Assembly: GCA_002256025.1 (NCBI GenBank)
Contig: NKIB01013019.1
Span: 1 to 64,000 of the forward strand
Direction: 5' to 3'
Source: Asterionella formosa
Lineage: Eukaryota
Length of the DNA stretch: 64,000 nucleotides
The notes beneath the pieces were generated by a model. That model was given only the letters and a program-made list of their open reading frames with translations. It searched no databases and was not told the origin of the DNA. Positions 1-64,000 of this stretch are shown piece by piece; within the stretch, counting starts at the first letter, position 1, and every line of letters begins with the position of its first letter. Position numbers and translations under genes: made by a program.

Positions 1-452
1 CAGTAATAGTCTACGAGTTATGTTAAAGGCTCATCCTCCAATCAATGAAATTCCAAGCCCAAAATATTGTGGATACATGTTTTGCAGCTGCGTCATATGC
101 AGCTCGAGCTACTATTCATAGTATATTATGTATTTCACCAGGAGCATGGGTTTTTCAACGTGATATGATATTAAATATTCCTTTGATTACAGATTAACAA
201 TTAATACATCAACGTCGACAAGTGATAATTGACGAACGTTTACGTCGTGCTAATTTCCGTCGTCGATCTTATGATTACAAAGTGGGTGACGAGATTTTAA
301 TATTATTGGATAATCCTACTACTTTGGATGATCGTGGACGAGGTCCTTATACTATTATTCAAGTACATGCCAAGGGTACAGTTACTCTTCAACGCACTAT
401 GCACATTACAGAACGAATTAATATTCGTTGTATCAAACCTTTTCATAGGTAA
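1..452 (+). mobile_element. Ty3/Gypsy LTR retrotransposon, 3' end of pol (integrase C-terminus), truncated by the window edge
   Basis: Frame reads ...AASYAARATIHS...SPGAWVFQRDMILNIP...ANFRRRSYDYKVGDEIL...GPYTIIQVHAKGTVTLQR...ERINIRCIKPF*, which is the typical Gypsy integrase tail with a GPY motif. Confidence 0.8.
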
Positions 453-465
453 AAGTGTGGGAGAG

Positions 466-660
466 TGAGCAATCCTACACATCGATACAAATGTATATAG
501 GGTTAGGGTTATATCAAATATATCGGAGCTCAATAATGAGAGAACTCGACTAACACCTATTCTATACTTTGATGTCATTTCAGGAAACGAGTTGTACATA
601 AGGATTAATTAATAAGCTCATATATTCAATAAATACTACTACTTCTAGTTAGATACTTCA
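466..660 (+). mobile_element. Putative 3' LTR of the Gypsy element
   Basis: Follows the purine tract GGGAGAG just after the pol stop. Starts TG, contains AATAAA near 629 and ends ...TACTTCA. No second copy in the window to confirm the limits. Confidence 0.4.
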
Positions 661-1759
661 CCAGGTACTCCAGTACCACCTAAAACCAGTGTGTCATGTA
701 CACATATATTATTAAAAAAGTTACCCCTTGTTTCTACTCAAACTATTTTAGTAAAATTTCATGGTGCCAACAAATCACCATCTGTTTATGTACATATTGT
801 TGCACAAATCCTTTAATCGGCCCGCTCAATCCACGTCCTCAAAAGAAGCCCCCTGTAGGAGCAATATGCATTTTCTACACGAGACGATGCAGGCGACAGG
901 TGCATCGGTTAGATTAGAATATTTAGGCAAGTACTTAAAAACAAAATAGTGATATATGTGCAGCATTTCGGGCGATTGATTTACGTTGGCCAGCGTGATG
1001 AGGACCTCTATCCATGTGTGTGATATCGGCTATTACTACCAAAGCGATTCAGCTAAATAAATTAAGAAGCATGCGCTTCTGAACAAAAAATATTTCGTTC
1101 TACAGACGTCGAACATTATAGCTAACATTTTGTGCATCCCCAGATTTATGATGAGCTGGCCATCCATGTTGATGGTCTCATCATCCTCCCTTTTGAGGTT
1201 GTGAAGCAAGCAATTGGCGATGTATTGTTGCTGTTCTTGTGTTAAAACAAAATCTTCTATCTATGCCTATTAACTAACGAAGGATCAACGAAAAAAGGGG
1301 TTCTGGAGCAAACATTCCAATTGGGGAACAATTCTACGAAAAACTCGCCAAAAATATAGATGTCAGGTTCACCTATCTCTGGACTACTTAGGCTGTTGCT
1401 GACCCTGGACCAAAACCAAACTTTGGTATTGGTTTCAGTAACCCTAAAAAACATGCTAACTGGAGTGAAAAACCCAACACAAACGCGTTTGCTTTCGGGG
1501 ATTCCATGGTGCTAATATCCCAAGAATTAATTTACCTAAATGCATTACGTTAGGGAACTTTTTTCCAAAGTTACCTAAATGTAGGATTCCGTGTTGACTA
1601 CTTAGAATGTAGGAAGTAAAAACCCAATTTTTTTCGGTATAGAGTTGGTACTACACATGTATCATACATATACTGGCGAAAAACAGCAGTGTACCGGTTT
1701 GGTTCAAATATACCAAATGACCAAGATGTGTATGCATGTACCAGTAGGTATGTATAGTC

Positions 1760-1796
<37 letters not shown>

Positions 1797-1856
1797 AAAA
1801 AAAAAAAAATAACAACAACAACAACAACAACAACAAATTGTGGTAACAACAACAAA
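1760..1856 (+). repeat. (CAA)n microsatellite interrupted by a poly-A run
   Basis: Directly visible CAA tandem array with an A-run at about 1795-1809. Confidence 0.95.
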
Positions 1857-1859
1857 TTG

Positions 1860-3170
1860 TGGTAAGAATTGTACAAATGCACCCCACAAGAAATATTCAA
1901 TTACGTCTCTGTATTTATGGAGTCAAAGGTATCAAAAAATCATCTTCAGATTTTAAAGATCTTGCATGTTGGGACCTTGAAACAATTACCTCTATGATCC
2001 ATTATATAATTCATGAACTTCATCCAACTGATGCGAAGGTTATATTTGATCTGGATGAGAACCCAGAAAAGGGTAATAACAAACGGTATATATACCAAGG
2101 TGATTGTCATCCACTTCATCATGACAGTAACTACTGTATGTGTTAATTTATTATTGCAAAAGATCAGATGTGGAGGAAAACAACCATTTTTTGCATTATC
2201 GTGTTGCTATAAATGATGGATTATGTCAAGCCTGTGATCCAGGAAAAGATGCAAGTTTGGATGAACATTATGATCAAGTATTTCACCTTGCCCGTAAGTA
2301 CTGCATCATCCCTGGATGCGCGAAACAATTGGAATTGTTATGCACCGATACAGGATATCTTCCACAAGAATACCATGCACCTGAAGAAATTGGTTTATCG
2401 GAATCTTTCTATACTGGTACCAAAGTACGGCGCCATTGCAGATCATTATGGCCACTGAACATGATTCCATGTTGTTTTAACCAGAAGATGATACTAGTGG
2501 ATGGTCAAGTGGACGATTTACAATTGTGAAAGTATTGGAAACTCTATTGAAACTAGAAAGGAATGGCAAAACCAAATTTCTTGGCAATCGGGCACAATAC
2601 CGTTTGGAGACGGCGTCCTGGAAAGTTTTAAAACGTCAGGTGGTAGCAACAGATCGAACAGACGATTTGTTATCTGTTACATCTGACCCACCAACCAAGT
2701 CAACATACATTAATCTTGAAACATTTTGGCCTCAAATGACAACGACAAACATTCGTGAGGATATGTTTCTGTTGGAAATAACTGTTCTTCAATTTTGTAT
2801 CGACAAAATTTTGAGCTGCCTCCTATTTAGATTTAAAAAGGTTGAACGAAGTATTTGGAAGACTTCCTTGCAATTCATATTTCAAGAAGGATGATGTTGT
2901 CAAGGTGAAATCCATGATCCAACAAATGAATGAAAAAGTTGCTCCCTTCAGATGGCATAATCATGCACCTCTTGGCCAAATTTCTGGATGCATCAAAATT
3001 GACAAAAAGTTGAAAACATATTTTTAAGTGATGATAGCCCTTCTGGAATCAAATTGAAAAAGTTTACAGACTCATGTCGAACTGCAGTTGAAAAGTGGAG
3101 AAGTAAAATTTCGAAAAGCACGAAAAGGACCATCTTAGGTTCTTTGGGAGTGAAAAAGAACAAATAATGG
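1860..3170 (+). pseudogene. Degenerate ORF of unknown function, converging on the Plavaka transposase (possible accessory gene of the element)
   Basis: Chain of overlapping + strand ORF fragments (1859-2146, 2140-2529, 2526-2894, 2842-3027) that link up through frameshifts. No motif recognised. Confidence 0.35.
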
Positions 3171-3299
3171 GCGGACCATTGGGATCATCCAATCTCATCA
3201 TTCCTCAAGACATTTTAGTTCGTGAAAACCTTCTAATAATTTAACTAGTATGTGAAACTATATTATCACTATTATTTGTATTATTCTTGTGTATTTATC

Positions 3300-6200
3300 A
3301 ACGTTTGCTTTTTAGTTTTTGGTCCCACCCGATTGATTTCCATAAATAACGTGGAGGCATGGCAACATAAAATCTGTATCTGTTCCAAAACTTCTTGCAG
3401 TTTCAGAGATTTCCTTGATTCCTGTGTTTTCAAAGCAGGAACAACAAATGCTGCCGAAAGTATCATGTTATGAAATTCAACAACGCTCAATTCAGTTGTA
3501 TCATTGCATAAGGTGTCTCCTCTTGCAAAAAACATACGTTTATGAATTTTCATTTCAATTGAACTTTTCAAGGAATGGATACACGCTAAGAGAATGGTTG
3601 TTTCGTTGGAGAAAATAACATTTCCCCAAAGAAGTAGTTTTGCCAGAACTGAACTGTGTAGGAACTTGATCCATCTCCTTTCTCCCAGTTCACTTCAACC
3701 CAGTCAAACCATTCACGACCAGAGATTCTAGCATTTGAATCCTTATTCCATTTCGGATGGCTGATGGCATCTGAAAATAGTAGTTTGGCTGGGAACGTTA
3801 CTTTCAATTTTAACATGATAATAAAAGTCAATTCTTACAATGGAAACAGCTCTGGCCCAACCCCATATTCAAGACCTTATTTTTGCTATTTCTATTGCTG
3901 AATTCGCAAGGCTCTTTACGTAGTTGGCCCCCTTTGCTTGGTAAATCAGGATGAACCAACTGAGACAAGGGTGCATCCTGACTCCGTGATACATGCCCAA
4001 TCTGATTAGGGACACCTGCTATAGTCCATAGACCAATTGATGATGAAGCAGAAAGCGAATTGAACTTAAACAGGAAGGGATGGTGAATGGATCTTGGTAG
4101 GAATCGACATACTAGGCAACATCCTTGTATTTTGAATCATTCCCTCGAAATCAATTTCTGTTGAAATACCCTCAGCTAAATTCATATGTACTACTTTACT
4201 CATCTTCTTTTGTTTGTTTTCTGTTTGTAATGTATCAATTGCAAAAACAATTTTTCGTGCCAAGGAAAACTGCCTTGTTTCATATGACCTTGTTAAAATG
4301 TCATGCTTTAATCGATGTAATTGTCCATTGACACGCTTACTGGGTCGTTTCAATTTGCCTTTCAAAAAATTCTCCAAATATCTACCAAAGAAGTTAAGAG
4401 GAGATCCGAACTTCCTAATCAGATGAGGGTTATGTTTCATTCCATGAAATTTCGCCATTCGGAAGCCTATTTGAGATATAATTTCCCATTGGGGACCAAT
4501 CATAATCTTAGTAACTGACATAAATCTCTTCACCCTTTCCCCTAAATTATCAATACATGTTGATGTATATTGTGGTATGAATAAAGTGTCATTGATAGAT
4601 ATACATAACCATAACAGCAATGTGAAATCCTTTTCTAGTAGGTGCATGTTCTCTGAACCCATCATTCCACCCATTGAAAAAATAGCTAGTTAACAGACAG
4701 AATCCGGGAATTTCTTGCCCTGACATTTTGGACAAAACTGCCATGATCCCAGATTTGTATGACAATTTTGGAATATCACGATCGCTTTGCCTTGCTTTCC
4801 AAATGACTATTGATATATCTAGCACTTTGTTCGAAGTATAGTATAGTTTCGAAAATACATTTCTGGTGCTGGTACAAGTGTTAGGTCTTGATTTTTATGA
4901 GTGTTGCTAGATATTTTTGGTAACTGGTGTGTGTGTCCTTTTTGGTCTTTGCCCATTTCTTCGGTTGCTTTTGATCAAGAAAAGCAGTGTCTGTTGTTTC
5001 AGTGATACGTTTCTGATCAGAGATGCTCTCTGGAATATCTGGAGATTTTCTTTCTTTAAAAAAAACATGTCCATTCTTCAGGGATATTCCGATAATTGTA
5101 CAATGATTCCAAAATGTACTTGTTAAATATTCCAACTAGTAATTGGGCATCACTCGTTTCCTGTTGCGTATTTGCCATTAGATTTTGAGACACGATAATC
5201 AGGTGGGATAAATGGTAGTTTTCCCTCTGGATATGCATTTTTGTCAAGAACTTTGTTTAAAATCTTTTTAACATCTTATCCTTTACGACGTTCACATCCA
5301 ATATCGGGCCAGGCAATCACGACAAACATATCGTCGATATAATCCATTACCACCCCTGAAACCACAAATTTTGTTGTGCTCTTCTGCATCACCAATGATC
5401 ATTCCGATCTGGAAATAAACTTTTGTCATACCAAGACCATGAACCCAAATATCGTATGACTTGTTTGGATCGCTCTTCGAAAGGCGACAAGAGAAATCCT
5501 GTAAACAGAATGGTATAATTTGAGTCTACATTAGGACAAGTCGTCACCAGATAATTTATTATTCATTTGTTTCTCCAGATTACTGACTTCAATGTGGGGG
5601 TCTGGCAAAAGAGATACCAATTGCCATCCATCAACTTTTTTCCTTCCTTCTAATGTTAAGTTTAACGTTGTCGACAAAAACGGATGCTCGGAATGTTTCA
5701 TTTGTTTATCAATGGCTAGGTGAACCATCACTGAAAACTGCTAGGGCAACTAATAAACACCCTGTCTTCAACACTCCATTTTCTGATGCAGGAGAATTGT
5801 TGAATGCATTTTCAAATCCAGTTGCGAAAGTTACTTCGTCATATATGCATGCGTTCTCCACAAGTTGTAAGTTTCACTTGTGGGTGACATACAAAATATT
5901 ACATGATATCGGAATCATGTAACAATCCTGCCATGAGCTGTACTGGTTCGAAATAATGGAGTGTGCGTGGGATGATCATGTTTGAATTGCTTGTTATCAT
6001 TCTGTATTTGTTTGGTCAACAGTTGACCACCAGCTAATGTTGGTGGAAATGAAATATCCATGCGTTTCTTCAAAGTCTGCTGGTAGGATGGAGCTTGATA
6101 CCTTCCATCAAAATATTTCATTACTTTGGCCTTGAACAGCCATTTCATTAGATGATCAAAGTAAACTGGTGGAAGGTAATTCTTGTTAAGGAATAACATT

Positions 6201-6370
6201 AGTTCTAATTCGATTGGATGCGCAAATGTTTAGGGAATGTTTACTTGGAAGTTGAAATTGAGGAGGAAGGGGCATTTCCATTGCATTTTCAGGGAGAAAG
6301 CCGGTGTGATCTTGGAAATCTGAATATTGCATGGTCTCTGAATTGAATCCTTGGAGAGTTTTTAGTCTCA
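3300..6370 (-). mobile_element. Plavaka-type (CACTA/EnSpm-related) transposase pseudogene
   Basis: Ordered, frameshifted motifs on the minus strand: LPPVYFDHLMKW, FSDG...HPFLSTTLNLT...GWQLVSLLP, YHSCLQ, IGMIIGDAEEHNKICG...CRDC, ARQSDRDIPKLSYKSGI, KFHGMKHNPHLIRKFGSPLNF, HPKW...WFDWVEVNW. Confidence 0.75.
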
Positions 6371-6512
6371 ATTGTATGAAAATGAATTATTAATATTAAA
6401 TTTAGCATCACTCTGATCATGCTGTGCTGAACAATACAGAGTCGTGAAATTATCACTCCACCATAGTAGTAAAATTGGAGGTATACCGCTACATACAGTA
6501 CAGGCGCCACTA

Positions 6513-7936
6513 CTAGAGCAACGTCAATGTTTTCCTAACATTGATCAGGGAATCAACAAAACGTGATTGCAATTCACATTGTGCCCAAAGACTTAGTTGA
6601 AATTTGGTCACACCAGATTTGTCTCCTGTTAAAAATGGTTCTCCACGTCTTGTCCTGCCTATAAAATACTCTGGAGCAAGAGCATCACGCCAGACTTGGT
6701 ATCCTTGGCTTCCCCTGTCAATGTCCTTTGACGTTACAAAACGACAAAGCGTGAACGCCCACCTAATAGAGTCATCAATATCCATAGTCTGGAAGTTATA
6801 TTCTGTTAGACCAGCTGGTGTGTCATGAATTATGTCAGTATTTTTAATTCAATTATATTTGATAAGAATATAAAACATCATGCTTTCAGAGCATCTCCCA
6901 CCCTGCAAGAACTTACCTAAGATTCCTTTAAATTGATTTTTCAATACATTCTGACATTCTTTTGCTCTACTTTTAATGCACATGCCATCAAATGTTGATT
7001 TGACGTAATCTAAACATGCCTTGTTGATACGCTGAACGGTCTGATTCATCGGAAGTAGTGCATCAGAATCATTCCATATGAAATCGCTTGGCAAGCTCTG
7101 GGTCGCTCTCCACTTCTTTGCCTAACTCCGTTTTCACTGTGTATAGCCGAGTTAGGCAACATTGGGCAAACCAATCCTGTTTGTGATTGGAAATTCCTTT
7201 CATGTTACTTGGACCAGATAGGGCGGGATACTTGAGTCTCTTTTGGGACCAGGAAAAGCACATTAGATTGATATTCTGTTTTACAGTACCTGCAATTCAC
7301 AAACTATAACCTCAAACTTACATGTCCACAGCCAAACTTCTTGGTCTTGAAAATAAAACTCGCTCACAACCTTTGTTACAATTGATGGATCGGTTCAATT
7401 TTAGCAAAGCGGGAACGACATTCTGATAAGGCTTCTGAAATAGAAGATTCTTGATAACCTCATATGGACAAGCGAGTTTTGAACCAAACTACGACCTTTG
7501 TAGTGATTGAGTTCATTGACCAATTGATAAAATCCTTTGGCAAGTGCAAAATATTTTTCCCTCAGTCTGTTACATACTTGTTTGTCTGTGCAATTAGAAA
7601 ATTAATAATATGGTACCCTGTTGTGGTCCATCTGCAACCGGGAGTTATTAATGACATTATCGACAGGAGCCATTTTCTTGTAGCAACAACTGAAAAAGAA
7701 ACGTCATCATCACTTTCAGTATCAATTAGGGGATCCTGTGTAGCTGATGGTGTCCCCATTGACAATGGGGTAGTGCCCCCACAAATTTCCTGTTGCCGAT
7801 TGGGTTCCTTTGGATAATCGCCTATTCGCTTTTTCTTTGTGAACTCATTTTGGTACTTGCTTCTTTGTTCCATACCGGCAGTATTTGCCACATGTCGCTT
7901 GCTTCCATTAACCTCTTTATGGTTTTTTGAAGGCAT
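6513..7936 (-). pseudogene. Degenerate ORF of unknown function upstream of, and co-oriented with, the Plavaka transposase
   Basis: Successive minus-strand ORF fragments (7562-7936, 7069-7263, 6849-7094, 6513-6785) with protein-like composition. No family recognised. Confidence 0.35.
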
Positions 7937-8099
7937 TGTACTACTGCTAGATAACTGTTCTCTTAAGTTCGATGAAGTTGTTGCTACAATAAGCGAAATG
8001 AATCATCAGCCACTACATATAATATTTTACGCTGTCTAGATACAATATCATAAGACCAACAGTGCTAATTACATTATCTTACACCAAATCAGAACCAAG

Positions 8100-9815
8100 T
8101 TTGAGTAATAGTAGCAGATCTTGCTTTCAATTTTACAGTCATACGATCCTGAAACTTTGATGATTTACATTCCCACTGCAGTAGCAACAGTCCTGAACAT
8201 ATGGTGTTCTGTTGCTTGCTTACTACTCCGATTACCGCATCATGGGTTCTACCAGACATGCATGCCATATTGAGAGTGCCTTTGAATTTTATAAATGTAT
8301 GACACTTGACACATTTATATGTTTACAAATTTTATAACCATATACATGGCAAATATATTTGAAGCTGCTGCTCCAGTACAACAGTATTTCGTGCGGGTTG
8401 ATGTTCAATTTCACCCCCAACAAGCAAAGGCTGTTTCTCCATTCTACCAGATTTTGTCATTCCCATTCTCAAGAATCTCCAAGCTCACCCTGAAGCCCTT
8501 CGTCAATGGTCTCATCACATGTCCTTCAAACTTACCAGTTCATTCCTACCGCCCATGCTCCATGCATTTGCTGTGCCACTATCAACAAGAAGGAAAATGT
8601 CTTAATTTCTTCGCCAAGTTGATGATTTTGCCATTACCAGGCAGCACTAACAATAAACAGCTTTACACCCAACTTTGCGATTCTCTTGATACCAACCTAC
8701 TTGTATCCATGATACGCCAAGGACTTTTGACACACTATAATTGCCTTGACATCGTTCAAACTCATACATTGTTCATCACTATACACTATGGTTGTTCTGA
8801 CATCCGTAAACTCCTTTCTAATCATGGCTGGGATGATATGAAACCATACATTTGCATATTCCTGCTGATAATGAATATATCCACACCCTTGGCACTGCTC
8901 CTACCAATGAGGCTGCATGCACTGCCATAGTAGAGAAAGCCCATTCCCGGTATTGTGGTGCTAGTATTGGGGAGCTTATCTGGGCAATGATCACTTGTCG
9001 CCCTGAACTCAGTTTGTTTCCAGTGGTCAAGCTCAATCAGTCTTCTACCAGTCCTTCAGCTTTATATAACATTACTGTTAAGTGTGTCTTTCATTAACTT
9101 TCTGGTACCATTGAACATGGCCTCACCTATTGGGGATGAGTACTGCACCCCACTTCACTCTCCCTCCTGTGTCTTCTACTTCTTTGCTTTCCCATCCACA
9201 TGATCAACATTGCCTCCATGATGTTTCTGCTGCCACTGAGCATGCATTACTCTCCAATTTTTTCTTTGGGTATGTTGATTCTGACTGGGCTATGGATATC
9301 CATCACTGTTGTTCCATATCAGGGACTATCTTCAAACTTACTGGTGCTACAATTGCCTGCAAATGTTGTGTCCAACCCATAGTCTCCCTCAGTTCAACTG
9401 AAAGTGATTTTCTTGCTGCAAGTGATGCTGGAAAAATCGCCCTCTACCTTTGCCTCATCCTAGATGAACTTCATGTTCCACAGACATATGCTACCATACT
9501 CTAATAGCTACTATGAGGAGGACAACCGTGGTGCCCTTCTGATGGCACATGCTGGCAAACCTTCTAAACAGTCATGGCACATTGACATCCATCATTATGC
9601 CCTAACTGATTAGTTTGAACGTGATCTTGTTGCCCTGGAAGATGTTGCCTCTGGGTTCAATGCTGCTGATACAATTTCAAAGCAAAACTAGAGTTATCCT
9701 GTTTGCCTGCCATCTTGACACTATCACTGGCTGTCTTGCTCCACCTTTTGTCTCCCTCTGTCCCACTTGATTCTTCCCTCAAACCTGCCTTTTGAGCAGG
9801 GGGGCTGGGGGGGGT
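8100..9815 (+). mobile_element. Degenerate Ty1/Copia pol remnant (RT C-terminus + RNase H) ending in a polypurine tract
   Basis: Motifs IGELIWAMITCRPELS, GYVDSDWA...SISG...VSLSSTESDFLAA, EDNRGA...HIDIHHY...NAAD..SK. G-rich PPT GAGCAGGGGGCTGGGGGGG near 9795-9814. Many stops and frameshifts. Confidence 0.85.
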
Positions 9816-10124
9816 TTAGTGTGACATCCATTGTGCTTTGCTGCTTTGGTACTTTCAGTACTACATGGTACCTAGTACCACCTAAAAACTGCCTTGAACC
9901 TCTATTTCACTACGTTCGATCGATTAGGTGGCAAGCAGATTGTAATATGAATTCAATTAATAGTTTGATTTATATGCAAAATGATTCAATCGACATTGTC
10001 ACATTTTCGAAAAGATGGGGCGGTGTAATCCCAAGCGTCAACGAACCATTTAAGAAGGACAATAACGCAGCCAAGTCTATTTCTTGTCGTCAGTGTACTT
10101 TGTAACGATGCTGCAATGTACCAT

Positions 10125-10610
10125 TTATAGGGATGGCATTTTCCTTGATTGAAACTTGACGAGTGAATCATTAATGATCCGAGAGATGCAAGGAGAAGGT
10201 ATGATTTCCTTTGAAAGTTCAGCTATGATAGGAGAAGTGATGTTCTCGTCCGATCCGTTCTTGTCAGCGGCCGTTTTGGATTTGTTCCCTAAAATTCCCC
10301 CGGCCTTCTCGCAATCCATACGAAGGCAAAGATCTGGCTGATCTCTCTTAAAGAGAGGATGGTGAAAGGCTCCAGTATCAGGTCCTTTTCTGATCTGATG
10401 AAAGCCCCATCGATTTAGTTTGCGCTTGAACGAAGAGTACTTGAGAGAGGTGTCAGGAGAGAAGTAATGTGGCAGCACTCGTGAACAAAGTTGATCTGGC
10501 CGAAGAATGACGAAACATTCTCCTTCTGGCAGCCAACAGATTATGTCTGAGAGGATTGGATCGTCTAAGATGACTTGGAGTCGTTGTGGAAAGGTGTGTT
10601 TCGCTGACAT
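10125..10610 (-). CDS. Heat shock factor (HSF-type DNA-binding domain) transcription factor
   Basis: TFPQRLQVIL...IICWLPEGECFVI...VLPHYF...KYSSFKRKLNRWGF...AFHHPLFKRDQPDLC is a canonical HSF DBD. ATG at 10610, but an upstream exon is possible. Confidence 0.9.
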   Translation of the reverse strand: MSAKHTFPQRLQVILDDPILSDIICWLPEGECFVILRPDQLCSRVLPHYFSPDTSLKYSSFKRKLNRWGFHQIRKGPDTGAFHHPLFKRDQPDLCLRMDCEKAGGILGNKSKTAADKNGSDENITSPIIAELSKEIIPSPCISRIINDSLVKFQSRKMPSL

Positions 10611-11504
10611 GATATGAGCAACAAGACAGACAGTGATCAGCAACAATTAATAAATCACCCTCACACAACACGGACAATTTTTTGAAAGGTTCCTTGCTGT
10701 AGCCATGTACTTGCTAGGTGTACCAGGGGATAACGCAATGTGCTGTGTGAAAGCAATGTAAAATTGATAAATTCATTTACATGGTGTTGTAGCCGTGATC
10801 CCATAGTATAGTAGAATAATGCTGAAAGTGCAAACTGCGCCGGGTTGGACGTCGACATGAGAATTCTGATGGAATATAATACTTACCGGTATATAAAATA
10901 CATCTGGACATTTTTCCGCAGCTTGTAGCCGGGAACCTCGAAGAAAAGGCGACGCAAGGCTACCTCTGCGGCAGGCCAACGGAGGTGTGCAGACTCCGCA
11001 GATGGCGGAAACGCATCCGTCTGCACGTGCGTTGCGGTAACATTGCCGAAATGACGATTTGGACAACTCGGCTATGCATGCCTGTACATCCGATTCTAAA
11101 ACATATAATTGGGCTAGCTCGGATAGCTGTTATCCATGATTCGTGATATGATTGTTTTGAATACTACTTTGCTATTTTAGGGTCAAACTCATTCCCACAA
11201 CCTCAACTCCCACAACCTCAACCCTCCCCCCCCTTTCCCAATCCAAAAAAATTGGGGAGTTTTACCGGAGAGCTACCAGGTACATAGATTTCGTCGGGGT
11301 CGTCAGATGCGCGCAAAGAGCGATCAAACAACATGTTTGTGGACCCCGGCCAGTGATTGTACTAGTTAGTACCTGTACGGGAATAAATAAAGCGGTACAT
11401 ACCGGGTACATGTATAATAAACATAGTCTACTCGCTGCCCACATCCTTGTATACATAGTAACTAACGATTCATAATAGACTACCGCAAATGTATGCTTAA
11501 ATAA

Positions 11505-11840
11505 TAGTAACAATTGACTTTGTGTCAGTATGTGTTCTGCAAGCATACCGTTCAGCTACTGATGCTGTAGTCTATCTCTACTTGATGTACGACAGTTATG
11601 TACAAACTACTCGGGCTTTAATCTGGCAAGAACTCATGGAGATATTGTCATTGTGGTCGAGCGCCATTTTGCTTCTGCCGATTTTCTTATTTTATTTATT
11701 TTGCAATGAATAGCAAAAATCTAAGTGAATGACACTTTCAATAATTGCTAGCAACATGTGTATTCTATCTAAGCAACTAATGAAAGTGTTAGGCAGTTTT
11801 ACAAAATCGAATTTAAAAATCATTTTATTATGGTCCATTA
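11505..11840 (+). repeat. Dispersed repeat, with an inverted copy at ~52130-52610
   Basis: Shares blocks such as CTACTTGATGTA.GAC.GTTATGTACAAACTACTCGGG and ATGGAGATATTGTCATTGTGGTCGAGCGCCAT with the reverse complement of 52130-52610. Confidence 0.85.
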
Positions 11841-12084
11841 TATGATGATGGGAAATTTCTCATGTTCGATTCATGAGCAATTGTATAATTATGTATGTAT
11901 TTATAGTAGTATAGCATATACCGGTAAAACATCATGCATGTTGTGTGTTGTGTACTGGTACCAGGGGTTCCAGCAAGTTGTGGTAATTGTGCTGAAACTA
12001 AAACTTCAACTATCTTTATCCCCTATTAAATTGTTCATTTAAGCAAAATGATCGCAACTTGCAGGTACCTGGTACCAAATATTT

Positions 12085-15000
12085 TAAATGGCTTTGAGCC
12101 ATGTTATTATATCATTTTCCGACTAATTCTAGAATTATGCTAAAATCGATTCCCTCTTTTGCCCTTTGGCATGATATTAGTTAGTTCATTAAGCTACATA
12201 AGAATAAGATCATTTTTTAACTTGAACATATATTAACTGAGATCTTTCCATTTTAAAAGTGACAGAAACGGTTGAAGTGGCTCAAAGCCATTGATTAAAA
12301 ATTTACCATACATTTAGTTATTTTTATAGGTGACGGTTAGAAAATAATATATCGTTTGCATGTTTTTTCGCGGCAGTTGTATCATTCTTATGCTGATGGT
12401 GTTCCCATTTTATCTTCTCAGTTCCATCAATGACTCCTAGCATTTTTTCGCAGTAGTTGTTGCATCGCTTGCTCTTAGATCTTGTCATGAAATAGGAGTG
12501 ACCAAAGGGTGAGGAAGTGGCGCCATTGCAGTTGCAACTGGTACTGCAGTGTCGCTATGTATCATAGTGCTATGGTATCTGGTAAGTAGAAGTTGCGTCA
12601 TTGTTGGTAATGGAAGATCGCCTGCTCGCTTGTACCATGTTGCCATGATTGTTTTTGTTTGCGCCACTGTCCACTCTGTGGGCTGTTTGCTTAGAATGTC
12701 CGCAATGCAAACAATGCAGTCTGACAATGCTGTTGAATTGTCCCAGTACAGTTGAGCATCACAGCTCTCACAATCTCGAAACAGGCTTCACTACATGGGT
12801 ATGACGGAATCTATTAGTGCTGCTACTGTCATGCAAATGATAAAGCGAAACAATATGTATGATGAATACAAGCGCCTTCTCCGGAATCCCAAACACTGTT
12901 GTGCAAACCACACATTTGATGATGTACTATCGTCTGACCATCAAATTTCCATGATGCATCATAGGATTATGATCATCTGATCATAATTTTTCGTTATATC
13001 ATCTAATAATTGTGATAAATACCCTCGTAATTTAAAAAGTAACCCTTTTGACTATGGAAATTTAATTATTATATGTATTGTTTCTTTTAGGTTCTTTTAT
13101 TTAAATTTCTTGGTAGGATAATGTACCAGTGAAAGTAATGTGGTTTGGCTCATCATCCTCTCCAGTCCTCGCTCTGATTCTTGCAACAACGACAAAGTAG
13201 CCATGTCGAGAGGAACGAGTGTTTGTGATAAAATCTTCATTTGTTGTTCAAGTCATCATATGTCTTCGATGAATCATCATCTACATTGCACAGTATGTTC
13301 CTACTATGCAATCCGTTAAGAGCTTGAAAAGAAATCCAATGAAAACGAAATGGCTCATCACACAAGACGAAAATTTCCGGCCGGTCTGTCACTGGAGCAT
13401 CGGTCAGTGTTACAACCTCAATCATAGCTAAATAACATCCATTATAGAACAGCGCAATCTACTTATCCGTAACATCGTCTCTCTAACAAGAACGTAATAC
13501 ATCTAGAATTGAAACGCAGCATAGCAGGCGATATGCACAAAGAAGCAAGAGACTATGCCGTCTATTTATAGTAACAGAGTGATTCTGGTTTCGTAATTTT
13601 CATGTTCTCATTACATTTTCTTTGTCATCGTTCTAGTTCCTTACCATTAAAGACAAGAGCGTATTCTTTGATGTATCTGGATTATTTCAATGGATGGCAG
13701 CAGTTGGATTTAGACACAAACCTCGACAAAAGCACTAGTAGCTTGCATATGTTCATGAAAAGCGAGACACTTTGCTTGGCCTATCGCCCACCAGCCAGTC
13801 TATACTGCAAAAATGCAAGAAGCACAAGTTGAATGCCCATTTATGGATTCAAGTTTCAGTAGTGCAACAATGTAAAATATTAGAAACCGGAAGTCACATT
13901 TCATCTAATTACGGTTTTCATTAGCTATACTAGTATTGATTGAGAGGAAGCAATGGTAGAATGGCTGCCAAACGGGCGGGGGCAAACACAGAGAATCCTA
14001 CTAATTTTTCTCCCCAATGATCCCAGACCCTTTTTGAATGTCACTTGCTACAGAAAATCTAGAACAGCCGCCATGATCTGTTGATTGTTGCTTTATGGTG
14101 CCACTGACCGAGACCTCCAGAAATCTCAATGATTTGCTTGTTTCTTGAATTGAATGGTGCAAAAGGGATCGAAACCAGTGGAAAAATCAAACTTAAAATG
14201 CTCTGCAAACATCAGGACAATTATGAAAGAGAAATGAAGATTCTTGGGAGGAGAAGTAAAGGGATAATTGCTTCTGGTCTCCTTGCGTGAACAAGAATGG
14301 ATTGAACCAAACAATGTTGACAAATAGATATCTACAGGAAAAGGAAGCATTGCTTTCGGCATCATCAATCTATACACAAGCCTGCGCCACATGATGTCGT
14401 CAATGTAGCTCCCTTGACTTCATCAATGAAGAATTCGATGGGTGGAGCATGTGAGGAAAATCGGGGTTGAGGTTTTCTTGACGCCAACGTGGGCCTGTTT
14501 GGCTGAACTCCTTGCAGATGAAGGCATTGAGTAACCTGGGCCTGTGAAGCCAAAGGATGAAGAAAAATCGATGACCAGGGTGGTGAGATAGTGTCTAGGA
14601 GGGGGGAGCAAAAGTTGTCATAGCTGAACACATTCGAAACTTGTATAGACAATAAATGATGGCATGCCATGGCTGCTCTTGGCTGGCAGCTGCCACCAAG
14701 TCAAGTACAAACACAACAAGGGTGCACAAAAGACAGTCCAATTTTAATCGACTGGCTGATACTTAGTTGTGAGACACACCATTCTGCAAAGGGGTGGACT
14801 TTGATCATTGCTTCGTTCAAAGCACAATCAATTCGAATGCTGTCCAGTGAAACAGCCAATGAAAACAATTGTGGTGGCGAAAAAGCGCAGAACAGATCAA
14901 GAGATTTCATAGGAATTAAAATAACAACAGCAGGGCATATATGATGCACTGCTCCTTGTGTAGACTAGCTATATTTGATCATTTCCATATTTCATACTAT

Positions 15001-17128
15001 ACAGGTGCATGGATGAATCCTCCCGCCCTTTCATTAGATATGCAGCCATGTTGCGATAATTCTACAGGACCTATAGGATTGGTAGTCTGGTGGTCATCAT
15101 TTCCGCATTGTATGCACCAGTAGGAGTCACCATGTATGCATGCATGCTGCGATAATTCTTACAAGACATAAAAATTTGGTAGCTTGGGGGTTATCACTTC
15201 CGTACTGTATACAGGGGGGGAAGGGGTTGCATGCACCATGAGCAACTACTCCGATATAAAGTATGATCTTTAATCAATAAATTTAGATTCGTTTATCCTA
15301 TAACTTTGATCATAACATATTGATCATATGATGAACGGTGTCGTTGATGAGAAAATGAACAATCAACATTTATTTTCAAGAATCAGGATTAATTGATCTT
15401 AAAAATATGATCAAATGATCCTAAACACATGAGCATATTCAGTTTTCCGCTGCACTATTGTGGTAGTTCCATGATAGAAGTAATTACCAGCAATTATACA
15501 GTACTACCGGTAGGCCATATGAATTTTGGTCAATATGTCTAAATGTATGATTTCGACCATTTGAAAAATTGGTGATGACTCCCGTTTATTAAGGGGCTTA
15601 ATTAAATCAGCCACTGACTTGTAGGTACAAGATTTGACACAAAACTCAACAGGTCGTGGAAACTATGAACTCATCATGCATTGTATATATTTGAACTATG
15701 TATAATCAAAATTGATATTAGCATACAAAGGATTTGCCGTATAATGAGCGTGTTTAAAGCTATGCAAATGTTCAACTATGTATACATTTAAACTTCTTGC
15801 AAATCTTTATACATATGTATTCATGGCTGAAACATTTGAAATCATGTTTTCATGTGGTTCCTTGTCATGCATACACTTTGCTCCTGAATTGAAGGATTAA
15901 CACAGATGATGACGCGGAAAACGAAAGTGATAATAAAGCACAATGATACTAGCGGCTTAGAAGAGAAGGGAGGAATCAATTGATGGTAAGTCAAGAGCGA
16001 ATGCCTTTCATGTTCCTTGTCATGCTGCATCCACTTCCTGAAATGAAGGATCTCAAGCAACACATGATGCGAAAAACTGAAGTGACAATACAGCACGATA
16101 AGAATGAGTGAATATGATGTAGAAGGGCGGAATCAACAAGCTGTGCATAGCATCACGGTTTGTCAAGAGCAAATGCCAAGATGATCAATTGCTGGGATTA
16201 CAAATATGGAATGACTCGTCCCGCCCCTTTCAGTGATTCAATAGCTCCTTTTCGATTTGGTGGCTGGCCAACCATCAACGTGGACAAAAGAAATCGTTAA
16301 GTGCTGCCTATCAGCCATCTTTGGATCAATCCACAACTGTTAGAAAAACTGACACATATGTGTTGCTTCTTTCAGGATAATGTTAGACAAACAGTATTTG
16401 TAAGTTACAAAGAGCAGTGTTGGAGCCCATTTATTGATCGATACTTTGCTTCTCATTCAATCTTCGACTGACACATTCTTCTACAGAAATATGCATCAGT
16501 TACTTCCTCAATTTGTGGTAAGTGAAGCAAGATAGAAGCGAAATGAATGTTGTTGTGTAAGCAAAACATGAACAGCTAACAATGAATTGCTTCTCTTTGT
16601 CAGTATGGCTGATTGGAAAAACGAAACGGATTCAATAGTAATAGGAAAATGCGTGAATGCAAACTCAGAACAACCCTCAGGAGTAAATGGAACAAAGCAG
16701 GGGAACAACGGCAAGGCAACCAGTACAACAACCTTCAGAATTGGATTGGGGGAAAGGTGGAAGTGAAAGCGGCACCAACAATCATTGCAATGAGAGCATT
16801 GTAGAACATTCTGTAGCCACTTAAGATATGATAGAATCATAGAACCATTCTTAGCTAAATATACTTCTAAATTTCGATCAATTTCATCCTATTTTAGACA
16901 GTGATATCGATGAGAATTACGATCATGCTAAGATAGATGTATGACAAAAGTATACACATCATATGACCATGTTTAACTAATTATATGATGCAATGGTATC
17001 ATAACTATGATAGTCTCATCATACTTCAAGCTTGGTAAAAGTTTACTGCATGATCATAATTATATGATACATTGATCATATTTTTGATCAAAAAACTATC
17101 ATATATGTGAAAATCCTGTGCCACTTAG
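12085..17128. mobile_element. ~5 kb composite repeat, copy 1 (DNA-transposon-like, with remnants of a pogo/DDE-like transposase C-terminus on the minus strand)
   Basis: Colinear similarity to 41084-51483, from TAAATGGCTTTGAGCCA to AAATCCTGTGCCACTTAG. The minus-strand fragment EWTVAQTKTIMATWYKRAGDLPLP resembles diatom DDE transposase tails. TGATCA-rich blocks. Confidence 0.7.
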
Positions 17129-17134
17129 CCTCTA

Positions 17135-17325
17135 TTGTATCGAAAAATGCCAGTGATGATATTGCCCTCACAAAAGTTTTAGGAGTTTTGGGAAAGTGTG
17201 GGCTGGGTCCAATTGACATACACACCTTGAAAAAGAAAGGTGATGAAGGCCTTGTATCTTGCCATTGTCACATGTATTTAGCAAGTGCGTGGTGTAAACA
17301 TGGGACCCTTGTTTGCCAGTCTTTA
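17135..17325 (+). mobile_element. SWIM-type zinc-finger fragment (MULE-transposase-like)
   Basis: VSCHCHMYLASAWCKH fits the CxC-x(n)-CKH SWIM pattern. Confidence 0.45.
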
Positions 17326-17960
17326 GTTGAAAAACTTCGCACCCCTCAAGTTGTTTTAATTGCCATGGAGGCAGGTATTATGGCTTGGCAAGACGGCAAT
17401 CCCATCACCTGGCCTCTTTCTCCTCCACTGCTCTCAAAACAACATCTTACAGTTTCCATTCACACCGCATTCCTCCAGAAATCAGCTATTGGGTGGAACC
17501 ATGTCTTCTGCGGATACCTATCCACTCTCTGGGGCCTTTCTATGCAATGTTACATGCATCAATGGTATCCCAAGAAAGACTACACTGCTGCCACATGGTC
17601 CCGCCCAGTCATTCATCTGCCTTGCTCCTATTCTTTTACCCTTTGGATAGACCGCGCGCAATGCCTTCACATATGGAGCTAATGCTAAGGAAGACTCAGC
17701 AAAACGCATCCGGAGGACATTAGTTACCGCCATCACCTCAGCTTATCAGAATCAGGTCTCAATTCCTACACAGGTTGATGAACGAGGACATCTTTTTGGT
17801 ATCCCCCTGATCCAAAGGAATCAGCACACCCCCTCCCTAATGGAGGCATAAATAGCTATTTGCCGCGTTGCACAGGCCTGACTAATCAGCCAAGTGAAGC
17901 GCAACCAACATCAGCAGGACACAATCTCCCAGTATCTCGTCCGCCATACTTGACCCTGTT
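17326..17960 (+). mobile_element. Non-LTR retrotransposon (LINE) ORF2 3' fragment
   Basis: AFLQKSAIGWNHVFCGYLSTLWG...WSRPVIHL...LWIDR matches the Q..IGW...G..S..W / LW..RN..LH C-terminal pattern of diatom LINEs. Degenerate. Confidence 0.65.
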
Positions 17961-18259
17961 GCCCATCTGAAATTATCTGATCTGGTTTGTACCAATGTGC
18001 GACAAACCATCTTCCACCTAGTCGAGTATTTTTATAGCATAGCTACTATAAAAATTCCTTACAATATATCTATTCCAGATACTAGAACAGTGGCACAGAT
18101 TCGATTGCCAATCATTGATATCTGCTGATCATCACACTGGTGGTCATACACAGCTAGTATGTATTTAGGTTATTATTTCACAGATGCATGATTTCATACT
18201 TCAGTAGTTACATTCCTTTTTTCATTAGCTATACATTGATTGTTTTCACTTCATGACAG

Positions 18260-18500
18260 CCAGAATAACAGTAATAAACATAGAAATGGTGGTAACCAAG
18301 CATGAAACACACGAAAATTATTGTAACATACAATATCAATTAAAATTGAACACGATGTTTGGAGCACAACCCAAGTATATAATATCAGTTTCCATGAAGA
18401 TGTATGCATTGTAATAGAACTTACACAACAGGCAGCAAAGACACTCCATCACACAATCGAAAGATGAAATACCATAAAAAAGAAATAGAAACCCTGAATG
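18260..18500 (+). repeat. Dispersed repeat, with a direct copy at ~63330-63690
   Basis: Shared AAATTGAACA.GATGTTTGGAGCA and GTATGCATTGT...ACTTACAC.CAGGCA blocks. Confidence 0.7.
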
Positions 18501-18559
18501 GAATTGAGATTTGTATTGTACTGTAGCGAAGCTGATATGGTCATTGGAACTATGTAAAC

Positions 18560-19050
18560 AGCTTTCGCCTGATGTAAACTTCTGAGTGCATCATTATACA
18601 CTGATTTTTATATGGTGAAGCACCTCATTGCATTCATCCCGTGCCTGCGTAGCTTATAACCAAAGTTGAAGAATGGCCACAGATGCCCGTTTATGTGCCA
18701 TGGAGACACTTGTTTCCTCAGATTCTCCAGGATTGCTGAGCCCAGTGGTTTTGATAAACACCCCTGGAGCATAAGAATCCTTCCTATTTGACGCTGTTGT
18801 TTCAATGCAGCCCAGATCTGCACCTTTCCGTTTGCTGAGGTGCCAGGTACATACTGTTCCAGAAAGTCATCCATTGGATTGTGCATTAGATGCTTAATGT
18901 AGTGTAAAAAACCGGGGTTACATTTGTACCTGCCTTCTCTTTAGCGAGTTGGGATGAAAAGTATGTCATCCTATTGTCTCTATTGTATATGATTTTCTTT
19001 GATTTGCAGGTCAAGAAAGGTTCTGTAGATTCGTATTCTCGGCAATGGGG
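18560..19050 (-). mobile_element. LINE ORF2 3' fragment (second copy, opposite strand)
   Basis: AALKQQRQIGRILMLQGCLSK, and RNEVLH in an adjacent frame. Same C-terminal LINE pattern, degenerate. Confidence 0.5.
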
Positions 19051-19342
19051 ACATTCGAAATGTTACAGCAAGGTCTTACACATTGCAATAAGTGAATTAA
19101 AATTTAAATTGACAGGGCAATCATTGTTCATCAATATTGTTGACTGTGAGGCAGACTGGTACCAAAAATGAACTCTTGACATGCCTAACAGTAACCATAT
19201 CGAATGGTTGTCATTGGGCATATTGCTTCTCGGAACAAACTAATTATACAATTTTTTTAACAAAAGGAAATAAAAATAAATAACAATGGGCTGACTCAGC
19301 TGATCTTGTGGCAGATACAACAGCAACTGTTCATGACGTATG

Positions 19343-22133
19343 TCAAAATGCAAGATTCCCAGTAAAAGTAATGGGTCCCAAACTGGTGTTTGACAAACTA
19401 TTCCGTGTTGTAATGGCTCGTTTCAAAGATTGCATGAGATTATCTTGAGATTTCACTCGACGTTGTCGTGTTTTGGATTCGATCCGCCTACTAAACTCCT
19501 TCATCATAGTTGCATGGGCACTTTGGTCAATAATATGTCGCTCTTCCGCCCAATCCAAAAGCTTAGCCATCTCTGTCTCTACACCACCACTCTCATCTGG
19601 TGAACGATGTAACATAATGGCAGGATCCTTCTTGCGTGTGACTCGAACTGTACTAGCGTCCTGTCTCCACGGTTCTCCATCGATCTGAACAGCAACTTTC
19701 TGTTTTATGATGATAGTAGCCTCACGACACTGGCAGAGGCGCTGAGCGTTGCTGAGACCAACACGAATTTGACCAAGATGAAAAGTTCCTCTGATGGAGA
19801 CTATATCGAGCACTCCATCTTGACAGCTGCTTGGCATGTCACAGGCTGTCACTCTTCCAAGCTGTATGTCGTTAGGTAAAGTGTCAGCAGAAGCTAAATT
19901 ATCCATGTTGTCAATTCGATCCAAAGTCTCTACAATCACATCTCTTGTGTACATAGATCTGCAAAGGTACAAGTGAAAGGAAAAGTGAGCTAAGTTGTTG
20001 AGTTGCCAGCAGAAAAAACAAAGCGACTCCAAACATACTCAAAGCTGCGGATCCGTGTTGGTACATTTCCACTTTTCGGCTTAAGTATGAAAGGATCAAT
20101 TGTTTCATCAAAGTTAAGTCTAGATGTGATCTTTGGCTTTGTCCCCATCCCCCACATGGGCACCCCACCAGCATAACTATCGATATTGAGCAATATGATG
20201 CCTTGAGAATCTTCCGGTAGTGGTACTTCAACTCCATCAGCAATTAACGTAATCTCATTTGGAAGATTTGCATGTGAGGCTTTTATGGCATCTTCTGCCC
20301 CAAATACTGCGTACCATGCTTTATTCACAATGCGAGAAAAGAACAGTTTGGGTCGAGATTCCCGCAGCATGTGCACTTGTAACGCGGCTTGGGCATCGAC
20401 TTTTTTGTTTTATCGTGTCAAATTTAAATCGTTAGATAGTGAAATTGACGGTAAATATGATGAATGTAATGACACTCACCTCCTACCCCCAGATAGTTGA
20501 AGAAACTCTTGCTCTCCAATATTCTACCCTTCTTGTTCTCAAGATTCATTTCCCAGCGATCCAGTAATGATATATAAGATTCGGCGACTTGCTCCAAAAT
20601 ACTAATCAATGATTCATTGTTATAGCCTCCTCCCCAACCATGCATTCTCGCCAAGTCGTTCCCAGTGCCCAAAGGAAGGATGGCGATTGGTGGGTTTCGA
20701 GTCAGGGTCATTCGTTCTAAAGCTGAAATGATCCAACTTACTGTACCATCGCCACCACAAACCAGGATGCGTAGTCGCGACATGACACAAAAAGACTGCA
20801 AAACCTTCTCAGGTCCACCGATTGCCAAATCCCAAATTTGAATAGGATTCAAAAGCCTGCGCAATTGCGTAATTAGGAGTTGACCTTGCTGCGGACCACT
20901 GCGTGAATTCACAAAAACCAACAGCGGTGTATCGTCAGTGTTCGCCAAGAACTCGTCGCCCAGAATATAGCCATTTCGATCTGGAACAGGCACTTCCACA
21001 TTCAGGCGACTGAGCGATTCTCTAGAATGGGCCGCATCAAAATATGACATGCCATCTGAAGATGAGGACGCTTCCCTTTGACCCACACACCGTAAAGGTG
21101 ATTTTTCCTCGAGAAAATGTACATTGTGTGATGCTGGTGAGGAGAATGGCGTCATGGGAGAAATTGGAGGTCGTCCAGGTGTGAAACGGTACCCATCTAG
21201 TGAATCTTTCTTTTTGATAGAATTGTCATTTCTTTGTCGCAAACCCAAAGGCACTTTCACACCCTTTTCTCCAACATCGGCTTCACCTAAGTCAGGGCTG
21301 GTCTCTGCGTTTTCATAGACGCTGATAGTTTGTTGGAGCATAATGGCTTCATCCTTCTTCTCTTTCTCTAAATTGTATTGTGGAGTAGTTGATCTAAAGG
21401 TTGCAGCGCTGGCAATGGAAGCGTCATCGTCGTCCTCAGGTTGCTCAATTTGAGGGCTCCTTTTGGATCGCATTTTCAGAATTACTTGCAGCCAATTGCA
21501 GATGGTTCTGAATGCACCGGCATAATCGTAACTGAGAATACTTCTCAACAAAAACAAAATATTTTCTGTGTAATACTGAAGTCTTCGCAATGGATGATCT
21601 TCTTCAAAATCTTCACTCTGGGGCACTTCCTTCCTTTTCGGCTTTATCTTTCCAATAACACGAGGCCTCTCGATGCGTTTGCATTCCGGTGGCAGTACAA
21701 GGCGGCGATAGGGAGAAATTCTGATTGTGTCATAGTGTTTCTCGAAAAATTCCTCTTCAGTCTCTTCCACTTCACAAATCACTCCTGTGCCCACCGTTAT
21801 ACTTGATGTGGTCGACCTCTGAAAACTCTCGATTTTATTTTCACCGATGCTTTCATTTCGAAGCTTTGAAATAGATGGAGATCTTGGATGCACTTGAATT
21901 CGTTCTCCCTTTTCTTTCCGCCAAAGTCGCCATTTCCAAATATCGGGGGAAAGGAGAAGGAAGCAAAAGAAGAAGAGCCATAGACTTACTGAAGCCTTCT
22001 CCCAGTCGAGCTCGCCACGAATGACATTCAATACTAGCGAAAAAGGCGACATCTCTTGTTGGCCCGTTTCTTCGTGTACATCCCGGAGGACTTCGGAAGC
22101 AGCAGCGTGTACAGTGTCCATACCAACACGCAT
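19343..22133 (-). CDS. Diacylglycerol kinase, 3 exons (22133-20480, 20399-20039, 19958-19343)
   Basis: DAGK catalytic motifs PLLVFVNSRSG, ILVCGGDGTVSW, ILPLGTGNDLAR. Accessory motifs FFNYLGVG|VDAQ, LNIDSYAGG, QDGVLDIV, VQIDGEPW. GT-AG introns 20479-20400 and 20038-19959 restore the frame. Confidence 0.92.
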
Positions 22134-23339
22134 TAGGGTCTGCTCCTAGCTGTTCTTGATGTTACCAAATTTCATCTGAGCAGATGCTGTACCGGTAACA
22201 ATTTCACGGGCCTGCTTTCGCAGCAACATCGACGGACCAATCGTCAGTTTACAATACATATATATATAAATAAAATCAATATATTGCTTCATACGGGTGT
22301 ATGTATGCATAAAATAGTAGAGAAGGAAGCACTGAAAAGTCATTTACATAAGGTAGTTATGACTCACAGTCAACTGAGTTGTATGAGTCGACTTTGATTT
22401 ACCAAGCTCTCATCAACCACACATTATTATTCCAACCATAGTGAGCCGGACAATTTAAGCTATTTGGAAGACTGCTAGTTTGAATTCAATGGTTATATGC
22501 CTATGATCAGTAAGTATGAGATAGACATGGGACTATCTATGAATGTATGTTTCTAGAAATGCAAACAGCATTTGGAGAATAGTTTGTTTGATTATTCAAA
22601 CCGAACAACCTAAACTAGTTGAGTAACTCACAATAAGAATATAGAAATGAACGTCTCTATCTATAGCCTTCTTTGTCAAACGATACATTTCTATCTAAAA
22701 AGGTAATACTTTAACACAAATACATATACAATGAATCGATGACATCAATGAAAATGACTCGCCATAAAGAGCATCGTCTCCAGGGCATCGATCCAAAACC
22801 TAAAACCAATTGAAGTTGAAAGTATCAAAACATGTCACTTGGTTGAGAATTCTTTTCAATAGTCGAATTTTACTTATTTTTTCCCACCACATCGACCAAT
22901 TACAAAAATAGTCAAATCTCGTGCCCAAATTTTTGCGATTGAAATAGTCCTGCTGGAGTGTTGTTACATGTGTACAATATTGTTCTCCTGGTAAAGCCGT
23001 CTACTACGATCAATAAGAAAATGAGGGGTAAGTAATACAAGGGACTACTGGTACATGCATATCTGAAGAAACATCCACCGATGACGACTCATCAGATGAC
23101 ACTTCTGTACATACCAGTACCAGTAATGCAAATATGGGAAGAAAACGAGAAGGCAACCAATCATGCAGCAGGAGGAGAAGAGCAAAAAGTCGCTTGGCTA
23201 ATAATGTCTGTAGTGCTGTAGTTTTTTGAACCTTAGCAATTACATTTCCTATAAATTACTTATTCTTAGCAGCTTGCACTAAGCCTATCTAAACTACTAT
23301 GACTATGCATTTGTATATTGGTACCGGTATTCTAGAAGA

Positions 23340-24758
23340 GAAAAACCCTCCCGTGCGGTCAACCTACTCGCTCCTCCCAAGCCTCGAACACAAGAATACT
23401 CGCAAGCAGTTTCCACCCTCGGTCGTGTCTTAGGCCCTTGCTTACTGGTCGGGAAATCGCATTCGGGAAATTTACTAAATTTTTCAATTCCCGAAGAATT
23501 CGAACCCGGCAGTGACTCTCCGAGGCCAAAAAACCCTGTTTCCTACCGCGTAAGAATTCCATTTTGGGGGTTGTCAGAATTTTTTTGGAAAAAACCGTTC
23601 CTTTCCATACCAGAGTTCCATCACTCCTTGCTTATTTTGGAAAAATCGACCATAGAAATACCCCTAGAGCACAATAACACGAGAAAACCACTAGCAATGG
23701 CGTTAAATCAATCAGCTGATCAACAATGGTGGTGCTTTTGGTGGCATTGGTGAGGACCTACAAACAAACAGGATAAATGATAACAAATTATAGGAATTAA
23801 GGATAAGATACTATTATATGTTTTGGGACTTTGATGATCTGATGGATCTGTAGGCCATTGGCTACTAGGCTATGATTCCAATGCAGCGGTGCAATTCCAA
23901 AAATTGAGCTCCCAACAATCCATCGGAGATTAGAATTTCACGACTCCATAATCATCGCTACACATGTCCATAGAACCACCCGTTTGATGCTTCTCGTGCC
24001 CCTGCTGATCTGTTGATTGTAGCATTGTTGTAACCTGCCAATTGGTTGCTTTACTGGTTGCAAATGTCCGCCTTGACATATCTTTCTTTGACTTTCATTT
24101 CGCCAGTTTAAAGCAAATAACCGATTGCCCACCATATCATTGCTTGTCATCGCTGATTTCGTGAGAAAGAGGAGGTATGAAAATGGAAACTGGTGAGTGA
24201 GATTCTGGTGGGCAAAGATGTGCGACAATATCCGGTCTGCTGGTCATCACTTACTTTAAGAAGGTCTTGATGCTTGTTTCTTCAGTGCCAATGTCTTTTC
24301 TTTCCTTTTCAGCGATCCTTAGCAATCAAGTCTAACACCTCGTTGACTACGATATCGTTGACAATATCTTGCCAAGGATCATCAGTAGAATCCTTCTGGG
24401 AGGACAACAGCAAGGAGGACAAGGAGGCCATGGCGGATGAGTGAGCGATTGTTGATTGCCAGCATGTACTGGTTTTTTCATATAAAGGAATATAGTCGGT
24501 CTAGTCAAATTCTATCATTTATGTTATTCTATCTAGTGCTTTGGTTGTGAAATCAAGTTCCCGAACGTGACTAAAGTTTCCGACGAAAATCGTCTGCGTC
24601 GGAAAAATCGACGAATTTCCCGACGCACGTGCTGACTGAAAAAAATTGGTTTTCGGGAAATCAAAACCCGGAAAGTTTAAGTTTCCAACGCGGCAAGGCA
24701 CGGCCAAGAATGGTTGTCGGGAAAAAATTTCAGTCACGAGTTATTTTCCGGAATAGTG
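23340..24758. mobile_element. Degenerate DNA-transposon remnant with subterminal TCGGGAAA/TTTCCGA repeats and a right end ...GGAATAGTG
   Basis: About ten copies of the motif in both orientations at 23450-23495 and 24555-24750. Broken minus-strand ORF (about 23800-24431) with a weak HTH-like TGGSMDMCSDDYGV. Left terminus not found. Confidence 0.4.
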
Positions 24759-24955
24759 TAGCGTAGAATTGTCTCAGTCGTGGTACCAGGTACTCCTTGT
24801 CACGATCACCACCGAACTGTGTTTTCACCATTCCAATTATCTATCGATGGAACAAATCTCAACCTGTTCCACAAAAACCGAATGGAGTAACATCGCACCC
24901 ATCAAAGAGAACCGCTCACAACCCAACCCTCTCAAATTAACAAAGAATCTTCACA

Positions 24956-25354
24956 ATGGCAAACAACAAAAACAACAACGACGACGATCGATATATCGCC
25001 GATTACGACTCCGATCCCCCTTCTTCCATCAACCGCGATGCTTCTGTGGAAGGAGAAAAGTCAGAAAAGCCAACGACTCGACAAATCGGCGGCGCTGCAG
25101 CAGCAGCTGGAATTACCGGCCTGATTATTGGTGGACCCATAATTGCGATTGCTGCTGGGATTGGTCTTGCTGCCTGTGCAACTACCAAGTCCAAGGTTGG
25201 TGAGGTGGCACGAGCATCAGGAGATGCCGTGTCATCCGCTGGAGACAGAGTCAAGCAATGGGATCAGAAACACCACGTCTTAGAAAAGACAGGGAACGGA
25301 ATAATTTCAGGCTGTCACTGGATCGAAAGCAAGTTCAAGGGCAAGCCTGCCTAA
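24956..25354 (+). CDS. Small hypothetical protein with a glycine-zipper-like hydrophobic segment
   Basis: Intact 132-aa ORF, ATG in an ACAATG context, segment IGGAAAAAGITGLIIGGPIIAIAAGIG followed by GEVARASGD. Confidence 0.75.
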   Translation: MANNKNNNDDDRYIADYDSDPPSSINRDASVEGEKSEKPTTRQIGGAAAAAGITGLIIGGPIIAIAAGIGLAACATTKSKVGEVARASGDAVSSAGDRVKQWDQKHHVLEKTGNGIISGCHWIESKFKGKPA

Positions 25355-25449
25355 AGTCGGATCAGCATAGCAGGCGACAACTACTGAGACTAGCCATCAC
25401 GGGTGTTCCAATATAAGTTAGCCCTAGTTATACATTTATAAGTTTGCAT

Positions 25450-26415
25450 CTATCCGAATTCTCTTTGAATTGCTTCGTCATAGGCCTCTTCGGTAGCTAA
25501 AAGCTTTCCGTCATCCAATCGATCCAATATTCGAATGACTCGACCTTTGATGTCGAACCCCCAAAACCCCCAACCACTCATAAATCGAGCATAATCGCAG
25601 TAGGCGAGCTCGAGGTTGTCATCGAAATGCCCCCGGGTAGGACGCTGTTCCGGAGCTAATTTTTCGCACAGTGATTTATAGTACAAGTCAAGCAATCTGT
25701 CTTCCTCTTGTGGGCTGACCGAGCTCACAAGAAAGTAGGCAACATCCTTGGTGGGTGATCCTTTGCCGCAGTACTGAAAGTCACACATGGCAATATGGCC
25801 GTCCACACACATGACGTTGGCATCTTTTGCATCTCCGTGAATTAGGCATTGTAATGAATCTCTGTTGAGGTAATTATCTATCGCCCTTGCGGCTCGCTTG
25901 AGTCTACCTTCCCATCCATGGGTCGGCATTCGATTGTATTCGTCTGGTCTCGTGTCCAAATACCAGTAGGTTCCGAGTGATTGCAGGTCTGGGTACTCTT
26001 TCTGCCATGTGGCAGCATGAAAATTGGCAAGCCAGAGGATCACGCCTTCAGCATAGTTATCCATGTTGGCGTTGTCCAGTTGACTCATGCAAATGATGGT
26101 TGTCCGGTCGTTTCGTTGCACTTTAAGGGGTTTCGGAATGCAAATGCCATGGAGTTGCAGAAAATCAGCGGCATAATTTTCATAGAATGCAGCTTCTACA
26201 ACGTACGAATCAAATTTTCTCCTGTCAGCCAGGTCCATGCTGTTCGAGAGTCGAGGCTCGATGTACTTGACCATCATAACTCGGCCGCCAATGGCATTCA
26301 CTTCATAGATGCTTCCCATTCCCGACCATAATCGAGCGATCGTTCGGACAGATACCTTTTCGATATCGGGAGATAGACATTCTTGGGCTAACCGAAGAGC
26401 ATCTGCATTGTTCAT
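25450..26415 (-). CDS. Ecdysteroid-kinase-like / choline-aminoglycoside phosphotransferase-fold kinase
   Basis: Intact ORF with LWSGMGSI, SYVVEAAFY, LANFHA, Brenner motif LIHGDAKDAN and DFQYCGKGSPTKDVAYFL. First ATG at 26415. Confidence 0.85.
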   Translation of the reverse strand: MNNADALRLAQECLSPDIEKVSVRTIARLWSGMGSIYEVNAIGGRVMMVKYIEPRLSNSMDLADRRKFDSYVVEAAFYENYAADFLQLHGICIPKPLKVQRNDRTTIICMSQLDNANMDNYAEGVILWLANFHAATWQKEYPDLQSLGTYWYLDTRPDEYNRMPTHGWEGRLKRAARAIDNYLNRDSLQCLIHGDAKDANVMCVDGHIAMCDFQYCGKGSPTKDVAYFLVSSVSPQEEDRLLDLYYKSLCEKLAPEQRPTRGHFDDNLELAYCDYARFMSGWGFWGFDIKGRVIRILDRLDDGKLLATEEAYDEAIQREFG

Positions 26416-27063
26416 AATGAGCGGCGGGCTCAACCACTAATACAAGGTGTAGTATTCCACAAAGCCAATGTAAGTGCCGGTAATAGTTGTCGGAAGTGAG
26501 AGCAAATCTGAAACGCAGAAGATGATTTATCTGTGCTGCTTTACATATACCGGTAGTTAGTACCTGGTACCAGGTACCGATACCTGGTACGCTGTCACTC
26601 CCACTATTGTTACCAGATACCAAGGAAGGGCCGGTAATCGAGATATTTAGCTTACTCCTTTCATAAGAAAATAAAAAAGTTTTTCCGGGACATTCCCAGT
26701 ATCGGATACCGTTGTACCAGGTACCAGCAATTGCAACCAAACTTAATGTAGGTCCACTGCCACTCATGAAGCGCAAGGCAACTCCGATAATTTCTGGCTA
26801 ATAGCCCCTCCTCCCATTAAAAATTCATTCCGAATCGAATGGTGTACATTTGTAATACCGGTAAATGGTCTAATTGTCCTATGTAGAAATCTTTAGGAAA
26901 GCAAACAAAGCAATCATTTTCTGGACTGCCTAGTACCAGGTACCAGGTACCAGGTACCAGTACTGGTACCTGGTACCTGGTAACATACTATTTTTGACTC
27001 TCTACTATACCTGGTACTATACATGTACTAGCCATCAATGCATACGAGGTATTGTAAGCCTTC

Positions 27064-27918
27064 ATGCAGAAAGTAATCATCCGACACCGACACATGGAGC
27101 TGGATCATGGTGGCTCACCGACGGGATGCAACAAGGTTGCTACCGATATAAGTACTGATTTCTGCGCAACCGTTGCAACAATAGGCTGGCAAGTTACTTG
27201 GTCAAAAGCATTTCCAACCTTACTTGCCTTTGATGTTTACTGCGACGAAGCAGCGCATTTGTGTGTGATTGCCTACCAGGAGATTATTCGTCACAAGAAG
27301 CATCAACAAAGCGCAAACAGACAGGATCATGAAAATGCCGAGTCTATTGAGTGCTGGTCAGATTCTTTAGGATATGGAGAAATTACCTGCGAGACTGTCT
27401 TTCAACTGATTTCCTGGTTGCAAGAGTTTCAACAGGACTTTTGCCCTGCCAGAGTCATGGATTTGGGATCTGGAAATGGAAGGGTGATACTCGCCTCCAG
27501 CATCGCATATCCATTTGAGCAGTTGATTGGCATGGAAATTGTTCCTCATCTTCATGATGATGCTATGGAATACTGGAGATTTTGGTCTGAACGCTATATT
27601 TGCCCTACATTATTGACTGCTCGCCAACAGCGGATTGAATATAAACTAGCTGACTTCACCCTAGATCCCTCAAGGATCCATAATTCCGACTTTATTTGGA
27701 TACATGCCACAGTTTTTGGTCCAAATCTTATCCTTAAACTCCAAGAATTGTGTGAAGGTTGTAAGAGTGGCACTTACTTTGTTGTTATTTCAATGCCTCT
27801 CAAAGTTGGTGGCGGAATAGTGACCATTAAGGAATGTCTCATGGACATGAGTTGGGGTAAGGCCAGGGTTTTTATCCAAAAAAGGAATGATCAAGCTAGT
27901 CAGTTGAGTGTGACATAG
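27064..27918 (+). CDS. Class I SAM-dependent methyltransferase, DOT1-like
   Basis: SLGYGEI, motif I VMDLGSGNGRVIL, IGMEIVPHLH, ADF, FIWIHATVF and a C-terminal MSWG. Intact 284 aa. Confidence 0.75.
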   Translation: MQKVIIRHRHMELDHGGSPTGCNKVATDISTDFCATVATIGWQVTWSKAFPTLLAFDVYCDEAAHLCVIAYQEIIRHKKHQQSANRQDHENAESIECWSDSLGYGEITCETVFQLISWLQEFQQDFCPARVMDLGSGNGRVILASSIAYPFEQLIGMEIVPHLHDDAMEYWRFWSERYICPTLLTARQQRIEYKLADFTLDPSRIHNSDFIWIHATVFGPNLILKLQELCEGCKSGTYFVVISMPLKVGGGIVTIKECLMDMSWGKARVFIQKRNDQASQLSVT

Positions 27919-27998
27919 AGAAAGGTTGTACTGATCGAGTGTTGTCGAAAAAGTGGATCAAATTGAAATTACTTACTACGGCATTTTAAAACTCTATT

Positions 27999-28889
27999 TC
28001 AAATGGGAACGTCGGTTAAGCATATTTCCACATCTCCCAAGATGTCACTCGCTTGTCGCATTGTATTTTTTCCTTTCTCCTCCTTTGATTCTTTCAGTTT
28101 CAGGTTCTCAACGTCCTCGGGGCACACCTCTGTTCCTGGAATCTCAGTTCGGCTGGGAACACCGTAAATATTCCCGAGCGTTTTCAATGGTTTCCAGAAC
28201 CAAATCTTGCGCACACACCAAAGCAACAAAACTGGAGTGGCAAGGCACAGCATCAAAAACGAACACCGAACAATCCAATAACCCCGATCCCCTGGATGTT
28301 CCCAACTACTCCCCTTTAAGATCGGCAAGAATCGAATGGACTTGACTGGAAAATTAATTGAAAATGGCTGCAATTCACCTGCCACGTGTACTGCTCCGTA
28401 AATCGAAATGCTTTTGTGGGAGATGGCACGAAAACCCCGCCTGACTAATCCCCCAAAGCCACTTTCCATGTAGGTGCGAACGACATGATTGTCAATGTCC
28501 ATGGTGGTGGGGAATGTTTCATACAGTGCTATGCCATCTCGGATTCGGACACTAACGTGGTGACCATGAGTGACAACAAGTGAGTGGAGAGCTCCAATGT
28601 GATTATTTGAGTTCGTGCTCCGGAGGCACCACAAAAGTTCTATAGCAGTGACTGCGAGTTTAGGGACAGACTTGAGACACTTGTATTTACCGAAGAAGAT
28701 ATCGCAGGGGCATGCAAAAATTGTGGATTTAGTTGAATTTGCAAAAAAAGTTATTATTGCATCGCGATCATTTGTCGTATTGTTCTGTTCAACGTTGGGT
28801 GTTCCATGATGCGACGGCTCTTTGTTAGAATAAAGGATGGAACATTTATTATTATAAAAACAATGGACTAATAAGGATGAATTCATCAA
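27999..28889 (-). CDS. Hypothetical single-pass membrane protein
   Basis: Intact 296-aa ORF with a Cys-containing N-terminal part, one hydrophobic helix (WIVRCSFLMLCLATPVLLLWCV) and a charged tail. Start uncertain. Confidence 0.55.
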   Translation of the reverse strand: MMNSSLLVHCFYNNKCSILYSNKEPSHHGTPNVEQNNTTNDRDAIITFFANSTKSTIFACPCDIFFGKYKCLKSVPKLAVTAIELLWCLRSTNSNNHIGALHSLVVTHGHHVSVRIRDGIALYETFPTTMDIDNHVVRTYMESGFGGLVRRGFRAISHKSISIYGAVHVAGELQPFSINFPVKSIRFLPILKGSSWEHPGDRGYWIVRCSFLMLCLATPVLLLWCVRKIWFWKPLKTLGNIYGVPSRTEIPGTEVCPEDVENLKLKESKEEKGKNTMRQASDILGDVEICLTDVPI

Positions 28890-29539
28890 TCAACAATGAT
28901 GTCGAATGTGACAGTTCAGCAATGCAATTCAAAGTCATACGTAACGAGCAAGTTGAAGTCAACCACTTGCGATTTCGAAATTTTTAGAACGTACCAACAG
29001 CTCCCTTGGGTATTGATCTCTCATTGAGGTTTGAGGCACAATCAAGAGAGCGATCAAAAATGAGATAACACGAATCATCTTTCTGTTTCTTATGAAAATC
29101 AATATTGTGAGGAAAGCAACAGAGTCATTTGCTTTTGATGTTATCGCAAAATATATTCAAAGAAGGGCGGAATGCGGACATCGCTCCGAGCGAATCTCCG
29201 CATTTTGAAAATGTGACATCAGGCAGTTCAGTTCTACCGGACAAGTACCAGGTACCAGGATTCTATCTACATCTACCGGACAATCGACCGGTATTTGAGA
29301 AAACGATCGAACTGTTGATCATGAAGACAAACACGGTGAAGCTAGTGATTTTCGGTTCAAGTTATACCGGTAGTGAAGATCACCTTCACGGCGTTCTCCC
29401 GAACGATTGTCCGGTACCTGCCTGTTACTAGGTCGTAGTAGCATCCTACCAAAGGCTAAATTAATTTATGGAATCCTGTGTTATGTACACGGATACCGGT
29501 AAGGCTTTCGGAAGTTCGATGCAACTCAAATTGTATTAC

Positions 29540-30080
29540 ATTTCTCGAGTTGAACTGGCAATTGTTTCATTGAGTTGAACTCTAAAAAGACCCAAACCGA
29601 GTCTCACTTTCAATATGAATCATGAGCTATCATGATATGACCCTTGATTATTCAACACAACAAAGCTGTTTTAAACCTAGTCGACGCAACTAATTATTTG
29701 ATTTGGTTCAACTCTCAGTAGACCCAAATTGATTTTTGCTTTCCGTATGAATCATCACTAGTCTTCATCATATAATGATAGATTATCCTATACAACAAAC
29801 AGCATGTATGCACTTTCCGAATGAGTTGACACAAAACTGACCAAACTGTTTGTTTTCAATTGAATGCTCATTTGATCCAAATTGAATTTCTCTTTCCATG
29901 TGAATTATTATTCTTTGTCATGGCGCTACTTTGTCGAACAAAGCTCGACTCAAGAAGAATTGATTGTTGACATTATCTGTCAGCTAACCCCAAATTATTT
30001 TTCGCTTGTTGACTTCCAGACCATATGAATTCTTCTTCGTTGTGACCATAGATTTTCTCCAACAACTCAAAGCATAACAA
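29540..30080 (+). repeat. Degenerate tandem repeat (roughly 120-170 bp units)
   Basis: Recurrent GA(C/T)CCAAA....T...CTTTCC.T.TGAAT(C/T)AT blocks at about 29590, 29720, 29875 and 29990. Confidence 0.4.
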
Positions 30081-30407
30081 TGCTGGTCCTTGTTCATACA
30101 AGTTGTTCTTCATGATGACCTAATTACCTAGCAAATCAAAACAGTAAATCACCACAAAAGCTTATGTCGTTGTACTGTTTCCTACTTGCATAATATAATG
30201 CAGGAAGAAGGTCTGGTAATTAGCAAATTGCGCGCACCATAAACTAAAAATTACATGTAGCGGTTTCAACCTACTTCATTGGAAGTCTGACTGGCTCACT
30301 AATTCCGAAATGATGAAAAATCTCAAAATATTTCAATTTATTTAGAAAACCTGTAACCGTTATAAAGTTTCAAACGGAAAAGCGCTGCCATCTTTCACAG
30401 CAGAATC

Positions 30408-30897
30408 GCTGACTACCAACTTCAACTTGCTGACTGCAGACTTCTTGTTGTTGCTAACAACTGCTGTCATGATTTGCTGAAAATTTGAAAAAATATTCGC
30501 TGACTGCTGACTTCATTTGCTGACTACTGACATGAAACCGCTGACTGCTTACTTCAACTTGCTGACGTCAAGCAACCTACTTTGTTCTTAGGAAGAGACC
30601 ATCTACCAGTACCGGTGTACAAGTCGTGTCTACTTTTCCTGTTCAATAAGGATGGAAGCATCTTTTCGTTGTTGGGATACTAAAAGCAATGCCTTCTACG
30701 CTCATACTATTGGGAGTAACAAAGAGGTGCCTGTTACTCCTTACATAATTAAAAACTGTAAAATCAGATATTGATGCCTGAAAGAAATCATTGCTATCTA
30801 CTTCTTCATATTGCTACCACTATGTACCATCGTAAAAATGCTGACTTCAACTTGCTGACTACTGACTGCTGACTTCTTTTGCTGACTGCTGACTTCA
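30408..30897 (+). repeat. Clustered GCTGACT(G/A)CTGACTTC / CTTCAACTTGCTGAC motif repeats
   Basis: More than a dozen copies of CTGAC-based units at 30408-30570 and 30840-30897. Confidence 0.8.
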
Positions 30898-31749
30898 AAT
30901 TCATTTTGACAATAAAATGACTAACGGCTTAACGTGTATATAAACAACTATTTAAAGAATAACGGAGTGGCGCAAAATTTAGGGGTTTGACAATTTTTGG
31001 GGGTATACCCCTGCCTTTTCTTGTATATTAATCGATGGACAGAAATCGAGCAATTGCCAAACACTTAGGTATTTCAAGATTGAATTGACAGTATACCAGT
31101 ATACTAATACTGCTACCAAAACAGTATTCTTATATATTCTCATGCTTGCGATTTTTTTCAGCCAACCCAAGGACTCAACAGGCAATTATGACAGCTATAT
31201 ACAAAGAAGTGATGATGTGATTATTTGCGTAATGCTGATTTCTTCCATTTTTTGTGTTAGAATACAAAGGCATCAAGAGAAATTTTGTACTCCAATGCTA
31301 CAAGCAAGACATGCCAGATTTTCTGTCAGATTCCTACATAGCAGTATACTGGTAAAATTTTAGAACAGTGTGGTATTTGGAAAATGAAATGACAGTATAC
31401 TGGTATACAGATACTGCATCTGCAGCAGTATCAGTATCCAATACTTCAGTATATTTTCACCCAGAGGTTGCCAACAGGCACTTAAATTCGAATCCTTCAG
31501 TGATATGTTACTTAGACATTTAGAAATTCATGACAGTTTTGCGCTGGCCCATTAATTCAATTTAATTAAAATCTTTTCTTAAAGAATGATTTTCTGAGAA
31601 AACCAGTTTCAGAACCTTGCTAGCTATGATTGGGGGCTTTCCCCAAATGTCAATTCTAAGTGTCAAGAACACAGGGTTCCCTCTAACGACTCCTTTTCCT
31701 GACCCTGGGTCTTCTTCTATATCCTTGTTGCCATAGTGGAGCAAGGCTC

Positions 31750-32075
31750 AGCCAAGCTCCGTTCCTTGCTTCCTCTTTCTGTGTCTGGTAGCACGCGTTG
31801 AATGCTAGGTCAACTGTTTCAACCCACTGTCTCTTCTGGATCAAGTTATGTCATTGATTCTGTACCTCAACCGGCAGTAGGAATAAAGTCCAATCCTTGA
31901 CCCTAACTTGTTGTGTGTCATATTTATATCGCTGGCGTATCTAGACAATCATTTCTTTCAGTTGTTTTGTGTATTGCTCCTCGGTGGATTTTCCATATAA
32001 TTCACCATTACGGAAAACCCAACTCTCCATCCCCATGCGCCACAAACTTGTAATTAATCGTGCACTCCACCCTTC
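31750..32075 (-). mobile_element. LINE ORF2 extreme 3' fragment
   Basis: WSARLITSLWRMGMESWVFRNGELYGKSTEEQ matches the W...LI..LW......W..RN..LHG pattern. Confidence 0.6.
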
Positions 32076-32079
32076 TGCT

Positions 32080-33170
32080 TGGGGATCTAGTTTAGTATCC
32101 ACAGCATGGACTGAAGTTTTATCAGCCTCCAGTTCAGCACGTTGCAGATGACATGCATGGATAGGAGAGCTTGAATGCAATGATGGCTGTCCCAGCCTTG
32201 GCGGATCATATCATCAAGTAAACAATGTGTTTGGAAGACCACCCATATAAAATTGGCACTGGCCAGCACTGAGTCATCAGTCATGTCTGTCCGAATCTTG
32301 GGCAGTCGCGCGAATGACTCGCAGTTGTTCAAACAAGGCGTGAACTGACTGTGAAACAATGTCCCAAGCATCTGTCTCATCTAGCCTACCATATCCCAAC
32401 AATCGATGATAAAAAGTGCCAATCCACGAACTCATCAAGGCCCAGTGAAGTTGTGCGCTGTGAACCAGGTGAATGATGACCACTAAAAGGTGACCACTAA
32501 AAGGTCTGAGTCCTGATTGTAAAGTTGGGGAAACATTGTCAAAAAAGCGCGGACGCTTCCAACCGCATACTTGTAGAGACGTGGTCTCAGAAACCAGTTC
32601 TAGAGCCATGTTCCATTGCCCGAAATCTTTGATAGCCGGTAGTGCGCGAAGATGTGAACCAATTTCCGTACGCAATAAGGGGGCGGGCATGATCAGAGAT
32701 AAACTTTTCAAAACCAGCAAGGTAGGTTTCTTGGCTTGAACCTTTGCGTGGTCCACTTCATCTTGCAAGTATTCCGCTGCATCATACGTCTGAGTTTTGG
32801 TCTTGCCCAGTAAGAAGTAAAGATTCAAGCACAAACCAATATTATGGCAAGCTGCAAGAAAGCGCAAAAACCTCTGTTATGTCATCAATCAACGTAAATA
32901 TTTTGTCGCCCGTTGAACACGCATCTCATGTGGCCCTTTCTTCAATAACCATCAGTCTATCGTTGAAGTTGTCAATACCCAAGCCGGTTGTACTGGTTTG
33001 ATGTAGGTGCTCCATGTGCAGTTTCAGGTCTATCATTTCTTGCCGAAGGAGGTTGAGTTCCGAAGGATGGGACAAGGAAGGGGGAACCATCACAGCCTCC
33101 ACTGCAGCCAGCCGGTTAATTAATTTTGAAGAACCAGTAGCCACATGAGTGAGTTATTCTTCACACCACT
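32080..33170 (-). pseudogene. Degenerate TE-associated ORF (resembles ORF1-like proteins of diatom repeat elements)
   Basis: Frameshifted ORF: coiled coil, then LPAIKDFGQWN...SSWIGTFYHRL...DAWDIVSQSVHALFEQLRVIR...ANFIWVVFQTH...HHCI. Family assignment is from memory only. Confidence 0.4.
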
Positions 33171-33315
33171 CCATGTTCCATGCCACCAATTGATGTATAT
33201 CAACTGTCTGAGAACCTCACATCAACAAATTCCATCGAACGAAGTTTCTTACTTTGGTCATTAAACCAACCCCCCGTGACATCCGCAAGGAATGCTGAGC
33301 TGTGCAAAGGGGTCG

Positions 33316-33573
33316 TGTTAGGAAAAATGGACGTACAAGATACAGACGATGAATGGATTAAAGTACAAGGAAAGAAAAAGAAGAAAGAAGCCACGTCCAC
33401 AGTGAAGGCTACGTGGCTGAATGAGTAGGTATATATACATAGTTAACATGAGTTCTGCTCATTCTTTACTAATTATCGGGTTTACATCGATAAAGCCTCC
33501 CCTGTAGACTGTCTTCTGTCCATTGTTGTCTTACAGACACAATAGAATACAGTCCGAACTTGTGTATTTAACA
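33316..33573 (+). repeat. 5' LTR (258 bp)
   Basis: Runs TGTTAGG...TTTAACA. About 9 differences from the 3' LTR by manual comparison. TATA-like TATATATA at 33430 and initiator-like CTCATTC at 33458-33464. Confidence 0.97.
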
Positions 33574-33600
33574 TAATTAGTAAAGAAAAAGGCGAACACA

Positions 33601-36600
33601 ATGGGAGGCGGCAATACAGCAGCCGATGATGGTGGCGGCGGTGATGCCACACCAAAAGACAAGAAGGAAAGTGTTGGTGGCAAGAAGCTACCATATCGAT
33701 ACGGAATCCACGGAAACCAGAAGAATGCTGTTCCATGGCAGCCCAAGTTTGAAGGGAAGTGCGACGAGCTGAAAGGTCATGTCTACGATTGCTCAGATGC
33801 AAGACAGGCAGACTTGTTTATCAAGACAACAAAGGAGGTGGCTGAGTTTGTGGGGCGGACCTACAAGTATGGCAGTGACATCCGATTGGCAGTAGAAAAC
33901 CTGCAGGTGCCAAACATCGCTGATCCATATGACCCACCAGCAGGCGCATCCAGGACTCAGGAGCGCATTTGGGAAAAACAGGTAGATGAATATGTTAAAC
34001 GAACAACCTACATAAGCGAGAATATTAAGACCCTATATTCACTAGTCTGGGGCCAATGCACAGACATTATGAGGCAAAAAATCGAGGCCTTGCACGATTT
34101 CGAGGAGATGTCGACCAACGGTGATGGTCTTGCATTGCTCAAAGCAATCAAAAACACTGCTTTCAACTTCGAGGAGATGTCGACCAACGGTGATGGTCTT
34201 GCATTGCTCAAAGCAATCAAAAACACTGCTTTCAACTTCCAAAGCCAAAAGTACCTTCCACATTCACTGTATGAATCGACTCGGCGTTTCTACATGACGG
34301 TCCAAGGAAAGTATATGACAACCCAGGCTTATCTTGAACAGATTCAAAACATGATAGATGTCATTGGACATACAGGAGGAATGGTGGGCCATCAACCAGG
34401 AATCGAAAGAGCCATAATGAGGGAAAGGGGCATTGATCCAACAAACGCCACAACCATGCAACAAATGGAAATAGAGAAGGAGGCCTAGAACCGCTATTTG
34501 GCTGTTGCCTTCATGCTTGGTTCAGATAAGGCTAGGTTTGGTTGCCGCTTGAGAACTTGGAGAATGACTATCTCCAAGGCCAAAATAATTACCCAACATT
34601 CATCACTGCAGCCTATAATCTGCTTACTGATTGGAAACAAGACCCCCGCAATCTGATACGTACAAGTGGACCAGTCAGCGATGGAGTATTTTTACCAATG
34701 TAGACAGTGAAAATGGAGAACAAGACATTGCGCTTGCAAACAGTGGACACACTAAATCTGGACGAAATAAATTGTCACACATCACATGCCATAAATGTGG
34801 CAAACAGGGACATTTTGCTGACAAATGCGAAGAGGAGCAGCATCAGGAGCATCAAACTGGCTCCATGCTTTTGATGGCAGGTATAGAAAATGGAGAGTTC
34901 AATCATGACGTGCACTTCCAATTCCTGCAGTACACCAAGGAAGTATCATTGAAGCTTGATGAGGGCGGAAAAATCCCAAAGAGCTGGATCTTGTTAGACA
35001 ACCAGTCTACTGTTGATGTCTTCTATAATGCAAATCTACTCAGGAATATCAGAAAAGTTGAAAAACATATGGATATTCACTGTAATGCAGGTGTTACAAG
35101 CACTAACTTGGTCGGTGACTTGCCAGGATATGGGACAGTGTGGTACCATCCAAATGGGATTGCCAACATCTTTTCCCTGGCAAAAATGCAGGAACGTGGG
35201 TACCACATTAAATATGACAGCAAGGATGGAAATGAATTCACCATTCACAAACCCGACAGAAGCATGAGAGTGTTTAAACAATCAGATCGTTTTCTATGCT
35301 TCATGGACAGCAAGACGGCCAGCACTACAGAGGTCACACTGGTTAATACGGTAGACGATAACCGTTCTAACTACACCAACTGTGACTATTCTTGTGCAGT
35401 ATTAGCTCGTCAATTACAAAAGATCATAGGAAGGCCAAGTACTTGTACATTCACTAAAATTTACTACCAAACTGCCCAGTGACACAAAGGGACATCATGA
35501 TGGCAGAGGATATATTTGGTCCTGATGTGGGATCACTAAAAGGTAAAACCACTCGACGCGGTACTGATCATGTGGCAATCAATCTAATTGACATCCCAGC
35601 CAGCATCATGAATCAATATAAAAGTATCATCTTGGGAGGTGACATCATTTTTGTGAACAAAATACCATTCTTTGTGACCATGTCCCGCCACATCAAATTT
35701 GGGACAGCAGAAATGCTGCAAAACCAACAAAGCAAGACAATACTAAGGGCAATTAAACAAGTGAAAAGTGTCTATATGAAGAGGGGATTTAAGATTTCAA
35801 ATCAATCAGAGGTGACCTGGCAGAAATGCAAATCAATCTCAATACTGTTTCCAATGATGAACACGTCCCAGAAGTGTAAAGATACATTCATACCATCAAA
35901 GAGCATGCACGTTGTGTATATAGCATATTGCCGTTTCGGAGAATTCCAACAAGGATGATAATTGAAATGGTCTATCACAGTGTGTTCTGGCTTAACAGTT
36001 TCCCAGCAGAAGATGTAATATCTCCTACACTAAGCCCTTGTGCCATTGTGATTGGAACACTCATCGATTACAATAAGCACTGCAAACTTGAGTTTGGTAC
36101 ATATGTGCAAGTTCATGAAGAGCATGACAACTCCATGGCCACCAGAACCACAGGGGCAATCGCACTACGACCAACAGGAAATGAGCAAGGCGGTTACTAC
36201 TTTTACAGCCTCACTAGTGGTCGAGTTCTAAATCGGAACCATTGGACCGCAATACCTATGCCAGCAGAAGTAATTGATAGAATACATGTCCTCGCTCGCC
36301 GCAATACCGGCAATGGCACCCCTGAGCTGATGTTCACTGATCGTGATGGTGCTTCTCTCACCAACCCTGAGGATGACGATAGTGATGACGAATCCTATCA
36401 CCCTGATGAGGATGCCAATTCCAGTATTAATGAATACAATGATGACTATTACCTAACTTCCGATGCGGAAAACATCCATGATGCTCCCATCGCAGGAGTG
36501 TATGATGAAGAACATGAACAAGATGAAGAACACGAAGAAAAGAATGCCGAAATCGAGGAGGAACACGAACATTATGATGAAGAACACAATCAAAAAAAAG

Positions 36601-38550
36601 CCGAAATCGAGGAGGAAAATTTAGAAAACGAAATTGAGGACGAAAATTTTGAAGATAATATTAAAAATCTGGCCAGTAAAGAGGGGGAACAAAACACGTC
36701 ACCAGACAAGGAAATGGATGCGAAGTATGGGACCCGAAGCAGTGGATATGAACTACGACCCAGACAACCATGGGACTATAGTCACATGCATACAACTCTT
36801 GAAAATACAGTGATGACACAGCATAACATGAAAAAAGGGATTAAGCTCTTTGGTGATGCCGGAATTGATGCAGTACTAAAGGAAAAACAACAGCTACATG
36901 ACAGAAAGGTCCTAGAGCCAGTGAACGCCAAAGAGATGACAAATGAGGAAAATCAAGGTGCTCTGCAATAGTATTCAATGTTTCTAAAACAAAAGCGGAA
37001 TGGTGTCATAAAGAGACAGGGATGTGCCGATGGCCGAAAGCAGAGAGCATATACAAACAAGGAAAAGGCAAGTTCACCAACTGTGGCTATCGAATCAGTA
37101 CTGCTATCCTGTGTAATCGATGCAATGGAAGGTCGCGATGTTGCCACAATTGACATACCCAGGGCATTCATGCAGGCGGATATGGAGGATGTCGTTCACG
37201 TGAAGTTGGAAGGTAAAATGGCCGAACTCCTTGTGCGAATAGATCCCAAACTATACCGCAAACATGTGCAGATGCAAGGGGGTAAGCAGGTCTAATATGT
37301 GGAGCTAAAGAAAGCACTGCATGGAACTCTCAAAGCAGCGCTGTTTTTTTGGAAGAAACTCACAATGAAATTGAAACAATGGGGATTTGAGGTGAATCCA
37401 TACGATTGGTGTGTAATGAACAAGACAATTGATGGGACCCAATGCACAACATTATGGCATGTGGATGATCTAAAGATATCTCATGCCAAGCCAAATGTGG
37501 TTACCAAGGTAATCAAACAGTTGGAGGCGGAGTTTGGCATTGAGACACCCCTTGCAAAGACATGTGGAAAAGTTCATGAATACCTAAGCATGATTCTTGA
37601 TTTTACTACACCAGGAAAAGTCATGGTGGTGTCAATGAAGGATTTCATTGAACGGATGATAAACGAGCTACCAACAGACATTGATGGGGAAGCTGTGACT
37701 GCAGCAGCAAATCATCTCTTTGAAGTGAACGAAACAGACCCAATCAAGTTAACAAGGAACAATCCGCAATGTTTCATCATAACGTGGCCAAGCTGTTGTT
37801 TTTATGTAAACGTGCCCGCCCGGATATTCAGACTGCAGTGGCCTTTCTATGTACACGTGTTAAGGCTCCTGACACCGATGATTACAAAAAATTGACTCGG
37901 GTAATGAGGTATTTACGAGCAACCTTGAATATGCCACTAACACTGGAGGCAGAGAGTATGCAAATAGTCAAATGGTGGGTCGATGCTTCATTTGCTGTTC
38001 ACACAGACATGAAAAGTCACACTGGAGCTGTAATGAACCTAGGAAAAGGAGGAATATATGCCACATCAACCAGGCAAAGAATTAACACAAGAAGTTCCAT
38101 GGAAAGTGAGCTTGTAGGAGTCAACGATGCAATGCCATAGATATTGTGGACAATATTTCTTGGAAGCTCAAGGGTATGACGTTAAAGATTCAATTATATT
38201 CCAGGATAATCAGAGCGCAATACTGTTGGAAAAGAATGTCAAGGCATCGAGCAGCAAAAGAAATCGCCATATTAACATCAGATACTTTTTTGTTACTGAT
38301 CGTATTGAGGCAAAAGAGGTGTCAGTTCAATACTGCCCCACACAAGAGATGGTTTTAGAGCGTCCTTTTCCAGAAATTTAGAAACGAGATTATGAATGTT
38401 GATCCAGCGACTGTTAGCTTCCAGGATCACAGGAGTGTGTTAGGAAATATGGACATACAAGATACAGACGATGAATGGATTAAAGTACAAGGAAAGAAAA
38501 AGAAGAAAGAAGCCACGTCCACAGTGAAGGCTACGCGGCTGAATGAGTAG
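33601..38550 (+). pseudogene. Copia gag-pol, disrupted by stops, frameshifts and deletions
   Basis: ATG at 33601. Fragments 33601-34488, 34631-35482, 35479-35958, 35928-36971, 36978-37895, 37769-38140 and 38127-38381. The terminal frame ends at TAG 38548-38550. Confidence 0.9.
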
Positions 38551-38695
38551 GTATATATACATAGTTAACATGAGTTCTGCTCATTCTTTACTAATTATTC
38601 GGTTTGCATCGAAAAAGCCTCCCCTGTAGACTGTCTTCTGTCCATTGTTGTCTTACAGACACAATAGAAAACAGTCCGAACTTGTGGATTTAACA
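38438..38695 (+). repeat. 3' LTR (258 bp)
   Basis: Direct repeat of 33316-33573, preceded by CACAGGAGTG (short PPT-like sequence). Confidence 0.97.
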
Positions 38696-39186
38696 GGTTG
38701 TATTACATGCAGAGGAATCAGTGCAGCAGTGGGAATGGCCGCATCGAAAACAATGTTACCAAAAGGATTCGACATGCTAGGCAAGTCAATTTTTCTTCTC
38801 TGCTCCATCGCTCACCGTTGGTCATCAGCCTATCAATTGCTGCGCCAACAAACAACAATCAACAACACCAGTCCAAACCGCGCTTCAGAAAAACGGTGAA
38901 TTGTGGTAGTTACCGTACACCTTATGGTGTGGTACCTGGTACTGGTACCTTGTACCTCCATTCTGTACTGCCTCCGCTAGCCTGACGCATAGCATTGGTA
39001 ATCGTTCGTCGCCCTTTTCGTCGAGCTCCCCGTGTAGTTGGTGTCCACTGTTTCCATCGTAGCACGTGCGGGCATAAGAAATGTTTCAACATTTGTACAT
39101 TATTTTTTTTGTCGTCAATGAAAGTTTATTTTTTCTGACAAAACCTCCTGCAGTGTGACTCACGCTTAGATCGATCAACTTCGACG

Positions 39187-40198
39187 ATGGCGAAATCGAT
39201 GGCTTGCCTTCTGGTCGTCTTGTTAGGGCGAGGATGCAGCTTCGTTCCGCGTCTCACACAGCACCACGTCATGTTGGCGCACTACTCTACTGCAGATCCA
39301 CAAATCTTCTTGCCGACGGCATTGGATCTAACCCTTCTCAAGTCCGACCTTGTAAAACTGTGCTGTCGATCACCCAAGGCTTCGTTGAAAGAGTTGCAGA
39401 CGATGGTTCAAGAAGTTGAAGGTATGGGAGAACAGGTGTGTCTACCTTTTTTAAACATTGTCGTGATGGACGGACCCGAACATGCGCCGATTGATGCCGC
39501 TTCTGATTTGTTTGCCTCTCTCTGTTTCAGCTTGGTTTTGGACAGTGTTCTTCCAGCAACGGACTTCTCTCTGGAGAGTGGTGAGTGTGTGTGGCTATAG
39601 TCTCAAAGATTTGAAAAACGACAATACTATCTCACATTTCTGAGGCCTTACCAGGGAACTCCTGTATTCCCCCGAGGATGTCACACGAAGTTCACCGTTT
39701 TTCTGGGCCTTCCGCCAGGCGTTTCCCGAGCAGGCCGACGAAATCTTCAGCATCACTGATAATATACCGGCGCCCCTCAAAGAAGTTGGGCCAGCATTTC
39801 AAGTAATTGATTTCAATGAGAGCTCACAATCAGGGCGTTTTGTGTCCAAGGTGAAGGTTGCAACATTAGGGGGGTTCGCAACGAGCATCATGACAACTCG
39901 AGCATCCATCACTGGTGTAGCTGGCTTGGACGGCATCAAGCTCAAGATTGAAACTACGAAACCTGAAGATTCCAGTGTAGTGCAATCCATCTTTGGTCCC
40001 TTGGGTGCTGTGATCAACGAAAATGTTCCTGCGTTTCCCTCCGGAGAAGTTCTGGAGAAGGTGCAGCCTGGGAGTTCCGAAGTTATTTTGCGGAGTACAT
40101 ACTGTGACGAGAGTTTGAGGATCAGTAGAAACGACAACGCTTATGACGAAGTCTATGTATGGAGACGTCGCGAGTTTGCGAGCTTTGAAATGTTGTAA
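39187..40198 (+). CDS. Plastid lipid-associated protein (PAP)/fibrillin, 3 exons (39187-39435, 39531-39580, 39655-40198)
   Basis: Spliced product contains LLSGEWELLYS...RSSPFFWAF and a C-terminal STYCDESLRISR. GT-AG introns keep the frame. The N-terminal signal peptide ends in GCS-FVP (ASAFAP-like plastid targeting). Confidence 0.88.
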
Positions 40199-41539
40199 AC
40201 GTTGCATTATCCACTCTTAAATGCAGTAGTACCTTATGGCATAAGAAATTTGTTGCATTGTCCTTAACAACTAAATTTACCTGCACACAGAGACTTGTCA
40301 GGTGCTGTCAATAATGGTGCTGCTACATATGAGTGTTATGGGTGACCAATATATCATTTACCATATCAAACATAGTAGCCAAGAAAATTATTGATTTGTC
40401 AACTATTCATTTACTTGGTTTAAGTTCACTCTGAGAAATTTGGTGAGGAAACGACTTCAACAAACTCTCTCGCTCATGAAAGGAAATTGCAGACATCACT
40501 GTAAACCTGAAATAGTAAATAGTGCCTCCTTTCATTGACTGATTTCCATGAATCAGGATGACTAGTTTGGTTAAAAGAAACTCGGAGAATGAAGCAGATG
40601 TGAAGCAGAAACTAGAACGACTATTGATGAATTTGGCGTTTGTGTCATGTCATTTTTATTTAACCTTTACCCTCTGTAGTAGACCCTATCATTACTGGTA
40701 GCACTGTTGTAGGACTCAACCCAACTGTCCCCAGTCCACTAAAGTGCTCATACACCTAGACATAAGCAAGGGACCTAAATAAGTGGTGATGAGTGAATGC
40801 GAACAAAATGAGTTGCTTAACAGGCTGGAAACATTAAACTTATTCAATTCCCTTTAATACACACTAGAGCTGAAAGCCGCATGGCAACACACATGCTCGC
40901 TGGAGTTATCCGTAGGACTACAGGTACACTGCTGATATATGTTTAGAGGATAAGCTCACTTATTACAACCTGAACGATGAAATTGTTTGCACAAGAGTAT
41001 ATATGTAGCTACATACGTCTGTTGTTTGAGGTAGCTTGGTCCACCTTCTCGAGGTACATACATTTGAAGCAAGCTACCAGTTATAAATGGCTTTGAGCCA
41101 CGTTATTATACCATTTTCCGACTAATTCTAGAATTATGCGAAGATCGATCCCCTCTTTCGCCCTTTGGCATGATATTAGTTACTTCATTAAGCTACATGA
41201 GAAATAAACCATTTTTTTACTTGAACGCATATTTAATGAGATCTATCCATTTTAAAAGTGACAAAAACGGCTGAAGTGACTCAAAGCCATTGATTAAAAC
41301 TTTACCATACAGGTAGATGTTTTTATAGGTGACGGTTAGAAAATATTATATCGTTTGCATGGTTTTTTCGCAGCCAGGAGCTGCATCTTTCTTCTACTGG
41401 TGGTGTTGTTCCAATTTTATTTTGTTGGTTCCATCAAAGACTCCTTGCATTTTTCGCAGTAGTCATAGTCATTGCTTTGTTCTTCGACTGGTTGGTGATC
41501 CTCCCATCATATCTTGTCATGTAATACTAGGAATGACCA

Positions 41540-42240
41540 AAGGGTGAGGAAGTGGTGCTGTCACAGTTGCAACTGGTACTGCAGTGTTGCCATGCATCAT
41601 GTTGTCATTCCATTTCCAGCATCCTCATGATTGCGATACTGTACAACCTAATCAACTAGGGTTTGAGTGATACCTTGGCACAAAATTAGTCCGGGTGGGG
41701 AAAGAAAGAGACTGGTTGATTATTGTTTGCTTCTGCTTGCAGATTCAATACTTGTCGGTTGAATTTCTGGATGGAGCTACAAGTTGTGGTTCAATGAACC
41801 CAAACTTGTTCAGCATTAGCTTTTTGGTTTGTAGCGAAATGGGCAAAGGATTCATCCCAAGCCTCTGAAACCAGATCAACAAAAGTCATCCTTTTCAACA
41901 GCAAATGCAGCTCCGCGCCTTTCCTTTTGATTGAGTAAGTCTCTCTTGCATTTTGTGAGTTGGGGTGACTTTTTAGTCAGGGCAGAAATTGATGAGGTAT
42001 GTCCTGCCAATGACTGTGCACCAAATGGTAGTTTGCCATTGTTATTTGCCTTCAAAGTTTCTAATTCCATAACTATATAATATAAAATAAGCGACACTAC
42101 ACCAGTCTTATCCAGTCCTTTGAGTTAGGTATCACCTTGTACTTTTTGGATGGTTGAGGTTGTTTTGTTGCTGTAGGTTTCATCGTTGTTAATAAGATGA
42201 TCGCGATTCGCTTCATCTTTTGGTGTGTTGGAAGCAATTT
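41540..42240 (-). pseudogene. pogo/DDE-like transposase remnant, internally deleted
   Basis: LKANNNGKLPFGA (N-terminal part) is joined to LTKCKRDLL...AVEKDD...VSEAWDESFAHFATNQKANAE..WGSLNHNL*LHPEI, which resembles diatom DDE transposase C-termini. Confidence 0.55.
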
Positions 42241-42254
42241 CTGCTGTGAATTAC

Positions 42255-45200
42255 GGGCTCTGACATGAAAAAATGGCTTAGTAGGAATGTCTTCTTGCAT
42301 ATCAGGGTAGAATTCTTTCCATTTAGCCGATGCCCATGTTTTTTTGACCAATCTCGTTCATAAGGGTCTATAACCAATTTACAGGAGATATGTTTTCGAA
42401 GATATGCAAAAATGCGTAAGACAGCCAACATATTATAGGAGATATGTTTTCAAAGATATGCAAAAATGCGTAATACAGCCACCATATGACCTTGACGAGG
42501 GGCTGCCATGAAAGAGGCGATGGTGGATCCTGGGTGTGCAATGTCAATACAGCCCAGTTCAATGGCCCATCGTAAAATTCCGATATAACTTTGGTATAGA
42601 ATGGTTTCTGTATTGCTCAGAAAATCTGATTTACCCAGCTCAGGATGATAGTCTGGTAGGGCTGGAGAATCCAACTTTGCTTTGAATAATGGTTTTAATG
42701 GTCCATATGATTCTTTAATAACAGGAATAGCTTTGGCGAGATAGTCTTCACCAGCTGAGGTATACCACGTTTCATGCCCATTGGCCAGTTGATTTTCACC
42801 TATCTTTGCGCCCAGATATCTTGTTGGTGGTCCAACATCTTTTAAAGATATAATAGGAAGGGAGAATTTGCGAATGAGCATATGATTGTGCTGGAATCCT
42901 TCTTGGAAATACATAGGATGTCATCAACATATATAAGGATGTACTCATAATATTCGAAACCCTCTGTTGTGACAGCCAGTCTCTCGACACCACATATAAT
43001 GATCCGCGTAAGTTGGGATGAAGCTGATGTCTTGCAGTGTGGCCGCAAAATGCGAACGCCAGGCAGCTCCAGAGCTCTTTCGTCCAATGTAATTTTTCTT
43101 TCCCCTCCCCTGACGTCGTCGTGATATTTCACCCAGTCAGCCATAGAAATTGAATGGTAAATACTCTGATATGTCAGAGGTGATGCCGGTGAGTAAATCA
43201 AGTTGGTTACAATCATTAGTTAGCTAAGGGGCGTGCCATCCATTCGCGGATCTGAGAAGTGTATTCAAGACCTTAGTCCCAGAAGCGTTCAGGATTTTTG
43301 GCTCGATGTATGATGCGCCTGAAATGTCGTTTTAAGTCTTGTATCTCGCGTTCGGCTCAGTTTTGCCAAGGGGAATAGGGCTCGGTCAGATGTTGTTGGA
43401 AAAGACAGTTATTTCCTCCTAACATATTACCAGCAGTCAGAACCAGTTTCTTCTCCTGCATTGTCTGGGACTAGCTAGGTACTACTTAGGGATACCAACA
43501 GTGGTACAATAGAGGTCAAGTTTTTCAAATGCTTGTCCTTTACTTGTGAGAGGGTAGGTGCATGCATGACCTCCATTTGTAACAAACAATAGTTCACATG
43601 TATTACCATGGATGCTGGTGTTTTCATTAAACAATGTGTCAGTGAACACGCCAGAACGGAGATGGGGGTATCTTAAATGTGCCTGTCTCGTGCGGAAGCA
43701 GCAAGTAAGCTGGTCATCACTATAGCGCATTCCTCTTTGCGTAGTTGCATCCATGGTGTTCTTGGTCAAAGACTCACTGATCGCCAAACATCAAGCAAGA
43801 GTAGCTTGATCGATTTGTGATCGGTGGTCCATACTAGACGTGTTGGCGATGAATCGATTTTGTAGAAAGTCATATGGGATGTCAGTTGAGAGCTCATCTG
43901 ATTGAGTAGGTGTTACAGACACCATTTTTAATGCACTGGGGGTGAGTTAAGTTTCGGCGCTCTTGCTTAATAAAACAGGAGTCATTTGTTGGCTCGTCAT
44001 TTCTATCCAGCGGCAGTTTTTCAATTCATCTTCTGTGGTTATTCTGACTGAAAAATACGATATGCATCCGTGAAGTTGAAAAGGAATTATGAGCCCCCCA
44101 GCCAGATGAGGGGCCCAGGTCTTCCATTCCATGGATCGAATGACGCGAATATTAATGAGGTAGTGGATCACAAACAAAGCCATTGTCACACACTTGTTGT
44201 GGTGGAATCAGGGATGTCTCCATTGTTTTTCCAAAATAGAGGGCTTCATGAAAGACAAGTATGAATGTCTCATGGTGTTCAATGGTGTCATATGCTGTTA
44301 CAACTTGTGTGATGGGAATACCACTTGTTGCTCCAAGATCACTGTGAAAGCCGCTAAAATTGGCAATGTGACATGTGTGATGTATGAGAGCAAACCCTTG
44401 GCCTGCACAAACAGTATCATCTCGAGTATCAATTTCAGCTCTATACTGGCCAATGCAATCGTCTGACTCTTGTATTTTGTTGATTTTACAAATGTGGCAA
44501 TTTATGGTGTTTCTGGCATGCCGCTGATCATGCTCGATGCATTGTCAGCTGTTGTATCAGTTGTACTTGCACCGGCTGTGCGCACAGCTGTTGCCATACC
44601 GGGATTGGTTATGTCGACTTGTCGGAGGGCATTTCGACCTTGCAGCATGTATCGTCTTTGTCACGGGGTTCAGGAATCCAACACCACTTGTTGAAGGATA
44701 TAATCAGTTCCTTGGTCATGTCCATGACCTCGACCTGGTGTCCCTGCTGCATTGTTATGATCACCACGTACCCCCCCCCCCTATTTTTGTTGTAGCGTCC
44801 ACCTCTATAGCCAACTCTTCCTTTGTTGTCACAACCTCGGCCGCCGCCCCTGAATGCGCGGGAGCGAGTTTGTGTTGCCTATACTCCGTTCATCACATTT
44901 ACGTGTGTTTGAGGATGAGGTGGCAGGCTTCTACTGTTTCCAGAGGTCCTTCATTTTAATTACTGCAGCTTGAAGATCTGCTTTTGTTTTTTCGTTGTCC
45001 ATGATGAGGAATTTAAGTCCTTGCATGCTCTGGTGTTTGATACCATCCAAGAATTTACGAACTTGTGTAAAACCATCATGTTGGACATTTAATTCTTCCA
45101 TTTCAATGTTAAAAGTTAAATGGATTGAGCAATACTGTTCAAATGTGAATTGGGATCTGTCTTCTCTGTAGAATGCATCATCAATTCTTGCATCTGCTTC

Positions 45201-45800
45201 TTTAATCTTAGCATTGCGTGAATCTTGACCATCCATTATCGTTATAAGCACCTGCCATGCTGATCTCCCACCCTGTGTGGAACGGTAACAATCAACGAGG
45301 GCTTCCATTGTGCCGCCACTTGTCCAGCTAATTAAAACTTGGAAGAATTCATAGCTAGTTGTCTGCCTGATAAACAAACACTCCCGTGATGTGGGGGTAT
45401 CCCTGATAGTCATACTCATGTCGTTGTCCTCGGTTTCGATATATCCATGTTCTTCTCTCCTGAGGTACAGAAAAGTGACATTGTTTCAATTGAGGCGTTT
45501 AGCCATGTAAGCAATGAGCTCACATTTTCTCTTATGCCAATCTTGTGGCTTGCCAAGCCGTGGTTCGGGTTCTTTTATATCGCGGACATTGCTCCTTTCA
45601 GAGGTGTCAAAGGTGCGCTTTTGGCCGTTTCCAACCTGTTCAAGCATCTTTGTTAGTTCTTCATTTCTAAAATAGTTTGAAGTTCCATTTCCGAAGCCTT
45701 CATTTGATTGTTGTTATTTGATCCACATCTTTAATGCCATCAATCGCAATTTCTTTCCTTTTTTGTAGGACAATTTGTCTGCAAATAAAATCCTTCATAC
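42255..45800 (-). mobile_element. Degenerate, internally deleted Ty1/Copia (no LTRs found)
   Basis: gag GRSAWQVL...FTFEQYC, protease IDTRDDTVCAG, integrase LRYPHLRSGVFTDT and LLTGITSDISEYL, RT KSSGAAWRSHFA, YYEYILIYVDDIL, YQSYIGILRWAIELGCIDI. Confidence 0.9.
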
Positions 45801-47140
45801 TAGGATTGTGATCATCTGATCATAATTTTTGTTATTTCATCTAATAATTTTGATAAATGCCCTTGTATTTTAAATAGTAACCCTTTTGATTATGTATATT
45901 TAATTATTATATGTATCGTTTCTATTAGATTGCTGTATTTGAATTTCTTGGTAGGAAAGTGTACCAGCTAAAGTAATGTAATTTGGCTCATCATCCTCTC
46001 CAGTCCTCACTCTGATTCTTGCAACAACGACAAAGCATCCATGTCGAGAGGAACAAGTGTTTGTATAAAATCTTCATTTGTTGTTCAAGTCATCATATGT
46101 CTTTGATTAATCATCATCTACATTGCACAGTATGTTCGTACTATGCAATCCGTTAAGAGCTTGAAAAGAAATCCTATGAAAACTAAATGGCTCATCACAC
46201 AACACAAATATTTCCGGTCTGTCACCAGAGCATCAATCAGTGTTACAACCTCAATCATAGCTAAACAACATCCATTATAGAACAGCACAATCTACTTCTA
46301 TGTTAAATCGTCTATCTAACGAGAACATAATACATTTAGAGTTGAAACGCAGCATAGCAGGCAATATGCACAAAGAAGCAAGAGCCTTTCTATGTATAGT
46401 AACAGAGTGATTCTGGTTTCAAAATTTTTGATGTCTCATTAGATTTACTTTGTCATCGTACTAGTTCCTTACCTTTGACGACAGGAGCGTTTCTTTGATG
46501 TATCTGAAATGGTTCAATGGATGGCAACAGTCGGATTTAGACACAAACCTCTACAAAAGCACTACTTTGTAGATGTTCATGAAAAGCCAGACACTTTGGC
46601 CTATCTCCAACCAGCCAGTCTATACTGCAAAAATGCAAAAAGCACAAGTTGAACGCCCATTTATGGATTCAAGTTTCAGTAGTGCAATGTAAAACATCAG
46701 AAGCCGGAAGTAACATTTCATCTAATTACGGTTTTCAGTTTACTAGTAGAATTGATTGAGAGGAAGCAATGGTAGGATGACAAACAGGCGGGGTCAAACA
46801 ACACAGAGAAGCCTAATTTTTCTCCCCAATGATCCCAGACCCTCTTGGATGTACTAGCTTGCTACAAAAAATGGAGAACAGCCGCCATGATCTGTTGATT
46901 GTTGCTGTATGGTGCCACTGACCAAAACCTCCAGAAATCTCAATGAGTTGCTTGTTTCTTGACTTGAATGCCAAAGGGATCAAAACCAGTGGAAAAAACA
47001 AGAGGGAACTAAAAATTCTCTGCAAACATCAGGACAATTGTGAAAGAGAAATGGAGGTTCTTGGGAGGAGAAGTAAAGGGATAATTGCTGCTGGTCTTGT
47101 GGGAACAAGAATGAATTGACCCAAACAATGTTGACAAATA

Positions 47141-48735
47141 CTAGTTACCTCCATCTACAATTCCGATTACTGGTACAGCCGCCACCAAAAAACCGCTAGG
47201 TAGTCAAATATGATCACCCAAATTAATTATTTGGGTGGCCCAATATGACGAATTTAGCTACGTACATAATTTAAGGGTATGACATCACATAAAAAATGTG
47301 ATGCATCATGCAATTTATATGAACAGAGTGAACTAAAATAGTTTCGACACCTTCCATTACTATTGTAGAAACCCACATAATTTTTGGGGCCAACTGACAA
47401 TATATTCTGGCGACACGAAGAAAAATTTGTTCAGTAATAATCTCTATAATACGCTACTTTTCTCTACAATTCGCAACATTACTGTTCACAAATATTCTTC
47501 ACTCTGACTACCATTAATTCTGTTAGTTCGCTCCCATTTTATCTTTACTTTGATCACATTAACAATACCTCAAGGTTAAACAAATTATGTGTAACCAATC
47601 AACGTTTAAATTAAATTCTTGCTACAATCGCAAAATCAATCAAATTAATCACTTTGCTATATAGTATCTATTGATACTTTCTATAGAACGTGATACTCAA
47701 CCCAATAAGACAAACAATGGATGTTCATTCTTGCAGCTGGATGCTGTAACGATTCGCAAGATTGCCTGGCTACTCATACTTGCAGGAGTCTCTGTCGCTA
47801 CTATCGGTAGATCAATTCATAGCAAATGAGCCAGCTGCTCATTCTCATTGCTTGTCTGTTGTAGGAAGAGGGCAACATTTGCAGAGTGAGTTGATGAGAA
47901 AACAAAATTTGCGAAGCTATGATTTCGGTTCTGTTGTGCTCCTTACCATGTTCCCCACTGTCCAACAACCCAGCCCTCATCAAAATGATCGTCTGCAATC
48001 AGTGAACAGCGGTCGCAGAGTGAGTTCATGGACAAAAAATTGTTACAAAGGCATTGTTCTCGTTGTGCTTAGTACCGTGCCGCCTGATTCCCAACAAATC
48101 CCTTGCTCAACAGATTGATTGTTTGTAGACAAAGAACAGCGAATGCAGAGTAAGTTTGTGATCAACAATTAACAAGCACACAATCAAGCCTTTCTTCTAA
48201 TTCATTACAAATAAGCAATGCCTGCGCTAACAATTCCGAACAAAGACGAAGGAGAATAGGAGAGGAGATCCGCCCACAACAAGCAACAGCAAACAATATC
48301 AGCAGAAGGCAAGAAAACAGTGCACTTGCTTACCATGTATATATTTGTCCTCTATGCACCAGAGGAATCCTTTCAAAAATGCGAAAAACAAATGATTGAT
48401 AGCCTTCCTAGGACAGGCAGAGCACGACGTATTTCATTATTCCCAAGGTTCAACCCTGCCCTGCCAAAACAGATTGATTGTCTGTAGAAAAAGAACAAGG
48501 TTTGCAGAGTAAGTTCATGACTGACCACTTTTCCAATTCCAAACGGCACAAGTAAGAGGAAGAACGAAATGTAGGTAAAGGAACTACAACAGCAATCACG
48601 CATAGTTCCGAACACAAGACGAAGAAAACGAGAGATGGTGCTGAGCAACAACAAAAAGAACCACAACAATGTGGCAAAAGACCTGTTTCCATTTCCCAAA
48701 ATATTAAGTGCTTCCTTTCTGTGATGACAAGGAGC
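47141..48735 (+). mobile_element. 1.6-kb insert specific to copy 2 of the composite repeat, containing degenerate tandem units
   Basis: Absent from copy 1, where the flanks join at about 14327-14335. Near its start are TACAGCCGCCACC and the palindrome CACCCAAATTAATTATTTGGGTG. Four related GCAGAGTRAGTT units. Confidence 0.65.
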
Positions 48736-51700
48736 TACCGGAAAAAGGAACCAATACTTTCGGCATCATCAATCTATATACAAGCCTGCGCCACCTGACG
48801 TCAATATAGCTACCTCGACTTCATCAATGAAGAAAGTATGATGGGCGGAGCATGTGAGAAAAAATCGGGGTTGAGGTGAGGAGCCGTTGTCTTGACACCA
48901 ACGTGCTTGGCTGAAGTTGCAGATGAAGGCATTGAGTAACCTGGGCCTGTGCAGCCAAAGGATAAAGAAAAATCTATGACAAGGGTGGTGAGATAGTGTT
49001 TAGGAGGGGGGAGCAAAAGTTATCATAGCTGAACGATTCGAAAATTCGCATAGACAATATATGGTGGCATACCATGGCTGCTCTTGGCTGACAGTTGCCA
49101 AGTCAATGTACAAACACAACAAGGGTGAACAAAAGACGATCCCATTTTAATCGACTGGCTGATACATAGTTTTGAGACTCACCATTCTGCAATGGGGTGG
49201 ACTTTGAACATTGCTTCGTTGGAAGCACAATCAATTCGAATGCTGTCCAGTGAAGCAATGAAAACAATTGTGGCGAAAAAGTGCAGAGCAGATCAAGAGA
49301 TTTCATAGGAATTAAAATAACAACAGCAGGGCATATATGATGCACTGCTCCTTGTGTATATTTGATCATTTCCATATTCATATAAAGGTGCATGGATGAC
49401 TCCTCCCGCCCTTTTATTAGATATGCAGCCATGTTGCGATAATTCTACAGGACCTATAGGATTGGTAGTCTGGTGGTCATCATTTCCGCATTGTATATAC
49501 CAGTAGGAGTCATGTATGCATGCATGCAGCGATAATTCTAACAAGACATAAAATTTGGTAGCTTGGGGGTAATCACTTCCGTAATGTATACAGGGGCTGG
49601 GTTGCATGCATGAACAACTACTTCGGTATAAAGTATGATCTTTAATCAATAAGTTTTAATCCGTTCATCCTGTACCTATGATCATATGATGACTTGATGA
49701 GAAAATGAAAGATCAAAATTTATTTTCAGGAATTAGGATCAATTGATCTTGAAAATGTGATCAAATGATCCTAAACACATGAGGATATTCAGTTTTCCGA
49801 CGCACTATTGTGGTACTCCCATGAGAGAAGTAATAACCAGCAAGTATACAGTACTACCATGGTCAATATGTCTATATTTATTAATTTATGAGTTTGACCA
49901 TTTGAAAAATTGGTGATGACTCCTGTCATTGGGGGCTTAATGCATTAAATCAGCAACTGAGGACTTGTAGGTACAAGAATTGACACAAGACAAATTGAAA
50001 AATTCAACAGGTCGTGGAAAGCTATGAACTCATCATGCATTGTATATATTTGAATTATGTATAATCAAAATTGATGTTAGTACACCCAGGATGTGCCATG
50101 TAATGACTGTGTTTAAAACTATGCAAATGTTCAACTATTTATACATTTAAACTTACAAATCTGTATATATAGTATGTATACATGGCTGAAACATTTGAAA
50201 TCATGTTTTCATGTTCCTTGTCATCCATACACTTCTTTGCTCCTGAAATGAAGGATCATCACACATGATGATGCAGAAAACAAAAGTGATAATACAGCAC
50301 AATGATACTTGTGGCTTAGAAGGAGTGACTACGGAGAAGGGCGGAATCAATTGATGGTAAGTCAAGAGCAAATGCTTTTCATGTTTTTGTCATGCATACA
50401 GTTCCTGAAAGGAAGGATCTCAATCAACACATGATTCGAAAAACTGAAGTGACAATACAACACGATGATACCAATACCGCACAATAAGAAGGAGTGAATA
50501 TGATGGAGAAGGGCGGAATCAACATGCTGTGCATGGTACCACGTCAAGAGCAGCAAATGCCAGGATGATCAATTGTTGGGATTACAAATACGGAATGACT
50601 CCTCCCCTTTTCAGTGATTTAATAGCTCCTTTTGGATTTGTTACCCAACCATCAATGTGGAAAAAAGAAATCGGTAAGTGCTACCATCTTTGGATCAATC
50701 CACAACTGCAAGAAAAACTGACACATGTGTGTTTCTTCTTTCAGGATAATGGTAGACAAACAGTATTTGTAAGTTACAAAGAGCAGTATTGGAGCCCATT
50801 TATTGATCGATACTTTCTCATTCAATCTTCAACTGACACATTCTTTTACAGAAAAATGCTTCAGTTACTTCCTCAATTTGTGGTAAGTGAAGATAGAAGC
50901 GAAATGCATGGGGTTTTGTAAGCAAAACATGTACAGCTAACAATGAATTGCTTCTCTTTGTTAGTATGGCTGGTTGGAACAAAGAAACGGAATAAATAGT
51001 AATGGGAAAATGCGTGACTGCAAACTCAGATCCACCAGGAGTAAAAGGAATGCAGGGGAACAAGGGCAAGGCAACCAGTAGAACAACCTTCAGAATTGGA
51101 TTAGGAGGAAGGTGGAAGTGAAAGCGGCACCGACAATCATTGCGATGAGAGCATTGTAGAACATTCCGTAGCCACTCAAGATATAGAAACATAGAACCAT
51201 TCTTAGCTAAATATAGTTCTAAATATCGTTCAATTTCATTTTTTTTAGACAGTGAGCGATATCGATGAGAATTACAATAATGTTAAGATAGATGTATGAG
51301 AAAAGTATACACATCATAGGCCCATGTTTAACTAATTATACGATGCAATGGTATCATAACTATAATAGCATCATCATACTTCAAGTTTGGTAAAAAATTA
51401 ATAAATCATCATAGTTACAGGATACCTTGATCATAGTTTTGATCAAAAAATTATCATAAATATGAAAATCCTGTGCCACTTAGTGTATGATACCTTCGAT
51501 CATATATGCATGATACTTTTTATTTGCAGATGTTATTGGCTTGGAAACATGACATAAGAGTCTCGGCATCAAAAAATGAGAGCTTTGACAACATTGAAAT
51601 GTCCTGCACGATCAAAGATCGGCTTGTGCCTCGTTCAATTGCACAACGTTAATCAGGGTATTTTTTGTCTCAATGACAATGTGAGTAATCAATGACACCC

Positions 51701-52129
51701 TGTGTCTTATGGTCCTTTGACCTGTCACTCAAAAGTTGGATGATCTGTTGTAAAGACAGTGAGATACAGTGACTGTTTGTAGTGATTGTGACCGGAGCAA
51801 CTTCCGGCACTTGTTGCTCACAATGGCACAATCGCCGTTATCGCTCGATTCTTTTCAACTTTCCTTCGTTGGTGTGCTGTGGGTTTGCTAAACTGTGAAG
51901 ATCTAACTCATCTAGAATAGAAAAAATGAAGAGGTTATTGACAATATCGAAGAGATTGAAGCGACGATGAAAGAAGGAAAGAGTCAAAAAAATTATAAAG
52001 TGTTATCAACGATGCAATATCAAGTTCTGAGGAAATTCGGGAAGAAGAATTTCCATGGTGGCCTGTCAGAATTTCAATTGGTCTGACCTGCGTACATGCA
52101 TATTTATTTAATAGCATGAAGATATTAAA

Positions 52130-52610
52130 ATAATGATAACAAACCATGATAAAATGATTAGTAATTTTCGATTTTGTAAAACTGCTTGACACTTTTATTA
52201 GTTGCTCAGATAGTAGAATACACGTGTCGCTAGCAAGTAGTGAAAGTAACGAACACGTAGCATTGATATTCATTGCGAAATAGCTAAAATAGAAAATCGG
52301 CGGAAGCAACATGGCGCTCGACCACAATGACAATATCTCCATGATTTCTTGCCGGTTGAAAACCCGAGTAGTTTGTACATAACCGTCATACATCAAGTAG
52401 ACATCCACTACAACATCAGTAGCTGAAAACAACAATTGGTTTATAATTTTTGATTTATCTGTTTGCAATAGGCGCATCATCATGGTCATGATGTTGCCAC
52501 TACTACCAGTACCAAACCGGAAAACATCATGTTCCAAGAACATGCATGCTTGTAGAACACATAGCTAACAACAATATACTGGTGCTGACATAAAGTCAAT
52601 GGTACTATCA
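52130..52610 (-). repeat. Dispersed repeat, inverted copy of 11505-11840
   Basis: Reverse-complement similarity, also visible as matching ORF text (YLMYDGYVQTTR...MEILSLWSSA). Confidence 0.85.
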
Positions 52611-53433
52611 GTTCATTATATATTCACGATACCAGGATGTGGTGGTACCACCTAAAAACTGAGAGTCATCCTTAAACAGGGTAATCATACGTTTTGGGAC
52701 GAATATTGGAGATATGTTGATTCTGTTTCAGACAGAGTTGTTCCTTGGCATGTATGGACGAGCAATGTTCATACTTTGTAAGTTGAGTTTTCGTGGCCAT
52801 TCTTGAGATGAATAGGTCGAAAGGTAGCTGTCGCAAAACTTTGGGTCAAATCAGATTACCCTATTGAGCCAGCAATGCATTTTTGACACTTAGATCGCAT
52901 TTCCGCTAATTTAATTATGATCGATTCTTTGTTAATTAGCTATACAGTGTCTTTTGTTTCTATATCTTTTGACTTCGATTGATCATCAATGTCACATGGA
53001 GTGCTGTTGCTCCGTCCTGTTCACCACGCATTGACTCAAGGCAGCGATCAGTTTACCAGTATGTACGCACTGATGGCAGAGTCTCACTGGTGTATAATTA
53101 AATATTTTACCGGCATTATCATTACAACCATTCAAAGAAATTAAAATTGTTGACTTTCTAACATGAAGCTATGTTATTATTAGTCCTCTGAGTAGAATAG
53201 ATAATTTGCTAGTATATTATACAACGAATTGCATTGTAGCTTGTATATTCGTTAAGATATAGTCGAATATGTAAAAATTGGAAAACTCACAATGGCGCTC
53301 GACACTATCGATGATTTTTCGATCCCTCTTTGTCGCATCAAGACGCGATGCTTTCGAACAGATGTGCCGTTCTATAATATAACATAATCTACTCGAGATT
53401 ACATTCAAAACCCGATCATTGATTCATAATTCA

Positions 53434-54563
53434 TTATTTAAGGTTCCTGCATTTGAACCCCTAGGCAAAAATGAAAAAAATATTGCTTAGTGTTGCCGAA
53501 ATTCCCTGGAACTAAGAACTTTTATGTGCTAATTTGAATATCAATGATTCAGTTTGAAATATTCAAATGAGTGGAAATTTGCGCGTACATGTATAGATTC
53601 CATTTCAAATGCATTAAATATGTATAAAAATAGATTCTACATCGCTGAATGTTTTAAATTGCTTTTCTACGGTATCAACAAATATGTTTCACATTCACGA
53701 CCCGTCGGCTCCGAATAATATTTGAAAGTGCATACTAACGGTAGTAACGTACTGGTAAGCGTGCACTACCTCGTACTATGACTAATGATGATCAGCTACC
53801 TGGTACCGGTAGGTCTACCCGGTACTCGGTATTCCTACTCCGTATGGATACCGGTATACGGGTAGGATCGGCCAACACCCAAGAAAATGCTTCATGTGTA
53901 TCCACTGTGGCCGGCGTGGGATTGCAAGACCTCGCAAACCGTGCCAATCGAACGGATGTAAGGATAACCAATCAGAATATGATTATTACAGCGGGCAATT
54001 ACATTGGCACTTTTTGTACACGAGATTTTACGAGCACAAATTTTAGCACAAGACTACCATTCCGATGATGACGTTTCGGCGATTAGTGATTCTGATTCCG
54101 ACGTTTTGGTGACCGTTGAAAAGGCCGATATCGTCGAATTTTTGGACGACGATAGCTCAACGTTGGCAGGGTTTGAAGAAGAGTTAAGTACATAGGTAAT
54201 CTTCATATAGCCCCAGAAGTTACCTTTCGGCGAGAAACTGCAGAAAGGAACTTCGGTTTTTTTACTAGGCCAAATAAACGAGTTAGCCCGGTAAAATCCA
54301 CTATTTTCAGCATAGTTAAAAAACCGAAGTTCCTTTCTGCAGTTTCTCGCCAGATCCTATATCCTGACGATATATAGCGTTGACCTATACCCCTACTTTG
54401 ATACATGACTGTATTTTAGCATGTTGAAAGGGTGTGTATTGGTGAAAGCTCCGTTTAGCGATATACATTTACGTTTTACTCGTAAGAAGTCAATGTTTGA
54501 CTACTCTGACTTAATACTATTTTTTTAACCCTACCTCGAGCTAAATGCAGGAACCTTAAATAA
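53434..54563. mobile_element. Nested MITE-like element with 21-bp inverted ends
   Basis: TTATTTAAGGTTCCTGCATTT (53434-53454) and AAATGCAGGAACCTTAAATAA (54543-54563) are exact reverse complements. Confidence 0.65.
54229..54351. repeat. Perfect 34-bp inverted repeat with a 55-nt spacer
   Basis: GGCGAGAAACTGCAGAAAGGAACTTCGGTTTTTT (54229-54262) and its reverse complement at 54318-54351. Confidence 0.95.
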
Positions 54564-57500
54564 AATTGTCTTTCATCATTGTCATTGCTTTGTTGATCAG
54601 CAACATCGTCATGACGTTTACCCGGTACCAGTACCAGGTACCCTGGTACACAGCTTGGACTACATGTTATATGTATGAGGATTGTAAAAGAACAAGTGGT
54701 AGGCTGTCATGCAATAGACGTAATTGAATATTACTGAAACCGTCACTAAACTTAATAACTAAAGTTGCATTTGAGCCGAAACCAAATATTAAAAATGGAT
54801 TGTTGTCGAAACTAACTATTATTATGGGAAGAAAACATCGAAAGGGACAATATATAAAGGGTAGTAATCTGTAACAGACTTATAATTTTGTGGCATCAAA
54901 AAGCTTTTGTAGCAACAATAGGGTAATCGGGAAAAAATGGAAGATACAATTTCCTCATGTATGATAAACCAATAAACTGAGAGTCATCCTTATGAGGCAA
55001 AACGATGACATTAGAAACTTTTATATCTCAAGAAATATTGAGTTCAACCTAGTTAAAATCAGATCTAGTAGTACCTAAGAGGACAAGCTACAATAACCTT
55101 TGTACTTGCTTTAACATTACCATTCAATCGGACTAAAATAATTTGAGTTGTAACATGGGGTAAAATAAGGATGACTCTCAGTTTTTTGAATCGGTGGTTG
55201 ATGCTGGTATGTTTACAGGGGCGCATGTATGTACCGGTACTCTGTCATAGTCCTATGTATGATGCATACCGGTATGTACCACAACTGATTGCACTTCTGC
55301 ACATTCATACCAGTAGGGAAATTCATATAAGCTAGGAAATTTCTGGAGTAAGGAATCTTGACACTCAGAATTGTGATTGGGAAACCCCCGAATCCAAAAG
55401 CAACCACCGAATCTTGCTTAGCAAGGTTGGGAAACTGGTTTTTTTTCGGAAAATCATTCTTCGAAATTAGATTTTGATATTAATGAAATTAATTCGCCAG
55501 CGCGAAACCGTAAGAATGTTCTAAATGTCTAAGAAATATTACCGGGGAGTCGAATTTGAGTGCTTGCCGGCGCCGCGTTCTATTTTCGGCAAAATGACCA
55601 TAACTTGCAGGTACCTGCAAGTTGCGGTCATTTTGCTCAAATGAACAATTTAGATGGGATAAAGAGAAATTTATTTTTAGATCAAGCAAAATTACCGTAA
55701 CTTGCTGGATGTGTATGAATCATCCTTATATTTTTAAATCCTTGTTCAAGGCTCGCAAGAAAGAGCGAGCGATAGTTCGTCAGCATTCTCACGACGTTCA
55801 CAACAAATCAATGATAAAATGACTGCATGGCGCACAACAAACATTCTTGGCATCTCTTCTACTGTTTTTGCTATGTACCGGTATTTCTCACCGCGGTATA
55901 ATTATTACGATCCTTGCATTATGTACTGAGTACATGTCAAGCGATTTTCATTTCTTACACAAACAAAATCTGCACCTAGGGCCCAGTAGGTGAAATGGGC
56001 TTGTTGCAATCTAGGGTACCTGGTACGGGTACCTAATGCCAGCTACCACTACCCTGCGACCAGGTAGGTACCTGGTACCGGGTACCGGAAGGACATGTGC
56101 ACAGATGCTTCATTCTTTTTCTGGCTGAACAATTTTTTTTGCTATTTACTCGAGTACCGGTACACCTTATCTACTATCCTCGCGGTGATGCCTTTTACCT
56201 GGTAAACTTTGGTACCAGCAATAGAACCGGCATGTAAATTGGCACATCTACCGTTGCGACAATCATCGTTCCATGCACAACTTTTTGTTTCGTAATTATA
56301 ATAACCAGCAACAATGACTAATATTTTTTTTGTCTATTGGGATTTATGAAACTATCATCATTATGTCATTTCTAGGAGTTAAACGATGTTACCGACATGT
56401 CAGGTGTTCGGCCATGTACTGGGAGAGTGGTTCATTTCGGTTGCAGTAAAAATTCCTTGCATTTTTCACATAAGATGTTGCTAGACTCAGTGTGTATAGT
56501 ATATAATGGTGTTCAGGAAATCAAGATTGGTAACGCGGGAACACAGTGAGATCTCTTACTTTTGTTGGCAATTTGGCTGCTGGTAGGTCGGTGAAGTAAA
56601 TGGAACACCATCAGATAGATATCTATCAGCAATCTCGAAGAGGCAAACATTTACCGGTACATTGATTGCCTATAACTATTCCTTGAACCTTCCTAAGGTA
56701 GAGCTCCGACCAAATTACAAATGTACGGGTAGGAATACCTGATAAAGAACAACAAAATGACTACCGGTATAGTTACTAGGGACCAGGATTCCGGTCCAGG
56801 ACTGGTACCAGGTACTGGTAGAGCATGTCAATTTCATTGCACTCTTGCAATTCGATCATTGTACATATCATACTACAAGGTACAAGGTACCTGGTCCCGT
56901 GGTACAATGTTTCATACCGGTACGTGTACCCTCTTTCCTATATGTTTACTGCAGACATTAGCTGAGTTTTTAGTATGGCTGATACGGAATGGATGGCATA
57001 TTGGTGGTCAAGGTCAGAGTCATGGAGCATAATAGGTAATCTTTTCAATGATGACTCAGCGTCTTAAAAAATATTGTGGAGGCATTTGTCGTATCTACGG
57101 TGTCTTCGTGGTTTCTGTGCTTTGGTCAGTTTGCAATAGCGGATCGAAATGGAGGGCAGTTCCACCCAATCACTGATCAACCAGATGCCGCCTTTTCCAA
57201 AAGTGATCGAAGTAGAAATAAATACGGACACAATTACGTCGACTACAAGAAATCTCGAAATGGCAGTCGGTTTTGTCGTTTGACTCCGCACAGTCTCCCA
57301 CGACAATTGGGCATCGGTAGCGGTCCATGTCGCTGAAGGTACCGATATGTAACTTGCCATATTACCGGTACCGTCATAAAGTCACCAGAAGTGACAAAAT
57401 TCATTTTCACCGTCGGATGCCGCGTGGTCATAGGGTCATCGTTGGTTTCAACAACTTGTAGTCATCCGCTACTGGTATATTGGATACCGGTAATTATTGT

Positions 57501-57617
57501 TCAGAATGATAATATGTTCCCATTCTCTCTGATGTTGGCAAACAAGTGACGAACGAAATTACCGGTAGCATAAAGCACACAAAAGGATTCCATAAAAGAA
57601 ATTATCAAACATCCACA

Positions 57618-58616
57618 ATGGTCCTTTCCTCTCGTTCCCCTCGTATATTGAATTGTGAACGCCAGTACGTGCTGGACAGCATCAACTTTGCTCGACGCAA
57701 CACTCTCTTTACAGCGTCCATGGTGACATCCTTATTTCAACCAAGCTTTGAATCGACAGTCGGATCAACGACCTCTCACGTGGAACAAACGCTGACGAGC
57801 TTCCACCTTCCTTACGGAAACAAGAGGCTTTTACCTACGTCAAGCGGTGACATTGACTCAGTCATAAATTTCCTCAAGCAGAACCTGCTCAATCCATATC
57901 CATGTCCTCAATCAAACGACGCTGTTTTGGTTGAAGATTCTGCGTCGGAGTCATGCTCTGAGCCACAAAAGAAGAAGAGAAAGACCAAGCCTGACGATAC
58001 CAAGTTTAGACCATATCAAGCCGAGAAATGGCACGAAAAATACGAGGAGCTTGTTGACTACAAGAAGAAATATGGCAACGCGATGGTCCCTCACACCTTT
58101 CCAGACAATCCTCCACTCGCACGATGGGTCAAGCGGCAACGCCACCAGCGCGTCCTTCAAAAGCGTGGTGACCCTCGTTCGTCGTGTACACCGGAACGAA
58201 TAGCACTGCTCGACGCTCTTGGGTTCGTCTGGGACTCACACGAGATTTCTTGGATCCAAAGACTTGATGAGCTTCACGCGTACAAAAAAGAGCATGGCCA
58301 CTGCCTTGTTCCGTCTACTTACCCCAAGAATGCCCAGCTTGCTACTTGGGTAAAATGTCAACGAAGGCAGTACAAACTCTTTGCTGAGGGGAAGACATCC
58401 AATATTACTCAGGAGAGAATCGATCAACTCGTTGAGGTAGGATTCGAGTGGGAGCTTCGTGCACTTCCGAAGCCAATTACATCTGCTGTAGAAGCTGAAA
58501 ATTCAGCAATTGGTGATGAATCCTTCCTTTCTTTTCTTGAGGTATTTTCCGATCTCAGCGATTCGGATGATACTGAAGACAGCGACGAACCGTTACCTGC
58601 AAACTTTGGTTGGTAA
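57618..58616 (+). CDS. Helicase-associated (HA) domain protein with two HA repeats
   Basis: FRPYQAEKWHEKYEELVDYKKKYGNAMVP...LARWVKRQR...ERIALLDALGFVW and WIQRLDELHAYKKEHGHCLVP...LATWVKCQRRQY...ERIDQLVEVGFEW. NLS-like PQKKKRK. First ATG at 57618. Confidence 0.9.
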   Translation: MVLSSRSPRILNCERQYVLDSINFARRNTLFTASMVTSLFQPSFESTVGSTTSHVEQTLTSFHLPYGNKRLLPTSSGDIDSVINFLKQNLLNPYPCPQSNDAVLVEDSASESCSEPQKKKRKTKPDDTKFRPYQAEKWHEKYEELVDYKKKYGNAMVPHTFPDNPPLARWVKRQRHQRVLQKRGDPRSSCTPERIALLDALGFVWDSHEISWIQRLDELHAYKKEHGHCLVPSTYPKNAQLATWVKCQRRQYKLFAEGKTSNITQERIDQLVEVGFEWELRALPKPITSAVEAENSAIGDESFLSFLEVFSDLSDSDDTEDSDEPLPANFGW

Positions 58617-59046
58617 AAATTGTACCAATTACATATAATTCATCATGGCATCAACCCTTCGAACAAACTCAAACCTTTCCTTTAGCATACACAAACTACA
58701 GGTAGTCTCCTTAATTTAATTTCATTATAAAATTGTTATTTCATAAAAGCAATATCAATTGATTTATCAAAGAACATAAAATGCTGAATGAATCTTTCCT
58801 TTCTGGGTGTATTTTCCGATCTCAGCGAAACGAACCGATAAAAATTGTACTAATTATGACCCATGTACCACGCTAGATATACTATATCATTAGATGGTAT
58901 AAGTCCTATATAACGTTAACCTTATAGGCTCTTCTATGCAGACCATATGTATGTTTACTCTCACTGTAGAGAATTACACAATACAAACTGTGTATGTATA
59001 CCATGTCAACCATAAGTGAAAGGTCGTCATTAAACGAAAATAACAA

Positions 59047-59440
59047 TGACAAATCGACCAGAAGAACCTGACAGTTGGGCTGTCATTGACAATCTTGATA
59101 TAGAAGTGGAACAACAGAGCTTTTTGTTCATTGCAGCAGTTGCATTATCATTTTTGGAGTCCTATGAATGAAACTTGACGCCAGTACGAATTCCGAAATG
59201 GGAGCATCAACGAATTGACTGGAATGAGCATGTCACAAAGCTTCTTCATGAGAATATATTTCATCATGAATATCGCATGTCTCTTGAAACCTTCAATCAA
59301 CTACTGGAACTCCTTCAACCTTCCATCACAGTTAATGTTGTCAAATCAAATGCAAGTTCCGGTTTATACAGCTCAAATCAGTATATTTATCCCGAGTTAA
59401 TCCTTGTTGCCATTGGACTTTGCTGGCTTGCAAGTGGAAA
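59047..59440 (+). mobile_element. PIF/Harbinger transposase N-terminal fragment (pseudogene)
   Basis: RIDWNEHV..LLHE..F..EYRMSLETFNQLLELLQPSI...IYPELILVAIGLCWLASG matches the Harbinger YRMS/LRWLAGG region. Truncated before the DDE core. Confidence 0.7.
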
Positions 59441-60668
59441 CCTCATCATAGACAGAGTTGCTAGATTTTTGGCTGAATAGGAAATGTAGATAGTGATAGT
59501 AAGCCTTGTTGGATCCCCATCATCAGCATCCAAATTGCTTGCACAGCAACGAAATCTCCTTCCACATTCATCTTGGCTTTTTGCTATCTAAATAAAGTCT
59601 AAAATTATCGAATTTCAACAGAAGAGTAGATGCCATGGTGCTTCGCATATGCCTCTGGTATAGTAGCTAGAACAGTAGAATTTCCCCAATTCTCCTCCGA
59701 AATGGTCGCCATTTGTATCTGCCATGGTGGATTGTTGTTGCTTCATTGACAGCGATGATGATTACAAATTTTCACCATTTCTATTTAAGATAAAAACATA
59801 TTTCATCACGGTTTTGTTAATTTACATGGGATTTTACTATTGCCTATTTTTTAAATTTTGACGTATGCAATTCGATTTCTCAGAGCAGCCGATTTACGAA
59901 CTTTCTCAATCTAATGACTTGCTGGTAAGCGTTTCCTGTGTGTCACTTTTGATATTGGATTAGGGCACCCTGAAAGCGCTTACCAGCAAGTCTTTGGTTT
60001 CAGCGAGATCTCAGTCCGCTGCACCAAAAATGATACCCCTAATTTCTTGGAGCAGTCAAGTCAGAAGGAGAGATAGAGGATTAGTATACTAGTTTTCAGT
60101 CTGAATGTCAAAACTTGTTGTTAGTTGCGACATCTGAATTTTATTTGTACATGTCTCCATGTGTAGAAACCATTTCAACCAAGAGCAATATCACTTCTTA
60201 TGAACATAGTATGTTTTAAACTATGGAAAAGACAACGAAGATGACGTTTTGATCAACGGAAGTGGGCAATGCCAAAATCGCCATCATCCTGTCTCCTCAC
60301 CTAAGTAAATCTTTTCGTGGGTGTGCACATTTCAGGAGACAAGAAGAGCATTGGATTTACGGTACCAGGTACCAGGTACCAGGGGGTACCGATACTACAA
60401 AAGAGCCAGGCATGTGCGCGAACCCTACAAACGAGAGAGAGAACTAGATTCAGGAAATAAAGTATGGGCAATCTGGACGAGCGAAAGCGTCAAAGGCAAG
60501 TTGAAAGGACTCACTTTACATAAAGTAGATGAACGCAGCGAGGTCATATTGACAAGGCCTGATGATCCCACAAGGGATCATCTGTGATTGATTTTATGTG
60601 GGAACACAAGTACAGCAACACTCGGCTATCGAGCAAAAATCGAAGATTACACTGAAATAGTTTATGCT

Positions 60669-61838
60669 ATGAATTACGCCACCATGAAGTGCAGCTCCCT
60701 TCCATCCACCTCCAACGGCCAGCCAATTGATGTTCTCTCCAAGAAGCAGGAATCTCTCGCCAGCGAAGAATGGCTGAAGGCCACGTGCGTCCTTGAAAAG
60801 AATCCGCCATTGATGACACCAACCATTCTGCTACTGGCACTTCATTCCAAACCACCTCTTTATGTCATAAATTTCATGCTCCACTTGAATCCTCAAGCAG
60901 CATCCATTCCCAAAAAGGGACCCACAGCACTGCAAATAGCCGTGATTCGTCATGCTGCACATGATGTTATTTGTCGATTGCTCAAGGCCTGCCCCTTTGC
61001 CCTTTTGGCTACAACGTGTGACTTGGCTGCGCCCTTGGAACTGGCCATGATGCACCGTCACCAGGAACCTGATTTGATTGGAATTTTGTCACAGCCGCTT
61101 GACTACTGGATGGAACAGTCCAAGCGCACTCAAAAAATTGTTCTGCCCAGCACCACAAAGCGGGGTGACCCACGAGAAATTGACAATATCAAGGTGATTG
61201 CAGCAACGATACTTCGAGCACAGAGGCGTCAGATGAACGCTTTGCAAGAACATAAGCGGGAGGTCGAAGAACAGCTGGGGGAATTCAAACCTTTAACACA
61301 GCAAGATGAAGCGGGAATCACTGCCAAGTTACTACAAGAAGTGGCTGATGCTCAACGCAAGCATTTCAAGACACAGCTGGTAGCACTCGACATGAAAGAG
61401 AGAGCAGTCAAAACCAAGTTTAAACAGATGGAGCGTCGGCTTGTCTCGCGCTTGGAGGAGACTCGCAGAGTGAATGCGCAACAAGAGCAGAAGACCAATA
61501 CATCAATCAAATCCTTGGAAGAAACGTTGAAAAGTTTTGACGCCATGGTGACGAATTGGCGGAATCAGACAGAAGTAAAACTGGAAGCAATTCAATCACA
61601 TGTTATTCAAGAGTCCAAAGTCAATGCACACTTTCGCAATGACACACGACTTCAGTTAGATCAAATGTTTGCATTGGAACACAATGACGGTGATGGCTTA
61701 TATATTGCTGAAGAACCGATTGTTTATTCAACACCGTATGATTCAGCAATGGAATGCGCATGCGAGGACAAGGAACCTATGCTACCCAAGATGGCGGCAT
61801 TACAAGAGCGACGGAAAAAGGCTTGGTTTGGATGCTAG
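60669..61838 (+). CDS. Hypothetical protein with an ankyrin-like N-terminal region and a long coiled coil
   Basis: Intact ORF. LLLALHSKPP...NPQAASIP...TALQIAVIRHA...LLKACPFAL resembles degenerate ankyrin repeats. Q/E/K-rich helical C-half. First ATG at 60669. Confidence 0.7.
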   Translation: MNYATMKCSSLPSTSNGQPIDVLSKKQESLASEEWLKATCVLEKNPPLMTPTILLLALHSKPPLYVINFMLHLNPQAASIPKKGPTALQIAVIRHAAHDVICRLLKACPFALLATTCDLAAPLELAMMHRHQEPDLIGILSQPLDYWMEQSKRTQKIVLPSTTKRGDPREIDNIKVIAATILRAQRRQMNALQEHKREVEEQLGEFKPLTQQDEAGITAKLLQEVADAQRKHFKTQLVALDMKERAVKTKFKQMERRLVSRLEETRRVNAQQEQKTNTSIKSLEETLKSFDAMVTNWRNQTEVKLEAIQSHVIQESKVNAHFRNDTRLQLDQMFALEHNDGDGLYIAEEPIVYSTPYDSAMECACEDKEPMLPKMAALQERRKKAWFGC

Positions 61839-61925
61839 ATGTTTCGAAACGGTGCTAGGGTCTTTGATCAGTATTTTGAGTCCTCGTTGTCGCTTCGACG
61901 AATCATTGATAAAGTCACGTGGTAG

Positions 61926-63026
61926 TCAAGTCGAAAAGAGTTCGTCTATTTTAGATTCAAAAAGATGGAACGGAAAGGACGATATAGTTCGATTCACAAT
62001 GGATTTCCGATTCTTAATATCCAAAATAGAAGTATAGGCATTCTTGTTTCGAAGTTGATTTGTGTCCGCGACTGGAACTTTGATATCATTTCTTCCAACA
62101 GCTTCTAGGTAGTCAAGATACTTAAATCGCCCTTCCGTTATGGATGTTGTGGTGTTATGAAACTGAAACCACATGGAAGGTATACCAAGGGCGTCGGCCA
62201 CAACAATGCCATGCAGTGATGACGATGCAACATAATCGCATTCTTGAGCCAGTATTTTAACAACAGGTCGCCATGGCTGAGCTGCAGACACACTTAAAAT
62301 ACCATCGGGAAGGGATTTTCGCGCTTGTTCAACGTCATGGAAGTGAGGAACAAAACAGAACCGATCGCCACCAGGCGCTCGAGTTCCTGTTGCGAATTCC
62401 GAGTCCATGAGAGGAACCAAAAAACCTGGATCGCCATGAGGTATTGAATGTTGTATTCCAAGGTTCTTTCGGAGCAGTTTCTCTGTTTTCGGCCCTCGAA
62501 CCGAGTAAACTTGAACTCCTGTGGCATAGCTATACTTTTCCTGCCAGTACGGATTGACTCCCGTGCCCCATACATGATCTCCGTGCTGTATCGAATGGAA
62601 AATACTCCCCAAAGTGAAAAGACACTTGATTCCTTGCTGGCGCCGTTGCCTGTCAATTTTCGGTTGAGCCACATCGAGTTTCAGCACGTTTGAAGTGCAG
62701 TGAAAGCGATCTTTAAGGACGAGATCCACGGCTGCTGGCCCAAGCTCATCTCCAAAATTTCCCCCGTATGCAAGAAAAAAACACAGTGCCATGCGATCAC
62801 TTTTGAACCGAACCGAACAGATGGTTTCCTCCCGCGAAGGTAAACGGTTATTCGTTGCCGAGCTATGCTCGACTTCCAAAGCGTCACCAAGGAGTGCAAT
62901 GAACAAAAGAACTGCCAGCAGAAGGATAGCGGCCTTTGTCGAGTATTTCAACTTCTTCAGTGCCCTCAGTGGTGCACGGTAATCTCGAAGACCTCTGCTG
63001 CTGACAATAAGTACATTTGGTTTCAT
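61926..63026 (-). CDS. Polysaccharide pyruvyl transferase family protein (ExoV-like), type II membrane protein
   Basis: Motifs NFGDELGP, LGSI, VWGTG, VRGP, HGDPG, VPHFHD, SSSLHGIVVADALGIP and FKYLDY. N-terminal TM helix AAILLLAVLLFIALLG. Confidence 0.85.
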   Translation of the reverse strand: MKPNVLIVSSRGLRDYRAPLRALKKLKYSTKAAILLLAVLLFIALLGDALEVEHSSATNNRLPSREETICSVRFKSDRMALCFFLAYGGNFGDELGPAAVDLVLKDRFHCTSNVLKLDVAQPKIDRQRRQQGIKCLFTLGSIFHSIQHGDHVWGTGVNPYWQEKYSYATGVQVYSVRGPKTEKLLRKNLGIQHSIPHGDPGFLVPLMDSEFATGTRAPGGDRFCFVPHFHDVEQARKSLPDGILSVSAAQPWRPVVKILAQECDYVASSSLHGIVVADALGIPSMWFQFHNTTTSITEGRFKYLDYLEAVGRNDIKVPVADTNQLRNKNAYTSILDIKNRKSIVNRTISSFPFHLFESKIDELFST

Positions 63027-63329
63027 TTGATCGGTGATTCAAGCTTTCGACAATGCATATGATTTCTGGTACTTTCGTTTTTGGCTGACTGTGAGAACTG
63101 GTGTCTTCCGATTCACCGGAGTACCTGGTATCTGGTACCTGGTACCTGGTACCAGGTACCAGGGTAGTTGTAAAAATAAAAGCGATGTTGCAGCAATTCC
63201 CGCTCCAGCTATCGTCTTGCCATTCGGGTACTTCTGAGTATTTTTTAGTCTCTAAGTAATTTCTTAAGTAATTTTTATTTAAGGGCAATATGGGGCACAT
63301 CGAATTTTTCGGCAATAAAATTGCCGATT

Positions 63330-63690
63330 TTAGCATGACAACCAGAAAAACGGTAAAATGCATAGAGATGGTACAACAAGCGTAAAACACACGAGAATGA
63401 TTGTAACATGCAATGATTGTAACATGTAACATCAACGAAAATTGAACATGATGTTTGGAGCAACCAAAGTATGAAATGCGATGTAATAAGTAGCATCAAA
63501 TGAGAAATAGAAAAAATTGTTTTGGGTTAGAAATGAAATAAAAAATAAGAGTTCCAATGGAGACGTATGCATTGTGAATCATTGCAGTACTTACACACCA
63601 GGCAACATTGACTTTCCATCACCATATACAATCGAAGACCGAAAGAAGAAGAAAAAAAGCTCAACCCAGTGTAGACCTGAATCGTTATTT
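63330..63690 (+). repeat. Dispersed repeat, copy of 18260-18500
   Basis: Shared blocks as described for 18260-18500. Confidence 0.7.
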
Positions 63691-64000
63691 AGCGTAAATG
63701 GTCTGGTTTCTGCAACCATGCGCATCGCTGTAGTAGCCTGACACTAGTAGCAGTTTTTCCGCCACATCATTCCTCTCCGCTGCCCACCAAACAAGCAACC
63801 CTGATCATTCCATTCTGAGCAAGCGTGATCGCCACGCTGCTCCAGAACTTTTGACTCTCTCTAGCTGAGTATTCGTCATGTAGCTTCTGATACGAACTCG
63901 TAGTAGAAATGTAGCAAAGCGCGTTAGTACAAGAAAAGCATTGCTTGGCGGCAATATTGACATCATTGTCAATGACTATACAAATCAACAACGGCACAAT

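Follow-up and report, generated by a model that had tools for sequence, protein, structure and literature searches.

The window, the 64,000-nucleotide stretch of DNA analyzed here, contains a single LTR retrotransposon, which occupies positions 33316-38695. Its boundaries and coding remnant are as follows.

33311..33315, no strand: left target-site duplication GGTCG, matching 38696-38700 at 4/5 positions
33316..33573, + strand: 5' LTR, 258 nt, TGTTA...AACA, 96.5% identical to the 3' LTR
33601..38360, + strand: remnant of a gag-PR-IN-RT-RH polyprotein, in at least 7 frame segments
34099..34239, + strand: 69-nt tandem duplication in gag (34168-34239 repeats 34099-34170 exactly)
~34781-34828, + strand: zf-CCHC, below the Pfam cut-off in the window copy
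~35395-36340, + strand: IN region, located by its homology to relatives, for which a model matches retroviral integrases
~37002-37670, + strand: RVT_2, in fragments of 28.1 and 27.0 bits against a cut-off of 31.6 bits
38428..38437, + strand: polypurine-tract-like CACAGGAGTG, adjoining the 3' LTR
38438..38695, + strand: 3' LTR, 258 nt, with the primer arm repeated unchanged at 38584-38598
38696..38700, no strand: right target-site duplication GGTTG, against GGTCG on the left (4/5)

The gag ATG of the window copy is located at 33601. The copy is dead, as its polyprotein is decayed and interrupted by frameshifts, and it is because of this decay that its RVT_2 fragments score below the cut-off. 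The window maps colinearly onto P0002, the polyprotein of a relative. Related copies are present in sequencing runs, most of which are labelled as freshwater metagenomes: 3,676 contigs of run X1 align to the element, and the contigs of RNA run X15 span its whole internal region. One X15 contig skips exactly 69 nt at the gag duplication, and other copies therefore lack it; the duplication is private to the window copy or to a few copies. The original prediction described the element as 'diatom-type', and two lines of evidence agree with this description. The named homologues of the flanking diacylglycerol kinase gene (20424-22133, minus strand) are from diatoms only, and among the polyprotein relatives, which are ~1,600 residues long and come from metagenomes, the two that carry a species name are from Fragilaria crotonensis. 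A diatom host is thus supported by the sequence comparisons.

In three full-length relatives, RVT_2 scores 56.7-63.5 bits and a zinc knuckle is located ~700 residues upstream of it. The integrase of the clade was detected neither by Pfam rve nor by a PDB sequence profile, and a PDB sequence-profile search with the polyprotein alignment returned zinc knuckles only. A region ~190 residues upstream of RVT_2 in the relatives (alignment A3, approximately residues 541-870 of P0002) is clearly an integrase by its modeled fold: the model, built from 23 loci, has a pLDDT of 81.7, and every one of the best PDB hits is a retroviral integrase (E ~1e-8). As the integrase precedes an RVT_2-type RT, the domains are in Copia order. 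Together with the TG...CA LTRs and the 5-bp target-site duplication (4/5), the RVT_2 RT and the position of IN upstream of RT identify a Ty1/Copia element.

The 5' LTR end is complementary to the predicted start of the transcript

The features that concern priming are located in the 5' LTR and at its junction with the leader.

33430..33437, + strand: TATA-like TATATATA, 32 nt upstream of the primer arm; relatives have no conserved copy
33457..33463, + strand: initiator-like GCTCATT; the transcript is predicted to begin at 33461 (A) or 33462 (T)
33462..33476, + strand: putative self-primer TTCTTTACTAATTAT, corresponding to nt 1-15 of the predicted transcript, at the start of R
33573..33587, + strand: predicted primer-binding site (PBS) ATAATTAGTAAAGAA, the exact complement of 33462-33476, whose first base is the LTR terminal A

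The original prediction had the 5' LTR ending at 33573 with no TGG-type PBS after it, and drew attention to an exact 15-nt complementarity between a segment inside the LTR and the LTR end. Both claims are borne out. The LTRs form a 258-nt pair, a TGG directly 3' of the 5' LTR is absent, and TTCTTTACTAATTAT and ATAATTAGTAAAGAA are exact reverse complements over 15 nt, with mismatches at the neighboring positions on both sides. Because the 5' LTR ends at 33573, the 3' arm opens with the last A of the LTR, and in the window copy it stops 13 nt before the gag ATG. The 5' arm begins one base past the A of CTCATTC (A at 33461); this motif and the TATA-like sequence are both located where they had been reported, and the 3' LTR carries the primer segment unchanged, as had also been claimed. 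Among 20,000 shuffles of the LTR and leader that preserved dinucleotides, with complements counted when anchored at -2 to +5 of the LTR end, the longest complement was 12 nt (three shuffles) and none reached 15 nt. Across the 64-kb window, exact inverted repeats of at least 14 nt with a 40-135-nt loop number three, the primer/PBS pair among them. The complementarity in the window is real, and chance is excluded as its source.

No PBS of the TGGTANCAGAGC type (Met-type) was found near 33574-33600 when up to 2 mismatches were allowed, and a scan of the window and 12 loci found no tRNA genes. The arms are very A+T-rich (13/15 bases in the window). Poly(A)-tailed contigs, sought in order to place the R/U5 border, were not found. 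The one DNA run and three RNA runs compared with the element consist of assembled contigs, with no reported pile-up of ends; RNA contigs that extend upstream past the arm are to be expected, since 3' LTRs yield them, and carry no information on the transcript start.

Related elements share the primer/PBS signature

Eighteen polyproteins were aligned, and 79 metagenome loci were then gathered using protein patterns in RT. Since the loci were picked by polyprotein similarity alone, the selection was blind to the LTR and leader. The upstream regions were scanned for an inverted repeat without any assumption about its distance from the gag ATG and without a loop limit; in eight loci the helix is located farther upstream than 90 nt from the guessed gag ATG or has a 150-nt loop. 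An exact 14-17-nt inverted repeat is present in the same place in 25 of the 27 loci (window included) that have at least 450 nt upstream of the match to the gag N-terminus, as well as in six further loci that contain the LTR-leader junction and fall outside the 450-nt criterion. The signature is thus found in 31 elements, the window copy and 30 metagenome loci. Four of the 79 loci are too short upstream to be judged, and the remainder are pol fragments.

The borders of the two arms are fixed to one nucleotide. In 25 elements the first base of the 5' arm immediately follows the CA of (G)CTCA (TA in L038); the arm takes in the A of CTCA in five and starts one base later in one, and the 3' arm starts at the LTR terminal A in 22/31 elements and right after CAACA in 9/31. 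The loop between the arms measures 88-126 nt in 26 elements; four have a 52-nt loop and one has a loop of 150 nt. U3 ranges in length from 92 to 395 nt. None of the elements has a PBS that begins with TGG. The LTR ends TGTTG...CAACA are conserved in the relatives, and this start and end constitute 5-bp terminal inverted repeats. Immediately before the LTR start, 25/31 elements have the junction CAGGAGTG/TGTTG; it is nearly invariant and is short for a polypurine tract.

Conservation among the relatives separates the two parts of the start signal that the original prediction had proposed. The initiator-like CTCA is conserved and the TATA box shows no conservation, so it is the CTCA that carries the argument for the start site. 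In genes of P. tricornutum, the initiator-like element is TCAH(+1)W, in which +1 is the base after TCA (PMC4686930), and the (G)CTCA of 25/30 elements fits this pattern, as does that of L018 when judged by eye. The diatom CTCA/Y (the slash marks the predicted start) also resembles YCAYTYY, the initiator of oomycetes (PMC3599244).

Two loci depart from the common arrangement. L008 is the only locus that combines a long stretch upstream of gag (936 nt, L008:1-936) with the absence of the primer/PBS signature, and no LTR is recognizable in the contig; its leader may be longer than the contig. In L074, a 2.8-kb short derivative, a 14-nt hairpin with one mismatch and a 35-nt loop is located directly after GGCTCA (L074:1912-1975) and stands in place of the long-range helix, and this locus may represent a deleted or non-autonomous form.

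The two arms covary

The first 30 elements contain 24 distinct arm pairs. Arms match their own partners over 14-17 nt, as compared to a median of 5 nt when the partners are swapped, and only 8 of 838 swapped pairs match over 12 nt or more, all of them between close relatives. When the 26 long-loop elements were aligned with untuned MAFFT, the primer/PBS helix was the sole structure that RNAalifold predicted, and 14/14 of its aligned pairs show double changes that are compensatory. Bases pair in 94.4% of the cells of this helix versus 58.2% in partner shuffles, none of which was as high (0/500), and misalignment of rows by MAFFT accounts for the few cells that do not pair. The original prediction had named conservation of the complementarity among relatives, with covariation, as a test of self-priming, and the outcome of this test (31 elements, 14/14 pairs) supports that reading.

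Because the sequences are related, the shuffle statistics overstate independence, and the 31 elements are not independent trials. The concern about kinship is addressed by a control in which the registers were slid by 1-3 columns, where 39.6-51.4% of cells pair, and by compensations that are recent: L014 falls inside a group with a common arm, from which it differs by three changes, each of them compensated. In the RT tree the signature is present on all 31 rows, whose end branches measure up to 0.78 changes per site. G-U pairs are nearly missing from the helix, where they make up only 2 of 339 paired cells, both in MAFFT-misaligned rows, whereas 5 of 87 are G-U pairs in the internal U5 hairpin of the same RNAs.

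Predicted fold of the leader RNA

RNAs that begin at the arm and run 40 nt beyond the PBS were folded. The full helix is part of the unconstrained minimum free energy (MFE) structure of 16 of 18 elements; the window copy and L004 lack it. For the window RNA, the constrained fold with the helix is 0.8 kcal/mol worse than the free MFE structure. It was also observed that GCCTCCC (33495-33501) can pair with GGGAGGC (33604-33610) at the gag start codon, and this 7-bp pairing competes with the primer/PBS helix in the free MFE structure of the window RNA. Two hairpins are predicted inside the helix.

33478..33497, + strand: predicted hairpin 1, with a GGTTT-type stem, within the primer/PBS helix; present in the constrained and free folds and in most relatives
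33507..33554, + strand: predicted long hairpin 2, with a conserved tip (33522-33543) that contains a bulged T

In the predicted fold, the 3' strand of hairpin 2 ends ~6 nt before the PBS. The pairs of its tip covary in a subgroup of 12 sequences with a GTTGYYTTAYRGRCAC-like tip (the window, L001, L003-L006, L016, L020, L030, L031, L038 and L069). The tip of the U5 hairpin tolerates G-U pairs, and the L011 group has a different hairpin at this position. The conserved U5 hairpin may correspond to the U5-IR stem-loop required by Tf1.

A self-priming model and its alternatives

We consider it probable that this dead diatom Ty1/Copia copy belongs to a lineage that primes minus-strand DNA with its own RNA, as Tf1 does. 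In the scheme that we propose, in which a host tRNA would not be needed, transcription would start at the initiator-like CTCA/Y in the LTR (33461/33462), and the first 14-17 nt of the transcript (33462-33476 in the window) would fold back onto the site at the end of U5 (33573-33587), such that the arms close a predicted R-U5 domain of ~95 nt with two internal hairpins. By analogy with Tf1, the element's RNase H would cut past the paired stretch, and the freed 3' OH would be extended through U5 and R to yield strong-stop DNA. Plus-strand strong-stop synthesis would then copy the RNA primer, such that the PBS would be re-templated in every cycle; retroviral PBSs are re-copied from their tRNA each cycle in the same manner. 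Re-templating of the PBS from the primer would explain why the arms are perfect Watson-Crick partners despite fast drift between families.

Several features of the helix point to a primer/PBS pair and bear on whether it could instead be a purely structural element of the leader that serves packaging, dimerization, cap-proximal translation control or protection of the 5' end, while some other primer is used. Conserved covarying leader helices occur in many retroelements, and the further conserved hairpins enclosed by the helix suggest a larger functional RNA domain, as this explanation would have it. However, the inner end of the helix is within one nucleotide of the LTR end, where minus-strand synthesis must begin, and nothing in a structural role requires the helix to adjoin the final LTR base so closely, as it does in 31/31 elements. 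Nor does such a role require it to end exactly at the initiator-like CTCA, whereas an outer end at this position is what a transcript starting there would show. If each cycle copies the PBS anew from the primer, G-U pairs should be nearly absent, as they are; given that the U5 hairpin does contain them, their scarcity agrees better with templated copying than with selection acting on RNA pairing alone. Finally, no alternative PBS is visible: there is no TGG start, only 13 nt separate the helix from the gag ATG in the window, and a Met-type site is lacking. We therefore regard a purely structural role as unlikely.

The identity of the primer can be questioned in two other ways. The same complementarity could act in trans, the primer being either the 5' end of a second, co-packaged genomic RNA or a small LTR-derived RNA. 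Complementarity as such cannot separate cis from trans pairing, the arm also exists in the 3' LTR, and the family is abundant and present in RNA libraries; even so, this explanation seems quite improbable to us, since trans pairing would not constrain the distance between the arms, which is limited to 88-126, 52 and 150 nt, and since the conserved internal hairpins argue for an intramolecular fold. It is more improbable still, to the point of being hard to credit, that a host tRNA, a tRNA half or another host RNA matches 33574-33590 and is the true primer, with the LTR match being secondary. Copia elements elsewhere do use tRNA-Met 3' ends or half-tRNAs (PMC6317226), but the PBS of the present elements differs at most positions, occurring in 24 variants that each match their own LTR, and conserved host tRNAs cannot match all of them. 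This variation between families, combined with the match of each PBS to its own LTR, argues against a shared host tRNA primer, as do the lack of a TGG-initial PBS and the A+T content of the window arms.

Comparison with known systems

Self-priming is established for the Tf1/sushi group of Gypsy elements (PMC10085805), the only branch for which it has been demonstrated by experiment. As in Tf1, Tf2 and other members of this group, the PBS beside the 5' LTR of the diatom elements complements the start of the element's own mRNA (predicted here) rather than a tRNA, and the primer/PBS duplex is part of a structured 5' UTR, which is likewise a prediction in our case (PMC10085805). Tf1 requires a three-duplex 'pretzel' around its primer/PBS duplex, whereas the predicted diatom helix encloses two hairpins, making the two arrangements analogous and not identical (PMC10085805). 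Tf1/sushi elements are Ty3/Gypsy chromoviruses of S. pombe, other fungi and vertebrates, whereas the diatom elements belong to the Copia superfamily. Tf1/sushi membership, which would entail RT before IN and a chromodomain, is ruled out, as IN precedes an RVT_2 RT. The arms also differ, being 14-17 nt long in the diatom elements as compared to 11 nt in Tf1, and unlike Tf1, the pairing takes in the LTR terminal A in 22/31 diatom elements. Judged by sequence comparison, the element thus probably works like Tf1 without being a member of its group.

Within the Copia superfamily, the original prediction mentioned that self-priming had been proposed for a plant lineage, and the literature contains this proposal: the TAR lineage, to which Houba and Osr-1 belong, is predicted to prime itself (PMC6317226). 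The same prediction exists for Tcn1 (PMC6317226; PMC10085805). Compared by their published description, the TAR elements resemble the diatom elements in being Copia elements for which self-priming is predicted from sequence, but their hosts are land plants (PMC6317226). The CoDi (Copia from Diatoms) groups, among them Blackbeard and Surcouf of Phaeodactylum tricornutum, comprise diatom Copia elements that are similar in size (5.2-8 kb) and likewise have short TG...CA LTRs (PMC2806351). The main text of the paper that describes them does not mention tRNA, priming, polypurine or transcript starts, and its only 'PBS' is a buffer (PMC2806351). Among open-access papers and bioRxiv preprints, we found no description of self-priming in LTR elements of diatoms or other algae. 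The fungal GalEa Copia elements likewise lack a tRNA-type PBS and have a conserved structure at its position, the 'Conserved Hairpin Site' (PMC5445492). Their authors found no complement of the site in the LTR, so that the Tf1 model did not fit (PMC5445492), whereas in the diatom elements the LTR complement is exact and covarying.

It is conceivable, although we advance the idea only tentatively, that a deeply branching and widespread clade of diatom Copia elements, freshwater and marine, is independent of host tRNA, and that its primer/PBS pair is a family bar code rewritten from the RNA primer in each cycle. If true, such rewriting would reconcile perfect Watson-Crick matching with fast drift, and the terminal A of the LTR would be supplied through the primer in most families. 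Self-priming would be old, or would have evolved repeatedly, in both the Gypsy and Copia superfamilies, and the clade would be invisible to PBS-directed silencing based on tRNA fragments. That a second clade of Copia elements, from an unrelated eukaryotic supergroup, has the signature suggests that tRNA independence is commoner than annotation pipelines reveal, and the diatom signature is relevant to the proposal that early LTR elements were self-primed (PMC3601003).

There are also practical consequences. LTR annotation tools that seek a tRNA-type PBS will report 'no PBS' for these abundant diatom elements, and the signature, CTCA followed directly by the arm and, farther downstream, CAAC(A) followed by the reverse-complement arm, is a simple detector that also predicts the transcript start and the LTR end to a single nucleotide and serves as a family bar code. 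Diatom Copia elements are activated by stress and shape the genomes of their hosts (PMC2806351), and the mode of priming must be known for retrotransposition assays or studies of their control.

Other repeats

Two other inverted repeats were noticed in the window: an exact 34-nt repeat with a 55-nt loop (54229-54262 and 54318-54351), whose context is unrelated to the LTR element, and an exact 16-nt repeat with a 45-nt loop (59916-59931 and 59977-59992). Considered as further primer/PBS pairs, the repeats at 54229-54351 and 59916-59992 were rejected, as they lack the CTCA/CAACA context. In one of the metagenome loci, an array of 22-nt inverted repeats is located upstream of the element fragment (L033:179-505) and looks like a different repeat or element.
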